Source of the DNA: Chiloscyllium plagiosum
Lineage: Eukaryota
Direction: 5' to 3'
Assembly: GCF_004010195.1 (NCBI RefSeq)
Contig: NC_057718.1
Location: forward strand, 51,231,941-51,295,940
DNA length: 64,000 nt
Both the position numbers and the translations under genes were made by a program. Positions 1 to 64,000 of this stretch are shown here, piece by piece. Every line of letters starts with the position of its first letter. Positions within the stretch are counted from its first letter, which is position 1. A model generated the notes under the pieces. That model made no database searches and was not told the DNA's origin. It saw only the letters and a program-made list of their open reading frames with translations.

Positions 1-1407
1 ACTACTTGCTTCATACAAATTTTAGTAATTGGGTTGGGTTTGAAAGGTGATATATTTCTTAGCAGCTCAAAGGCATCATGAACCTGTGGAAGCCATGACT
101 TGGATCCATGTAAAAATCTAAATTCACAAGTTGCTGATTTCAAAAGTCACAGTGAAGTACTATATCATGATGCATACATGTTTTGATATACTTATGGATG
201 GTAGAACTTTGGTTTGAAAAGATTAATTACCATTACCTTGAACAACTTCGTGAAAATGGAAAAGTCTTTAGATGTATTAGTGCACTTATTCCACTGGATA
301 AAACTCTAGTCTGGATTGCACAATGGTGACATTCAGGTTTCATTGCATGAAATATTTCCTTTGAAATTCAATTCACTCATCTGCTTCATGTTTTCAATTT
401 TTTAATAGATTTCTCAACCTCTGACTTGCCTTCAAAGCATTAATGTATTCAGTTCTAGAGGTTTCAATGTCACAATTCAATTAAATCTCTTTACAAATGC
501 TTTCCCAGTTTTTAAATCCACATGTGGATCCGACTCATCAAGACTTGTTGTCACAGCTTAGCTACTTTGACAGATGTATGAACTTTTAAAAGATAATGTA
601 TTTAAATGTATTTTAAGTACTGTTTGTACATTTTATTAAATTTATTAATTTCTCAGAAACACCATATTGCTTTATAGGGTTCAAGGGTTCAAGCGTTCAG
701 ATTAGATTGGATGAGTTGGCTGGAGGACAGGGGAAGTATAGTGATAACGATAGTAGTAGGGATAGGGTGTGAGGAACTTGGGTGAATGATGAGAGGTTGA
801 AGATTGATGGTTAGGGGTGGAGCAGATTATGCACATGTACAAAACTGGACCAACATGTCAGAAAACTGAGGCAGGCCTTTTAAACAAGTAACTTGCATCT
901 CAGACCTGCTTTAAGAAGTCTAACTCTACTCCACCCTCAACTCCTTACAATGAAATATTGTGGATGGGAACTTGCATTCAGAAGACAGGGTTGAAAGGAT
1001 AGGAAATCCCTTGACTCCCATTGCCATCTCCAAGATGAAAATCTAACCCCAGGTCTGCTAAATGGCATTCAAAGTTTTTACCAGTGGTGCAGAAAGTTAG
1101 AAGGCTGGAATGACATGACAAATGTCAACATATCAATTATAGTCTTTTATTTTGACACGGTTGAGCAAGCCTGTGGATGAGCAAAGTTTTGTTAGAGCAT
1201 AAAGGTTAGCAGAGCCAGAACATAAATCCATGCTGCCTTGTTAATGCATTTTTCATTAGACACCAAACTCAGTGTTACCTGCAGTGAACAAGCAAGATTA
1301 AAACATTTTTTTTAAAGTAATGGATCTTTTCTGCTCCACTAAAACTAACTCTTTACACCATCACTACATATTTTGTAGTGAAAAACAAACAGGAGCATTA
1401 CCTTTGT

Positions 1408-1642
1408 TGTAGTGATTGTAACAAGGTCATCCAACTAGACATCAAAGAATACGAGTTCCCTGATTGAGGCTGTCAATCTGGGCCAACCAGGGAGCCTCGG
1501 CTGACAGATAAGAAGAGGAGTGTCAGCGATACTGGCACACTGAGAACTGGCTCTGAATGAGGCAATACAAGAATCAAGGACTGTTCGTGTGTAAATAAAG
1601 GTGTCTTGGTGATGCAATACCGGCCTCTGTGGAGTTAATGCA
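1408..1642 (+). mobile_element. Solo LTR (family X, Gypsy-like)
   Basis: TG...CA ends (tgtagtgattgtaac...ggagttaatgca) and internal AATAAA; homologous to the split LTR at 48128-48956. Confidence 0.65.
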
Positions 1643-2571
1643 GTTGGTCTTTCACAATTTATTGTTTATACTTTAACTACCTTCAACCAAATGATGACAT
1701 AAAATGTCTTCTAAGAATAAATGAAGGAAAATGTCAATTAAGTTAAATAACTGCAAAATAATTACAATTTAATATTAATGATTAGAATGATTATAGGAGC
1801 AATCTTCCCAGCCTTTTTTTTCCCTCTGCAATCGATGTACTATTATCTCTATTGGTAACCTTACTTCAAGCTGTCATGTAATGAGTTTTATTGTTTATCA
1901 CTGATGCTGAAAATTGATGTACTGTCATGATTTATTACACTTGGCAAAGACTGGTAAACATCAATATTTATTCATTTTATTTTCAATTGAAATAATATAA
2001 AATTCTACTAACCTACTTTGGGATGAGAACAGTTATTGAAAATGGCAAAGTTGGCATCATGTTAGCAAATCTCAACAAAATGTTGACTGACATGGCTTCC
2101 CATGTTAGAGTCCATCTGTATTTTAAAATTGCAGAGTAGTAATGCCATCAGAGGCTATTTTTGGATCACTGTTATCTATATTTTTCTTTACTATTTTTAA
2201 TTTTCATCCAACCATGATTCTGTGGACAAACTTCACAAATAAGTAAATAAACAATTTGTTCCCAGTCCAAATAATCTAACTGATTAAAAGTGTGCAGGAT
2301 GAAAATATAATAAGTTTTTTTCCTTAAATATTTCCTACTTTTTATAAACAAGTTAGTAAAATTTTCAATATTATGAGAACAACTGATTATGGTAAAAGGA
2401 GTTAGTCACAAATCATGCCACAGTTATATCAACACATTTGTAGAATTTAGTAATGTACAATTTAAATGCAATCTAAGATTTTTGGGAACTGTTATTAAAA
2501 TATATTTTTAAAAATTACTGATATCAAAAACTACCCAAGTATATACAAGGCAGGTAGTGACAATTTGGACA

Positions 2572-2738
2572 TACTGAGAACTGCAGATGCTGGAGAGTCA
2601 GAGTGCATAAAAAGTGGATTTGGAAAAAGGACAGCAGGTCAAGCAGGGCCTGATGAAAGGTTCCAACCTGATATGACAACTTCCCTTCTCCTCTGATGCT
2701 GCTTGACCTGCTGTGCTTTTTACTGCTCCACTCATTAT
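2572..2738. mobile_element. Old Penelope-like fold-back remnant
   Basis: ctgcagatgctggag...cagcaggtcaagcag followed by inverted ctgatgaaagg...gatgctgcttgacctgctgtgc. Confidence 0.65.
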
Positions 2739-3540
2739 CCCTCAGGGATGAACAATCCAGAGTTATCAAGATATTTCCACAGTGGTCTAAATTTATCAAC
2801 ATGTTTTGCACAGTTCTGAGTGTAGGTGAAGGTGTACAGTGAAATGTGCTTGAAAAGCTAACAGAAAAGTATTTGTATATATTTATTTATACCATAGTTT
2901 TTCAAACATTAAGATTTGAAGTGTTATTATAAGTCATATTTCAAATGTGATTTATTGACAGTCAAGCATAAAAAAGGGCTATTAGAGTTAACACTGAAAG
3001 CCCTACCAGTAGATCTGCAAATTTCAGGGCAGCGTGAAAAGAGCCACGTTTTTACCTTACAATATTGCTCATGTGAATGGGTTCTCTACAGTGACAATAA
3101 TTTTGAAAATCTATTGATTCCTTGCTGGGCTGACTATGTACATGTGTAAATTTTCACAAGAGTGTCAGAAGTTACTCAGTATTAGGAACATCATAAGGAA
3201 AAAAAAATGTGGTTAAGGAATTTGCATGAGCCAAGGTTGCCAGATAGGTATCAAGAGTGAGAATTCTGATTAGTTTTCTTGCTTCCCTAATAATGGATCT
3301 GGCCATTCACTGTTCTTTCATTGCTAAAAAGATGCGATTAAAAGAATACATTTGCATGAAGGTGTTTTGCCTGACAGATCTATTATTGTGTACTTTCAAT
3401 TTGGTGGCAGCATACATTTATACATCTCTCACAAATGCACAAATACATGCACTTGCTTGGCTTTAAGGTAATTGCCAGGATAATTCAACTTGCAGAAACT
3501 ATAATAAGGTTGCCTGACTTCACCTTGCTTCTTTTGCAGA

Positions 3541-3848
3541 TCATTGTAAATCAATGCCCTTTAAGAGCTGGAACAGTTTCTTCCTGTCTGTTTGAATCAG
3601 CCCGCTCATGATTTTGAAAACCTCTATCAAATTTCCTCTTAGCCTTCTTCTCTCTAAGGAAAATAGTCCCAACTTCTTTAATCTATCCTCAGAACAGAAG
3701 TTCCTCATTCCTGGAGCTATGCTTGTAAACCGCTTCTGCACTTACTCCAATGTGTTCACGTCCTTCCTACAATGTGGTGCCCAGAACTGTACACAATACT
3801 CAAGCTGAGGTCCAACCAGTGTCCTATACAAGTTGAACATTACATCCT
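3541..3848 (-). mobile_element. CR1 LINE ORF2 C-terminal fragment
   Basis: Translates QKRFTSIAPGMRNFCSEDRLKKLGLFSLERRRLRGNLIEVFKIM. Confidence 0.85.
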
Positions 3849-4907
3849 GAAGAATCCTGACTGAGTTATGCAGAGATAAAAGTATGAAGTGTAAATTTCA
3901 ATATTTAATCCAATTTAAAATTGTGTATCAGATGTAAGATAAGGGCAGACAAACACAAATTGAATTAAGAAAGAGATGTAAAAGAAGAGAAAAACACAAG
4001 TAGCCATTTGTAGTTCAATAAAATCAGCAAATATAATTAAAATCTCAGGAGTTCAGACTTGAAACTTGTAAAAGAACATTTTCAGTATCAAAGAGGATAT
4101 TAGATGATAAAGACTATTTTTTTCAAATCACGTACTTAAGTGGACAGGTCCTAAGTTGCTGGTGCATTTAGAAGGAAGTACTGTAATCTCTTACTGCTAT
4201 TTGTAGAAATGCTGAGTTTCTTGTTGAGGCACTGTTGTGACAAAACTTACAAAGGAGCAAGAGAATGTAATCAGTAACCTCTCGACTTCTATTTATAATT
4301 GCACATGGTGTGAGAAGTTGCCGGATCATTTACTCCTTGACAATATTATATTCTTACTGCAAACATTTTTAAATTCTTGTAAATGGAAGATTAAAACTAT
4401 TTTTAGACAAGCTATAAAAAAGTTAACAAATGAAGAAAACCAACTAAGTATGACTAAATTAACATTCAAATTTCAACTCAAATTTCTCTGTTGCTAATTT
4501 CTACAAAATATTAAAAAGTAAACAATTGCTGTAATGTATTGCTGCATCACAATGTATCCTGGCTATTATAGCAAAATGTAGGTGACAGAGTTATGTTTTA
4601 TTACATGCTCCTTCCATAGTTGTGTTGATGAATGGAGGGTTCCATCCACGTTTCCAATTTAACTAGTTTATCATCTATAAGAGCCATTTGTCATCAAGAT
4701 GGCTGCCATGCTTGTTGACTAAATAGCAGTGACTGTGGAAAAAGATTTTAACTCACTCAGAGCTAGCCACTCACACAAAGTTAAAACTGGGCACGGTGTA
4801 TAAAAATAATTGAACCTCTATGAATAACTTTGGGATGTCCTTAGTATGTAAGAGGTACACATAAGGCCATGTCACTGAGTTTTCGTAACATATTGTCAAT
4901 AGAGGGA

Positions 4908-5525
4908 GGGCTGGAATAAGTAGCAATGGGACACAGTAGGAATGGAACTCAAGTCTTCCTGTCCCTGCGGTGATGCCAAATTATCAGTGGTGGGTATGCT
5001 GGGGACTTGGCCACCCCCTGGGATAGCTGATTGCGGCATGTCATTGGTAATTTAAGGGTCACTTATCATAATCAGCAGACATTCTACCCATATTGGACGG
5101 CATCTGACATGTGGAAAGACTGCTGAGTAAATTGTTGTGGTCTGCCTGTGGGCTCAAGGAAGGTACTCAATAACATGCTGGTACTCAGTCAGACTCCCTT
5201 TTATCCCTGGGCACCGTAGCCTACATGTGAGGCTTGACATCCCCCAACCATACTGAACAGCTTGCCTAGCCACTGGGGTGCCCTTTCCTAGGAGCTGCTG
5301 ACTCAGCAATGACAACTACTAGCAGCAGCATATCTGAGACTGCTGAACTTTCTGATTGATTTGGCTGATCTTGCAGGCTTGTCATTGTTCTTAATTGGAC
5401 AGTAGCTTCAGTGTCAGCCTCATAACTGGCTACAACCAACAGTACTCCAGCTCATGTCCTGCCAGCAAATTATGTGAATTTAGCTTCCCATTTTCATCCT
5501 TTGCAGTGACTGTACAATTTAGTAC
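4908..5525. mobile_element. Degenerate non-autonomous DNA transposon (Harbinger-like MITE?)
   Basis: GC-raised block with decayed gggctggaat.../...tgtacaatttag termini; similar blocks at about 16790-17420 and 20830-21895. Confidence 0.3.
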
Positions 5526-6883
5526 TTTAACTCAGATTTATTTCATGTGAGTAAAAATTACTGATGGATAGGGACAGCACTTAAAAATCAGTATTATTAG
5601 TATAACATTTGATGCTGAAAGTACTTTCTTTTACATTTACTTAAATTTAATTTAAAACCTGGACTTACAACTAACTGTTATTAAAAAAAGATACTGACTT
5701 AGTGTTCCTTTTCAGTTCTTGTCTGATTTGTTATCTATTTTCTTTTATGTTGGACTTTAACATAATTGCTCACTTCCACGACAAAGTTAAGATGTCAGGC
5801 AATAGAAATTCCTTGCTCAGCAGTCAACATTCTAGCATGTTTGTCTGTAAGCTAAAAGAGTTGCCTGTGAAATTCATAAATGTCAAGGCAGGTTCCCATG
5901 AATGGAATAATAGTCATGGAAATCAATTACTATATTGAAGACTTTCATGGCCTATTCCATAAGCCTTCAGAAAAAAAATGGCAAAATGTGTAACAACTGT
6001 TGATTGGTTGGAAAAAATCAATCACTTAGATGGAGATTTTCATAGACCAAGCCATAGCTCTCTGAAGAACAAGAGGGAATGTGAGCATGAAAAGAAGGAC
6101 TTGTATATGCACATTGATTATTAAAGCATTGGTATAAATTTACATTTGAAAGGTTAGACGTACAATTTAATACTGCAAGTGATTTCATGCAGCAACATAG
6201 CTATGTTGAAGTATTAACAGAACATGGCTGTAATAAATCACATCATAGACACTACTGTTACAAATTTAAAGACTTATTCTGTGCTTTTTATATTCACAAC
6301 AAGCTTGCTTTGATATTGCACATAAAACCGAGCAAAAAGATAAAACATTCCTTTATTTTAGCAATGTGAATGTCAGTTGGAAGTTGTTAAAATTTGCTAA
6401 CATTTAAAAGTACATTTCAGTTTGATTTGAAGGTTACTTTTGGTAAGAGGATACTATTTCCAAAGAAAATGGTGTGGGGATTTAAAAGAATAACAGTGGG
6501 TATCTAATTTCTGAACGCATGTTTTTAATCAATAAAGGATCAACTTAAAATATTGCTACTGCCTCAGCCTAACGTTCAAAAAAACTACAAATGGAAAGGT
6601 TATAGTGTAGATAGTAATCAGCAATGCTGACTGTTAAATGTATCAAAATAAAATGCTAATGTTATTTTTTCAAAGAATCGATTTAGAAAGAGAAGGATCA
6701 TTAAAAAATGGGATGAAAAGAATTCTTGCTGATAAAAATAATTGTGTCATTTTGATGAGAAGCTGCAAATTATTAATTGCAACTGATGTATCCAAAATAT
6801 CATACTTGATTATTATATTTCTAAGTAGATAAATAGATTCATGTGAAAATTCTTTACTGGCAAATAGTCTTCTTACAATATCA

Positions 6884-7002
6884 CTGCCCTAATGGTGCAG
6901 TGTGGTGTCCCTACCTCTGAACCAGGAGACTCTGGTTCAAGTCCCACCTGCTCCAGAAATGTGTAATAACATCTCTGAATAAGTCGACTTGGAAAATATC
7001 TC
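6884..7002 (+). mobile_element. Short tRNA-derived SINE
   Basis: A-box-like tggtgcagtgtgg, B-box ggttcaagtccc, short tail. Confidence 0.6.
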
Positions 7003-7149
7003 CTTTTATAACACTGCTGTAATGTCCCAGACTCCAAGTGACATGAGCAATGACAAATCAATTGGTAGAGTATTCAGTAAAGAGATTCAAGACAAAAAGT
7101 CCAAATTTAGAGCCAAGGTTTGAAAGTCAAGATGAGAAACGTATACGTG

Positions 7150-8950
7150 AGTCCAGAGAGACCTATTTGCGTGTTGTTACATCTCATTAAGTGCATCTCA
7201 CTTACATGCAACCCTCACACACAATGGAGAGAAACAAGATGGTGACAATTCCCCACATGCAAGTTACCATGAAAGTTGCCTCCAGCTCCTCCACACCTTC
7301 ACCTTGGACAGCAGTCCCTAACAGCCCAGGGTACTCAGCACAGGCAGTGACCACCCACACCTACCAACTTCAGAGGCTGGCATTAGTACATATCAGCCTC
7401 ACCATATAATCACGGCAAATTTCAGACTCACTTGGAATGCAGTTCATCATTTTGATAATGCAAGGCTATTGTCTGGCTGCTTTGTGCGTAACAACAGGTA
7501 CCAATCTCAGCATCAGAACAGGGTGCAGCTCAGGGCTCTGAGCTTGCTATTTTAATGCTCGCTCACTTCATGCATTCTTGGTTCCAGACAGCATCTCTTC
7601 CTTGACTTGCCTTTTTGCGCTTTGCTGCCTCATTCAGAACTTAAATACTCACAATAATTCACTCTTCCATTGCCTTTTATCACAGACACCAAGTCAGGCA
7701 GCTTGTCATGGTTGCCAGCAATGATCAGTCAACAGAGTGGACTTGTTGCTGCATGGTTATGTTTTCATGTGCTTCAGGCAAGGGTGACTGTTGTTAAGGG
7801 CAATATCCAATCTCAGTACAAGGACTTGGACTTGGACAGTCAGCTGCTTGGATGGTTATGGTCAGGGGTTCCATATCACCACAGTCCAAGAAGTGGGCTA
7901 CATTCAGTTCTGCAGACCCAGTGCAACTAGTCCAGAGATAAACGAGACTCAGTTAAGAACCTAAAAAAAAATCAGTCAGGGGTCCAGTCAGTAAACACTT
8001 GGCAACTATCCTTGCAAGTCAGTGAGAAGGTTGGATTGTGGTTAGACCTGGTGTCTGCTTACTGAAAGTCAAAGGGAATATTATCAGGGGCCAAAGATGT
8101 TTGGGGATGTGAAGTTTGATTGTGCAAGGCAGCATGCTAAGATGATAATTAAAATCAATTTGGAAAGATGGAATGTAAAGAATTTGTAGTAACACAAGAT
8201 TTTTGGCTCATTCTGTTGAGAAGCTGTAAATTGTTAATTGCAGATGATATATCTAAAATATCCTCCTTGATGATTATACTTCTACAAATAGATTGACAAA
8301 TAGATTCCAGGTGAAAGTGACTGATAAATCGCAGTGTTGCTGTATAGCCACATGCCACAACAATATCACACCTTCAGAACAGCAGCAACACTTTATGTGC
8401 TTCAGGCACCACACTGGCTAAGATGGAGATGGGACAATAATTGTGAAGGGATATAACTCAGCAAGTAGAGGTCAGGGACAATAGAGCACATGGGTTACTA
8501 TGGTTAGAGGCTTCATCGATGGTCACCACCACCTGCTTCATTTGGGGAATGGTGCAGTACGGTGGTTGGCATCATTATGCCAGAGGGCCAGACAAATGAG
8601 AAAAAAAGTTGAGTGAGAATATATGGAAGCACAAACTTGATTGTACCTATGGACCATATGATAGGTCTCCTAAAGCTAATGCTTAATTTGGTCTGGGTGA
8701 GCTTTGCAGTAAAGACTAGTGAGAATGTGCCACACTATCCTTGCAAGCTGTACCTTACAGAGCTGCAGTAGTTAGGAAGTAGATGTGGTGGATGCTAAAG
8801 AGGTGGCATTGGGCAGTAGTCTTCCAAGGAGGAAAACGATGATATTGTCATTGTGCAATAAGAGCATCATCTTCAGTATGATAGAATGGTGCAGCATTGG
8901 GTGCAACAAGACAGTCAGGATTTAATTGATTTCAACAGATATATGTCAGG
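7150..8950 (+). mobile_element. Degenerate PIF/Harbinger transposase relic
   Basis: 8658-8765 reads IGLLKL/CLIWSG*ALQ*RLVRMCHTILASCTLQ, resembling the HARBI1-type IGLLKxRFRCLDRSGGALQYxPxRVxxIIxACCxLHN; outer limits uncertain. Confidence 0.5.
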
Positions 8951-10371
8951 TGAAGTAATCATTTATTAACTGTAAAATGTATTGCTTCTCATGTTTGTTT
9001 TCAAAAACCAAAGCAAATTTGTTTTGTTTGATTCCTTTTTCTTTGCTTTTCCTGTTGTTCATGAAAGTTAAAATTACTTTCCAACATGAGATGTCCCCCT
9101 ATTGACTAATGACAAGATGTTATTCCATCCTGTAAAAGTGTTGCACTTCGTTAGACAGGGTTCTAGCACAGTTGGTACTAAGGATGGGTAGACTTTGTAG
9201 CTTCATTCTTGTAGCTGCCGTTACAATGATTGTCAGAGATTGAGTGTAGTGAAGGCAGCATTATTCAAGGAGGGTGGTAGGGATAAAGCAGGGTACAGCT
9301 TTGAATCTAATGTTGGTGGGAGGGAAACTGTTGGAAAACATTCTGAGGGACAGAATTAATCTCCATTTGGAGAGGCAAAGATTAACCAAGAATAGTCAGC
9401 CTGACTTCGTCAGGAGATCAACATGTATTAGAATTTGCTATTAAAAGATCAATATCTTTCAATAGAACTTATTTATTCACAGATAAGATGTAGCAATCAA
9501 AGAGTGAAATTTAGTCTGTAAAGTTAATTTATCATTGGAAAAAGTTAAATAAATAAAATCTCAGTTTCAAATTTCAAACTTTCAGTTACTAAAGATGTTA
9601 TTATGTGCTTGGCATCTCCAGGCTATTATTTCCTGGCTCACTAATCATCATCATCATCAATTCACTGAAAAGGATAACACTTGCCTCAAAGTGCAGCCCA
9701 TGATAAGAGTTTTGCTTGGAACCTTTTTAATGTATTTCTGCAACTCTCTTTCCATCCTCTGTGGGCATATTGGAAGGACTTGTATATCAACAGTCAACAA
9801 CCTGGCTATATTATGAACACACTTTTCACACTCACCAAGTCCCAGTTGAATCTCAAACCTATCGTTGCTGCCCTAGAGGCAGGGATGCTAACCACATCAA
9901 CCTAGGATCATCACACCCGCTAATCACCCTCATACTTGCTGGCCTACAGTGGTTAACATTGACAGTTTGCATCAAATGTAATATTCTTAACTTCAGATTC
10001 TGTTGTTCTAAATTAGCAATTACCTTATAATGCGTTCTGACTTTTCTCTCGATGGGACACTAGATTTGCACTATTAAATTGGCATTTGTACTTGTTTAAA
10101 ACTGTAGATGTGGTGTTCTCTGAGATGACCAATTCTGGCATCTTGTGGTATTTGCTACTTCTATTAAAGTATGGTCTTGGGATTTCCGATATGGTTCACT
10201 ACAAACAATCCTCCTTTGTCTTGGCTGATACATAATTTCATGATAGAGGATTTACCACCACAGAGCATCTACAGAAGAGTCACTTTTCTCAGATAACAAA
10301 AAGATTTATTGCCTGACAGTAGAAAAGATATTTGGTCAGGGATAATTACTAAGACATTAGGAAGCTGGTAC

Positions 10372-10590
10372 AGTAGTTGGTTAGCTCAGTTTGTAACACA
10401 GAGTGATACCATCAGCGCCACTTCAATTCCCAGATTGGCTGAGGTCACCATGAAGGTCTCACCTTCTTAGCCTCTCCCCTCCCCTGAGGCATGGTGATTC
10501 TCACTTTAAACCATCACCAGTCATCTCTCTCTCTCTCTCTCTAATGACAGAGAGTCATCTGGTCCTCTGGGACTGTGGCAAACTTACTTT
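10372..10590 (+). mobile_element. tRNA-derived SINE with internal (TC)n
   Basis: ggttagctcagtt A-box, ttcaattccc B-box remnant, (TC)n at 10524-10541; flanked by a DeuSINE-like tail fragment. Confidence 0.6.
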
Positions 10591-10902
10591 TATCGTGAGT
10601 TGCTTGAATTTGCAGTACACACATTGGCTGTGTTTGTGATTACCAACCAACACTAATTATATTTTAATTCCGTTTGGAACATCCCGAAGACATGACAATG
10701 CGACATGAATATATGTTATCTCTGTTATCTGACACTACCCCATTTCTTAACTTCCTTCTTCTGTTTTGTCACCTGGAAATCACTTTATGGAGGAGAAAGT
10801 GAGGTCTGCAGATGCTGGAGATCAGAGCTGGAAATGTGTTGCAGCAGGTCAGGCAGCATCCAGGGAACAGGAGAATCGACGTTTCGGGCATAAGCCCTTC
10901 TT

Positions 10903-11283
10903 CAGTCACAAGTAAAATGTGCAAACTCCACTCACACAGTCACCCTGGTGCTGTGAGGCAGCAGTGCTAACCACTGAGCCACCCTGCCTCCCATAATAAT
11001 TGCAAGTTGCTATATTGCCATGCTCATAGAGTTGCTATGTAGTAAATCAGATAATTCCCCCTTTAAATCTGGTAAGGTAGATATCTACAAGTATTCACCG
11101 AAAATACCGGTGCAACTCAGCAGGTCTGGCAGCATCTGTGAAGTGGAGCAGGGTGTCACGGAGGGAACAGTCCCTACAGAATGCTGACAGTGATGGGGGG
11201 ATAAAGATGTTTTTAGCAGTCACATCCTGCTGGAAGTGGTGGACATGGAGAGAATAGATCCTTTGAATATGGTGGCTAGTGGA
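10903..11283 (+). repeat. 381-bp direct duplicate of 11749-12129
   Basis: Alignment by eye at offset 846: 3 substitutions, no indels. Confidence 0.95.
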
Positions 11284-11320
11284 TTCCTGAAGAAGGGCTT
11301 ATGCCCGAAACGTCGATTCT
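11281..11320 (+). ncRNA. Minimal type I hammerhead ribozyme motif (PLE type)
   Basis: CTGAAGA-a-GGGC-ttat-GCCC-GAAAC-GTC with imperfect stem I ggattc/gattct; palindromic ACGT in place of stem III. Confidence 0.65.
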
Positions 11321-11534
11321 CCTGTTCCCTGGATGCTGCCTGACCTGCTGCGCTTTTCCAGCAACACATTTCCAATCACTTTATGGATGTGATTAATTCA
11401 AGACATTTATTTCCACTTTGGAGAAGGTATACATGAGAAAGTTACATGTAACTATCTTGACTACACCTCCCTAGAATTTTGTGTAAGAGATTTCAGTTAG
11501 GATCTGTCATTCGAAAGAAATCCAACAGACTGAC

Positions 11535-11838
11535 AGATTAAATTAGATTAGATTAGATTCCCTAAAGTGTGGAAACAGGCCATTCAGCCCAACCAGTCCA
11601 CATGGAACCTCCGAAGAGTAACCCACCCAGACCCATTTCCCTCTGACTAATGCACCTAGCACTATGGGCAATTTAGCATGGCCAATTCACCTGACTTGCA
11701 CATCTTTGGACTGTGGGAGGAAACCGGAGAACCTGGAGGTAACCCTCGCAGTCACAAGTAAAATGTGCAAACTCCACTCACACAGTCACCCTGGTGCTGT
11801 GAGGCAGCAGTGCTAACCACTGAGCCACCCTGCCTCCC
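11535..11838 (-). mobile_element. HE1 (V-SINE family) SINE, B-box region deleted
   Basis: (attag)n tail, central tggccatgctaaattgccc on the minus strand, tRNA head. Confidence 0.9.
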
Positions 11839-11944
11839 ATAATAATTGCAAGTTACTATATTGCCATGCTCATAGAGTTGCTATGTAGTAAATCAGATAA
11901 TTCCCCCTTTAAATCTGGTAAGGTAGGTATCTACAAGTATTCAC

Positions 11945-12735
11945 CGAAAATACCGGTGCAACTCAGCAGGTCTGGCAGCATCTGTGAAGTGGAGCAGGGT
12001 GTCACGGAGGGAACAGTCCCTACAGAATGCTGACAGTGATGGGGGGATAAAGATGTTTTTAGCAGTCACATTCTGCTGGAAGTGGTGGACATGGAGAGAA
12101 TAGATCCTTTGAATATGGTGGCTAGTGGAATGCAAAATCAGGACACAGAAACCTCCGTGACATCCTAGCCCATTCGTCTACACATTCTCACTCTCCCATG
12201 GCACCTTTGCATGCCTATTCACCTCCTCTTTATTAAAAGCTCCAAACACATCTCCCAGGTGAAGCAGAATTTTAATTGTACTTCTTTCAATCTTGTTTAC
12301 TGTATTCACTGCTCACAGTGCAGTGTCCATCACCAAAAGCAGAGTGGGTGACTATTGTGTTGGACACCTCCACTCTGTTCTTGAGAATAAACCTCACCTT
12401 CCAGATGCTTGCCATTTCAATAAGTCACCTTGCTCTCATGCTAACATTTCTGTCCTGTACCTGCTGTAATGTTCTGCAAGTATAATACTAACTTGAGGAA
12501 GACGACCTCGTTTTCTACTTAGGCACTATACAGTCTCCTACAAAGCCTCCTTTGCCCCTTCTCTACCTCTGTCAAAAGTATATATTAAAAAGCTTCTCAT
12601 CACTTTCACTTCTTAAGAAGGGTCTGATCAGACTCAAAATGTTAACTCTGTTTCTCTCTCCAAAGATGCTGCCAGACCTGCTGAGTTTTCTGTACTTGTT
12701 TCAGATTTCCAGCATCTGCAGTATTTTGGTTTATC
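11945..12735 (+). mobile_element. Older Penelope-like element 3' part with inverted 5' segment and GIY-YIG remnant
   Basis: 12271-12321 encodes FNCTSFNLVYCIHCSQC; minus-strand 11987-12150 encodes IQRIYSLHVHHFQQNVTAKNIFIPPSLSAFCRDCSLRDTL (RT-EN linker); gatgctgccagacctgctgag present in both orientations. Confidence 0.8.
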
Positions 12736-13535
12736 CAAAGTATTCAATTTTTATTATCTGTGTCCTGTTCTGAAGAAGTAAGCTGGGCTTTCAATTACTC
12801 CAATTCTCCTGCTCCAGTTTGTGGTAGAACCTTTATATTTTTCTAGTTATTCACATCAAATAATTTGTTTCAGTAACCCAAAGTAAATAAGCAGAAAGTA
12901 ATACTTCTTCTTTGATTCCAAAATAAACAGGGGACCTCTTCAGTGATTTGAATGAGGTTACTAATTTGTTGACAATTCACATTTAGTTATGGGGATCTGT
13001 ATATTATTTGTCTGTGCTATCAAAGAATGGCAATGTCAGACCACGATGTAATTAGGACAAGCAGAAGAGTGAGAACTTCTACTTCATTATTCTCTGCTGG
13101 ATGGAAAGTCAGCTAGTATTCGCACTCAAATTCAATTGGGTCTCTTGTTAAATGATGCATCTCCAAATTCACAAGAAACTTCTCAAGTTTAATTGATTAA
13201 AAGGATAGACAAATGGACCAGAATTATCAAATTGTGACAAAAAGGAAAGATCAACTTGTGAGCGAAAAAACAAATGAATTGGAACATACTGAAAAGCCAA
13301 CATCTTGTGAATTGCTTATCACCATTAACGCGCAAGTTGACGGGCACACTCAGGGATCAATTTTTGCTTTACTGTTGCCTTTGCAAAAATGGCATTATAC
13401 CTTCAGGAGGTTGATAAACTTTCTAAATTTCCACTTTAATTGTTTATTAAACACAAAAGGTAAATCTACACAAAAATCATGTCTGTATTCTTTAAAAGCT
13501 GTAATAATTGTCAATAAATGCCAATCAATTTAGTT

Positions 13536-13650
13536 ATAGAGTCATACAACACGGTAGGAGACCCTGCGGTCCAACTCTTCCATGCCGACCAAGCTTCCCA
13601 AACTAAATTAGTATTACCTGCCTGCGTTCTGCCTATGTCTCTCTAAACTA
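13536..13650 (-). mobile_element. CR1/HER1 3' UTR fragment
   Basis: atagagtcatac... tail similar to 53663-53790. Confidence 0.65.
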
Positions 13651-13927
13651 TAGAAAATATACATTTGAAGAACAAAGTTTGCTTTCTTCAAGTAGTTAAT
13701 TGCATTTGGAGTTTCTAAAAATTCAACTTTCTCTCTCATAATCCAAACCTTCTTGCCTCTTCTTTTTTATCTTTCTGTTCTTAATTTGACATTGAATTAT
13801 TCATTCTAATTCACCTTCCTTCCTAGTCACTCTTTTGTTTATTTTTCAATTCTTTTGTCTTTTTGGTGACAGAAATGTACAGTGGGTCTTGTTGTTACCT
13901 CAAGGTCCAGACTGCCCTGTTGCCTTT

Positions 13928-14107
13928 TAGGAGAAAGTGAGGACTGCACATACTGGAGATCAGAGCTGAAAATGTGTGCTGGAATAGCGCAGTAGGTCAG
14001 GCAGCATTCAAGGAGCAGGAGAATCGACGTTTCGGGCATGAGCCCTTCTTCAGGAAGCCCATCTTCCTGCTGCGCTGACCTGCTGCGCTTTTCCAGCAAC
14101 ACATTTT
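13928..14107. mobile_element. Penelope-like fold-back mini-element
   Basis: Inverted arms; 16-bp TSD ctgccct(g/a)ttgccttt at 13912-13927 and 14108-14123. Confidence 0.88.
14021..14056 (-). ncRNA. Minimal hammerhead ribozyme motif, sense to the neurexin pre-mRNA
   Basis: Minus strand ttcCTGAAGAagggctcatgcccGAAACGTCgattc; intact core, short stem I. Confidence 0.6.
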
Positions 14108-14202
14108 CTGCCCTATTGCCTTTGCCTTACTATTACCAGACTATACTTTCAGCAACCCACAGAGCAAAATATTTTTCTGCTGAAGGGTAATTAAGAGTAT
14201 CC

Positions 14203-14510
14203 TAGAATCCCTACAGTGTGGAAACAGGCCCTTTCTCCCAACAAGTCCTCACCGACCCTCCGAAGAATAACCCATCCAGACCCATTCCCGACATCTACCC
14301 CTGACTAATGCACCGAACCTACACAGCCCTGAACACTATGGGCAATTTAGCATGGCCAATTCACCTAAACTGCACATCTTTGGATTGTGGGAGGAAACCG
14401 GAGCACACAGAGGAAACCACGCAGAGAATGTGCAAACTCCGCAGAGACAGTAGCCCAAGACTTGAATTGAACCTGTGTCCCTGGCACTGTAAGGCAGCAG
14501 TGAACCACCG
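14203..14510 (-). mobile_element. HE1 SINE
   Basis: Matches the other HE1 copies in reverse complement. Confidence 0.9.
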
Positions 14511-15993
14511 GGATGAACTAACTGGAAATACCAGCAATTCTGTGCTAGTAATATATAAAACCATTCAAAACTACTCTGAAAGATTCACTCTTGAAGACTG
14601 TACCCCTTGTAACTGATATTTTTTGTCTGTTTAATTTGAAGTAATTTCCACATGATAAAGTCCTTTATCCACAAGGGGTTTACCCTTTCCATTCTTTCAA
14701 TAAAATGACTCACATATTTGGATCAACATAAAGTTTTATTTTATAAACATAAATATATCTGTGTCAATTGTCATTTTTACAACTCTTTTTTAAGGGAATG
14801 AATGTGTCAATAACTTTGTCTACTTTTCTAAACTGCTTTTTATTCACACTTAAAAATGTTGAAAATGTATCTAAGTGACAAGGTAGAAATAATTCAAGAC
14901 TCAGCCAACAACCAAAAAAGAATTGAGGCTTTTTTTTTATATAAAGGGTAGCGAACAAATCATACCATTTGTATATAGCTACAGCAATTCTGTTGCAAAA
15001 AGGAAAACTGTGTTAAATGCAAGTCTCCATCTCAGCTACTTCTCGACTACATTGTTTAAGGATCTCCTGCACAGCATTTAAGTTAGGAACTGATCTATGG
15101 CATAATATAATGAAAGAACACTCCTAAACTGGAAGGAAAGGAAATTGGAGGAATTAGAAAATATTATTCTTTCAAATCAAGTAATAATTGGTTCATAAAC
15201 AACACTGGCATAGAAACTGGATTGAGTCATCTTCCCAAATCTAAAATAATGTGTAATGTGGGGGAAAAAATGATATTGCAAGCTAAGAAGTACAGTTGAT
15301 GTCATTTATATAAAAAAACAAATACACTGCTATAATAGGTGTAGAATTATCTAATGTTTCAGCATTAATTTTCAACCATAACTAGATACTCATTAAAGAC
15401 CTACTGATACTGGTCAACATTTATTTTTAAATTGGAGCAGCAACTACTGAACTTGATGAGTAAAGATTCATTCTGGATTAATTCACCCAGCAGTATTACA
15501 GAATCATTTCCATAGCTCAACATTTTTCTTGCTGACTCAGAGCAGGCTTCATAAAAAGTCAAATTGCATGGACTGCAAGATCAAGAAGATGATAAATGGC
15601 ACTACTTCAATTTACTAAGCAAGTACCAGAAAATGGTGTAGTGGGTATAATTAAGATGAAAGTCCACAAGTACAATTGAAAGGTTTGCAGAGGGTAATAC
15701 TCAACAACAAGAAACTTTACAACATGCATTTAAAAGATCCATTGCCAAATTCACAACTGCTAGAAACCTCTAATGGACATTAATAAGAACAATTGTTGTA
15801 TATTCTACTATCAGAAGAGCATATATTAATGCTCAGTGAAAGGAAAATTTGATATAAATACTGGTACTGCTTTGGAGTGACCAGTACAATTTTGCTCTGA
15901 TTTTCTTTGTTTATTATGTTAAAGATAAAACTAAAACATCAGTGGTAGAGAGTTGAATTTTATCATTCATTTCGATTACTTTAAGTGTAGATG

Positions 15994-16330
15994 AGATTAG
16001 ATTAGATTAAATTCCCTACAGTATGGAAACAGGCCCTTCAGCCCAAAAAGCCCACACTGACCCTCTAAAGAGTAACCCACCCAGACCCATTCCCCTATCC
16101 TATGTTTAACCTGACTAATGCACCTAACACTATGCAGTTTAGCATGCCCAATTCATCTGACCAGTACATCTTTGGATTGTGAAAGGAAACCAGAGTACCT
16201 GGAGAAAACCCAAACAAACACAAGGAGAATGTGCAAATTCCACACAGACGGTCACCCAAGGCTGGAATCAAACCCAGGCCCCTGGTGCTGTGAGGCAACT
16301 GTGCTAACCATTGAGCCACCATGCCATCCC
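15994..16330 (-). mobile_element. HE1 SINE, full length
   Basis: (attag)n tail, V-domain, A and B boxes. Confidence 0.9.
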
Positions 16331-19300
16331 AATTTTACTTTATATCCACTGATCTCAGCAATACAAGAAAAAAAAATACATACATTGCCTATTTTAAAGA
16401 TCAGCATTTCTGATCTTCACGGTTAGCACTGTATCAATTACTGGAAGGATAATGCAGATATTATGAATGCACAAATTGTAAGTAATAAACATAGAGATAT
16501 TGTTTAAAATATTGGATTTCTTTGTAATTGAATCATTGTAAATAATCTTTGATCACTTCTTGATATTTTGGTTCCTCATCTCTTTCCATTCAGACTATAT
16601 TAATCCATTTCTTTAACACTGAAACTATATCAAACTAGAATTGATATATTGGCAATGTTTTATTGGATAATCAAATTTGAAATCAATACTGCATTGTCGA
16701 GTAGAACTTTATGGCTTTTCTTCTAATGTGTTTGGAAGAGGAGAGACATTCAATTAAGCTGGATGGTGACATGTCTAAACTCCATCACCATCCCAGCAGA
16801 ATTGTTGGGGGTGTGAAAGTTCATGGCCAGACATCCCAGTCCACTTCAAGTCGAAGCCTTTAACTGGCTAATTACTGATCACTGAAAAGCACCATCCCAC
16901 TGCCACTGATATAACCTAGTAGTAAGTGGGTGCGTCATCATAATAATGATACATGAATAGCCTGCCTATCATCTCTTGTGAATGTGGAGCTCCTTGTTCA
17001 ATGGCAGATGTCATGACATCAGGAAGGCCTAGCCACTGAAAGCTAACCCCCACCATTGCTGCCTGTGACCTCTGTGATTCCCCACCTGATGATACCCTTC
17101 CCAACATTACCTACCTGTGGCCTGGGTCACTCCTCAGTTCTGGGCCTCTTATAAGTGCTGTTCTAGCTGAAGCCACAGCTTTCTCAGTTGCACTGATGTT
17201 TAAAGTTGAACAGTTAGAAATGTTGCTGACTCCTGATTCACCAGTTGCTCCAGGTAAATGGGCTTTCCTGACTCAAGGGTCTTGATCACAGCAAAGACCT
17301 GCAGATGGCCAATTAACTGCCTGAGTGGCACATAAAATTCCCCTGAGGGTCAACTGGGGTCTCTCGTCAGCTCTTTAGTCAGCAGGAAAGACCCCTGGTG
17401 CCTTGATAAAATCTAAACCATTGAAACTAAATTTTAAATTCATGGAATACCAGACCGGCATTGATGACATTCTCAGATCCAACAACATTAAGTAAACACG
17501 TTGTGTCGTAGTTACATAGTCACTGTTCTTTTGCTTATATCTTAACTTTAGTTTCAGTTTTATCTTAATAATGAATGACATGAAATAACAAAGCAGTTAT
17601 TTTAAGGAACCTTTCACTTAGTTAAAAGACTGAACTGAATTGTTTTTATCTCCACATTCATCAATCCTACAATAATGAATGATTCTAGCACAATCAATCG
17701 TGACAGGTACTTAATTGCAAGAACTTTCTGGATAGTTTGACATATTTGTATCGCTGAAAAGGCATTTCCTCAAAGGAATTAAAAAGAGAGTGAACCAATT
17801 AAACACTTTTAGTTTAAAGTAGGAGTCAAGTTTTGATTTTAGCAGCTATGCCTAAAATGTCCTTTATTATTTTTCCTCTGGGAAAGAATGAAACAAATTT
17901 GGAAAACAAAGACCTTTGAAATGGATCTTTTAAAAATCATTACTCACTTCAAATTCTTCAAAACAAACTGGATAGCAGAAAACCATATTAAATGGACATT
18001 TTATTTAAACTTCTAGGGGACAATTTTTAGAAGAGATTAAGTTTGAAATGAACATACTTTAGCTTGGATGCATAGCAGGACAGAATTGTCACTATGGTTG
18101 CAATCAGGAGATTGAGTCCAAATTGTCCCTGAAATTGGGCCGGTCAGGTTAGTTTAAGTTTCCACTCAAATGGATTTGTGTAGCCTCAAATATAAAATTC
18201 CATAAACCATCACAACTAGTCACTACAATGCCACACAATCTTTCTCTTTACTCAAAAAAAAAATGACATATTTCAAAGCAGTTATTAATAATACTGAAAG
18301 TGGATTATCACAAAAAAACACTTATTAAGAATATCTAGTCCTTTGCCTAACAGTACCATGATTTTCAGCTACTAAAAAAGGAAAAGAAAACTGAAGCATT
18401 TGCGAGTTTCATTGGTGTGCAACAGTCAATTTCTTTGCAAATTCAACAGTGTTTTAATATGTAAAGGCTTTCAACACAAGCTAACTAATCTCAAGGCACA
18501 TGCAACTTATGCTCTGCTCAAACAGGCACAAGGGACATAAACTCACTGTCCTCTGTATTTCAGTCTGGGACCACATCCAATTATGTGAATCAGGCTGGCT
18601 TTGAACCAAAGGTTTCTCCAAACAGCGCTTAAGATTGCGGAACCTTAATTTGCACTTGATGTAACTTGCACTAAGAGTTTCTACTATCTTTGGCATTGGT
18701 TTAGCTGATTTTATCCAGATTGTGCTGAAAAAACTAGCGGAAACTCTAAGCCCAGGTGTTTTGCAGAGACACGAGCAATTAAAGAACAGGAAAACAGCAC
18801 TTGGAATGCTCACATGAATTGTTCCATGGAGAGAAACTGAAGCAAAACCAAACAACATTACTCTCCCATGATAATGCTACAAGGGAGTTAGTGCTGCATG
18901 AATGAGGCAGGTTGCAGACAGAGACACAAATATATGCAATTAAGTAGCATAGCAACAACTTAAGTGATTGTTGTACTGTTAGACCATTAAGCAGGATACA
19001 AGTCTTGTGAGGACAAGAGTGTAAATAACTCCAGGCAGGGTCACCACCAATAACCTCCAGCAATTTGACCAGAGCACTGATAGAATAGACCAGTACCAGA
19101 AAATAAAAATTACAACAAAACACAGAATTGATCTATGATCAGAGGACTGAGAAAAACATTGTGTACTTAAACTGTTTAAACATATGTAGAACTTTACATC
19201 CACTACCAAAAGTTGATTTTCCTTGGTATTGCAATATAAATAAAACACAACTATGTAGGAATTTTATCAATCACAACTGCAAATTACGAGTTGTTTGAAG

Positions 19301-21124
19301 CATACAAAATAGTTTTCTCTCATAATGAGTGAAACCAATACCATTTTAAGGTGGTCAGTAATTTGCGAGAGACTTACACAACATTGAAAAGACCAAAGTG
19401 AAACAAAACCTTTCCCCTTTAGTGTCCTCAGCTGTCCATTTCCTAGCTTAACTCAAATTTTCATTTGATTTTGAGATTTTATCAAACACCAGTGCCAGGG
19501 ATGGATAGCATTTAACAGCCACTGTTTATCAAGTTCTCCAAATCCAGGCAGAGCATTACCAAATTCAGAACAACATCTACCATTGTGACAAAGAATGTCC
19601 TTTCACTCAATATTAAAGATTACCATCTGCTGCAAGTTTTAGGTAACCTTTCTGAATTAATGCCAAATCACAGCCAATATCATGATTTGTACCTGCACCC
19701 ACTAGAAAATACTTAGAGCCAATTCTAAAATTACTTTACAAAGAATGATAATAGCTATGAAGAAGAACATTTCAGTCCAGCTTTTCGAGCTGATTCAGTT
19801 TTTTTTTAGCTTAATGCATAACTTAGTGCCAGTGCGATATTTTTCTTAACAAAGTTGCAAACACTCCAAAATGATCAATTCTGAAAGGAAATGAGCATTA
19901 AACATCTGTTCAGAGGAGTTATGCATTCCTGGATAAAAAACACGTTTCTTGCATCAGACAGTGCATTATCAGTTGACAAAAATAATAAAACTGCATTAAT
20001 CAAAATCACAATGGAAAAAACATTAAACAACTTCGCAGTAAATCATCTTATAAAATAGAGTCTATCGACTGTATTTTATTTCAGTTTCCAGTTCTACACA
20101 TCACTGTAACAAAAATAACAAATAATGCACATTGCCAGTTAACCAGGTTCCTGTCCACCATTCACTAATATAATTACTTATTAATGTACAATTCACTGTC
20201 AAATATAGCCCTTTATTGAGATCTACATTCCTTCACATGAGGTTGATATACTATGTGAAAATCATGATGCAATTATCTTATAGTGTGTGATCCAGTGATT
20301 TTTTTTTCTGAACAAGTCCTGTTCATTTAGTTTTAATTACAGTATTGATTGTCATTGTAGTTCCTTTTAAATGTTGTTCATCTTCAGTATTTCCAAAATG
20401 CAATAATAAACACATTGGTAACTCTGTTTTGCTGTGTGTCATTTCCTGATTGTTACCATGGAAGTATACCTTTCATGATCAAATTTCTTGTGATAGAGAG
20501 TATGTGAGTGTGGATACCTTAAAGTCTGAGGAATGACCAATTGTGTCCATGCTATTTGCTTCGACTGAAGTGGCTATAAGATATTTGAGGAAGTTCTTGT
20601 GTTAATGTTTTAAAAAATAGTGGAACTGAATTCCAGAAATCCTGTGTCACTAAATGTACTTTATAAGTCAAATTTTTGCAAATGTATTTATGGGAATTGC
20701 ATAGTGCAGCTTATTTCTTATGCTTTTTTTATGGATGAAAAGTGTATTATTGTGACAAATTCAATATCCATTACAAACAGACAATTTTAAAACAATGTTA
20801 TTCAAATCAAAACAAAGGATGGTAATTAAATGGAGGCAACTGGAATCTTGTCTATTTGTTGGAGAGCCAAAAAACATTCTGCTGCCACTTCTCAGGCAGG
20901 TCGGCTCAATGAAGGGCCGTTCAGGCATTTAAATGCATACGGATGAACCTTCCTCAATGTAAAGCTTTTTTTAGGTAAAAGGCATTTCTGGATGACAAGA
21001 GCTGCCAGCTAATCATAGACTGACAGCTCCATTATATGGCAGTGCTATGAGGGAGGCAGTAGATACTGTGAGGACAACATCAATTTGAGGTTCAAGGCAA
21101 TCATGGGATCCCAGGCTGCAGATA

Positions 21125-21470
21125 AGTTTTTATTTATTCATTCACAGGATTATAGAGTCTCCAGCTAGGCTCACATTTATTACCCATTCCTAATGGTTAA
21201 GAGTCAACCACACTGCTGTGGGTCTGGAGTCATGTGTAGGCCAGACCAGTAAGGATGGCACTTTCCTTCCCTAAATGACATTAGTGTACCAGATGAATTT
21301 TTTTGACAGTCAACAATGGATTCATGGTCATCACTAGTCTCTTAATTCCAGATTTATTTTTAATTGAATTCAAATTCCACCATCTGCTGTGGTGGGATTC
21401 AAACCTGAATACCCTGAACATGATGTGGTTCTCTGGATTAACAGTCCAGTTATAATACCACTGGGCCATC
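21125..21470 (-). mobile_element. tRNA-derived SINE, second family
   Basis: Minus strand tggcccagtggt A-box, ggtttgaatccc B-box, tail gggtaataaatg...; homologous to 59622-59935 and 63545-63750. Confidence 0.75.
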
Positions 21471-22014
21471 AACTTCCCCATGCCCTTGGTGGGAAAGGGA
21501 TTGGCAGCACAGGCAGAGGGCAGATCTCATTCCCAATAATCCCAGCTCCATTATTCTCAATACCAGGTCTCTCAACTTGGCACAGTGCTTTAAAATAATG
21601 GACACTCCCATACTCCACCAAGCAATCTTCACCATTTTGCGTGCTGTGTTCACACATGTTGATCATTATCCTTCCACTTACCACCAGTGGCTGCAGAACG
21701 TGGCAATTAAGTGGGTATTAGTTGCTCATGTAACATCCTCAATTGGCTAAAAGTGGGAAGCAGGTTCATGGACTTTCATTACCAATGTTTAGTCAATGTG
21801 GAGGCAGCGAGCACCCATACCTCACCATCCTGCCTGATTTAATGTCCCTCCATTCCCCAAATCATCTCATAGGACAGCATTGAATTATACCCAAAGAATT
21901 TCCAATTAGGGTGAGGAAGTAAGGATGTAGAGCTTGGGAAATATCTGAAATTAATTACCCTTGCATCATTTTACATTTTATTGGCTATTTCATTTTACCT
22001 GGTTAATCTCTTTT

Positions 22015-22208
22015 AGGAGAAAGTGAGGACTGCAGATGCTGGAGATCAGAGCTGAAATGTGTTGCTGGAAAAACACAGCAGGTCAGGTAGCATCCAAGGA
22101 GCAGAAGAATCAACGTTTTGGGCATGGCGTATGCCCGAAACGTCGATACTCCTGCTCCTTGGATGCTGCCTGACGTGCTGTGCTTTTCCAGCAACACATT
22201 TTCAGCTC
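22015..22208. mobile_element. Penelope-like fold-back mini-element
   Basis: Near-perfect palindrome centred at about 22128; TSD tacctggttaat(c/t)tc at 21996-22010 and 22210-22224. Confidence 0.88.
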
Positions 22209-23184
22209 GTACCTGGTTAATTTCCCTTGTTTAATTCATGTGATTTAAATTTTCATAATCATTTTCCAAGGGCAGACATCCAGCATGTCCATTAAAACTG
22301 GTTTGTTATTGACAAACTGAGTGATTTACTGAGTGTTGCCAAAGGCATTTTCCTGGCAACTGCAAAATTTGCAATCTCCAGAGTTTCAAACCTCAATTGA
22401 GAAAGAGAAAGGTTATTGATAAGCTGCAAATATTCATGACGATTTGTTCAACCCACTATCAGAACTAGCTGTTACATATTCATTAAGCTTTCAATCTTAA
22501 GAATTTTGGAGAAAATAATTAATTCCTTTGTAGTCTGCTGTTTTTTGTCAGAGAATCAAATAGGTTGATTTTAAAAAAGCTAGTCAACAAATGAATTGTT
22601 CCACTGCAGCGTTGTGTAACCAAACCTCAGGTGTATCCAAACTAATGTGAAAATGAGAGAATAATCCGTCTTAATTTTGTTATATCATTCAATGATATTG
22701 TGATTCTTTAGGCTGTTTTTACAAAGCCCTTTTGTGTCATAGCTTCAGCCTCTTTGTAGAATGTCAATGTTGCTTGCTTCAGATATATAGATATCACAAA
22801 GCAGGTGACAACCCTTAAATAAAACTGCTAGATTCACTAAGATGGTTGCTGAGAAGACTGACGTTTGACTGACGTTAAGTTTTAATGAACTGGCAGGATT
22901 CCTTTCAGATTGCTATGCTTCAGATGTAAACAATTCCAGAATTGCACAAAACTAATACAAAAACAGCTGCAGAAGACTTTCATGATGCATGAGAGCCTCT
23001 CCAGGAGGTACTCTTGCACTGTTTTGAGTACCCAGCACTACAATATAAATCCAAGCTGACATTCTGCACACAGTAAAACTTGTTAACCTTGACTAGATAA
23101 CATGTTGCTTGTTAAGAAGAAAATTCATTTTGTCTGGATGTTTTGTGTGAGCAAACCATTTATCATCTGTATTTGATTACTTAC

Positions 23185-23366
23185 AATGTGAAGCTGTAGG
23201 TAGTCTCCAAGCCCAGCAGAACTATCTACACGCACCAAAATGGCATCTTTTACATGCGTGTCAAATCCCACTGCCAGTCTGTCTGCTCGGGTGCTTGGTC
23301 TGTCATTGGGAGGCCATGTATAAGTGATTAGTCCACCACCTCGGCTAAAGATGTATGTTGTGCCAG
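23185..23366 (-). CDS. nrxn2: Neurexin internal coding exon (first exon shared by alpha and beta isoforms, start of LNS6), most like neurexin-2
   Basis: Acceptor ttttcttttctcag and donor gtaagt; 182 bp, phase 1 to 0; encodes (x)[60 protein letters not shown]. Neurexin identity is clear. Paralogue call (about 0.7) rests on LITYT, LAVGF, TH and DYLQ versus NRXN1, and TTYIF, PPND and DYL versus NRXN3. Confidence 0.95.
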
Positions 23367-25884
23367 CTGAGAAAAGAAAATATGTGGTTTCAAAAGATTG
23401 CCTTTTAAATATACAGTCTTCAATGAATTACAATTATCTGTCCAAATGCATACCTGAAAATAATTTATATGGTAAATATGTATATTATTTGCATTATAAC
23501 ACATTTTTATGATCTGAAATACATAAAATATATAAACTGCTCTAGATAGCAACACTTTTTAAAAGTGTTACCATTGACACACTGAAGATAGCCCTTTTAT
23601 AAACCTTACACCAGTATTATGTAAACTCGACTTAGTACATACGTTATAAATAACTATCATGGATTCCAGGTGACGCTAATAGACTTAGTGAAGTCATGAA
23701 CCACTTGGATATATTACTCATTACTCACTGCCAATCATCTATTAAAAAGAAATCCAATTCCTGCATGGTGTTCGTAAGTCACCTCAGGCAGGGATGCCTA
23801 ATGCACTATGAATGCCACTGGCAGAGTGGTTTTGTGCGCTGTGAGCCTAGGAACACTAAGCAACATAAACACAATAGATACAAATATCTCATCATGTATC
23901 AGATTTATAAATCAGGTAGAAATGAAGATACTCCTGTGGTGTCACACAGTGATTCAAATTGGCTTATCATCCCCTACTGATTTATGATCAGCATAGTACA
24001 TCAGCAAATAAATGTTGACTCCCTCCTGCATTTGTTGAGATCTCAGCCCAAACTTTAGGCAGTGAGAGGTCATTCTTGTAGCTAATTTATTCTTCTGAAA
24101 CCCACTTCCTCTTTGAAGCTAACTGCGAAACCCCGGAGTACGGGTGAAAGAGGACAGAAGGAGGCAGTCAGTCTAGTCAGGAAGGAGATTATTTAACTGT
24201 GTCATTGAGACTGGTGGACAGGAATGAGAATTGGATCAGGAGTTAGGATCCAATGGAATGATCCCTGACAGAAAGTAAGTGATCAAGGTTGGAATGTAGT
24301 TGTCTTGTTGATGCCAGTCAAGACAGTAACAGACAGAGACGAGGAGGTAGAGGTAGCCAAGGGAGCATCTTACTCCTCCTGAACCTCAAGTGAGCCGCAT
24401 AAAGGGGTCGATCCAGAAACACCAGGGTTTCTCCTGGCTACCAAGCAGCTCACTCCATGGTTTAGCTGTCATGGTGACTTTTCCGTGGGCCTGCAAAATT
24501 CTGAAATTTAACATGCAGTTGCAATCCTGACTATATCATCAGGCTGAAACTATTCAATTTAAATTGAAGCCCCTTCAGCAGGAGTTTCTAACTGGCTTCA
24601 ACATCAGAAAAGATGAAATGTCACTGGGTGAAGATGGTGCAGCCTATGGGCAGAAAACAAACTCAGGCAATTTTAATCCACCCATGCACTGCATCCACTG
24701 GGTGAAATGTAAATTTGATTTTGATTGATTGTTCTTGTTTCTGGCCACTTCTCATGTGTTAAACCTAGTTTTGTAGTTATGGCAACAATATGCTCTTTCA
24801 ACTTCTTTTCTCTGGATTATGGAAGACAGTTTCAAGGATCTGATGTGACTGTAAAGAATTCATTAAAATTCATTTTGTACTGTTTACATGAGATCTCCTT
24901 CCACAAGATCATTGTCACCAAATGGTGCCACATGCACATCATGCAGCCTCATCACTGGACCCATGGGCATGGAAGGGAGTTTGGTACGAAAGTGGGATGC
25001 TGAGACGATGTTTAATGGCCATGTTAATGTAAGGGTAAATGATGATCACTGTTTTAAAATTCCACAAGACTGAAATCTATGTCATACTGGTGAACTATTT
25101 AATTGCAGGTTTATTTTTGTGTCATGAAACTGTAAAGTAAACTGCAACAGTGATTTGAAAATTATGTTCCTTCCCCAGTATTTTCCAAATATTTTCATCC
25201 AATTTGTTGTTCCATATTCTACAGTCTCTCCTGAACTGAGAAAGCAAGCAGACAGACAATCTGGTACTTTCAGCCAGCTGCTTGAATGTGCGTGAGACAG
25301 GGATGTGATCATTCACCCTCCTATTTTTCTTTATCCCTCAAGGGAACTGCTTTGCATGGTTCAGCATCTCCCCAGTGTTTTTCATTTGGATGTGGCCAAT
25401 AACAGAAAAGAATCCATATCTTACCACTCTTTAATTCAATACAATGGTGCACGCAAGCAGTCCATCAAACCCAATGATTAAAATATAAAAGAAAACAATT
25501 AGAAAACAATTTCATTGGTCCTTTATTAACTTAGTTATTTTTGTCTATATTTAATGGGTTTTTTTTAAAATATCATTTTTATACATTGTTCTTTAGATAT
25601 CTTTGAGAAGTATTCATTATTTTTTGCAATCTAAAGTTGTGTTATATCTTGTTTTGTAACAAACACAGACTTTCCTAGCACATTGCTGTGACTCTAACCT
25701 TGTGGCTCAACGCACTAAAGAGAATCAATGTGAATGAGCTGTTTATATCTCTTTCATGATACTGGTGAAGAGCCATCAAAAGCTAAGCTCCAGTTATTAA
25801 ATGGAAGCAGAGTTTGACAATACCTTTTATCAAACACCAAGGCAAAAATAGGACATAAAATGCTTAGAATGAATAGGTCACTGA

Positions 25885-26240
25885 ATATTTGGCAGGTGCA
25901 GTGAGTTGGATACATGCCTTTCACCTCCAGGATCTTTCAAATCTAGCCAAGACTGAGTGGTTGATAGCGTATTATTTTTCTGGCTTGAACTGTTCTAAAT
26001 GAAGTGTCTTCTTAGTCCAGATCTTACAAGGCACACATCTACAATATGCAAGTACTCCTAATTCAACACCAATTGGCACTAATTGATAATCTAACTCAGA
26101 GAAGCAAAAACATGATTGTGGTGGAAAACGAAAGGTTCAGAGTTGAGTTGGCAGCTTACTGTTAGAATAAAAGGAGCTTTATGTTGCATATACTTGAAGG
26201 AATGTTTCCTGTAAATACTTAACTGCTACAACTGGGAGGG
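25885..26240 (+). mobile_element. LF-SINE-like ancient SINE
   Basis: Colinear blocks gcctttcacctc..ttcaaatctagcc, aaatga...agtccag, caccaattggcactaattg, cagagaagc and ggttcagagttgag match the recalled LF-SINE consensus. Confidence 0.65.
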
Positions 26241-26349
26241 GGATGGTGACGGGGAGTATTTTAAACATCAATGATGAGTGAATTGATGTCAGATGGGAGT
26301 TAAAGAAAATCTCATACCTGACACCATGTCTCTTTCAACACACATTTAT

Positions 26350-28000
26350 AGGATTACATATATCGGATATATGACGTAAAAAGAGGCTATTCAGCCCAAC
26401 CTGCTTACACAGCCAAGAAAACTCTCCTTGTGTCTCTTCCCATGTTTGCTCCCCTGCATTTACCACCATTAACTATCTATTTCTTTCTCTCTCATAGATT
26501 TAGCCATCTTTCCCTTAAATGCATCCATACTGTTTACTTCAAACATTCTAAATGGTACTGAATTCCAACTACTGATCTTTCTTTGTGTAAACAAAAACAT
26601 TTTTTCCGAATTTTTAATTGGATTTCTGAATGAATATTGATAGCCTCCAGTTATGCCTTTCCCACAAGATGAAACATTGTTTTGTGTACACTCAATTAAA
26701 CTCATAGCTTTAAAGATCCCTTTTAGGCTACCCTTCAGTCTTTTTTTTTCCAACAGCAAAGAAACACAGGGTGTCCATTCTTTCTTGACATGTATACCCA
26801 TGCATGTCTGGTAAAATGCTTGCAAATCTTCTCTGCACATTATCTAGTGCTTCTATATCCTCTATATATGAGACCAAAACTACATGCAGTATTCGAAGTC
26901 TGATCTAACCAAAGTTCAATAGGGCTTTACAATATACCTTATCTACTTTTTAATTTTTAAAAAATTCTGTTCCTTTATCCCATCTGAATTTAAATGGTTC
27001 AAATACGATTCTTCTGACAAAATGTATTTTTCATTCTTATCTTTATAAGTTTTTTTTGTCCATGTTGTATGTTTGTTAATATCCTCCTGAAATGTGTTGC
27101 AGTGTGCCTCTACATTGACTATAGTCCCTAAATGCCCTTTCCAATATGTAAGTTTGGATGTTCCCATAGAGAAAGGGAAACAGGAGTTGGGACTTCATCT
27201 CAATCCCAAAACCATTCTCAGAAGAAAGCGGTCACAGTCTTTGTAATTTTCACAAAGGTTCCCTCATAACAAATGAAAATAGTTTGAACCATTACTAGTA
27301 GGCAGGCTGTCAAAGCTACGGGGTCAATTGGGCCGACTGTCAGTTTGAGACAAGATGCAGATTGCAGTAAAAGGTCAACAACAATTTTCACATGGAAGCA
27401 CCTTCTCATCTTTTTTTTTAGGAAAGTTTTAAATAGAGAGCATATTAAGCTGCCAAATTATCACTGTTGGTGGTGGGCTTGGGGATAGATCAGTCCACAA
27501 GATGACCTTTGGTGGCCCCTGTGCCCAAACAGGCAGAGGGGATGTATAGGCTCATCTGGACTGTTGGCTTCCTCCTCATCTACTCTGTAGGCTTGCCTGA
27601 AGTCATTTAAATGGACTCCTATTGAATCAGGAACCTGAAGGCCAAATAGAAAGCTCTATTTAGCCTCCTTTAATGTATCTTTAACAAGGTTCCAATTGGC
27701 TACTTGCCAGGAACCTCCATTCCTAACTTCCTTGGTGCATGAAAATTAAGCCTTTTGTGTCTTTCACAAATTTAAAAATTATGTTTTTGATTTCAAAGCC
27801 CATTAACATAAATTGTGAACAAGAAATCCTTGTGCAACACCACTTGCAAATTTCTGCCACTCTGAAGAAATGTCTTTTACTCCTATATTTTCTGTTTTGA
27901 AAACAGCTGGTAATCCATTCCACCATTTGTCACCTAACTGGGCATTCCCTGACATTATTCAGACATTTATTATAAGCACCTTCTTGAAACTCCTTTGAAA
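26350..28000 (-). mobile_element. Old CR1 LINE, interrupted at about 27170-27740
   Basis: Degenerate ORF2 peptides (LLEKKRLKGSLKGIFK, FTQRKISSWNSVP, IFKFVKDTK, WITSCFQNRK). Confidence 0.7.
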
Positions 28001-28456
28001 ATTCCCCAAACAAAACCCCCATTGCCAATTTCAAGATGTTCAGCAAATCCTCCAATTTCCTACACACACCAGGCATTCACTTATTAGTTATGTTCCTGCT
28101 CATGTTGGCAGCCAGCTTCTGAACTTGGCTGACTGTCAAGCATGAAATCTATTGAGAAACCACAGCATCCAATAAATTCAAGCCTTCAATTCAAAAATCT
28201 GAATCTTGACCCAACTCACGGTCCTGTGGAAATATCAGGCTTGGATGTTCAAAAGGAATTCATATCAAAACCTTCCGAACAAAGATTTGTGTACTGCTGA
28301 GAAAAGACATTTTGTCAAGCCGTTCATCTTGCACTCTTTGGGACGATTTGCAGAAAGTACAAGTATAAAGGAAAACCAATGTTCATACTGTACAAGAGAA
28401 GAATGCTGATTGGTTGGTAAGTGGAATCCAATTGGTAGAGGCATTGCCATGGAAAA

Positions 28457-29048
28457 TATAGGAACAAAAGTAGGCCATTCAGCCTGTCAAGCCTGCCCCA
28501 TCACTTGTTACAATCATGGCTGTTCAAACATTTCAATGAGTATTACCCATCCCATCTCCATAATCCTGTATATGGTGCTAATCAGAAATCTTTCAATCTC
28601 ACCCTTACACTTACTCAAAGACTGAACATCCACAGGACTTGATGGTCGAGGATTTCAAGGTTGAAGTAAAAACAATTCTTATTTCAGACTAAGCAGCATC
28701 AACTTTATGTTTAAATTGTACCCCCTGGTTCTAAACTCCCCAGCCAGGGAACACATTTCACCTGCATCTACCTTGTGTATCTTTTTAAGTAGCTTTTATG
28801 TTACAATTACACCACCTCTCATTCTTTTCAACTCAAGAGAAAACAGGCCCAGCTTTCACCAGTTCTCCTCCTAGTACAGTCCGCCATCCTGGGAAGGTCT
28901 GGTGAATCCTTTTTTTTTGCACTCCCTCTATGGTAATATTCTCTTTCCCGAGGTAAAGAAACTAAAACTGCACACAGTACTCCAAGTGCAGTCTAACCAA
29001 AATCCTACACAATTGAAGCAAGACTTCACAACTTATGTACTCCAATCC
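28457..29048 (-). mobile_element. CR1 LINE 3' fragment inserted in an older repeat
   Basis: ataggaacaaaagtaggccattcagcc 3' UTR; aactgcacacagtactccaagtg (HLEYCVQF antisense). Confidence 0.8.
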
Positions 29049-29111
29049 TGATGATGGACAGTTAACTGTCAAGCTTTGTATAATTTTAATCCAGACATGT
29101 TCAATTCTGAT

Positions 29112-30375
29112 CCCCTTGCTGTAGGAAAGATGTTGTGAAACTTGAAAGGGTTCAGAATAGATTTACAAGGATGTTGGCAAGATTGGAGGGTTTGAGCTAT
29201 AGAGAGAGGCTGAATAAACTAGGGCTGTTTTCATTGGAGCATCAGAGGCTGACGGGTGACATTATAATATTACAATATTTTTACAATATATGTTAATGAT
29301 ATAGAAGATGGTATTAGTAATAACATTAGCAAATTTGCTGATGATACTAAGCTGGGTGGCAGGGTGAAATGTGAGGAGGATGTTAGGAGATTACAGGGTG
29401 ACCTGGACAGGTTAGGTGAGTGGTCAGATGCATGGCAGATGCAGTTTAATGTGGATAAATATATGGGTATCCACTTTGGTGACAAGAACAGGAAGGCAGA
29501 TTACTACCTAAATGGAATCAATTTAGGTAAAGGGGTAGTACAAAGAGATCTGGGTGTTCTTGTACACCAGTCAATGAAGGTAAGCATGCAGGTACAGCAG
29601 GCAGTGAAGAAAGCTAATAGCATGCTGGCCTTCATAACAAGAGGGATTGAGTATAGAAGCAAAGAGGTTCTTCTGCAGCTGTACAGGGCCCTGGTGAGAC
29701 CACATCTGGAGTATTTTGTGCAGTTCTGGTCTCCAGATTTGAGGAAAGACATTCTGGCTATTGAGGGAGTGCAGCGTAGGTTCACGAGGTCAATTCCTGG
29801 AATGGTGGGACTACCTTACGCTGAAAGACTGGAGCGACTGGACTTGTATACCCTTGAGTTTAGAAGACTGAGGGGATCTGATTGAGACATATAAGATTAT
29901 TAAAGGATTGGACACTCTGGAGGCAGGAAACATGTTTCCGCTGAGGGTGCGTGCCAAACCAGAGGACATAACTTAAAAATACAGGGTAGACCATTTAGGA
30001 CAGAGATGAGGAGAAACTTCTTCACCCAGAGAGTGGTGGCTGTGTGGAATGCTCTGCCCCAGAGGGCAGTGGAGGCCCAGTCTCTGGATTCATTTAAGGA
30101 AGAGTTGGATAGAGCTCTCAAGGATAGTGGAATCAAGGGTTATGGAGATAAGGCAGGAACAGGATACTGATTAAGGATGATCAGCAATCATCATATTGAA
30201 TGGTGGTGCAGGCTCGAAGGGCAGAATGGCCTACTCCTGCACCTATTGTCTATTATGGGGACATGAATAGGGTGATCAGTGAAGATTTTTTCCCCAGGGT
30301 AAGTGAGTACAAAAGTAGAGGGGATAGGTTTAGGGTGAGATTTTAAAGGAATCTAAGGGGCAACTTTTTCACACA
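29112..30375 (+). mobile_element. Older CR1/HER1 fragment split by a younger CR1
   Basis: 29112-29266 and 30254-30375 are consecutive parts of one ORF2 3' end. Confidence 0.75.
29272..30253 (+). mobile_element. Young 5'-truncated CR1 LINE (RT C-terminus and 3' UTR)
   Basis: IYVNDIEDGISNNISKFADDTKLGG (FADD at 29334-29345) in frame with ORF 29364-29885; two frameshifts; tail ctactcctgcacctattgtctat. Confidence 0.95.
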
Positions 30376-30492
30376 TGAACTTTCCATTCCCTAAGAATGG
30401 GAGCCTCTGTATTAATATATGCAGATTTAGTACACACCAATGCACCATTGTGAGCCTGACTGAGAGTCCAAAAGTGATTGTCAGCATAATTT

Positions 30493-30608
30493 TGGTTATT
30501 TAGCACACATTGGTTTTTAGCACATTTAGCACACAGACCATGGTTATTTAGCACACATTGGTTTTTAGCACATTTAGCACACAGACCATGGTTATTTAGC
30601 ACACATTG
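30493..30608. repeat. 48-bp minisatellite, about 2.4 copies
   Basis: Unit tggttatttagcacacattggtttttagcacatttagcacacagacca repeated exactly. Confidence 0.95.
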
Positions 30609-31539
30609 TCCACTTGCAGAATAACACCAAATATCGGAGCTATTATGAGTTTTGCAAAGAAAGGGCTGTTTGCGATAGATTTGTTTGTACTATTCCAAAA
30701 TGATTTGTCACGTATTAAGAATTCAACACACATTCAATTTTGGGTTACTGAAAATACGAAAAGGAAAAACAATTCACGAGCTAAAAACTCTCCAGCTTGA
30801 AAAAGTGATGATTGAGTAGCCTTATTTCAAGAATTAATTTGCCAGCTTCCTGGCTTTCCATTCCCCATTTTGTCATAAAATGAAGTAGGGAGGAGCTGGT
30901 TGAGTTTGGGATTCAGATATTCAACATTTTAATATCTTAACTGAAACAAACCAATCCATTTTGTTTGAAGTTAAAACTCTCCCATAGTTCTCAGGCTCAG
31001 GCATGACAAATGGTCATTTGCTTAAGAATGGTAAACCGAGCAAATTGATGGGAAAGCAGAATAGATGATAACTCACCCCATTTATACTGACTGGGATCAA
31101 CAACTGGTGACTTATGTCTACTTCAGTAAGTACTTGTGCAGATTTTCTTCAGATACCATTTCACTTTTGGTTTTAAAACTTTTTTTGCAGATAACATTTT
31201 GACATCCGCAGAAAAGATTCCTTCTCTGACCTTTAGTGGTTTCAACAAACCTATAATGGTTACCCTGACTTATTCCACTAGGGTTTGACAGGATGGAAGT
31301 TACAATGATTTTACTCACATCCCATAATCAATTAAATATTTGATTTGTTTGACTGTATTTGTCTTTTAATTCTATACATTTATAATGAATCCATATTTCC
31401 AATCTCTGCCAGAGCATCTACAGTAAAGTCTTCTGATTGGTCTTACAAAATTTACCTCTACAGCTCCCTAAAGATCTATCTGGCCTTAGTCATCTCTATC
31501 TTGTACATGCTGTCTCTTAGCAAATATCACATAAAGACT

Positions 31540-32215
31540 TGAAGACCACTAGTACATCAGTGCCACCCAGCTCCAACTCTTCATCACCTTTCTCAACTGC
31601 CTCAGTATTTTCACAATCTGGTTGGAATCTTGTCATGGATGAATGAGGTTTCCTTCTCGTTAAACATTAAGAGAACTGGAACTGTTCTCTGCCATAAACT
31701 CCCTCATCATCAAATCTAGCCCAAGTTTATGGTTACTAGCTTAAACTGCCAACATTCTCATTGACCTACTTGAATCTAAGTTGAATTATAAACCCACACC
31801 ACTCCATTGCAATAACATTCTTCACCCAAATAACACTGCTCTTTCAGCCCCATCTCAGTTATCTGTCATTAGAGACCTCATGTTTGCCCAGCATCTCAAA
31901 AATCAATAACACCAGCATTCTGTTTGATGGCTTGCTGCTCTCCATCCTCTTTGAATTCATATGAAGTTCTACTGTAAATAATTTTATCTTATACCAAATC
32001 CCACGGATCATCATTCTTGACCTTGCTGCCCTACATGAGCTCCAAGTCCTCAATAGCATCAAATTAGAAATTCTCATCTTTGTGTTTAAATACTTCATGA
32101 ATCACTCCACTCAATCATTGTAAAGTCCTTCAGACACATAATCCTCACAAACTTCACTATTTCCCTGAATCTTCCCTGTTCTGACTTCAATTCCTTTGCC
32201 TTATCATTGGTGACT
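31540..32215 (+). mobile_element. Old L2-type LINE 3' fragment
   Basis: Decayed WMNEVSFSLNIKRT and LAALHELQVLNSIKLEILIFVFK resemble the L2 WMxxNFLxLNxxKT and LHWLPVxxRIxFKIL motifs. Confidence 0.6.
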
Positions 32216-32220
32216 GGGAT

Positions 32221-32550
32221 GGGTGGCACGGTGGCACAGTGGTTAGCACTGCTGCCTCACAGCGCCAGACACCTGGGTTCAATTCCCGCCTTAGGCGACT
32301 CTCTGTGTGGAGTTTGCACATTCTCCCCGTGCGTGCGTGGGTTTCCTCCGGGTGCTCCGGTTTCCTCCCACAATCCAAAAATGTGTAGGTTAGGTGGATT
32401 GGCCATGCTAAATTGCCCGTAGTGTTAGGTGAAGGGGTAAATGTAGGAGAATGGGTCTGGGTAGGTTGCGCTTCGGCGGGTCGGTGTGGACTTGTTGGGC
32501 TGAAGGGCCTGTTTCCACACTGTAAGTAATCTAATCTAATCTAATCTAAT
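32221..32550 (+). mobile_element. HE1 SINE, young full length
   Basis: tggcacagtggtt A-box, ggttcaattccc B-box, V-domain, (ctaat)n tail; CpGs retained. Confidence 0.95.
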
Positions 32551-33074
32551 TTCAGAGGCTAAATATTCACACATTAAATCACATGTTAATGATTTAGGAC
32601 CCTTTTCTGTTGAGGTATATCTCCTCACTAAGATGCAGCACCTGCAGTGCCATGTGCAGACAGTTGATGGCTCCTTTCACCACTGGACATCCTACTATCC
32701 TGGCAAAGCCCTGTCCTTGCTCCTTTCACTTCTTTCTGTTTTGAGAGAATTCTGTTAAATCTCTTTTACAAACGTACAGGGTTTCTGTAACTTACTTTAT
32801 ACATGTGACACATGGTGAACTCTGAGTCATCAGAGATAACACTAACTCTTACCTAGAAGGATCTACTTGTCGAAACTGAAGCTTCAGGTCTGGTCAGAGG
32901 AAGTGACACAGTTCAATGACTACCTCCTGGTAAATTATTCCTGGCATTACTCCTGGCTAAGATAGAGATAAGGAAAGACATTTCTTTTGAGCACCCTTCT
33001 CCTACTCTCTCTGTGTGCAGCCATCCCTTATTCCATTACACTTTTGCTTGTGCCTTTTAATGATAGAGAGACTT

Positions 33075-33565
33075 TGGGGAGTCAGGAGGTGAGTTACATG
33101 CTGCAGTACTCCTATCCTCTGACTTGCTGTTGCAGCCACAGTGTGGTGAGTCCAGTTCAGTTTCTGGTTAATGGTGACCCACAGGATGTTGATAATATGT
33201 GAATTCAATGATGGCAACTCAATTGAATGTCAAGGGATGGTGGTTGGATTGCCTCTTAGTGGAGATGGTCATTACCTAGCATTTGTGTGGTGTGACTCTT
33301 ACTTGTCCCTTGTCAGCCCAAGCCTATATATTGACTTACTGTAGTTGAACATGGACTACTTCATATCTGAGGAGTCATGAATGGTGCTGAACATTGTACA
33401 ATCATCAGTGAACATCCCTATTTCTGACCTTATGATGGAGGGAAAGTTATTGGTGAAGCAGCTGAAGATGGTTGAGCCTTGGACACGACTCTAAGGAACT
33501 CCTGCAGAGATGTTTTGGAGCATAAATGACTGACGTCCAACAACCACAACCACTTTCCTAGCTGT
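33075..33565 (-). mobile_element. LINE RT fragment (CR1/L2 group, second family)
   Basis: Minus-strand INILWVTINQKLNWTHH; probably the same family as 60650-61860. Confidence 0.75.
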
Positions 33566-34507
33566 AAAACACAGCAAGAAGGATTTTGTCCGTGGCACAA
33601 CATTTGCATTGGCAGAACCAAAACTGTGAGTTTCATGCACTGTTTTCCTTTTTGTGATTTCCCACATTATTACAATTCAGATTTAAGCTGTTGGGTAGGT
33701 GCATCAGAGACAACTTGTAACCACACAGCAGAGAAAGCTTTTCATTATGAAAACCCACTATAAATGTACAGAACTGCAGGCAAGAGTGAATTATAAGAAC
33801 CTCTGGTCAAACAGGGAGGCATTGCATCATCACCAAAATTTTCCTGCCCAGCCCCATTTCCATTAACATAAGATTTACTGAGTGTACAAAGGCAGCATTG
33901 ATGCTGGTTACAATTTTAAATTTCACTTGTAAATATTTCATATTATATTGGTTTTACTTCATTCACGTGTGCGTTATCATTATTTGTTGAGGCCATATTA
34001 ATCAGAGAGCTAAATCTATTGGCACGCCTCATGGCTTAAAGGGGAGTTAGGGACATTTCCTTTGTTGCAGAAGAATAAAGGTGTTATATTTTTGTTCACT
34101 GTTTATTGAATATTCCTGTTAGTGTCCAGATTGTACTGCGGGATATGTAAACATGCAGGTGTACCTGTGCCTTCCTCCTATGCGTTATAAAGATTGTCCA
34201 AGATAATTCTCAACACAGACAATTGAAATATTGTAAGTAAACTCAAGCCCCATTAGGTATCTTCCAGTTTATGTCCTGAGAGGGACTCACGTGAGAACCA
34301 TATTGACCCTGCCCTTTAGGCACCTCATTTTCTTTCCTTGACTCAGAAACAACCCACTACATCAAGAATGCTAAGCCTCTTCCACCACTCCTCAATCTTT
34401 CTAAACACATGTACTGTCCTCCCTTGGATTCCTCTTCCACTCTCCATTACATCGGGTTCCTTTCAACAGTTTTCTCCACTCTAATTCTACTTCCCCCTCA
34501 AACCGTT

Positions 34508-34820
34508 ACGGTGGCACAGTGGTTAGCACTGCTGCCTCACAGCGCCAGAGACCCAGGTTCAATTCCCGCCTCAGGCGACTGACTGTGTGGAGTTTGCACG
34601 TTCTCCCCGTGTCTGTGTGGGTTTCCTCCGGGTGCTCCGGTTTCCTCCCACCATCCAAAGATGTGCAGGGTCAGGTGAATTGGCCATGCTAAATTGCCTG
34701 TCGTGTTAGGTAAGGGGTAAATGTAGGGGTATGGGTGGGTTTCGCTTTGGCGGGTCGGTGTGGACTTGTTGGGCCGAAGGGCCTGTTTCCACACTGTAAT
34801 CTAATCTAAATCTAATCTAA
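34508..34820 (+). mobile_element. HE1 SINE, young
   Basis: Nearly identical to 37094-37445. Confidence 0.95.
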
Positions 34821-36482
34821 AAAACTATCTCACTCTTGCCAATTTCCAAGCCTCCTTCCAAGCCGCCATTTTTCTTGCTTCCCTCCACTGTACAACAATA
34901 ATGAGAAGCAACGATCTCAAAGAGAACTGTACAAAGCTGTCCAGTTCACTGAAATTTTAAACAAGTGTGAACCGTGTGTTTTGAGACTTCCATGTGACAC
35001 TGACTTTAACTTGAATGTAGGTGTGATCTTAATAAGTTTAATGCTGATGACTAGTCATGGCATATAAATGTATTACAAGTACAAATCTGACATGGGACAG
35101 CATGTGGCCCGACAAACTGCAGAAACACTGCTAACTTATCTCTGTATTGCAACCAACTATCAGAAAATTGAACTTTCAAAACCCACTAAATGCAACCATC
35201 CTACACGATACACTTCCTGTCCCTGTGGGCAATATAAATCATCCTGATGTTGCTATCTACCCACATTGTATGCTTTCAGTGCATGTGCATCATGCAACAA
35301 TTTTCCCCTATAATCTGTGAGGCATTCCATTTGTAACCCCTTTGGAGTCCCTTAGCACTGATCCCAGTTTGCTATGGATCCAATCTTGTTCACCCAGTGT
35401 CTCATCTGGAATTCTCTTCTGAATACCCTCGTCCTTTTTGATATTTGGATCTTCCTTAAACTCTACATTTGTGACCACCATTCAACATTCCCCCTCCTCA
35501 CCTCAAAAGCTGCTTCTTTGGCTTGATATCTATTTATTCTTTCATCACATATCTGTCAAGTGACTTTCATGCTTATGTTATTGTTATAAATCCTGTCCTC
35601 TCTGTACACTGGATCTTGGTTGTCACATTTATGCCATTTAAAAAAACATTTTGCCACAGTGCAATGCAAGTCCCTCTGAAGAGCTCATATTTATTCAAGG
35701 TGAATTACATGCAAGACATAAAAATTCATGATTATTTTGCTTGACACCTTCACTGAAGCAAAACACAATGAATAAATCCTTTTTGACTTTCATGTGCCTT
35801 ATGTTTATCTATGTATGACAGCCCTGATAACTAATGGGAGTGAGGAACAAGGCTCACTAATCAAGTCATAACATTGTAGGTGAAGTAGGTGATTCATTAA
35901 GGGAATATTTTCTTTTCTCCGCTCTGTATATCCCCAACAAATGCTGTAAAGATTTAAAACTGTGATGAACTGACAACTGGAAATTAGCATGAAGTGAATA
36001 GCCAGTTAAATCACTCCTCTCTAGCTTTTGAAAAATTTGATAGTTGTGAGAATAATCAAGCATTAGCGGTTGAGCTCGTCCATAAAACATATTTGTAAAC
36101 TCATGAACTCTCCATTGGTATGAATGTTCCAGAAGCATATTTTGCACAAAATAGAAAATGCTTTTATAAAGATTTATTTTTGCAATAACATAGGCTGACA
36201 ATAAAGGCAAAGCTCACAACGCTATTTCATCAGTTTGTTCCTATTGCTTGAGCTTTCCCATCTCCCTGATGAATGCAACTGTTGTACTTGCATCCATTCA
36301 AAACCAAAATTCCTTAGAATATGTTTATAATTTCAAAAGTATGATCACGTAGAAAAATGAACTGATTACAACTATGATGGTGATGCTGAATACTGTTGCT
36401 TTAATTTTGAATGCCTGTAAAATAAACTTATTTCCTGTGCTACTTATAGATTTTAATGAATTATTTTCAATTCACTTCACTT

Positions 36483-36612
36483 TAGCTCCGATGAAGTCAT
36501 CTAGCCTCAAAACATTAGTTTGCTTTTCTCCAAGGATGCTGCCTGACCCATTGTGATCCCCAGCATTTTTGTTCTCAATACAGATTCCAGCATCTGCAGT
36601 AATTTGCTCCTG
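36483..36612 (+). mobile_element. Penelope-like 3' terminus (older family)
   Basis: ccgatgaagtc...gatgctgcctgacc...ttccagcatctgcagt. Confidence 0.6.
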
Positions 36613-37093
36613 AATTATTTTTCAAGTACTTGCCAGAATGTTAGAATTGTGTTGAATATCCGCATGAGAATGTCCTTACATGAACTTATTTTCATTGAAA
36701 GAAAAGGACTGAAACTGAATATAGTTCAAATAAATAAAAATGCTCAAAGACATATAATATATAAATTATTTAGACTTACAGGGAGGAGAGACATTCAGCG
36801 AGAAGGGGAATTAGGATGTGGTGAGCAGCAAAGAAATATTAAGGTTTAGCAATTTCTTTCATATTTTAATCAAAGAATCCCTTCAGTGAAGATAGAGACC
36901 ATTTGGCCCATGGAGTCTACACATCTTCCAAAGAGCATTCTATCTTCCAGCCCCCTCAACACTCTAAAGTTCTTTCAGTTAAAGTTATTTCAGTTAAAGT
37001 TGCATTTTTCAAACATGCAAATGCAATGGTTTCATAAGTAATTGCTATATATTCAATTAAATTTCAGCATTTTGAATGCAAATTGCAAGTTAT

Positions 37094-37445
37094 GGGCGGC
37101 ACGGTGGCACAGTGGTTAGCACTGCTGCCTCGCAGCGCCAGAGACCCGGGTTCAATTCCCGCCTCAGGCGACTGACTGTGTGGAGTTTGCACATTCTCCC
37201 CGTGTCTGCGTGGGTTTCCTCCGGGTGCTCCGGTTTCCTCCCACAGTCCAAAAGATGTGCAGGTCAGGTGAATTGGCCATGCTAAATTGCCCGTAGTGGT
37301 AGGTAAGGGGTAGATGTGTAGGGGTATGGGTGGGTTGCGCTTCGGGGGGTCGGTGTGGACTTGTTGGGCCGAAGGGCCTGTTTCCACACTGTAAAGTAAT
37401 CTAATCTAATCTAATCTAATCTAATCTAATCTAATCTAATCTAAT
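37094..37445 (+). mobile_element. HE1 SINE, young, with expanded (taatc)n tail
   Basis: Complete head, V-domain and CR1-derived tail; about 10 pentamer units at 37397-37445. Confidence 0.95.
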
Positions 37446-37930
37446 TATTTCTAACTTCGGCAACTAGGAGTTAAAACATAATGGTAGCGGGTTTATCTAT
37501 GAAAAAACATACAACTATTTTAAACAAATCTACTGGTGAATTAGACAATACGTCAATCCAAGTTAGTGCTAGAGAAAGAACAAAACTGAATGAATGATGA
37601 GCAAATGAAATGGCTGCTACAACAATTCTCATAAAGCTTCAGCCTATAATTCTGAGTATAATAATGTTATGGAGGCTTTGACACCTTTCAACAAAAGTGT
37701 GGACTTCCAATAGCTTTCTAAAAGACAGTACTAAATAGGAAAGGATCAGCGACATTCTTTTTGGGACAACTGAGAAAATGTCACGTGTTCCACAGCTTAG
37801 AACTGACTGAAGGTGCCAACAAAATGTAGGCAATAACTTATGAAAGATTCAGCACGCGTTTCCAGATCCATCGACATGAATTTCAAGAAATAAAGCAGGA
37901 ATCAAATCAGCCTTTTATCAATTTCATCAC

Positions 37931-38272
37931 AGGCAGCACAGTGGCTTGCACTGCTGCCGAACAACACCAGAGACCTGGGTTCAATTCCACCCTCGGGCGA
38001 CTGTCTGTGTGGAGTTTGCACATTCTCCCCGTGTCTGCATGGGTTTCCTCCAGGTGCTCCAATTTCCTCCCACAGTCCAAAGATGTGCAGGTTGGGTGGA
38101 TTGGCCATGCTAAATTTCTCATAGTGTTCAGAGATGTGCAGGCTAGGTGGATTAGCTATGGGAAATGGAGGGTTACAGGGATAGGGTAGGGGGTGTGAAT
38201 CTGGATGGGATGCTTTTCAGAGGGTCAGTGTGGACTGAATGGTATACTTCTTCACTGTAGGGATTCTAATTA
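37931..38272 (+). mobile_element. HE1 SINE, older subfamily
   Basis: Same head and V-domain with a duplicated gatgtgcagg.taggtggatt segment. Confidence 0.9.
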
Positions 38273-38454
38273 CATTAGAATTAGAATCCCTCCATAAGTT
38301 TGGAAAATGCAGCCAAAAAATGTTAATTTTAGGGGCAGAGATAAAATTCTGCTAGATCAGGTCATTCAGAATTCCATGCATATTTAAGTATAAAAAAGAA
38401 TTAATTGGAAAGGGCAAGCTCACAAAATTATAGGTTATAGATAGTTTTATTTTA

Positions 38455-38612
38455 ATTATTCATCAACTCTCAGAATGTGGCATCACGAGCCATGTCTGCA
38501 TTAGTTACCTATTGCTAGCTGCCCTTGAAATAGTGATAGTGAGCTGCCTTCTTGGACTACTGCAGTCTATTTGGTGTTGAAATACACACAATGCTTTTAG
38601 GGAGCGAGTTCA
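38455..38612 (-). mobile_element. LINE 3' end whose tail resembles the second SINE family
   Basis: Minus strand ccaagaaggcagctcactatcactatttcaagggcagctagcaatagg... Confidence 0.6.
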
Positions 38613-39749
38613 CATGAAGACATGAGTAGACATATGAAGACACAATCCTTCCAAATGGCCAGTCTTTAGTTAAATCAAGAGAAAGGCATGGAATGATAGA
38701 GTGAAACATTAACAAAAGAATACATGCCTGACAAAGTTAAAGGTGTGCAAGTGCTGTGAATGATCACGCAGGGTCACAGATAGAAGGAAATATCCCCCCA
38801 CATAAATCAAACTGCTGAGCTTGTGGAAACACAATCGCTGAATAAAGATGTACAGAAAAAAGATAGAAGGTGGTAATCAGGTCATCAAGGGCAGATCAAC
38901 AGGGAGAATGAGAACTAAATGAAACCAAACATCTGTAACCTGGATAATAATGGTGAGTTTAAGAACACAATAGACACAAGAGTCATTCACCTGCATGAAA
39001 TATCTGGATTCGACAGGTCCCAAAGAAAACAAATCCACACAATCATTCAGATCAGCAAGAGGGCGAGAAAGAATTCCATATCCGTAAAACTGAAGCTGAA
39101 ACTTGATACAATGAGCATGGAATAGTTCCATCTCACTCAGACTACCTTTCCTGGTACTTGAAAAGAATGTGGTTACTCAAGGAAAGATGCTCCAAAACTC
39201 AGCAGCACACGGGGGTACTAAGATTCAACAGCTAGGAGCAAACGAGATCAGAGGAAGATACATAGCAAGTGATTGTAACAACATGTTATATGTCACTGAA
39301 ACAGATGATCCTGCATTCCTGGTACTGAACAGTTGCAAAGAGCTGCAGCTTATCTCAGTGAAACATGAGATAAGAGATCTAGGCAAAATGTTTTTTCACC
39401 TCGTGAATGTAGCACCACTAAAACTGTGAAATCAAGTTAGTGATGAGACCAGCGAAGATGAAGGATGACAGATGCTCGCTCAGCGAGTAATCCAGGTATG
39501 GTCTATTAACATACAGAAAGCAAGGCAGGCATTGTGGTCGAGGAGAAATGAGATGAAAAAAATGATGTTTTGCTCAGCCAGATGCAGCGCTATCAAACCA
39601 AAAATTATACTGAAATTTCTTTTCCAGAAGAAAAGTAGATGGGAATGGAGAAAAGTAAACCAATAGCGGTGAACGGGGTAGACATATGCAAAGACATTGT
39701 AAGAATTGTGTCTACAAGTAATATATACCAGAGGTATGGAAATGTACAG

Positions 39750-40230
39750 AGAAAGAGAACATTAAATCTACACAAGAACCATCCAGACTCAAATATGATA
39801 CCTCATTGTTGCAGACTGCTATCAAAAATTCTAGTTTGTCTGAAAGATGAGCATTTAAGCAGGACAAAATCAATTTGCTTTGCAAGAGGTTCCTGAAAGA
39901 AAATTGAGAGACAATGGAAACCAATTTAATTCTGGAAGACATAAAAAAAATTTGCTGAGTAGGATGAGTACAATTTCATCACCAAGGGATTAGATATTTA
40001 CAGAAAAACAGGTTCAGAGCTTCATGAGAAACCACAAAAAAAAACCGAGAGACAAAGGAAGACTCAAATCTTGCACATGATCACTTCAACCTTGTCAAGG
40101 CTAACAGGAAATTGCATTTAGAGTTTTTGAATGGAAGAAAGTGTAAGAGAAATCTGCCAAGAATGATACTCCCTCCAAATAACATCATGAATAATATTTT
40201 GAAAAAACAAAGGAGGCTAGAATAAATTCT
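39750..40230 (+). mobile_element. Possible highly decayed L1-type ORF1
   Basis: A-rich strand; SRTKSICF/EVPE resembles SRRNNIRIxGVPE; weak. Confidence 0.25.
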
Positions 40231-40779
40231 AAAGGTGTTCAATGTATTCATAAAAGCAGATTTGTAATCTTGAGTTTCGGAAAAAAGTTAATGTCTGGAA
40301 CAAATATATTAAGATATACGCATTCAAATATATATATCTATATTTTGAAGAAAGAGGAATGCAATATTGTTGCATTAATCGTAAGGAACTAGGAAGTAAT
40401 AGTTATATAAATATATATCCTGGAATGCTACATTTCCTCCTGTAACGCAGTCACATGTTAGTTGTAAGTCTTGAGCCACACATTGAACAAGAATCAACTC
40501 ATCAAGGCTCCAACATTCTGAATCTAAAGGGTGATTGTTTTTAAAACATATGGAAAACAGAAAACAGAACAGCAAAATAATTATGTACCTGAGATCCTAC
40601 ATTGTGGAAAAAGTCCACACATTCAGTCAGGCTACTCCTACCAGTGGGCAGGACCCGCAACAGAAACATGAAATTTCACCCTGCGTCCTAGAATATCTGC
40701 TGAATCCACAAGATTCAAACTTAAAAGAGAAAATGTTTACAAATGAGCCAAACCAGTAATTGTCTTTCTAATTGGAGAC

Positions 40780-41200
40780 CAGGCAGCACCTGCATCAGAA
40801 AGGTGGGTCTAGAGCAGACCCTTGGCAGTGGAAGCAGAATCGAGTTTGGGCCAGTATGGGACCTACTGATATTGGTGGCAGTTGCATTAGGCAAGGTTCA
40901 GAGAGGGCGCATGGTAATCGCTGCATCGGTGGAGACAAGTAGGCACCGGAGGGTGGCAATTCCTGTCCCAGTGGTACAGCAAAGGGTGGCTGTCTACTCC
41001 AGGTCCATGGCTGAGCACTTAACAAGAAGGACTTTTGAGTTGAATTTTATTTCTTTTATTTTTCTCCCTCTGTTTTCTGTGCTTTGCTTTTTTGTGTGTG
41101 TTTTAAGATGGCGGCGGGGAGTGGCAATGCTACGCAACAATTTTCACTGTATTTCGTAACAAAATGCACATGAAAATAAATAAATCAAATCAATAAATAA
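40780..41200 (+). mobile_element. Unclassified retroposon 3' end
   Basis: GC-rich body ending ttttcactgt...cacatgaaaataaataaatcaaatcaa; similar tail in reverse at 56190-56250. Confidence 0.5.
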
Positions 41201-42041
41201 TCTAGCATTTTGTTTTACATATTTCCAGCATTCAACTTTCTTTATTCTTTTAGGTTTGCTGCAATAAATGAATTATTTCACTGAAACACTTTTAAAGCAG
41301 ATTTATTCAAGCATTTAATCATATCACGAACAACGTTAAACAAACTGCTCAATGTACAGAGCAGGCCAATTGTTGCATATACCACAGAGGAATGAGAGGA
41401 TAAGGAAATGATTCAATGAAGCAATGCTTTGGCTTTCCATCTATTTAAACTGGAAGAGAAGGAGAAATTGAGGTAAGTAAGGCTTTTTACATTTTTGAGT
41501 CATTCAGAAATACTAAATTTAAATAATGATGCAATAAGTTCTTATCTCGACAGTGTAGGGGCTAACACTATAAAATAGATTAATTTGTCACTTATCTCAT
41601 TGTTGTTTGTAGGACTCTTATTTGCATAAGCCAGTTGTCAAGTTTTTCTGCACAACAGTAACTACATGCTGAGGATGTAAAAAGATTGCATATGTGCTAT
41701 TTATTTTCTAAAGATGACAAATGGTTGAGATTCTTTTTGTTCTGACATCTGTTGCCTCCAATCAGCAAAAAAAAACACAATGAAACAAAACCTTTGACTA
41801 TTATTCACATTTTCTTTTGTATCAAAGACAGACCAAGAGCAAGTAACACATAGAAATAAAACAGAAATCAATAGATTGTAGGTTGAGATGAACTGGAGAG
41901 TGAAGCTACAGCCATTGAGGATCAGAATGCAGACCAAGTTCAACCAGATACTGCACATTTTGAAATGGGAGGGTTACATTCTACGCCATTTTACACTAAT
42001 GAAGGAGTCAAATATATTTTTACACATACTTTTCAACAAAT

Positions 42042-42401
42042 TATAAAATCATAAGGGACATGGATAGGGTAAATAGACAAGGTCTTTTTCCTGGGGTGGA
42101 GGAGTCCAGAACATAGGTTTAGGGTGAGAGGGGAAAGATTTCAAAGGAACCTCAGGGGCATCTTTTTCACATAGAGGGTGGTGTCTGTATGGAATGAACT
42201 GGCAGAGGAAGTGGTTGAGACTGGTACAATTACAACATTTAAAAGGCATCTGGGTGGGTATGTGAATAGGAAGGGTTTAGAGGGATATGGGCCAAGTGCT
42301 GGCAAATGGAAGTAGATTAGGAAAGGATATCTGGTTGGCGTGGACAAGTTGGCATGAACGGTTTGTTTCCATGCTGTACATTTCCAAGACTCTATGACTC
42401 T
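42042..42401 (+). mobile_element. CR1/HER1 LINE 3' end
   Basis: FFT*RVVSVWNELAEEVVETGTITTFKRHL; tail ctctatgactct. Confidence 0.88.
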
Positions 42402-43489
42402 GGATGTAGTTCTATTAAATCCAAAAAGACAGGGTTTGGCCAGATTGATTACAGAGGTAAGGTGCACCCAACAGAAGAGAGGCGATGTTGGTCGACCAGG
42501 GTGTTCAGATTGTTCACAGAGTGCACAGCACCATATTTAGTCGCCATTTCTATGTAACCGCCGTGCTTTCTTTGCAAATAACAAATTGCCTGAACTTCCA
42601 ACATAGTTTTCTTTTAAGGGTCTAAGCAGTGCAAGGACAATAATTTCCGTCCAGTTCCGTTTCTAACATACATGTTTTCAAGAGGCAGCCAGACAACACA
42701 GGCACTTTGTTACCCAGTCAGGGGACAGAAGCAAGAAATAGTGTGTACTTTATCAGCTCAGTGGTTCCTCTAGTGCTCACCACTTGCAATTCATGTTCTC
42801 CATCCTTCCCATTAGATTCTTCCACAGCATGCCACCTGCCAAATTGCTGCTACTTTCTATGCATGACTTCTTCCAGACTTCTGCAATTTAATCAACAGCT
42901 CTCTATTGAAAAGCTTTGAATGGCAAGCTATGAAATCAGTCTTCCAGAATTGACCCTCCAGAAATATGATTTCCCATGGATTCTCCACACGTTGTCCCAG
43001 CCTGTAAAGTTTATATTATATAAATTCTGGGATTTAGCAGATGTCAAATTTTAAGTGTAAGATTCATTGTCAAAAGAAGCAAGAATGATTATAAGCTCAA
43101 TTACACAAAGAATAATGCTTCTCCTCCATGTTAAAATTGTTACATTTTTAGTTTAAAATGTGTTGTCACTGATCTTGCACATGTATAATTATGATGTTCT
43201 AATGCTTCAATAAATGCTCAATTTAATTTGAAAGCTAGACAGATCCTTTATGGAAGGCAATATAACTATCCATGTTAACTTTAGTTTATAGCTGCTGAAA
43301 TAAGAAGACAAAGATGCTAAAGTGAATTCCTTTATTAGCTAATCTTTCAATCTTCAGGAAAGCTAAAATAGAAATTTAGACAGTTTCTCATGATGCTGAA
43401 TAATTGCCCAACACTAATAAAAACAGCACTTCTGTCAAGTTGAATGCATTAGCATGGCATTTGAAAGTCACCTTAAAAATTATTTTGGG

Positions 43490-46200
43490 GTAAGGGTGAA
43501 AATAGGTGCTATAAGTGGGGGCTGTACTATTAAGACATGCCTGTTTAATTATTTGGTTTTAGTCTGCAGGTTTGAGGCTAATTAGTGATCATGATGTTTT
43601 AAATGTGCCTGGAGGGACTAAGACAGACACCTGCCTGTTTTGCACTCAAAAGCTGATTAAGAACAATATTCATTTGTGGTGACTTATCTTCCTCCCCTGA
43701 AGGTGCACAAAATTCTACCTGACACACAAGTAAATATTTCAGGTTGGTTTGAGGAACAAGGGAGAAGCTGCACAAATTCTCAGATATAATGCTAGAGGTT
43801 CTTGTGGCTGAGATCCAGAGCATAAGGGATGCCCTATTAGTGCAATGGGAAAGAGGTCACAGAGGCAGTTAATGTGATAAATGTGGCTGGGTTCCTCCTA
43901 GAGAAGAGTTCTAATAATTTGAGGAATTGAATAACATGACATAAATGCTCATTCTAAAATTCAATTTTGATATACTTTGCACGATGCTGCATCACTATTA
44001 GCAGCACAACTTCAATGCACAGTAGCTACCATCTAACGCGACAATAACATCAACATAATTCCCATAACTGCATCCTTCACAGGCATCAATAACATTTCAA
44101 AGCTCCTCAAACATGAGAGACATAACACACATACAAACATATCTACTAATAAATTCATTCACAATGGCTAGTGATTCTCTTCCAGGACTACACTGCACAT
44201 AACAGACGCCAACAAAACCTGACCAGGGCAGGGAAAGCACAAATGCACATCCAGGCCCTTTAGGAGGCAGAGCTATTGATCATAGGCTGAGGGAGATACT
44301 GTGGCCAGGTTCAAAGCACAAGCTATATTACTGAGAAGTAAGTACCCACTCCAACTGTGCTACTCATCTGCAACATTTTTCTGTTGCTTTATCTATCAAA
44401 CCAATCCTCACTTTCAAATTCTTTAAGATCTTAACACAAATTGTATTCTAGTGGTCATATGCACTGCATGCTATCTCTTGTAAACATTATCATTCTACCC
44501 TCCCAAATTGAAAAGTAATTTTCTATGTACGACTTCTGCATTTAATCACCACCTCACTCCTGGAGAAGAATGAGTCCGTTTGTTCCTACGCAGTAAAAGG
44601 AAGAAGAGAGCGAGAAAGATTATTGCGTCTATCATTACCATCCAGGGTGGAGAGGCTCATCAATTCCCTCAAGTTATCTTTGAATCCTGTCACTTTGCGA
44701 CATTTGATAACTGAAATCACTGCTTCCACTGCAATTATTGTACCTTCCATGGAATGGTAAACAACTTACATGGAAGAAATAAATGTAGCAGAGAAGCTCG
44801 GACAGCTGCCAAGATACATTTGGTTGGAAGGATGTGGCAGAATGACTCTGATGCCCAGGGATTTGTCTGCATGCACACCTCTAAACCATTTGAGCAGAGA
44901 CTTGGAGGTGGTTCCATTGGAATCATGGAGTAAGAATCCACAAACTTTTCTCCAAATACAAGCATTTTGTTCGCTTCCCTGCTATTGCATCTTGCTGCTG
45001 TTCATTTTTACTCAAATATCTGAGAAGTTGTGAGAATTTGAGGCTGTGAAGAGTTGTACTGAGATAGAGCAGAATGGAACCATCACTGTCCAAAGCCTCT
45101 CAAGGGTGTCCCAGGAGAACATCTTTTCAGAATTTCAGCAGTCATGCACCTTCCCTGCTGCTGTCACAGAGGTTTCATGTTGTCAAAATATCTGAGTTGA
45201 CAAAATAATTACTACCTAGGATATCTATTAAAGGTAGGCATCAGAGTGAATATTATAAGTTGTGCCAGTGTTGTTGATTATCATATTTGAGTTATTTCAG
45301 TATATATACATACACAGCAGTCATTACAATGGCATAACTGTTTAATTGGCATTTTCTCATTATGTTTTTACAAAGAGCTTGAAAGGATTTGATGCAGAAG
45401 GGGGAACATTCCAATGGATCTTTCACCATAGAAGACATTGGGCAACAGTTCTCCAAAGTTCTGGTGGGGCACATATGAGAGAAACAATCTTCAAATAAAT
45501 GAAGGCCACCACCCTTAGCTGCAACTCCATGAAGATACCCTGGCTCTCTCCTATTCTTCACTATTCTCCTTTCGTGGCTTCAGAGTTTGACCCTCTGGCA
45601 CAACTACTGGTGAGACGGACTGTTCTCTCATGATTGTCAAATCTGTGGAGCTTGCAACAAATCAGAACAGACCTAGAGTCCACCTTACCCTCCTATACAT
45701 TTTGTCATCAAGAGCTGGTACTCCTCTGCATGGCCACATGCTCTCATTCCATTTCACTACGAGACGACAGGGGACCCCCAAGAAGTTGCCTGTGATCAAA
45801 CATTTCCCTTCTCCTGCTAAATCCCATAAGGTTAAGTAACAAGGGCCTCAGAGAATTTCTAGGAAAAATGCTAAGAGAATGTTGGTGATGCCTTACTAGT
45901 CAGAAGATCTCCCAATGTTTCTCAAAAGTCCTCCTCAAATTCAATCTAATCAGTCCATCCCCAGCAACAAGTGAACAAATAAAGCGGATCATGGCTTCTA
46001 ATGGCACTCAAAATCTCAATAATGCCTTCCATGGCCTGTGTCCATCTTCCTACTGTAGGGAGAAGTCATCAAAGGCAGTGTTCATCAGCAACATTTGCAT
46101 GTTACAACTTTTGAGGTTATGCAGACGAGTGAATTGTCATGCAGAGCAAAACAATCCTCAGGCCAACAATTCCTAACATCTCTCTTTTACCAAGATGGTG
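43490..46200. mobile_element. Degenerate two-gene PIF/Harbinger transposon
   Basis: Plus strand 43771-43885 KFSDIMLEVLVAEIQSIRDALL..WEEVTEAVN (Myb/SANT-like); minus strand about 45620-45755 NESHVA and CCKLH/LTIMREQ (HARBI1-like C-terminus); limits approximate. Confidence 0.6.
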
Positions 46201-46224
46201 TTTTGTGTTAAATGCAGGTTAAGA

Positions 46225-47398
46225 TTTTGATCAGATGGACCAATGGGCTGAGGAGTAGCAGATGGAATTTAATTTCAATAAACATGAGGTGTGACATTTT
46301 GGAAAGGCAAATCAGGACAAAAGTTATACACATGGTAAGGTCCTGGGGAGTGTTGCTGAACAAAGAGACCTTGGAGTGCAGGTTCTTAGCTCCTTGAAAG
46401 TGGATAGAATGTTGAAAAAGGCATTTGGTATGCTTGACGTTATTGGTCAGTTCATTGACTATAGGAGTTGGGAGATCATGTTGCAACTGTATAGGACATT
46501 GGTTTGGCCACTTCTGGTGTATAGCATGGAATTCTGGTCTCCTGGCTATAGGAATGATGTTGTCAAATTTGAAAGGGTTCAGAAAAGATTTACAAGGTTG
46601 TTACCAGGGTTAGAGGGCTTGAGCTATGGGGAGAGGCTGAGTAGGCTGGGGCTAATTTCTGTGGAGCATTGGAGACTGAGGGGTGACCTTATAGAGGTTT
46701 ATAAAATCATGAGGGGCATGGATAGGATAAATAAAGAAGAAAATAGGGTAAATACCTGATCCTAGTTCCAATCTTCCCCAGCTCAGCACTATCCTCATGA
46801 CCTGTCCCATCTGTCCATCTTCCTTCCCACCTATCCGCTCCACCCTCCCCTCCAACCTATCACCTTCACCGTCACCTACTGCACTCTCAGTTACCTTTCC
46901 CCCAGCCCCACCCCCTTTCATTTATCTCTCCACCCCCGACGCTCCCAGACTCATTCCTAATGCATGGCTTTTGCCTGAAACTTCAATTTTCCTGCTTCTC
47001 GGATGCTGCCTGACCTGCTGTGCTTTTCCAGCACCACACTCTTGACTCTAATCTCCAGCACCTGCAGTACTCACTTTTGCCCACATAAGCAAGGTCTTTT
47101 CCCCAGTTTGGAAGAGTCCAAAACTAGAGGGCATAGGTTTAAGGTGAGAGGGGAAACATATAAAAAGGACCTAAGGGGCTACTTTTTCACAATGAGAGTA
47201 GTGCGTGTATGGAAAGACTGCCAGAGGAAGTGGTACAATCACAGCATTTAAAAGGCTTCTGGATGAGTATATGAATAGGAAAGGTTTAGAGGAATATAGG
47301 GCAACCGCTGGCAAATGGAACTAGATTAGGTTAGGATATCTGGTCAGCATGGACGAGTTGAACAAAGGGTCTATTTCCATACTGTATTGCTCTATGAC
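46225..47398 (+). mobile_element. CR1/HER1 LINE 3' part interrupted by a Penelope fragment
   Basis: ORF 46376-46759 LYRTLVWPLLVYSMEFWSP...LRGDLIEVYKIMRG; resumes at about 47085 through ctctatgac. Confidence 0.9.
46755..47081 (+). mobile_element. Penelope-like 3' terminus (pLTR)
   Basis: C-rich 3' UTR, decayed hammerhead, ends ccagcacctgcagtactcacttttgcc. Confidence 0.85.
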
Positions 47399-48127
47399 CT
47401 CAAAGTGAACACCTTGGGAACCTCGTTAGTGCCTAAAATCCAGGGAAAGTCAGGCACTTCCCCAGTATCTTAGTTTCTAATCTCAAATTCAAAATGTGTT
47501 TTGTTAATTGGTTACATTACAAATTCATCTTCACTGCAATGAGGTTTGTCACATTGTAGTTCATTGATAGTAGAACATGGAAAGGCCAAACTAAATCAAA
47601 TTTATAAACAGAACCTCACTTGAAAAGTATGGTCTGCATCTCAGGGGAAAAGTGCAGAACGTTTTGAAAACCAAATATAGTTATGTATGTCTCACAGCTA
47701 GTATGTAACATACTTTTAAGAGTCATGTTGTCATGTAATCACCATATCATAGCAAGTGACCTCAAAATAAAGAGGATCTCATTCCCCATCTTACTGGTGC
47801 CAGTTCCTACATCATTCACTGAGAAGAGCATGCAAAAGTTTGGAACCAAATTATTAACCCAGACATGGCAGTACCTGTAAAAATATAGGTATCAGGGTCA
47901 TGCAAGTCCATTGAATATTTTAGTACTGCATTACCCACATCTATATAAGTATTGTTTCATCAGGAAAAAAACCCTGCTGTCAGAAAAAAGTCAATCACTG
48001 CATCTGCCACAGATTGTAAGAACAAAACAGACCATGTTGGCAGCTCAGAGTTAAGCAGCAACAATTTCTGATGAAGGACTCCATGCTCTCATTTGCAAAC
48101 TCTTGGAGTCTCCAATTAAGTTCAACT

Positions 48128-48956
48128 TATAGTGATTGTAACGTCAGCCAACTGAACCTCATAGAATATGAATTCCCTGATTGGGGGCTTAATCTGGTTC
48201 AATCAGGGAGCTCTGGCTGACAGTTATAAACAGGAGTGTCAGACATTTGTTATGGACTAGGCCAGACCACTCAAAATATTCTTAAGTAGGCATTCAGACT
48301 ATAATTTTGCAATTTGTTTCAGTAAGTGTGCAGTGAAAATTATCCAGTGTAAATTAGCTAGATTGACTACCAGGTTTTAAAACAGACAAAAACGTATTTG
48401 CAAAATTACGGAATGAGGCACAAAGAACAGAATAAAGAATACCTACAGAAGTCAGTTTATCCAAACTAGACATAATTATGCTGTTCCGAATGTACACAAC
48501 AGTCCCAATAAACAAACTCCTTAAACACAGTAAGAAGGAAACAAAGGCTTACATGTCAAAGTTACAAGGGCAGAAAGAGAGTGAACTTAGCAGCCTGTTT
48601 CCACACAGCTCCACAGCTGAACTCCCTCACTAAAGATCTGAATTAAACTGCTCAGCTAGTGAGCTGGCCACGCTCCCTTGACTTATACAGGTTACTTTTA
48701 AAAGCACTAAAGCTTTGGCCTAAAGTCTCACTTGTTTGCATATAAACAAAAAGGCCTCCAATACCCTTTTACCTCTGTACCAAACCCAGTCGTTTCAGAG
48801 CCTGGACTGTTTTACAACCTCCCTGAAATAAAATCAAGGACACAGTATCCTTGAGAAAGGAATAGCTTTTAGAAAAAAAGGAGAGCTGACTCTGACTTTG
48901 TATATGTAAATAAAGGGTGACTTGGTGATGGCATACCAGCCTCTGGAGTTATTTCA
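48128..48956 (+). mobile_element. Solo LTR family X, interrupted
   Basis: Homologous to 1408-1642; 4-bp TSD aact at 48124-48127 and 48957-48960. Confidence 0.75.
48248..48880 (-). mobile_element. LTR family Y inserted in LTR X
   Basis: Begins tgttatggac, the reverse complement of the gtccataaca-type LTR end seen at about 51080 and 51870. Confidence 0.65.
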
Positions 48957-51092
48957 AACTAAATAACATATTTGGACTTCAAATCATTCAGAGTACAAGT
49001 TGATATGAGTGCAGATTTACAAGCAAAGTAGCCAGGAGGAAGACTTGCCTTTTTCTTCAAATTTCACACCAGAAGTCCTGTATCCCTTTCATATATAACA
49101 AAATAAAGTATCAACCTTTTCTAATTTGAACTTCAGTTACTGTGGTCAAAATAACTTCCTATAGTATTAAAAGTTAAAAAATAGCAATCAAAGCTTACAT
49201 TCAATTGAAACAAAGAGCCCATATTCGAAAAGAAAATGGTGTTTTAAGCATGAAAAAGGGACTTTCTGATTTGAAGAAGCTTACCCGTATGCAGAGGTCA
49301 TTTGGTCCCATCATTCTGCCTCTTCAATGAGGTGCCAATAGAGTGAGAAGTGATTTCATCACTCCTTCCTTGGCACAAAACTCTCTTCTGGCTGAAAACC
49401 ATGATTACAGGCCTTCACTTCTTAAGGGCATGGTCCTGAAGGCATCAACACTCCTTAAAAGGGCCACGAAATTGAAAAACAAAGCAAACGTAAAGTAGAA
49501 GAGAAAAAAATAAGATGGCAGGAAAGGAAACCAAGTAAATGAAAAAAAACCAAACAGCCTTAGTTATGGGTTGGACAGCAAGTGCCATATACACTAACTT
49601 ACAGCTGTCTAAACAACATAGGCAGCTTTACTTCACAGGTCAAGCAATAATGATCCCAAGAGGAGACCTCTGCAAACCTTACTTGTAACAGCAAGGAGGG
49701 CTTCGTAGGATTCATGTATCCAGGATTTCTGAGTAGGATAAATAAAAAGGATGATCTGGAGCTTACTTGCAAACCAGCTCAAGTTATGAATCAATTTCAG
49801 AATTAACAGACTCCAAATCATGTTGCACAAATTAAAAAAAACACATCTACTTATGACTTTGTTGCAAGACAACACAGCAAGAGGCGCAGGTTTGATTTCT
49901 CTGAAGTGCTCTCACACAGACTAATTGAATTGGTAATCACTTCTACATCATTGAAACCTTTCAGGAAAGACATTCCGGACAAGATAGCATGGACACCTTG
50001 CTTGAAGATGGACATCAATGTAAAGCTATAGTTGCACATCAATACCAATGACATGCTTACAATTACAGGACAATGGTTAAGGCTAGCAAAGTGCATCAAA
50101 CCAGCAAGATCTGTCATAGATGTGGCCTATCACATCAGCAGAAAGACAATAAAGTTGTTAAACCAAAGCAAACTAGGATAAAACATGCCTCTCCAGATAG
50201 GTGCATGATCACCCAATCAAAGCAAGGTTTCAAACCTCAAAGACATGATATTAAAGTATGAATTACTAACCCTGTTAAGTCTGTTTTTTAGCTGTTTGTA
50301 TAATTATTAAATTGACAATGTGCGCCCATGTACAACAATGTATAATCTGTTCAATGTATAATCTGTTGTTTTGGGAAAAAAGGGATGTTGTGTCATGTCT
50401 CACAGCTAATATATAACATACCCATAACAGACATGTTCATGATGTGACATTACTACAGCTTTAAGAGGTGTATTTTGTCTGCTTTTCTTTGTGAAGAAAG
50501 GTTGAGACAGATGAGCACTCTGACCCAAAGCCATATAGAGCCAACAGTTTGAGAGGTCTTTGGTTTCTTTTTAAATTTGAAACAATAGAAGCAGTCTGAA
50601 TGGGTGGGGTTAAGCTCCCACAGAACCAAGATTTTTAAAAAACGTGTTGGCCTTTTGCAGTTGCTGGCATCATGAAGCTAGATGGGGAAGCTCTTAGCCC
50701 TTTCTCTGTTACAACTATAAACTGGGGTTCTCTTCCTTCTGCTAGAATTGCACATGAGACAATCTACTTTACTGAATTTGCCTTTGCTAAGAGTGTGTTT
50801 ATGGGATGTTACTATATTGGATCAACTAATTAGTAGCAATTAATATATATATAAACAATCTTGTTAAGCATTGCTACAGTTACAGTTAAGCTACTTCTTT
50901 TAGTTTTGTTTTGACTGTATTTTAATTACAGTGTGTGAATAAAGTTGTGTTTGTTTCAAGCCTGGTATTTTGACTAATCAAATTGTATCTGGAACACAAT
51001 GCCTCACACTTATATTTAAAAGATGAAAAAGTTAGGGTCCAGACTATCTTCTTAATATATTTTGACGGGGTGTGGTCTGGTCCATATCAAAC

Positions 51093-51111
51093 TGGGGGCT
51101 CTTGTTGGGAT
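51093..51111 (+). promoter_or_regulatory. Decayed tRNA-Pro primer-binding site
   Basis: tgggggctcttgttgggat versus canonical TGGGGGCTCGTCCGGGAT, 3 nt after the LTR end. Confidence 0.7.
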
Positions 51112-51258
51112 CAAAGTCTCTAATTCCAGGTTGGATTTAGGATTGTTGGACTCAAACTGATTTGTTGGCATTCTATTTTCAGGTGTTTGCGTTCAGTTGG
51201 ATTAAACAGGGTGTGTGCCTTATGTAATAGTGGCTCTTACAGTCACCAGCAGTTTCCT

Positions 51259-51585
51259 GGGTGTCGTGGCTCAGTGGTTAGCACTGCTGCCTCACAGTGC
51301 CAGAGACCCGGGTTTGATTCCAGCCTCGGGCAACTGTCTGTGTGGAATTTACACATTTTCCCCGTGTCTGTGTGCATTTCTTCCAGGTGCTCTGGTTTCC
51401 TCTCACAGTACAAAGATGTGCAAGTTAGGTGAATTGGCCAAGCTAAATTGCCCAGAGTGTTCAGGGATGTGTAGGTTAGGTGCATTCATCAGGGGAAATG
51501 GGTCTAGGTGGAAGTTTCTTTGGAGGGTTGGTGTGGATTTGTTGAGCCAAATGGCCTGCTTCCACATTGTAGGGATTCTATGATT
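51259..51585 (+). mobile_element. HE1 SINE inserted in gag of element B
   Basis: HE1 head, V-domain and tail splitting the gag relic. Confidence 0.9.
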
Positions 51586-53134
51586 AAGTTACTTCTGGAA
51601 TTCTGCAGTATGTCATCAAGGCAAAGCTTTTGGGATTGGCAGACAAGCTAGAGTTGGGGTTGCCTTTGTCTGTGTGAAAAGGAGAGGTAATTGCAGCAAT
51701 TGCTCGACATTAACAATTTCCCATAATGACACCAGAATCATTGTAAATAGCTAAAATTCAATTGCAAATGAACCATCTTAAACATGAAACAGAAACAGCT
51801 TGAATTACAAAAAAAGTTAGGGTCTGGTCTATATTCTTAATATATCTTCTTTGAGAGGGTTTAGTCTGGTCCATAATGATATCATCATTGCATTATGACA
51901 TGTGACCTGATGATATAATGGTTTTAGTCATCACTTACATGAGCATAGTTTGCAGATAAATTTCTCAGTACTAGCCCATTACACAGCAGTGCCTTTGATT
52001 GTAATATGTTTGGACACCAGGAGTTGTAATAAAAGTCTGTTGAATACATAGGCACTGTATCACCTTTGTGTAGTTCGTATTTTGGGGGGCTATCGTAAGT
52101 GTTGCCTTATCAGGTTCAAATACCCTAATGATGGTAAACAGCCAATCACTGCATCTATGAAAATAGTGAGGACAGAGCAGGTAAGTTCCTTTGTAAATTT
52201 GCTGTTTTATTTGAAAGCAACAGAAGCTACATTCAGCTGTCCATCAGTTTGAGCATATTTAAGATTTATAATAGATTTCTTATAGGCTTCCAGCTTATAA
52301 ACATGTGATGGAAAATGAACAGTTTCCTTCACTGAACAAAACAGCATAGCTGGAAGCTTGATTCTGAAACAAGAAAAATCCAACCTCTGCAGGCTTACAA
52401 AGACGCACGATTCGAGGATAATGCCTCTTGTAACTTGGAGTTGTGGAAGTTTAGCATCAGCACCTGTGATGTGCAAGTCATGCTGCTAGACTTCCATTGT
52501 AACAGCACTTGGGTGAGGAGTTTATGAGCGCGACTCAAGATGGATCAGCTTTAATATCCCCCCACAAAGCATTAATACCATCAAACAAATTGACAAGTCA
52601 GTTTTTGTGCAGCTTTGGTGCAATACTACAAAAGTGCAAATGTTTTCTGGATAGGACACTTTGATTTCCCATCAAGAGGACTGAGCAATGATGGTAACAA
52701 TGTGATCTTCCATCTGGTGCTTGCATTAAACATCAGCTATTTGGCAGGTTTCCTGCTGCCTTTGTTGCTCAGTGCCAGAAGTAGGGAATTACTGTGGAAA
52801 GTTGGAGAATGAAAGGCAATGGTCAAGGGAATGGTTTGCATCATGAACCTCCCAACCTGAAAAAGATGCATGATTTCTCTTTACGGAAAGTGTATGTCTG
52901 AGATTAATGACAATGTACTCAAAAGCTAAGAAATTTGAAATTATAGACAGAAGAAGAGCCTTTCATACAACAATTTGAAAAGTCACAAAGGATCAAAATT
53001 AAACATTGTTTTTCAAAAAAAAAAGTTAATTTGTTTTATAAATAGACAATTTATAAAGAATGGCATTTGCAATGCTTACATTGAATTTGCACTTTTTCTT
53101 TGCCATATTATTCTCACTAAGACTTCAGTATAAA

Positions 53135-53478
53135 CATCAGGACAGACACATGCAGTGCAATACTGGGGGAGTGTTTCACTGCTAGAAGTACAATATGAGA
53201 CATTAAACCAAGGCCTGTCTGCTCACTCACTGAATGTAAAAGTCCATTTGGCACTATTATGAAATCATTGCAGAAAAATTGGCCTGACCAGTATTTATCC
53301 TTCAGTTAGCACCATAAAAGAAATAAACTGGTCATTATCAAATTTGTGTTTCTCAGAAGTTTTCTGCACACAAAATGGCTGTCACGTTGCCTAAACGATA
53401 ATCGTGACCATATATCAAAAGTACTTAATTGGTTTTAAAACATTTTGGGATGTCATATAAATACAAGTTTATTTTTAT
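53135..53478 (+). mobile_element. DeuSINE (SacSINE1/AmnSINE1-like)
   Basis: cagtgcaatactgggggagtg, tgagacattaaaccaaggcctgtctgc, tggcactatt, tatttatccttca, tggtcattatca and aaaagtacttaattgg match the recalled Deu domain; another fragment at about 41560-41700. Confidence 0.8.
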
Positions 53479-53659
53479 TGGTACAAATAATGATTTGTTT
53501 ATGGCATTCATTCTGCAAATAGGTGAAATTGTATGAGAGATAATAATAAGAAATGGCTGTAGAGTAATCAAGAAACTATGCATTGTCATGCATGAATGGT
53601 GACAGTACCCTGCATTGACTGTAAATGTTTTTTAATATGGCATGATATTGTAGCATGAC

Positions 53660-54762
53660 TATTAGAGTCATAGAATCATAGTCATACAGCACAGAAACAG
53701 ATCCTTCGATCCAGCTCGTTCATGATAACCAAGCTTCCCAAACTAAACTAGTGATACTTGCCTAAGTTTGAGCCATATCCTTCTAGACCTTCCCTTTTCA
53801 AGTACCTGTCCAAATGTCTTTTATGTGTAACTGTATTTGTAGCTTCCTCTGGCAGTTCATCCACATATAATCCACCCTCTCTGTGATAACATTGCCCCTC
53901 ATGTCTCTTTCAAAGCTTTCTCCTCTCACCTTAAAATTTTGCTCCCTAGTTTTGAATTCCCTCACCTGAGGGAAAACAAACTTTGCTATTCACCTGATCT
54001 ATGCCCCTCATGATTTTATAAATGTCGACAAGGTCACCCCAAACTTCCTACAGAGGAGTGAAAGAAGTCCCAGCCTATCCAGCCTCTCCCTCTAAACCCT
54101 CTAGTCCTAGCAACATCCTGGCAATCTTTTATGACCCCTCTCCAATTTAATAATGTCCTTCCTGTAGCAGGGTGACCAGAACTGCACACCATACTCGAAA
54201 AGTGGCCTCACTAACATCCCTTATAACATCAACATGAAGTCCAAACTCCTATAGTCTATGGTCTGAGCAATGAAGGAAAATGTGTTAAACACTTTCTTAA
54301 CCAATCTGTCTACCTGTGACACAACTTTCAAAAAAAATGTATTGGAACCCCTCGGTCTCTCTTTTCAACAACACTACCAGGAGGAGAAAGTGAGGACTGC
54401 AGATGCTGGAGAAACAGAGTGGAAAGGGGTGGCGTTGGAAAAGCACAGCAGGTCAAGCAGCATCCGAGGAGCAGGATGGCTTTCCTGATGAAGGGCTTAT
54501 GCCCAAAATGTCGATGCTCCTGCTTCTTGGATGCTGTCTGACCTGCTGTGCTTTTCGAGTGCTACCCTTTTCAAAACTACCCACTACCTTACCATTAACT
54601 ATATAAGTCCTGCCCATATTTGTTTTACCAAATGCAACACCTCGCATTTATCCAAATTAACCTCCATCTGCCACTCAGATCCCATTGACCCAATTGATCA
54701 ATATCTCTTTGTAATCTTAGAAAACTTTCTTCACTGTTGATTATTCCACCAATTTTATAACA
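53660..54762 (-). mobile_element. CR1/HER1 LINE 3' part
   Basis: tagagtcata tail; gaccagaactgcacaccatactc (EYGVQFWS antisense); interrupted at 54383-54574. Confidence 0.88.
54383..54574. mobile_element. Penelope-like fold-back mini-element inside CR1
   Basis: ggagaaagtgaggactgcagatgctgg arm and inverted arm with decayed hammerhead ctgatgaagggcttatgccc. Confidence 0.85.
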
Positions 54763-56429
54763 ATCTGCTTTTTTCTTAGGACAATATGATTTTGTAGATT
54801 TATATTTGCACTTTCATACCATTTACATAAAACTCCCTGATTTTCAGAGAAGATCCAAACAAATGGTTATCAGGAAATATTACAACCGTTCGAACTAATA
54901 TAAATCATTAAGAAATTGGAAAACATGAAAATCTAAAAATGATTCTAATTTTGTATTAATGAATTTGGTGAAATAATTACACCTTCATTCTTGAAAAATG
55001 ACAGAGATGTGATATTTCTACATTGGATATGTACATCTGAATAATAGCATGCATTTCTTTTACCAATTTTATGATTAGATTAGCAATGGTTTTATTTTTA
55101 AATTCTCTTCTCAAACTAAAATCTACGTACTTGTCTGTATGGAGGGACAACAAATTCTATGAACAGATTTGACAATGCCTATTCTGTGACTAAACATCAT
55201 TTAAATCACTATCTTTTTCATATTTCTGTCAGAGAAAGGCTCAATCATAATATTCTAACTTCTAATGTTAGAATGCAATGTGCTATATTCTTTCTCTTGA
55301 AATTAATAATCAATAAATGCATTTTCTCTCCAGGGTATCTTTGGACTGATTGCATCTAATCTTTTGCGTTTACTATGACATTCCATGATCCGTGACTGGA
55401 AAGCCAATATCTCCATGCACACAACCCTTAATTTCAATAGAAATGCTGTATTCCTATTACATGACATGTAATAGTCTGGGGATGCCTTCAACTCAATATT
55501 GAAATTTATTACATTCTACAGAACAACCGTGTGCACATATTAGAGTTGTCAGCTTTGGTCTGAAGTATTTTGGAGATTTGGTCACATGATATTTGTTTGT
55601 TTACAAATGTTTTTGCACTTAGCTCCGTTGGGTATCTCAGCATTAACATGGTTCTAAAGAAAATACTAAGCCTTTTGTATTATGGCGAGATGTAAAAAAA
55701 CTAAAAATGCAAAGCAACAGAAGAATTTAAGGACGAAAAATTTGTTTGTCTCAATTTTGAAGTACGAGGTCATGATTCACAATATGCCAGCACTGTTCAA
55801 ATCAGGATGGACAACAGGCAAATCCTCCAGGGAAACTGTACTGGAAGCCTCCCTCAGTCAGAAAATCTTGAATACAGAATGTCAGGGCATTTAGGTGATC
55901 CATAGTGATAAATGTGGTCCAGGAGGCATTTATGGTTCAGGTAGTCATGAGGAGAAATGCATGGTCCCTCAAAGAGCAGGATTCACCCTTAAAAGGAAAT
56001 GGGATCAAGTGACAGCAGTGCCACAAGAAGTCTTGTGAGGTCACGTGGGTACTCAAAATGGGTTCACATGACATTTTCTACACTCCATCAAGCGCTCATG
56101 CTGCTCCAACATTCACTGCCATGCTCTTGTTTCACTCATTGAAATTCAGGATTCACAGCAGCATGGAAATTAGATGGAGTCAGTGTCTGATTTGAATTGA
56201 TTGCATTTATTATTGTCAACATGTACTGGAAAGCAGTGAAAAGTATTGTTTTTTGTGTTAAACAGACAAATTATACCTTGCACAAGTAGATCAGGGTAAT
56301 TGAACAGAATGCAGAATACAGTGTCACAGATAAGAGATAACATCTCATTTTCATATTGTCATTTTATCTTCAGTTAAAGAGATAGTCCCAGAACATAAGA
56401 ATTTTACAAACTTCATATTTGTGACAATA

Positions 56430-57600
56430 GAAAACAGAGAAGGATTAAATAGGGATTTTCAAGTTAACAGGTTGTTGGTAGTGGGATGCTGAAAGGATCA
56501 TTTCAGATGCTTTAGCTATTTATAATTGGGAATAATTAATAACCCAGATGAAGAGTCCAAATACAACATATTCACATTGACTGACAATGATAAAGCTTCC
56601 TAGGTATGTAAGCTCAGAGGAGGATACAAAGAGGTGAACTTTCTCAGATTATTGGTGGATGTGCCAGGAGTTGGGAAGGCAGCAAAATTCCAGAAGTGTG
56701 ACATCAAGAGAGGAGCCCAATGAGCTTGCACAAGGGACAATATGGTATGGCAGCAATAAAGATGGAAGCTTGATCAAGCCATTTTATTCACCAATGATCA
56801 TCCAGTAGCCGCCTCCACACTAATGTGAGGTCATGCTGGGAACGAGTGAAACATGGTGGCCTCCTATTAATTCAAGATTGGTCTTGCTTTATGGATATTC
56901 CATTGCCAACAGAAGGACCCTCCTCACCACAACATCAACAGCCATGTCAAGATAAGAATGCTACTCAATGACCTCTGACCTTGAAACAAGGAAGCATGCA
57001 TTTGATTTAGATGAAGGGCTTTTGCCCAAAACATCAATTTTACTGCTCCTCGGATGCTGCCTGAACTGCTATGCTTTTCCAGCACCATTCTAATCTGGAC
57101 TCTGGTTTCCAGCATCTGCAGTCATTGTTTTTACCTACAATGTGGATTTTCACTGATTGATTTCTGGGATGAGAGGGACTGTGAGAAAAGATGGAGTAGA
57201 ATGGACTTAAGACTCTTCAGAGTTTAGAAGAATGAGGAGTGCTCTCATTAAATCTCACCGAAGGTCTGAGAGCATTTATCATGTACTTTCCCCTGTATAA
57301 AACTTTGGATCAGGGGATTTTCATTCTCAGTGCAATGGATTTGTGATTTTGGTCTGTAGAGGACAGAGAATTCTTTCTCAGAAGTGTGAATCTTTGGAAT
57401 CTTGTACCATTGAGGCTATTGATATTCAGTCAGTGAGTAAAATCAAGGATCAAATCAATAGATTTTTGGAATCTCGAGGAATCAACAGATATTGGAATCA
57501 AACATGAAATAGGGATTAAGGTTAAGAACCACCCGTAATCTTAATAAATGGTCCATCAAGCTGAAGGGGTTGTGTGCCTGTTCCTATTTATTATTCTCTT
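56430..57600 (+). mobile_element. Old CR1 fragments interrupted by other repeats
   Basis: 56430-56640 decayed RT core; 57150-57600 gagtttagaagaatgagg and 3' UTR. Confidence 0.55.
57008..57136 (+). mobile_element. Penelope-like 3' terminus
   Basis: gatgaagggcttttgccc...ccagcatctgcagtcattgtttttacct. Confidence 0.8.
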
Positions 57601-57929
57601 TCAAAACAGCACAAAAAAAGTCACTACTTCATTAAAAAGAGAATTAATTAAGTAACCTATAATTAAAGTTTCCATACAATGCCATGACATCTGTTTAATA
57701 GACTATAATTTATGTTAATTTTAATATAATTTATTGTAAGTTTCAGTTTTGATTTTCGAGTTAATAATATGGATATTCTGTGTATCTATATCGAATAAAT
57801 AAGTTGTCGGTATTTCTACAGCATTAGTGATTTATTTTAAAAGATTTTTTTATGGACAACTTAAGAATTTATGAGTTCCTTGTACATTCTGAGGGCTTTA
57901 TGACTGAAAGATAAACATGCTTCAATTTA

Positions 57930-58410
57930 GAAGGTCAGGTGAGTTATTTTTAAGTTTAAGGTTAATACATATTGCTTCAAGAAAGTGAATTAAACCTATC
58001 GGGTTGTTAGAGACAAGAGGTTGTGGTGAGAGTACTACAGGAAAGGTAGCTTTTGGGCCCTATACCAATAATCTGTTTTGGATACTATACAAATGCTTCC
58101 TTTCCAATTTATAAAGGACTATTTTGGGATTAATGAAATTATACATTTATTGGGATTAATGAAATTATACATTAATTAAAAATCTTTGAATTTATGTTAG
58201 CTGATTGTTTTCATTCTATCTTTATTTCTTGCTTTATTTCTTTTGTTAATAAACTTCTGTTTTACAATTAAAGAAAACTCAGCCAATTGCTGCTTCAGTT
58301 TTAGCATTTTGTTAAAACCAAAGCAAGACAATCTGGACATGATCTATCAAGCCAGAATTCAGTCTGCGAACTGACTTGCCCAGTATTAATATCAGCTGAG
58401 ATCTTAAGAA
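57930..58410 (+). mobile_element. Probable solo LTR 3' part
   Basis: gttaataaac poly(A) signal and U5-like end tgatctatcaagccag...cagctgagatcttaaga. Confidence 0.4.
58124..58173. repeat. Tandem duplication, period 26
   Basis: ttgggattaatgaaattatacatt occurs twice. Confidence 0.9.
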
Positions 58411-58714
58411 TTCTTACACAGAAATTTTAATAAGTAAAAGCAAAACCAAATAAAACAAGTTCAGGTCCTCCCATACCCAACCTTTGATGCTGAACTTCAA
58501 GGAGGTGAGGAGAGGCCTTCAAGAGAAGAACCCTAAGTTTCCCAATTTCATCATAAAAGATGCTCACCAACAGAGCATCACAGAACCCCAGACTTGTCTC
58601 TCCCTTCTCCAATTTCTGGATCTCCCTCTGTTCCCCCCCTATTTTGTATTTGCTCTACTACTCCCTCTTCCCACCTACTTTACATGGCTCCCTCCTCATA
58701 CCAAAAGTTCACAT

Positions 58715-58746
<32 letters not shown>

Positions 58747-58747
58747 C
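58715..58747. repeat. (CT)n microsatellite
   Basis: Seen directly. Confidence 0.9.
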
Positions 58748-59621
58748 CTGCCTCCTAATTGCTTGCTTAGGATTCATGGAGATTCCAGACAGTTTTATTG
58801 GTCCAGATGCTCACAGCGAATGATGAAGCTTTCTGTTTGAAATGGCTGCAAGACCAGCAGGGCTCACCCACTGAGAACTGTGTAAAAAGCCAGAGTTTTA
58901 CATGTGTGAATCATGGACACAAGGGCTGAACTGCCAGCAGTTGTACTCAGGAGAACAATCTCCCCACTTCCATTAGACTTCTGTGAAAAGCAGGTGAGTT
59001 GGGAATTTATCTTTAGCTTTTATCTATACAGCTGTTTGAAAATCATCACTCTCAGCATTCTGCCCACCAGCACTTTCTTTATGACTGGTACAAAGCGATA
59101 CTTGCAGCAATTAATTTCTGAGTAAGTCAAAATGTAAAGCGCCTACCCAGGGCCAGAAATAATAACTGATGAGTAACCATTAGCTTTACATATAAATATG
59201 GCCTTTTAAACAGACCATTTAGATTGTAAAAGTACAAAAAAATGAAAAAGGTAGACAGTTCAGAATAGCAAAGAAATTTACCATTTACAAAATTGCTTTT
59301 AACATTCAAAGTAAGTTTCAGGGAACTAAGAACAAAAGTTATCTTTAATCGATTAAATGTCCAGATCCTAGTACAACTTAAGTTTTAATAATATTATCTT
59401 TAAATAAAAACATATTTCAAAATGGAGTTTTCCACCCTTTGATCAACAGCCATTAATCAGACTGTGCGGGTTGTTCAGTTTTATCATCTGTTCAAGGCTG
59501 CACCAGCAAAATCTCCAGATGATCCAGAGACAATATAGAAAGGGAAACCAAGTGAAAGGGCAGACAACACCCAAAAAAAACTTAATAACTAGCACGCTTG
59601 CATCAAACATCAAGAACAAGA

Positions 59622-59935
59622 TTTTATTTTTAATTCATTCATAGGATTTGGGCATCATTGGCTAGCCCAGCATTCATTGCACTTCGCTAAATGCCCAGAG
59701 GGCACTGCTGTGGTTTCGAGTCACTTGTACGCCAGACTAGGTAAGGATGACAGTTTCCTTATCGAATGGACATCAGTCAACTTAGTGGGATTTTCCTGAC
59801 AGTGAACAATGGCTTCACGTTCATCATTAGACTCTTAATTCCAGATTCCGCCTGCCATGGCAGGATTCAAACCCAGGTCTCCAGATCTCCAGGTTAATTG
59901 GCTAACGGCAATGCCACTGGGACATCACTACCCTG
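59622..59935 (-). mobile_element. tRNA-derived SINE, second family
   Basis: Homologous to 21125-21470. Confidence 0.75.
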
Positions 59936-60649
59936 AATGCAATGATCTGACTGCTGTTCTATATGTTAGTTCAGATAATATACTCTATAAATATCAGTTC
60001 TTTCTTAGATTGATGTCTTGAAATCAATTAAAAATGTTAACTATTTATATTAATATAATTTCAAAGGCTTCTGAATAGGTGCATGGGACTCATTCAAAAT
60101 TATATGGACTCTGAAATTGTGCCTGCTAATTAGGAGATTACAAATGCAGCCCCACTCTTTAAAAAATGGAGGAACGCAAAAAAAAGGGAGTTACAGATCT
60201 GGTGGCCTGATGTCGATCCAATCAGAGCTCTTTCAGAAATATGGAGAAGTGCCTCCATTCTTTTCAAGTCCCCATATCAGAGAAGGTTGTTGGAAGGCAA
60301 ATCCTGCAGTCAGCTGCTGTATTCTGAAGAACAGAGACAGCACATAAGCTAAATGTGAGGTTAGAGTACCAGGATGATATAGTACCAGATAGATAGGGGG
60401 CCAGGTAAGTCAGGTGTGAGGTTGGTAAGGTGCAAATTGGGAAGAGGTAGAGTGCCAGGTTGAAAGCTGGCAAGGGGGTTCAGTCCAGAACTAAGGAAGT
60501 AGTTTTGCGGTCGGAGCACGAAAATGGGGCAGTGGGATGATCATCAGATCCTTGGAGGGGATTGGGCCAGGTCTGCTAGATATGTGGTCATGTGGGGGCT
60601 GGGTGGAATCTGGTCCAACAACTGGATAAATGTTCCCCAATAGCCATTG

Positions 60650-61860
60650 AGTGCAGCTTTGATGCCACACTCAGTCAAATGCAGCCTTTATGTCAGGACT
60701 GTCACTCTTACCTCACCTCTGGAATTCAGCTTTTTTGCCCATGTTTGAACCAAGGCTATAATGAGGTCAGGAGCTGAGTGGCCATGGCAGAACCCAAACT
60801 GTTATTGCTGAGCAGGCGATGCTTGATAGCACTGTTGATGACACCATCCATCACTTTACTGACGATCGAGTCAATTGGTGGGGAGGTAATTGGTCAGGTC
60901 GGATTTGCCCTGCTTTTCGTGGACAGGGCATACTTGGGCAATTTTCCACATTGCCAGGTAGATGTCAGCGTTGTAACTGTACTAGAAGAGCTTGCCTAGG
61001 GGAGTGGCAAGTTCTAAAGCATGTATCTTCAGTACTATTGCCAGAATGTTGTCAGTGCCCAGAGCCTTTGCAGTATCTGGTGTCTCCAAATGTTTTTTTG
61101 ATATCATTTGGACTGAATTGGATTGGCTGACTTCTGTGATGCTGGGGATCACTGGAGGATGCTGAGATGGATCTTCCACTTGGCACTTTCAATTGAAGAT
61201 TGTTGCAAATGATTCAGCCTTATCTTTTGCGTTGGTGTGCTGTGTGCTTCCATCATTGAGGATGGGGATATTTGTGGAGCCTCATCCTCCAGTGAATTGT
61301 TTGATTGTTTACTACCATTAATGACTGGGTGTGGCAGGACTGCAGAGCCTAAATCTGATCTGTTGATTGCAGGAACACTTAATTCTGTTTATCACTTGCT
61401 GTTTGTCATCCTGCTTGGTAACTTCACTATTTTTTTTAAATGATGCTTGATGCTGCTTCTGACATGCCTTCCTACACTCTCCATTGAACTAAGATTGATC
61501 CCTTGCGTGATGATAATGATTGAATGGAGGATATGCCAAGCTATCTGGTTACAGATTCTCTTGGATTATGTTATGATCTATTAGGATTCTGCTGCTGTTG
61601 ATGGCCCACAGTGCCTAATGGATGCCCAGTCTTGGGTTGCTAGATTTATTTGAAGTCTGTGCCATTTGGCATGGCAATAGTGCCACACAACACACTGGAG
61701 GGTATTCTCAATGTGAAGGTGAGACTGGTTCTCCAGAAGGACATGCAGTGGTCACATGTACCAATATTGTCATGGACAGATACATCTGCAGCCGACAGAT
61801 TGGTAAGGGGTCAAAGTTTGCCTTTTCTCTCTTGTTGGCTCCCACAGCACCTGCCCCAGA
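60650..61860 (-). mobile_element. LINE ORF2 fragment (CR1/L2 group, second family)
   Basis: QFGFCHGHSAPDLIIALVQTWAKKLNSRGEVRVTV/DIKAAFD*VWH and KALGTDNILAIVLKIHALELATPL. Confidence 0.85.
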
Positions 61861-62029
61861 CCCAATCTGTACTCAATGGTTTAATATTTCCAATGTAACT
61901 ATTTACTTAACTTGAACGGGGCTCTCTGAATGCCAATGGAATCTTCAATTTGCCAGGCAATTCCTTAAGATTTTCTGCAATGGGGATTCAGCAGGATCCC
62001 CATGTGCAACTCTCATTTATTATTTCGAC

Positions 62030-62400
62030 AAAGATGACCAGTCTGCCAAAAACCCTATCATAACCGGACATTTAGAAAACAATGAACTGTTTGGGAAGAG
62101 TCAACGGGGAAGTCATGCTCACCAACTTGTTAAGCATTTCAGTGGACATAACAATGTAAATAAGGGGTAACAAGTAGACGTGGTTTATTTAGATTTTCAA
62201 AACACTTTTAATGAGTCTACGTAAGTGGTTGCTGAATAGAATTAGACTACACAAGTTAGACGCTAAATATCTCGATATTGACTAAGGAATGATGAACAAG
62301 AAGACAGCAGAGAATTCTTGGGTTGGCAGGCTGTGGCTAGTAGGGAATCACAAGATTAAGTATTTGGGCCCCCAGCTGTTCATAATCTATATCAATAATA
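62030..62400 (+). mobile_element. Old CR1 RT fragment
   Basis: VDVVYLDFQNTFN and LGPQLFIIYIN motifs. Confidence 0.75.
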
Positions 62401-63544
62401 AAGCCTTTAACTGGATACAGCTTTATGAATCATGTACCCAGCAGATTATTGAAAACAAAGGATCACTCAAAGGTATAATGTTGGGTGTTTTGAGAGGAAG
62501 AGAGCAAATCTTAAAGTCAAGTATATAAAATTGATACTTCAGAGAGGGCCCTGTGTGATATAATTGGAAGAACTGTTGTCCTTAAGGCAATTATGTGCAT
62601 ACTTTGAATCTTGACAGCATGACACACTAAAAAACAACAACATGAAGGATACACTTGTTTAAAGATTATGAAAAGTTCTGAAAATCTTGGTATTTGAAAT
62701 AAATCCCATTCTCAGAGGTTTCCACCTGAAATATCAGCTTACTCTTCCTTTTTTTTGGGTGCTAACAAAGTCTGCTGTATATTTCTAAGAGTGTAGATAG
62801 AGATAATCCAGAACAGAATGCTGTGAAATGTTTCTGATATTTATTGAAGAGACTCTCTGATTCATCACCAATTGCAATTTCACCAATGTGGTGAAATTCT
62901 CCTATGAAACTTGCATTTGGTGCAGATGGCCAAAGTGGAATAGCTTAACTCAAATGTGTCAGATTTTATTTATTCTTATGCATGATTGTAAACTCCTTCT
63001 TATTGTAAGAAAAGTATTTTAAGTACGATTTAACAGTTTTTAAAAAAATATTTCCTAACCTATCTTATTAAAATGGGTCATTGATTAGAAGCCATTAGAG
63101 AAATATTAATGATCCAAAAAGGGGCCCGATAGGCAGCCAGTCACAAAGCTTTCATGAGGATGAATTCTCAGGGACTTTCTGTCCTGTTCTCCAGTTTAAC
63201 ATGCAGTTTAGCGTAATTGATTAGAGTACTTGCTGTTGTCTTACAAGACAACATTTTAAACCTTGGCCGACATGACAATTTGACAATAGACCATTGCTTG
63301 ATTATACGCATCCATTTGCTTTATTCTAAAATGACCAGTTTTAGTTTAAACACATTTAATGTTTTCTTTTGCTGCCTTCTGAATTTGCAGAAACCCTGAT
63401 TAGATTACATAATAGAAGCAATAGCTAAGTTAGAGTTATGGGGGTTTTACCTTTTCTTCATGTTCTTATTACAAACTACATGCATACAATCCAAACCTAT
63501 AAAAAAGATCTCTCCCAAGTTAATGAAACTGAATACTCATGTAT

Positions 63545-63750
63545 TTTATTTATTCTCTTATGGAATGTGGACATTGCTGGCTCGGCTAGCATTTATTGCC
63601 CATCTCTGACTGTCCAGATGGCAGTTAATAGTCAACCACATTGCTGCGGACCTGGAGTGAAATGTCGGCCAGACTAGGTTTAAAAAAATGACAGATTTTC
63701 TTCCCAAAAGGACACTGGTGAACCCGATGAGTTTTTGTAACAATCAACAG
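63545..63750 (-). mobile_element. tRNA-derived SINE second family, 5' truncated
   Basis: Homologous to 21125-21320; tail tgggcaataaatgctagcc. Confidence 0.7.
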
Positions 63751-63751
63751 T

Positions 63752-64000
63752 ATAGGTAATTCTCCTAAAACGCATGTTTCTCAAATGCGATTTGGCTGTA
63801 ACACGATTTGTGAATTGTGGACTTTTTTTAATAAAGTGAACTCTCGTTCACTGTTACACAATTCCCATCCCAGGCACTAGGTGTCATGGTGCACGGAGAA
63901 CTGGACTCCGCATCAGCATCACATGGTCGGTCAGCTCACATGCTTACTGGTGAAGTGCTTCGTGAATTGTACAATGCTGTAGTTATTGATTTTAGTGTTA
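63752..64000. mobile_element. Possible Tc1/mariner-pogo MITE end
   Basis: TA followed by a TIR-like taggtaattctcctaaaacgc and CpG-richer sequence; other end not in window. Confidence 0.3.

What the first reader, a model, noticed from the sequence alone, without database searches (positions are those of the whole stretch)
10778..12129. Penelope-like fold-back insertion that copied 381 bp of neighbouring intron between its inverted arms
Seen: TSD (14 bp), PLE 3' end on the minus strand (10792-10905), a 381-bp copy of 11749-12129 with 3 transitions, an inverted PLE arm (11284-11373), then the TSD. The left junction has a cag microhomology exactly at the hammerhead CUG. The cargo is a locus-specific mosaic (part HE1, unique DNA, part old PLE), so it is best explained as copied in cis from about 360 bp beyond the insertion site. 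Inference: during target-primed reverse transcription the RT left the PLE RNA for a local minus-strand template, either the bottom DNA strand or the nascent neurexin pre-mRNA, then folded back. This would be a retroelement-driven local duplication mechanism that could copy exons or enhancers.
Basis: partly seen in the sequence, partly recalled or inferred. Interest (0 to 1): 0.8.

Follow-up and report, generated by a model that had tools for sequence, protein, structure and literature searches.

The report
Penelope insertion copies neighbouring intron DNA
A young Penelope-type jumping-gene insertion in a neurexin intron carries, between its two inverted arms, a 381-base copy of DNA lying 361 bases away; sister insertions show the same thing, so these elements likely duplicate nearby DNA while their two separately made halves are being joined.

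Summary
There is a 14-bp TSD, a long arm (10792-10905, minus), a 381-bp direct copy of 11749-12129 with 3 transitions, and a short arm (11283-11373). The unique part of the cargo occurs only twice in the genome. A related organism has the empty site.

The fold-back reading fails: each arm holds sequence the other lacks. All 186 of 186 sampled two-arm, TSD-bounded copies pair one long-tail arm with one short-tail arm, and 71 are non-nested. This fits twin priming from the two RT start sites reported for Poseidon (PMC11167929). The join at the hammerhead CUG is no hotspot.

Local capture recurs in 8 of 186 elements (5 of 174 outside targeted picks). The copies are 17-381 bp long and lie 35-1,027 bp away; 7 of 8 are direct and 7 of 8 lie on the short-arm side. 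They are about as old as their arms.

Best reading: a cDNA end switched to a local template before the two halves were sealed. DNA versus nascent pre-mRNA is unresolved. L1 and R2 show the same outcome rarely; I found no report for PLEs. New variant of a known kind.

The parts
10778..10791 (+). Left copy of the 14-bp target-site duplication
   Evidence: single copy at the empty site in organism B
10792..10905 (-). Long PLE arm (pLTR 3' end with the ~35-nt tail), 5' end at element position +5 (CTG); lacks 11 nt present in the other arm
10903..11283 (+). Cargo: 381-nt direct copy of 11749-12129; CAG (10903-10905) shared with the long arm, A (11283) shared with the short arm
11283..11373 (+). Short PLE arm, complete from +1 (ATTCC, preceded by G), ends at the short RT-start class
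11287..11314 (+). Minimal hammerhead core (CTGAAGA, stem II, GAAAC, GTC); core consensus is recalled, no Rfam match
11374..11387 (+). Right copy of the target-site duplication
11535..11845 (.). Older SINE (HE1-type; name recalled) whose 3' part is the start of the donor
11749..12129 (+). Donor of the cargo, 361 nt beyond the right TSD; SINE end, unique DNA and an old PLE fragment
23182..23364 (-). Neurexin exon (start of the LNS domain shared by alpha and beta forms); places the insertion in a downstream intron of a minus-strand gene
   Evidence: (E 6e-31 to neurexin-2-beta)

Best explanation
This is one Penelope/Poseidon-type insertion whose two inverted arms were likely made separately, one from each of two staggered nicks, and whose 381-bp middle was likely copied from the neighbouring intron by a cDNA end that switched template before the halves were joined. 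Steps: (1) the endonuclease nicks both strands 14 nt apart (TSD shown; nicking inferred). (2) Each 3' end primes reverse transcription of the short pLTR RNA, one at the distal start site (long arm) and one about 35 nt further in (short arm) (pairing shown, priming inferred). (3) The short-arm cDNA runs to the RNA 5' end at ATTCC, probably adding a C opposite the cap (inferred). (4) The long-arm cDNA stops at ...CTTCAG, pairs by CAG with a bottom-sense template 361 nt beyond the break and is extended by 381 nt. I favour the RT itself as the polymerase (about 60%), and DNA (about 60%) over nascent neurexin pre-mRNA (about 40%); both inferred. (5) The two ends anneal through 1-2 nt (A/GA) and host end-joining seals the site (inferred).
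For: Non-nested arms at this locus. 186 of 186 two-arm TSD-bounded elements have one long and one short arm; TSD is 14-16 nt in 147 of 186; 71 are non-nested (no duplicates). Arms of one element share 57 minor variants against a mean of 7 (max 19) under random pairing, 18 of them in non-nested pairs. Poseidon protein nicks and extends both strands and starts RT at two sites that define the tail (PMC11167929). Empty site in organism B. Seven further local captures sit at or near the arm-arm joint: L199 129 bp, L165 107, L226 273 inverted, L383 49, L359 35-45, L042 19, L059 17. In a check against 392 sources (1.7 Mb; L226 and the window cargo tested in part) each was found only at its own locus. 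Arm-arm differences (8 of 562) and cargo-donor differences (10 of 1,001) in seven of these elements are alike, so capture is about as old as insertion. In L199 the strand leaves the long-arm sequence, copies the local DNA and resumes PLE sequence 6 nt further on. RNA-type cargoes (a SINE in L198, PLE ORF pieces in L239 and others) occupy the same position. Base before ATTCC genome-wide: G 3,444, A 1,634, T 646.
Against: Both junctions carry microhomology, so the priming end cannot be read from this locus; in L165 the longer match (4 nt) is at the short arm. If the short arm primed, the template would be top-sense and could not be neurexin pre-mRNA. The side bias (7 of 8) is not significant, and a ninth 13-nt case (L098) lies on the long side. 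The G excess may partly come from microhomology with the partner arm. Palindrome centres do change after insertion (11-nt gap here; centre deletion in the C18 copy). The sample is chosen by exact patterns, mostly on contig C1, and is biased to young copies and +1 starts. The inner junctions were not seen in listed contigs.
Confidence: 0.7

Rival explanations
1. An ordinary palindromic PLE insertion came first; its centre later broke (hairpin or cruciform nick) and host repair copied 381 bp of nearby DNA into the gap.
For: Cargo sits at the symmetry centre; in L199 it sits at the base of the loop. Centres are unstable (11-nt gap). Snap-back pieces of about 10 nt in L059 and L226 resemble polymerase-theta scars (recalled; listing).
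Against: Cargo and arms are of like age. RNA-derived cargoes use the same position. The short arm is intact to about +1 in most cargo elements. No cargo-free allele was seen, though only 2 runs of organism A were laid.
Confidence: 0.15
2. One reading: one RT copies the PLE RNA, jumps to the local template, then folds back on its own cDNA to make the second arm.
For: Arms of one element share rare variants (both arms of L165 carry a variant found 11 times in the genome). Self-priming has been proposed for PLE inverted repeats (PMC3846280). Snap-back is seen for R2 (PMC11371274).
Against: The short arm holds ATTC and 11 nt absent from the long arm here. 71 of 186 elements are non-nested and the second arm always ends in the short class.
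Confidence: 0.06
3. Tandem duplication of short arm + TSD + spacer + donor, followed by deletion of one short arm + TSD + spacer, gives the same order without templated capture.
For: It yields the same final order for a direct copy (sequence logic).
Against: It cannot give the inverted capture in L226 or the left-side one in L059, and needs breakpoints at the arm joint in each of 8 cases.
Confidence: 0.04
4. Assembly artefact.
For: No listed contig spans an inner junction; the outer junctions are entered by only 21 and 26 letters.
Against: Three substitutions separate cargo and donor; X2 carries the cargo alleles; exact TSD; empty site in organism B; seven like cases elsewhere.
Confidence: 0.03

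Closest known systems
EN+ Penelope/Poseidon insertion unit with inverted pLTR and one-sided 30-40-bp tail (PMC3846280, PMC8557442: passages read; PMC11167929: parts 1-2 of 4 read)
   Same: TSD, inverted 5'-truncated arm, tail on one arm only, hammerhead in the pLTR. Arkhipova 2013 also notes unrelated sequence captured between solo pLTRs with TSDs.
   Different: In the passages read, captured DNA was not traced to a donor next to the target, and the inverted arm was explained by self-priming or left open. Here the donor is local and the arms are non-nested.
L1 twin priming with locally templated DNA or pre-mRNA co-insertion (Nam 2023 PMC10191854; Mendez-Dorantes PMC11702581; passages read)
   Same: Two RT products from the two ends joined by microhomology. 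Local foldbacks in 0.3-0.4% of events and one pre-mRNA co-insertion (Nam); three insertions with sequence templated from nearby DNA (Mendez-Dorantes).
   Different: L1 twin-primed parts are adjacent pieces of one RNA with one poly(A) end; here both arms cover the same ~90 nt from two fixed start sites. Local capture is about 3% in this sample, direct copies dominate, and the events are fixed in an assembled genome rather than seen in somatic clones.
R2 'snap-back' and 'extra template' 5' junctions (PMC11371274; passages read)
   Same: A finished cDNA end primes extra synthesis on itself, on nearby target DNA or on another RNA before joining.
   Different: Single-primed, site-specific, engineered system; no second cDNA arm.
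Polymerase-theta templated insertions / SD-MMEJ (search listing only; details recalled)
   Same: 1-4-nt microhomologies, local donors, short snap-back pieces.
   Different: Recalled as mostly short and close to the break; copies here reach 381 bp at up to 1 kb.

Membership tests
EN+ Penelope-like element (Penelope/Poseidon) | C-terminal GIY-YIG endonuclease with CxxC between GIY and YIG, upstream of the pLTR | tested here: met
   In longer copies of the same family: L375 ORF runs from YCILCTRCGLLYIGET into the arm sequence; Pfam GIY-YIG E 2e-4 (L375) and 1.8e-3 (L231), both just under the curated cut-off. Not present in the window insertion itself.
EN+ Penelope-like element (Penelope/Poseidon) | PLE-type RT in the same ORF | tested here: inconclusive
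   YIDD and GIY-YIG lie in one 407-aa frame (L231); PADK and MDIQSLYTSIP in L239; Pfam RVT_1 only E 0.099. No tree was built, so the clade name Poseidon is by likeness.
EN+ Penelope-like element (Penelope/Poseidon) | Inverted pLTR with a 30-40-nt tail on one end, and a TSD | tested here: met
   186 of 186 long+short; TSD 14-16 nt in 147 of 186
EN+ Penelope-like element (Penelope/Poseidon) | Minimal hammerhead motif in the pLTR | tested here: inconclusive
   Core letters and stem II present (fold z -0.52); no hammerhead among Rfam matches at E<=1; minimal HHRs are described for Poseidon (PMC4209133); cleavage not testable
Fold-back (self-primed) inversion | Second arm contained within, and copied from, the first | tested here: not met
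   Non-nested here and in 71 of 186
Twin priming (L1-type) | Two RT products of opposite polarity, one per target end, intact TSD, microhomology at the inner joint | tested here: met
Twin priming (L1-type) | Non-overlapping, adjacent template segments | tested here: not met
   Both arms cover the same 77 aligned positions: works like twin priming, is not the L1 form
Pre-mRNA co-insertion | Template sense equals host transcript; spliced or edited donor | tested here: inconclusive
   Fits here only if the long arm primed. T/A skew has the predicted sign at 3 of 6 other loci (-0.061, -0.049, -0.040) and is near 0 at 3; no spliced donor seen
Transduction from a source element | Donor flanks a source PLE elsewhere; cargo recurs in dispersed copies | tested here: not met
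   Two places only, no arm beside the donor; contrast L225

The most novel reading that the evidence does not exclude
PLE insertion is an obligately paired reaction, one cDNA per nick and one per RT start site, in which the long-arm RT regularly jumps onto the nascent host transcript beside the break. This would make the element a transcription-guided local duplicator with hundreds of such copies in this genome (extrapolated from 5 of 174 and 29,004 exact core matches), occasionally able to copy splice or regulatory sequence.
Probability: 0.3. Interest if true: 0.75.

Novelty: new variant of a known kind. Interest (0 to 1): 0.5.

Why it matters
How PLEs make an inverted pLTR with a tail on one side is stated as open in PMC8557442. 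The invariant long+short pairing and the non-nested arms give a direct, testable answer (paired priming from the two start sites found in vitro). The local cargoes are footprints of the joining step and can be counted by the hundred in one genome to ask whether RT or a host polymerase, and DNA or nascent RNA, is used. They are also a small, recurrent source of local duplication. At this locus itself the copy is intronic SINE and unique DNA with no sign of function.

Tried and rejected
Genome-wide spacer extraction was not possible, so candidates came from lists of the first 100 matches of 7 plain patterns (one search gave all 11). Rfam found no hammerhead; the two weak hits (mir-1253, TP73-AS1) are chance. 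Motif scans for the host exon failed until an exon-shaped scan found it. Gene orientation at other cargo loci: no convincing exon in 100 kb around L199 or L165; T/A skew is weak (window -0.025; sd 0.057 in 108 control loci of 6 kb); L226, L359, L383 and L059 had only about 35 kb each. X17 showing only donor alleles and no cover at the TSD is no proof of an empty allele. Dropped from the local-capture count: L003 (single arm, 136 bp inverted, 95%, looks like a repeat; 1 of 72 single-arm insertions), L197b (65 bp direct, 100%, no TSD found), L098 (13 nt, outside the automated set), L013 (93-bp duplication, no TSD), and 10-18-nt matches in L139, L191, L233, L361, L393 (chance or PLE-derived). L042 is kept but lies in SINE-like sequence. 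Hammerhead cleavage as the source of arm ends: only 3 long and 1 short arm of 186 start at the cut site (+33). Paper searches for PLE twin priming or local capture listed no such report; subscription papers and supplements (e.g. Fig. S10 of PMC11702581) were not seen.

Full report
OBSERVATION. All coordinates hold. A 14-bp TSD (10778-10791, 11374-11387) encloses a minus-strand arm (10792-10905), a 381-nt direct copy of 11749-12129 with three transitions, and a plus-strand arm (11283/4-11373). The SINE at the donor's left end continues beyond the copied part, so 11749-12129 is the original. The unique part occurs twice in G000, at cargo and donor. Contigs of 4 runs were laid on 10450-11740. Organism B has one contig joining the left flank to the right TSD and flank with 21 letters between: the empty site, with no duplicate. 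Organism C's contigs stop at the TSD on both sides. X2 (organism A; it may be the assembly's own study) enters both outer junctions and carries the cargo alleles. Cargo and donor differ by 0.8%, against 16 differences in 550 letters (2.9%) to organism B, so the event is recent.

WHAT THE ELEMENT IS. The 35-nt core has 29,004 exact copies. Longer copies carry an ORF with YIDD and a GIY-YIG domain with CxxC that runs into the arm sequence (Pfam scores just under cut-off). The arm has a minimal hammerhead core (consensus recalled, no Rfam match). It is an EN+ Penelope-like element; 'Poseidon' and 'shark-type genome' are by likeness, recall and earlier AI notes. The host is a minus-strand neurexin: exon at 23182-23364, laminin-G exons on both sides of the window on the same strand.

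THE ARMS ARE NOT A FOLD-BACK. The left arm has the longer tail; the right arm has ATTC and an 11-nt stretch that the left lacks. Neither can be the other's template. From 392 sources I recovered 186 distinct two-arm, TSD-bounded elements. All 186 pair one long arm with one short arm; in the first 151 the ends fell at positions 125-131 and 82-109. In 71 the long arm is at least 6 nt more 5'-truncated than the short one, in 24 the reverse, and 91 lie within 5 nt. The two arms share minor variants far above random pairing (57 against 7), so they come from one source or one RNA. Frangieh et al. (PMC11167929, parts 1-2 of 4 read) found that Poseidon protein nicks and extends both strands and starts at two sites that define the tail. 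The simplest reading is paired priming, one cDNA per nick and per start site (inference). Arm 5' ends pile at ATTCC (+1), in a sample partly chosen for that; position +5, the CUG, shows no peak. The base before +1 is G 3,444, A 1,634, T 646 times, which suggests, but does not prove, a capped RNA starting there.

LOCAL CAPTURE RECURS. Of the 186 elements, 149 have under 10 nt of non-PLE sequence at the centre, 14 have 10-49 and 23 have 50 or more. Eight carry a local copy: this one (381, direct, 361 nt away), L199 (129, direct, 330), L165 (107, direct, 35), L226 (273, inverted, 1,027), L383 (49, direct, 525), L359 (35-45, direct, 704), L042 (19, direct, 871, SINE-like) and L059 (17, direct, 88, plus a snap-back). 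Leaving out the 3 window elements and 9 fetched for long spacing gives 5 of 174 (2.9%), 2 of them over 100 bp. Each cargo was found only at its own locus among the 392 sources. Seven of 8 donors lie on the short-arm side and 7 of 8 are direct; the side bias is not significant. Junction microhomology is 0-4 nt. In seven elements arm-arm differences total 8 of 562 and cargo-donor differences 10 of 1,001, so capture and insertion are of like age. Other centres hold a SINE (L198), PLE ORF pieces (L239 and others) or distant DNA (L225), which points to template switching at this position during insertion.

MECHANISM. Shown: TSD, arm classes, non-nesting, local donor, empty site, recurrence. Inferred: double nicking, paired reverse transcription, a switch of one cDNA end onto a local template, and sealing by microhomology. 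Which end primed is not fixed. For the long arm: CAG (3 nt) here, and L199, where the strand returns to PLE sequence 6 nt after leaving it. For the short arm: L165's 4-nt match and the complete, G-preceded short arms. Only long-arm priming fits neurexin pre-mRNA. Under that model T/A skew has the predicted sign at L199, L165 and L059, is near zero at L226, L359 and L383, and is clearly opposite at none: suggestive, inconclusive. Snap-back pieces in L059 and L226 look like host end-joining (recalled). Later repair of a broken palindrome centre remains the main rival (0.15), since centres do lose sequence.

COMPARISON. The inverted pLTR with a one-sided tail is known, and capture of unrelated DNA between solo pLTRs was noted without a donor (PMC3846280, PMC8557442; passages). 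L1 gives local foldbacks at 0.3-0.4% and one pre-mRNA co-insertion (PMC10191854, passages) and three locally templated insertions (PMC11702581, passages). R2 shows snap-back onto nearby target DNA (PMC11371274, passages). The outcome is therefore a known kind. What I did not find in print is its occurrence in PLEs, its rate of about 3%, or the strict long+short pairing as evidence for paired priming. Earlier AI notes on this genome describe the same mini-elements and one more local capture; they are unchecked leads, not support.

VERDICT. Real, recent and recurrent. New variant of a known kind; interest 0.5.

Noticed in passing
L225:2997-4825 (G000:C1 about 240,000-241,830) and L426 (G000:C18 about 20,418,700-20,420,400): A TSD-bounded two-arm insertion whose 1,533-bp middle is the flank of another two-arm element on a different contig (100% over 521 nt; 97.8% over 1,731 nt including arms). 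Looks like re-mobilisation of a read-through RNA of the palindromic mini-element with 1.5 kb of flank. The C18 copy lacks about 35 nt at its centre.
   Followed up: partly
L198/L197:1492-1875: A 201-bp SINE copy (96% to dispersed copies, not local) sits between the two arms: a likely RT jump onto SINE RNA.
   Followed up: partly
window 13929-14106 and 21997-22208; also 54380-54559, 2567-2720: Older two-arm PLE insertions without cargo, and single arms at 46953-47088 and 57010-57087.
   Followed up: partly
L008, L080, L024, L133, L022, L018: Short tandem re-copies of the TSD or of internal PLE pieces at the 5' joint, as if a polymerase re-primed several times.
   Followed up: no
L275:1613-3767 and L116: Two-arm insertions with 0.9-1.9 kb non-local middles, partly N; source not traced.
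   Followed up: no
L039 and L040 (G000:C1 3,888,225 and 3,891,909): The same single-arm insertion with the same TSD appears twice 3.7 kb apart: a later tandem duplication or an assembly duplicate.
   Followed up: no
window 10778-11387 in run X17: A second study of organism A showed only donor alleles and no cover at the TSD; the insertion may be polymorphic, unproven.
   Followed up: partly
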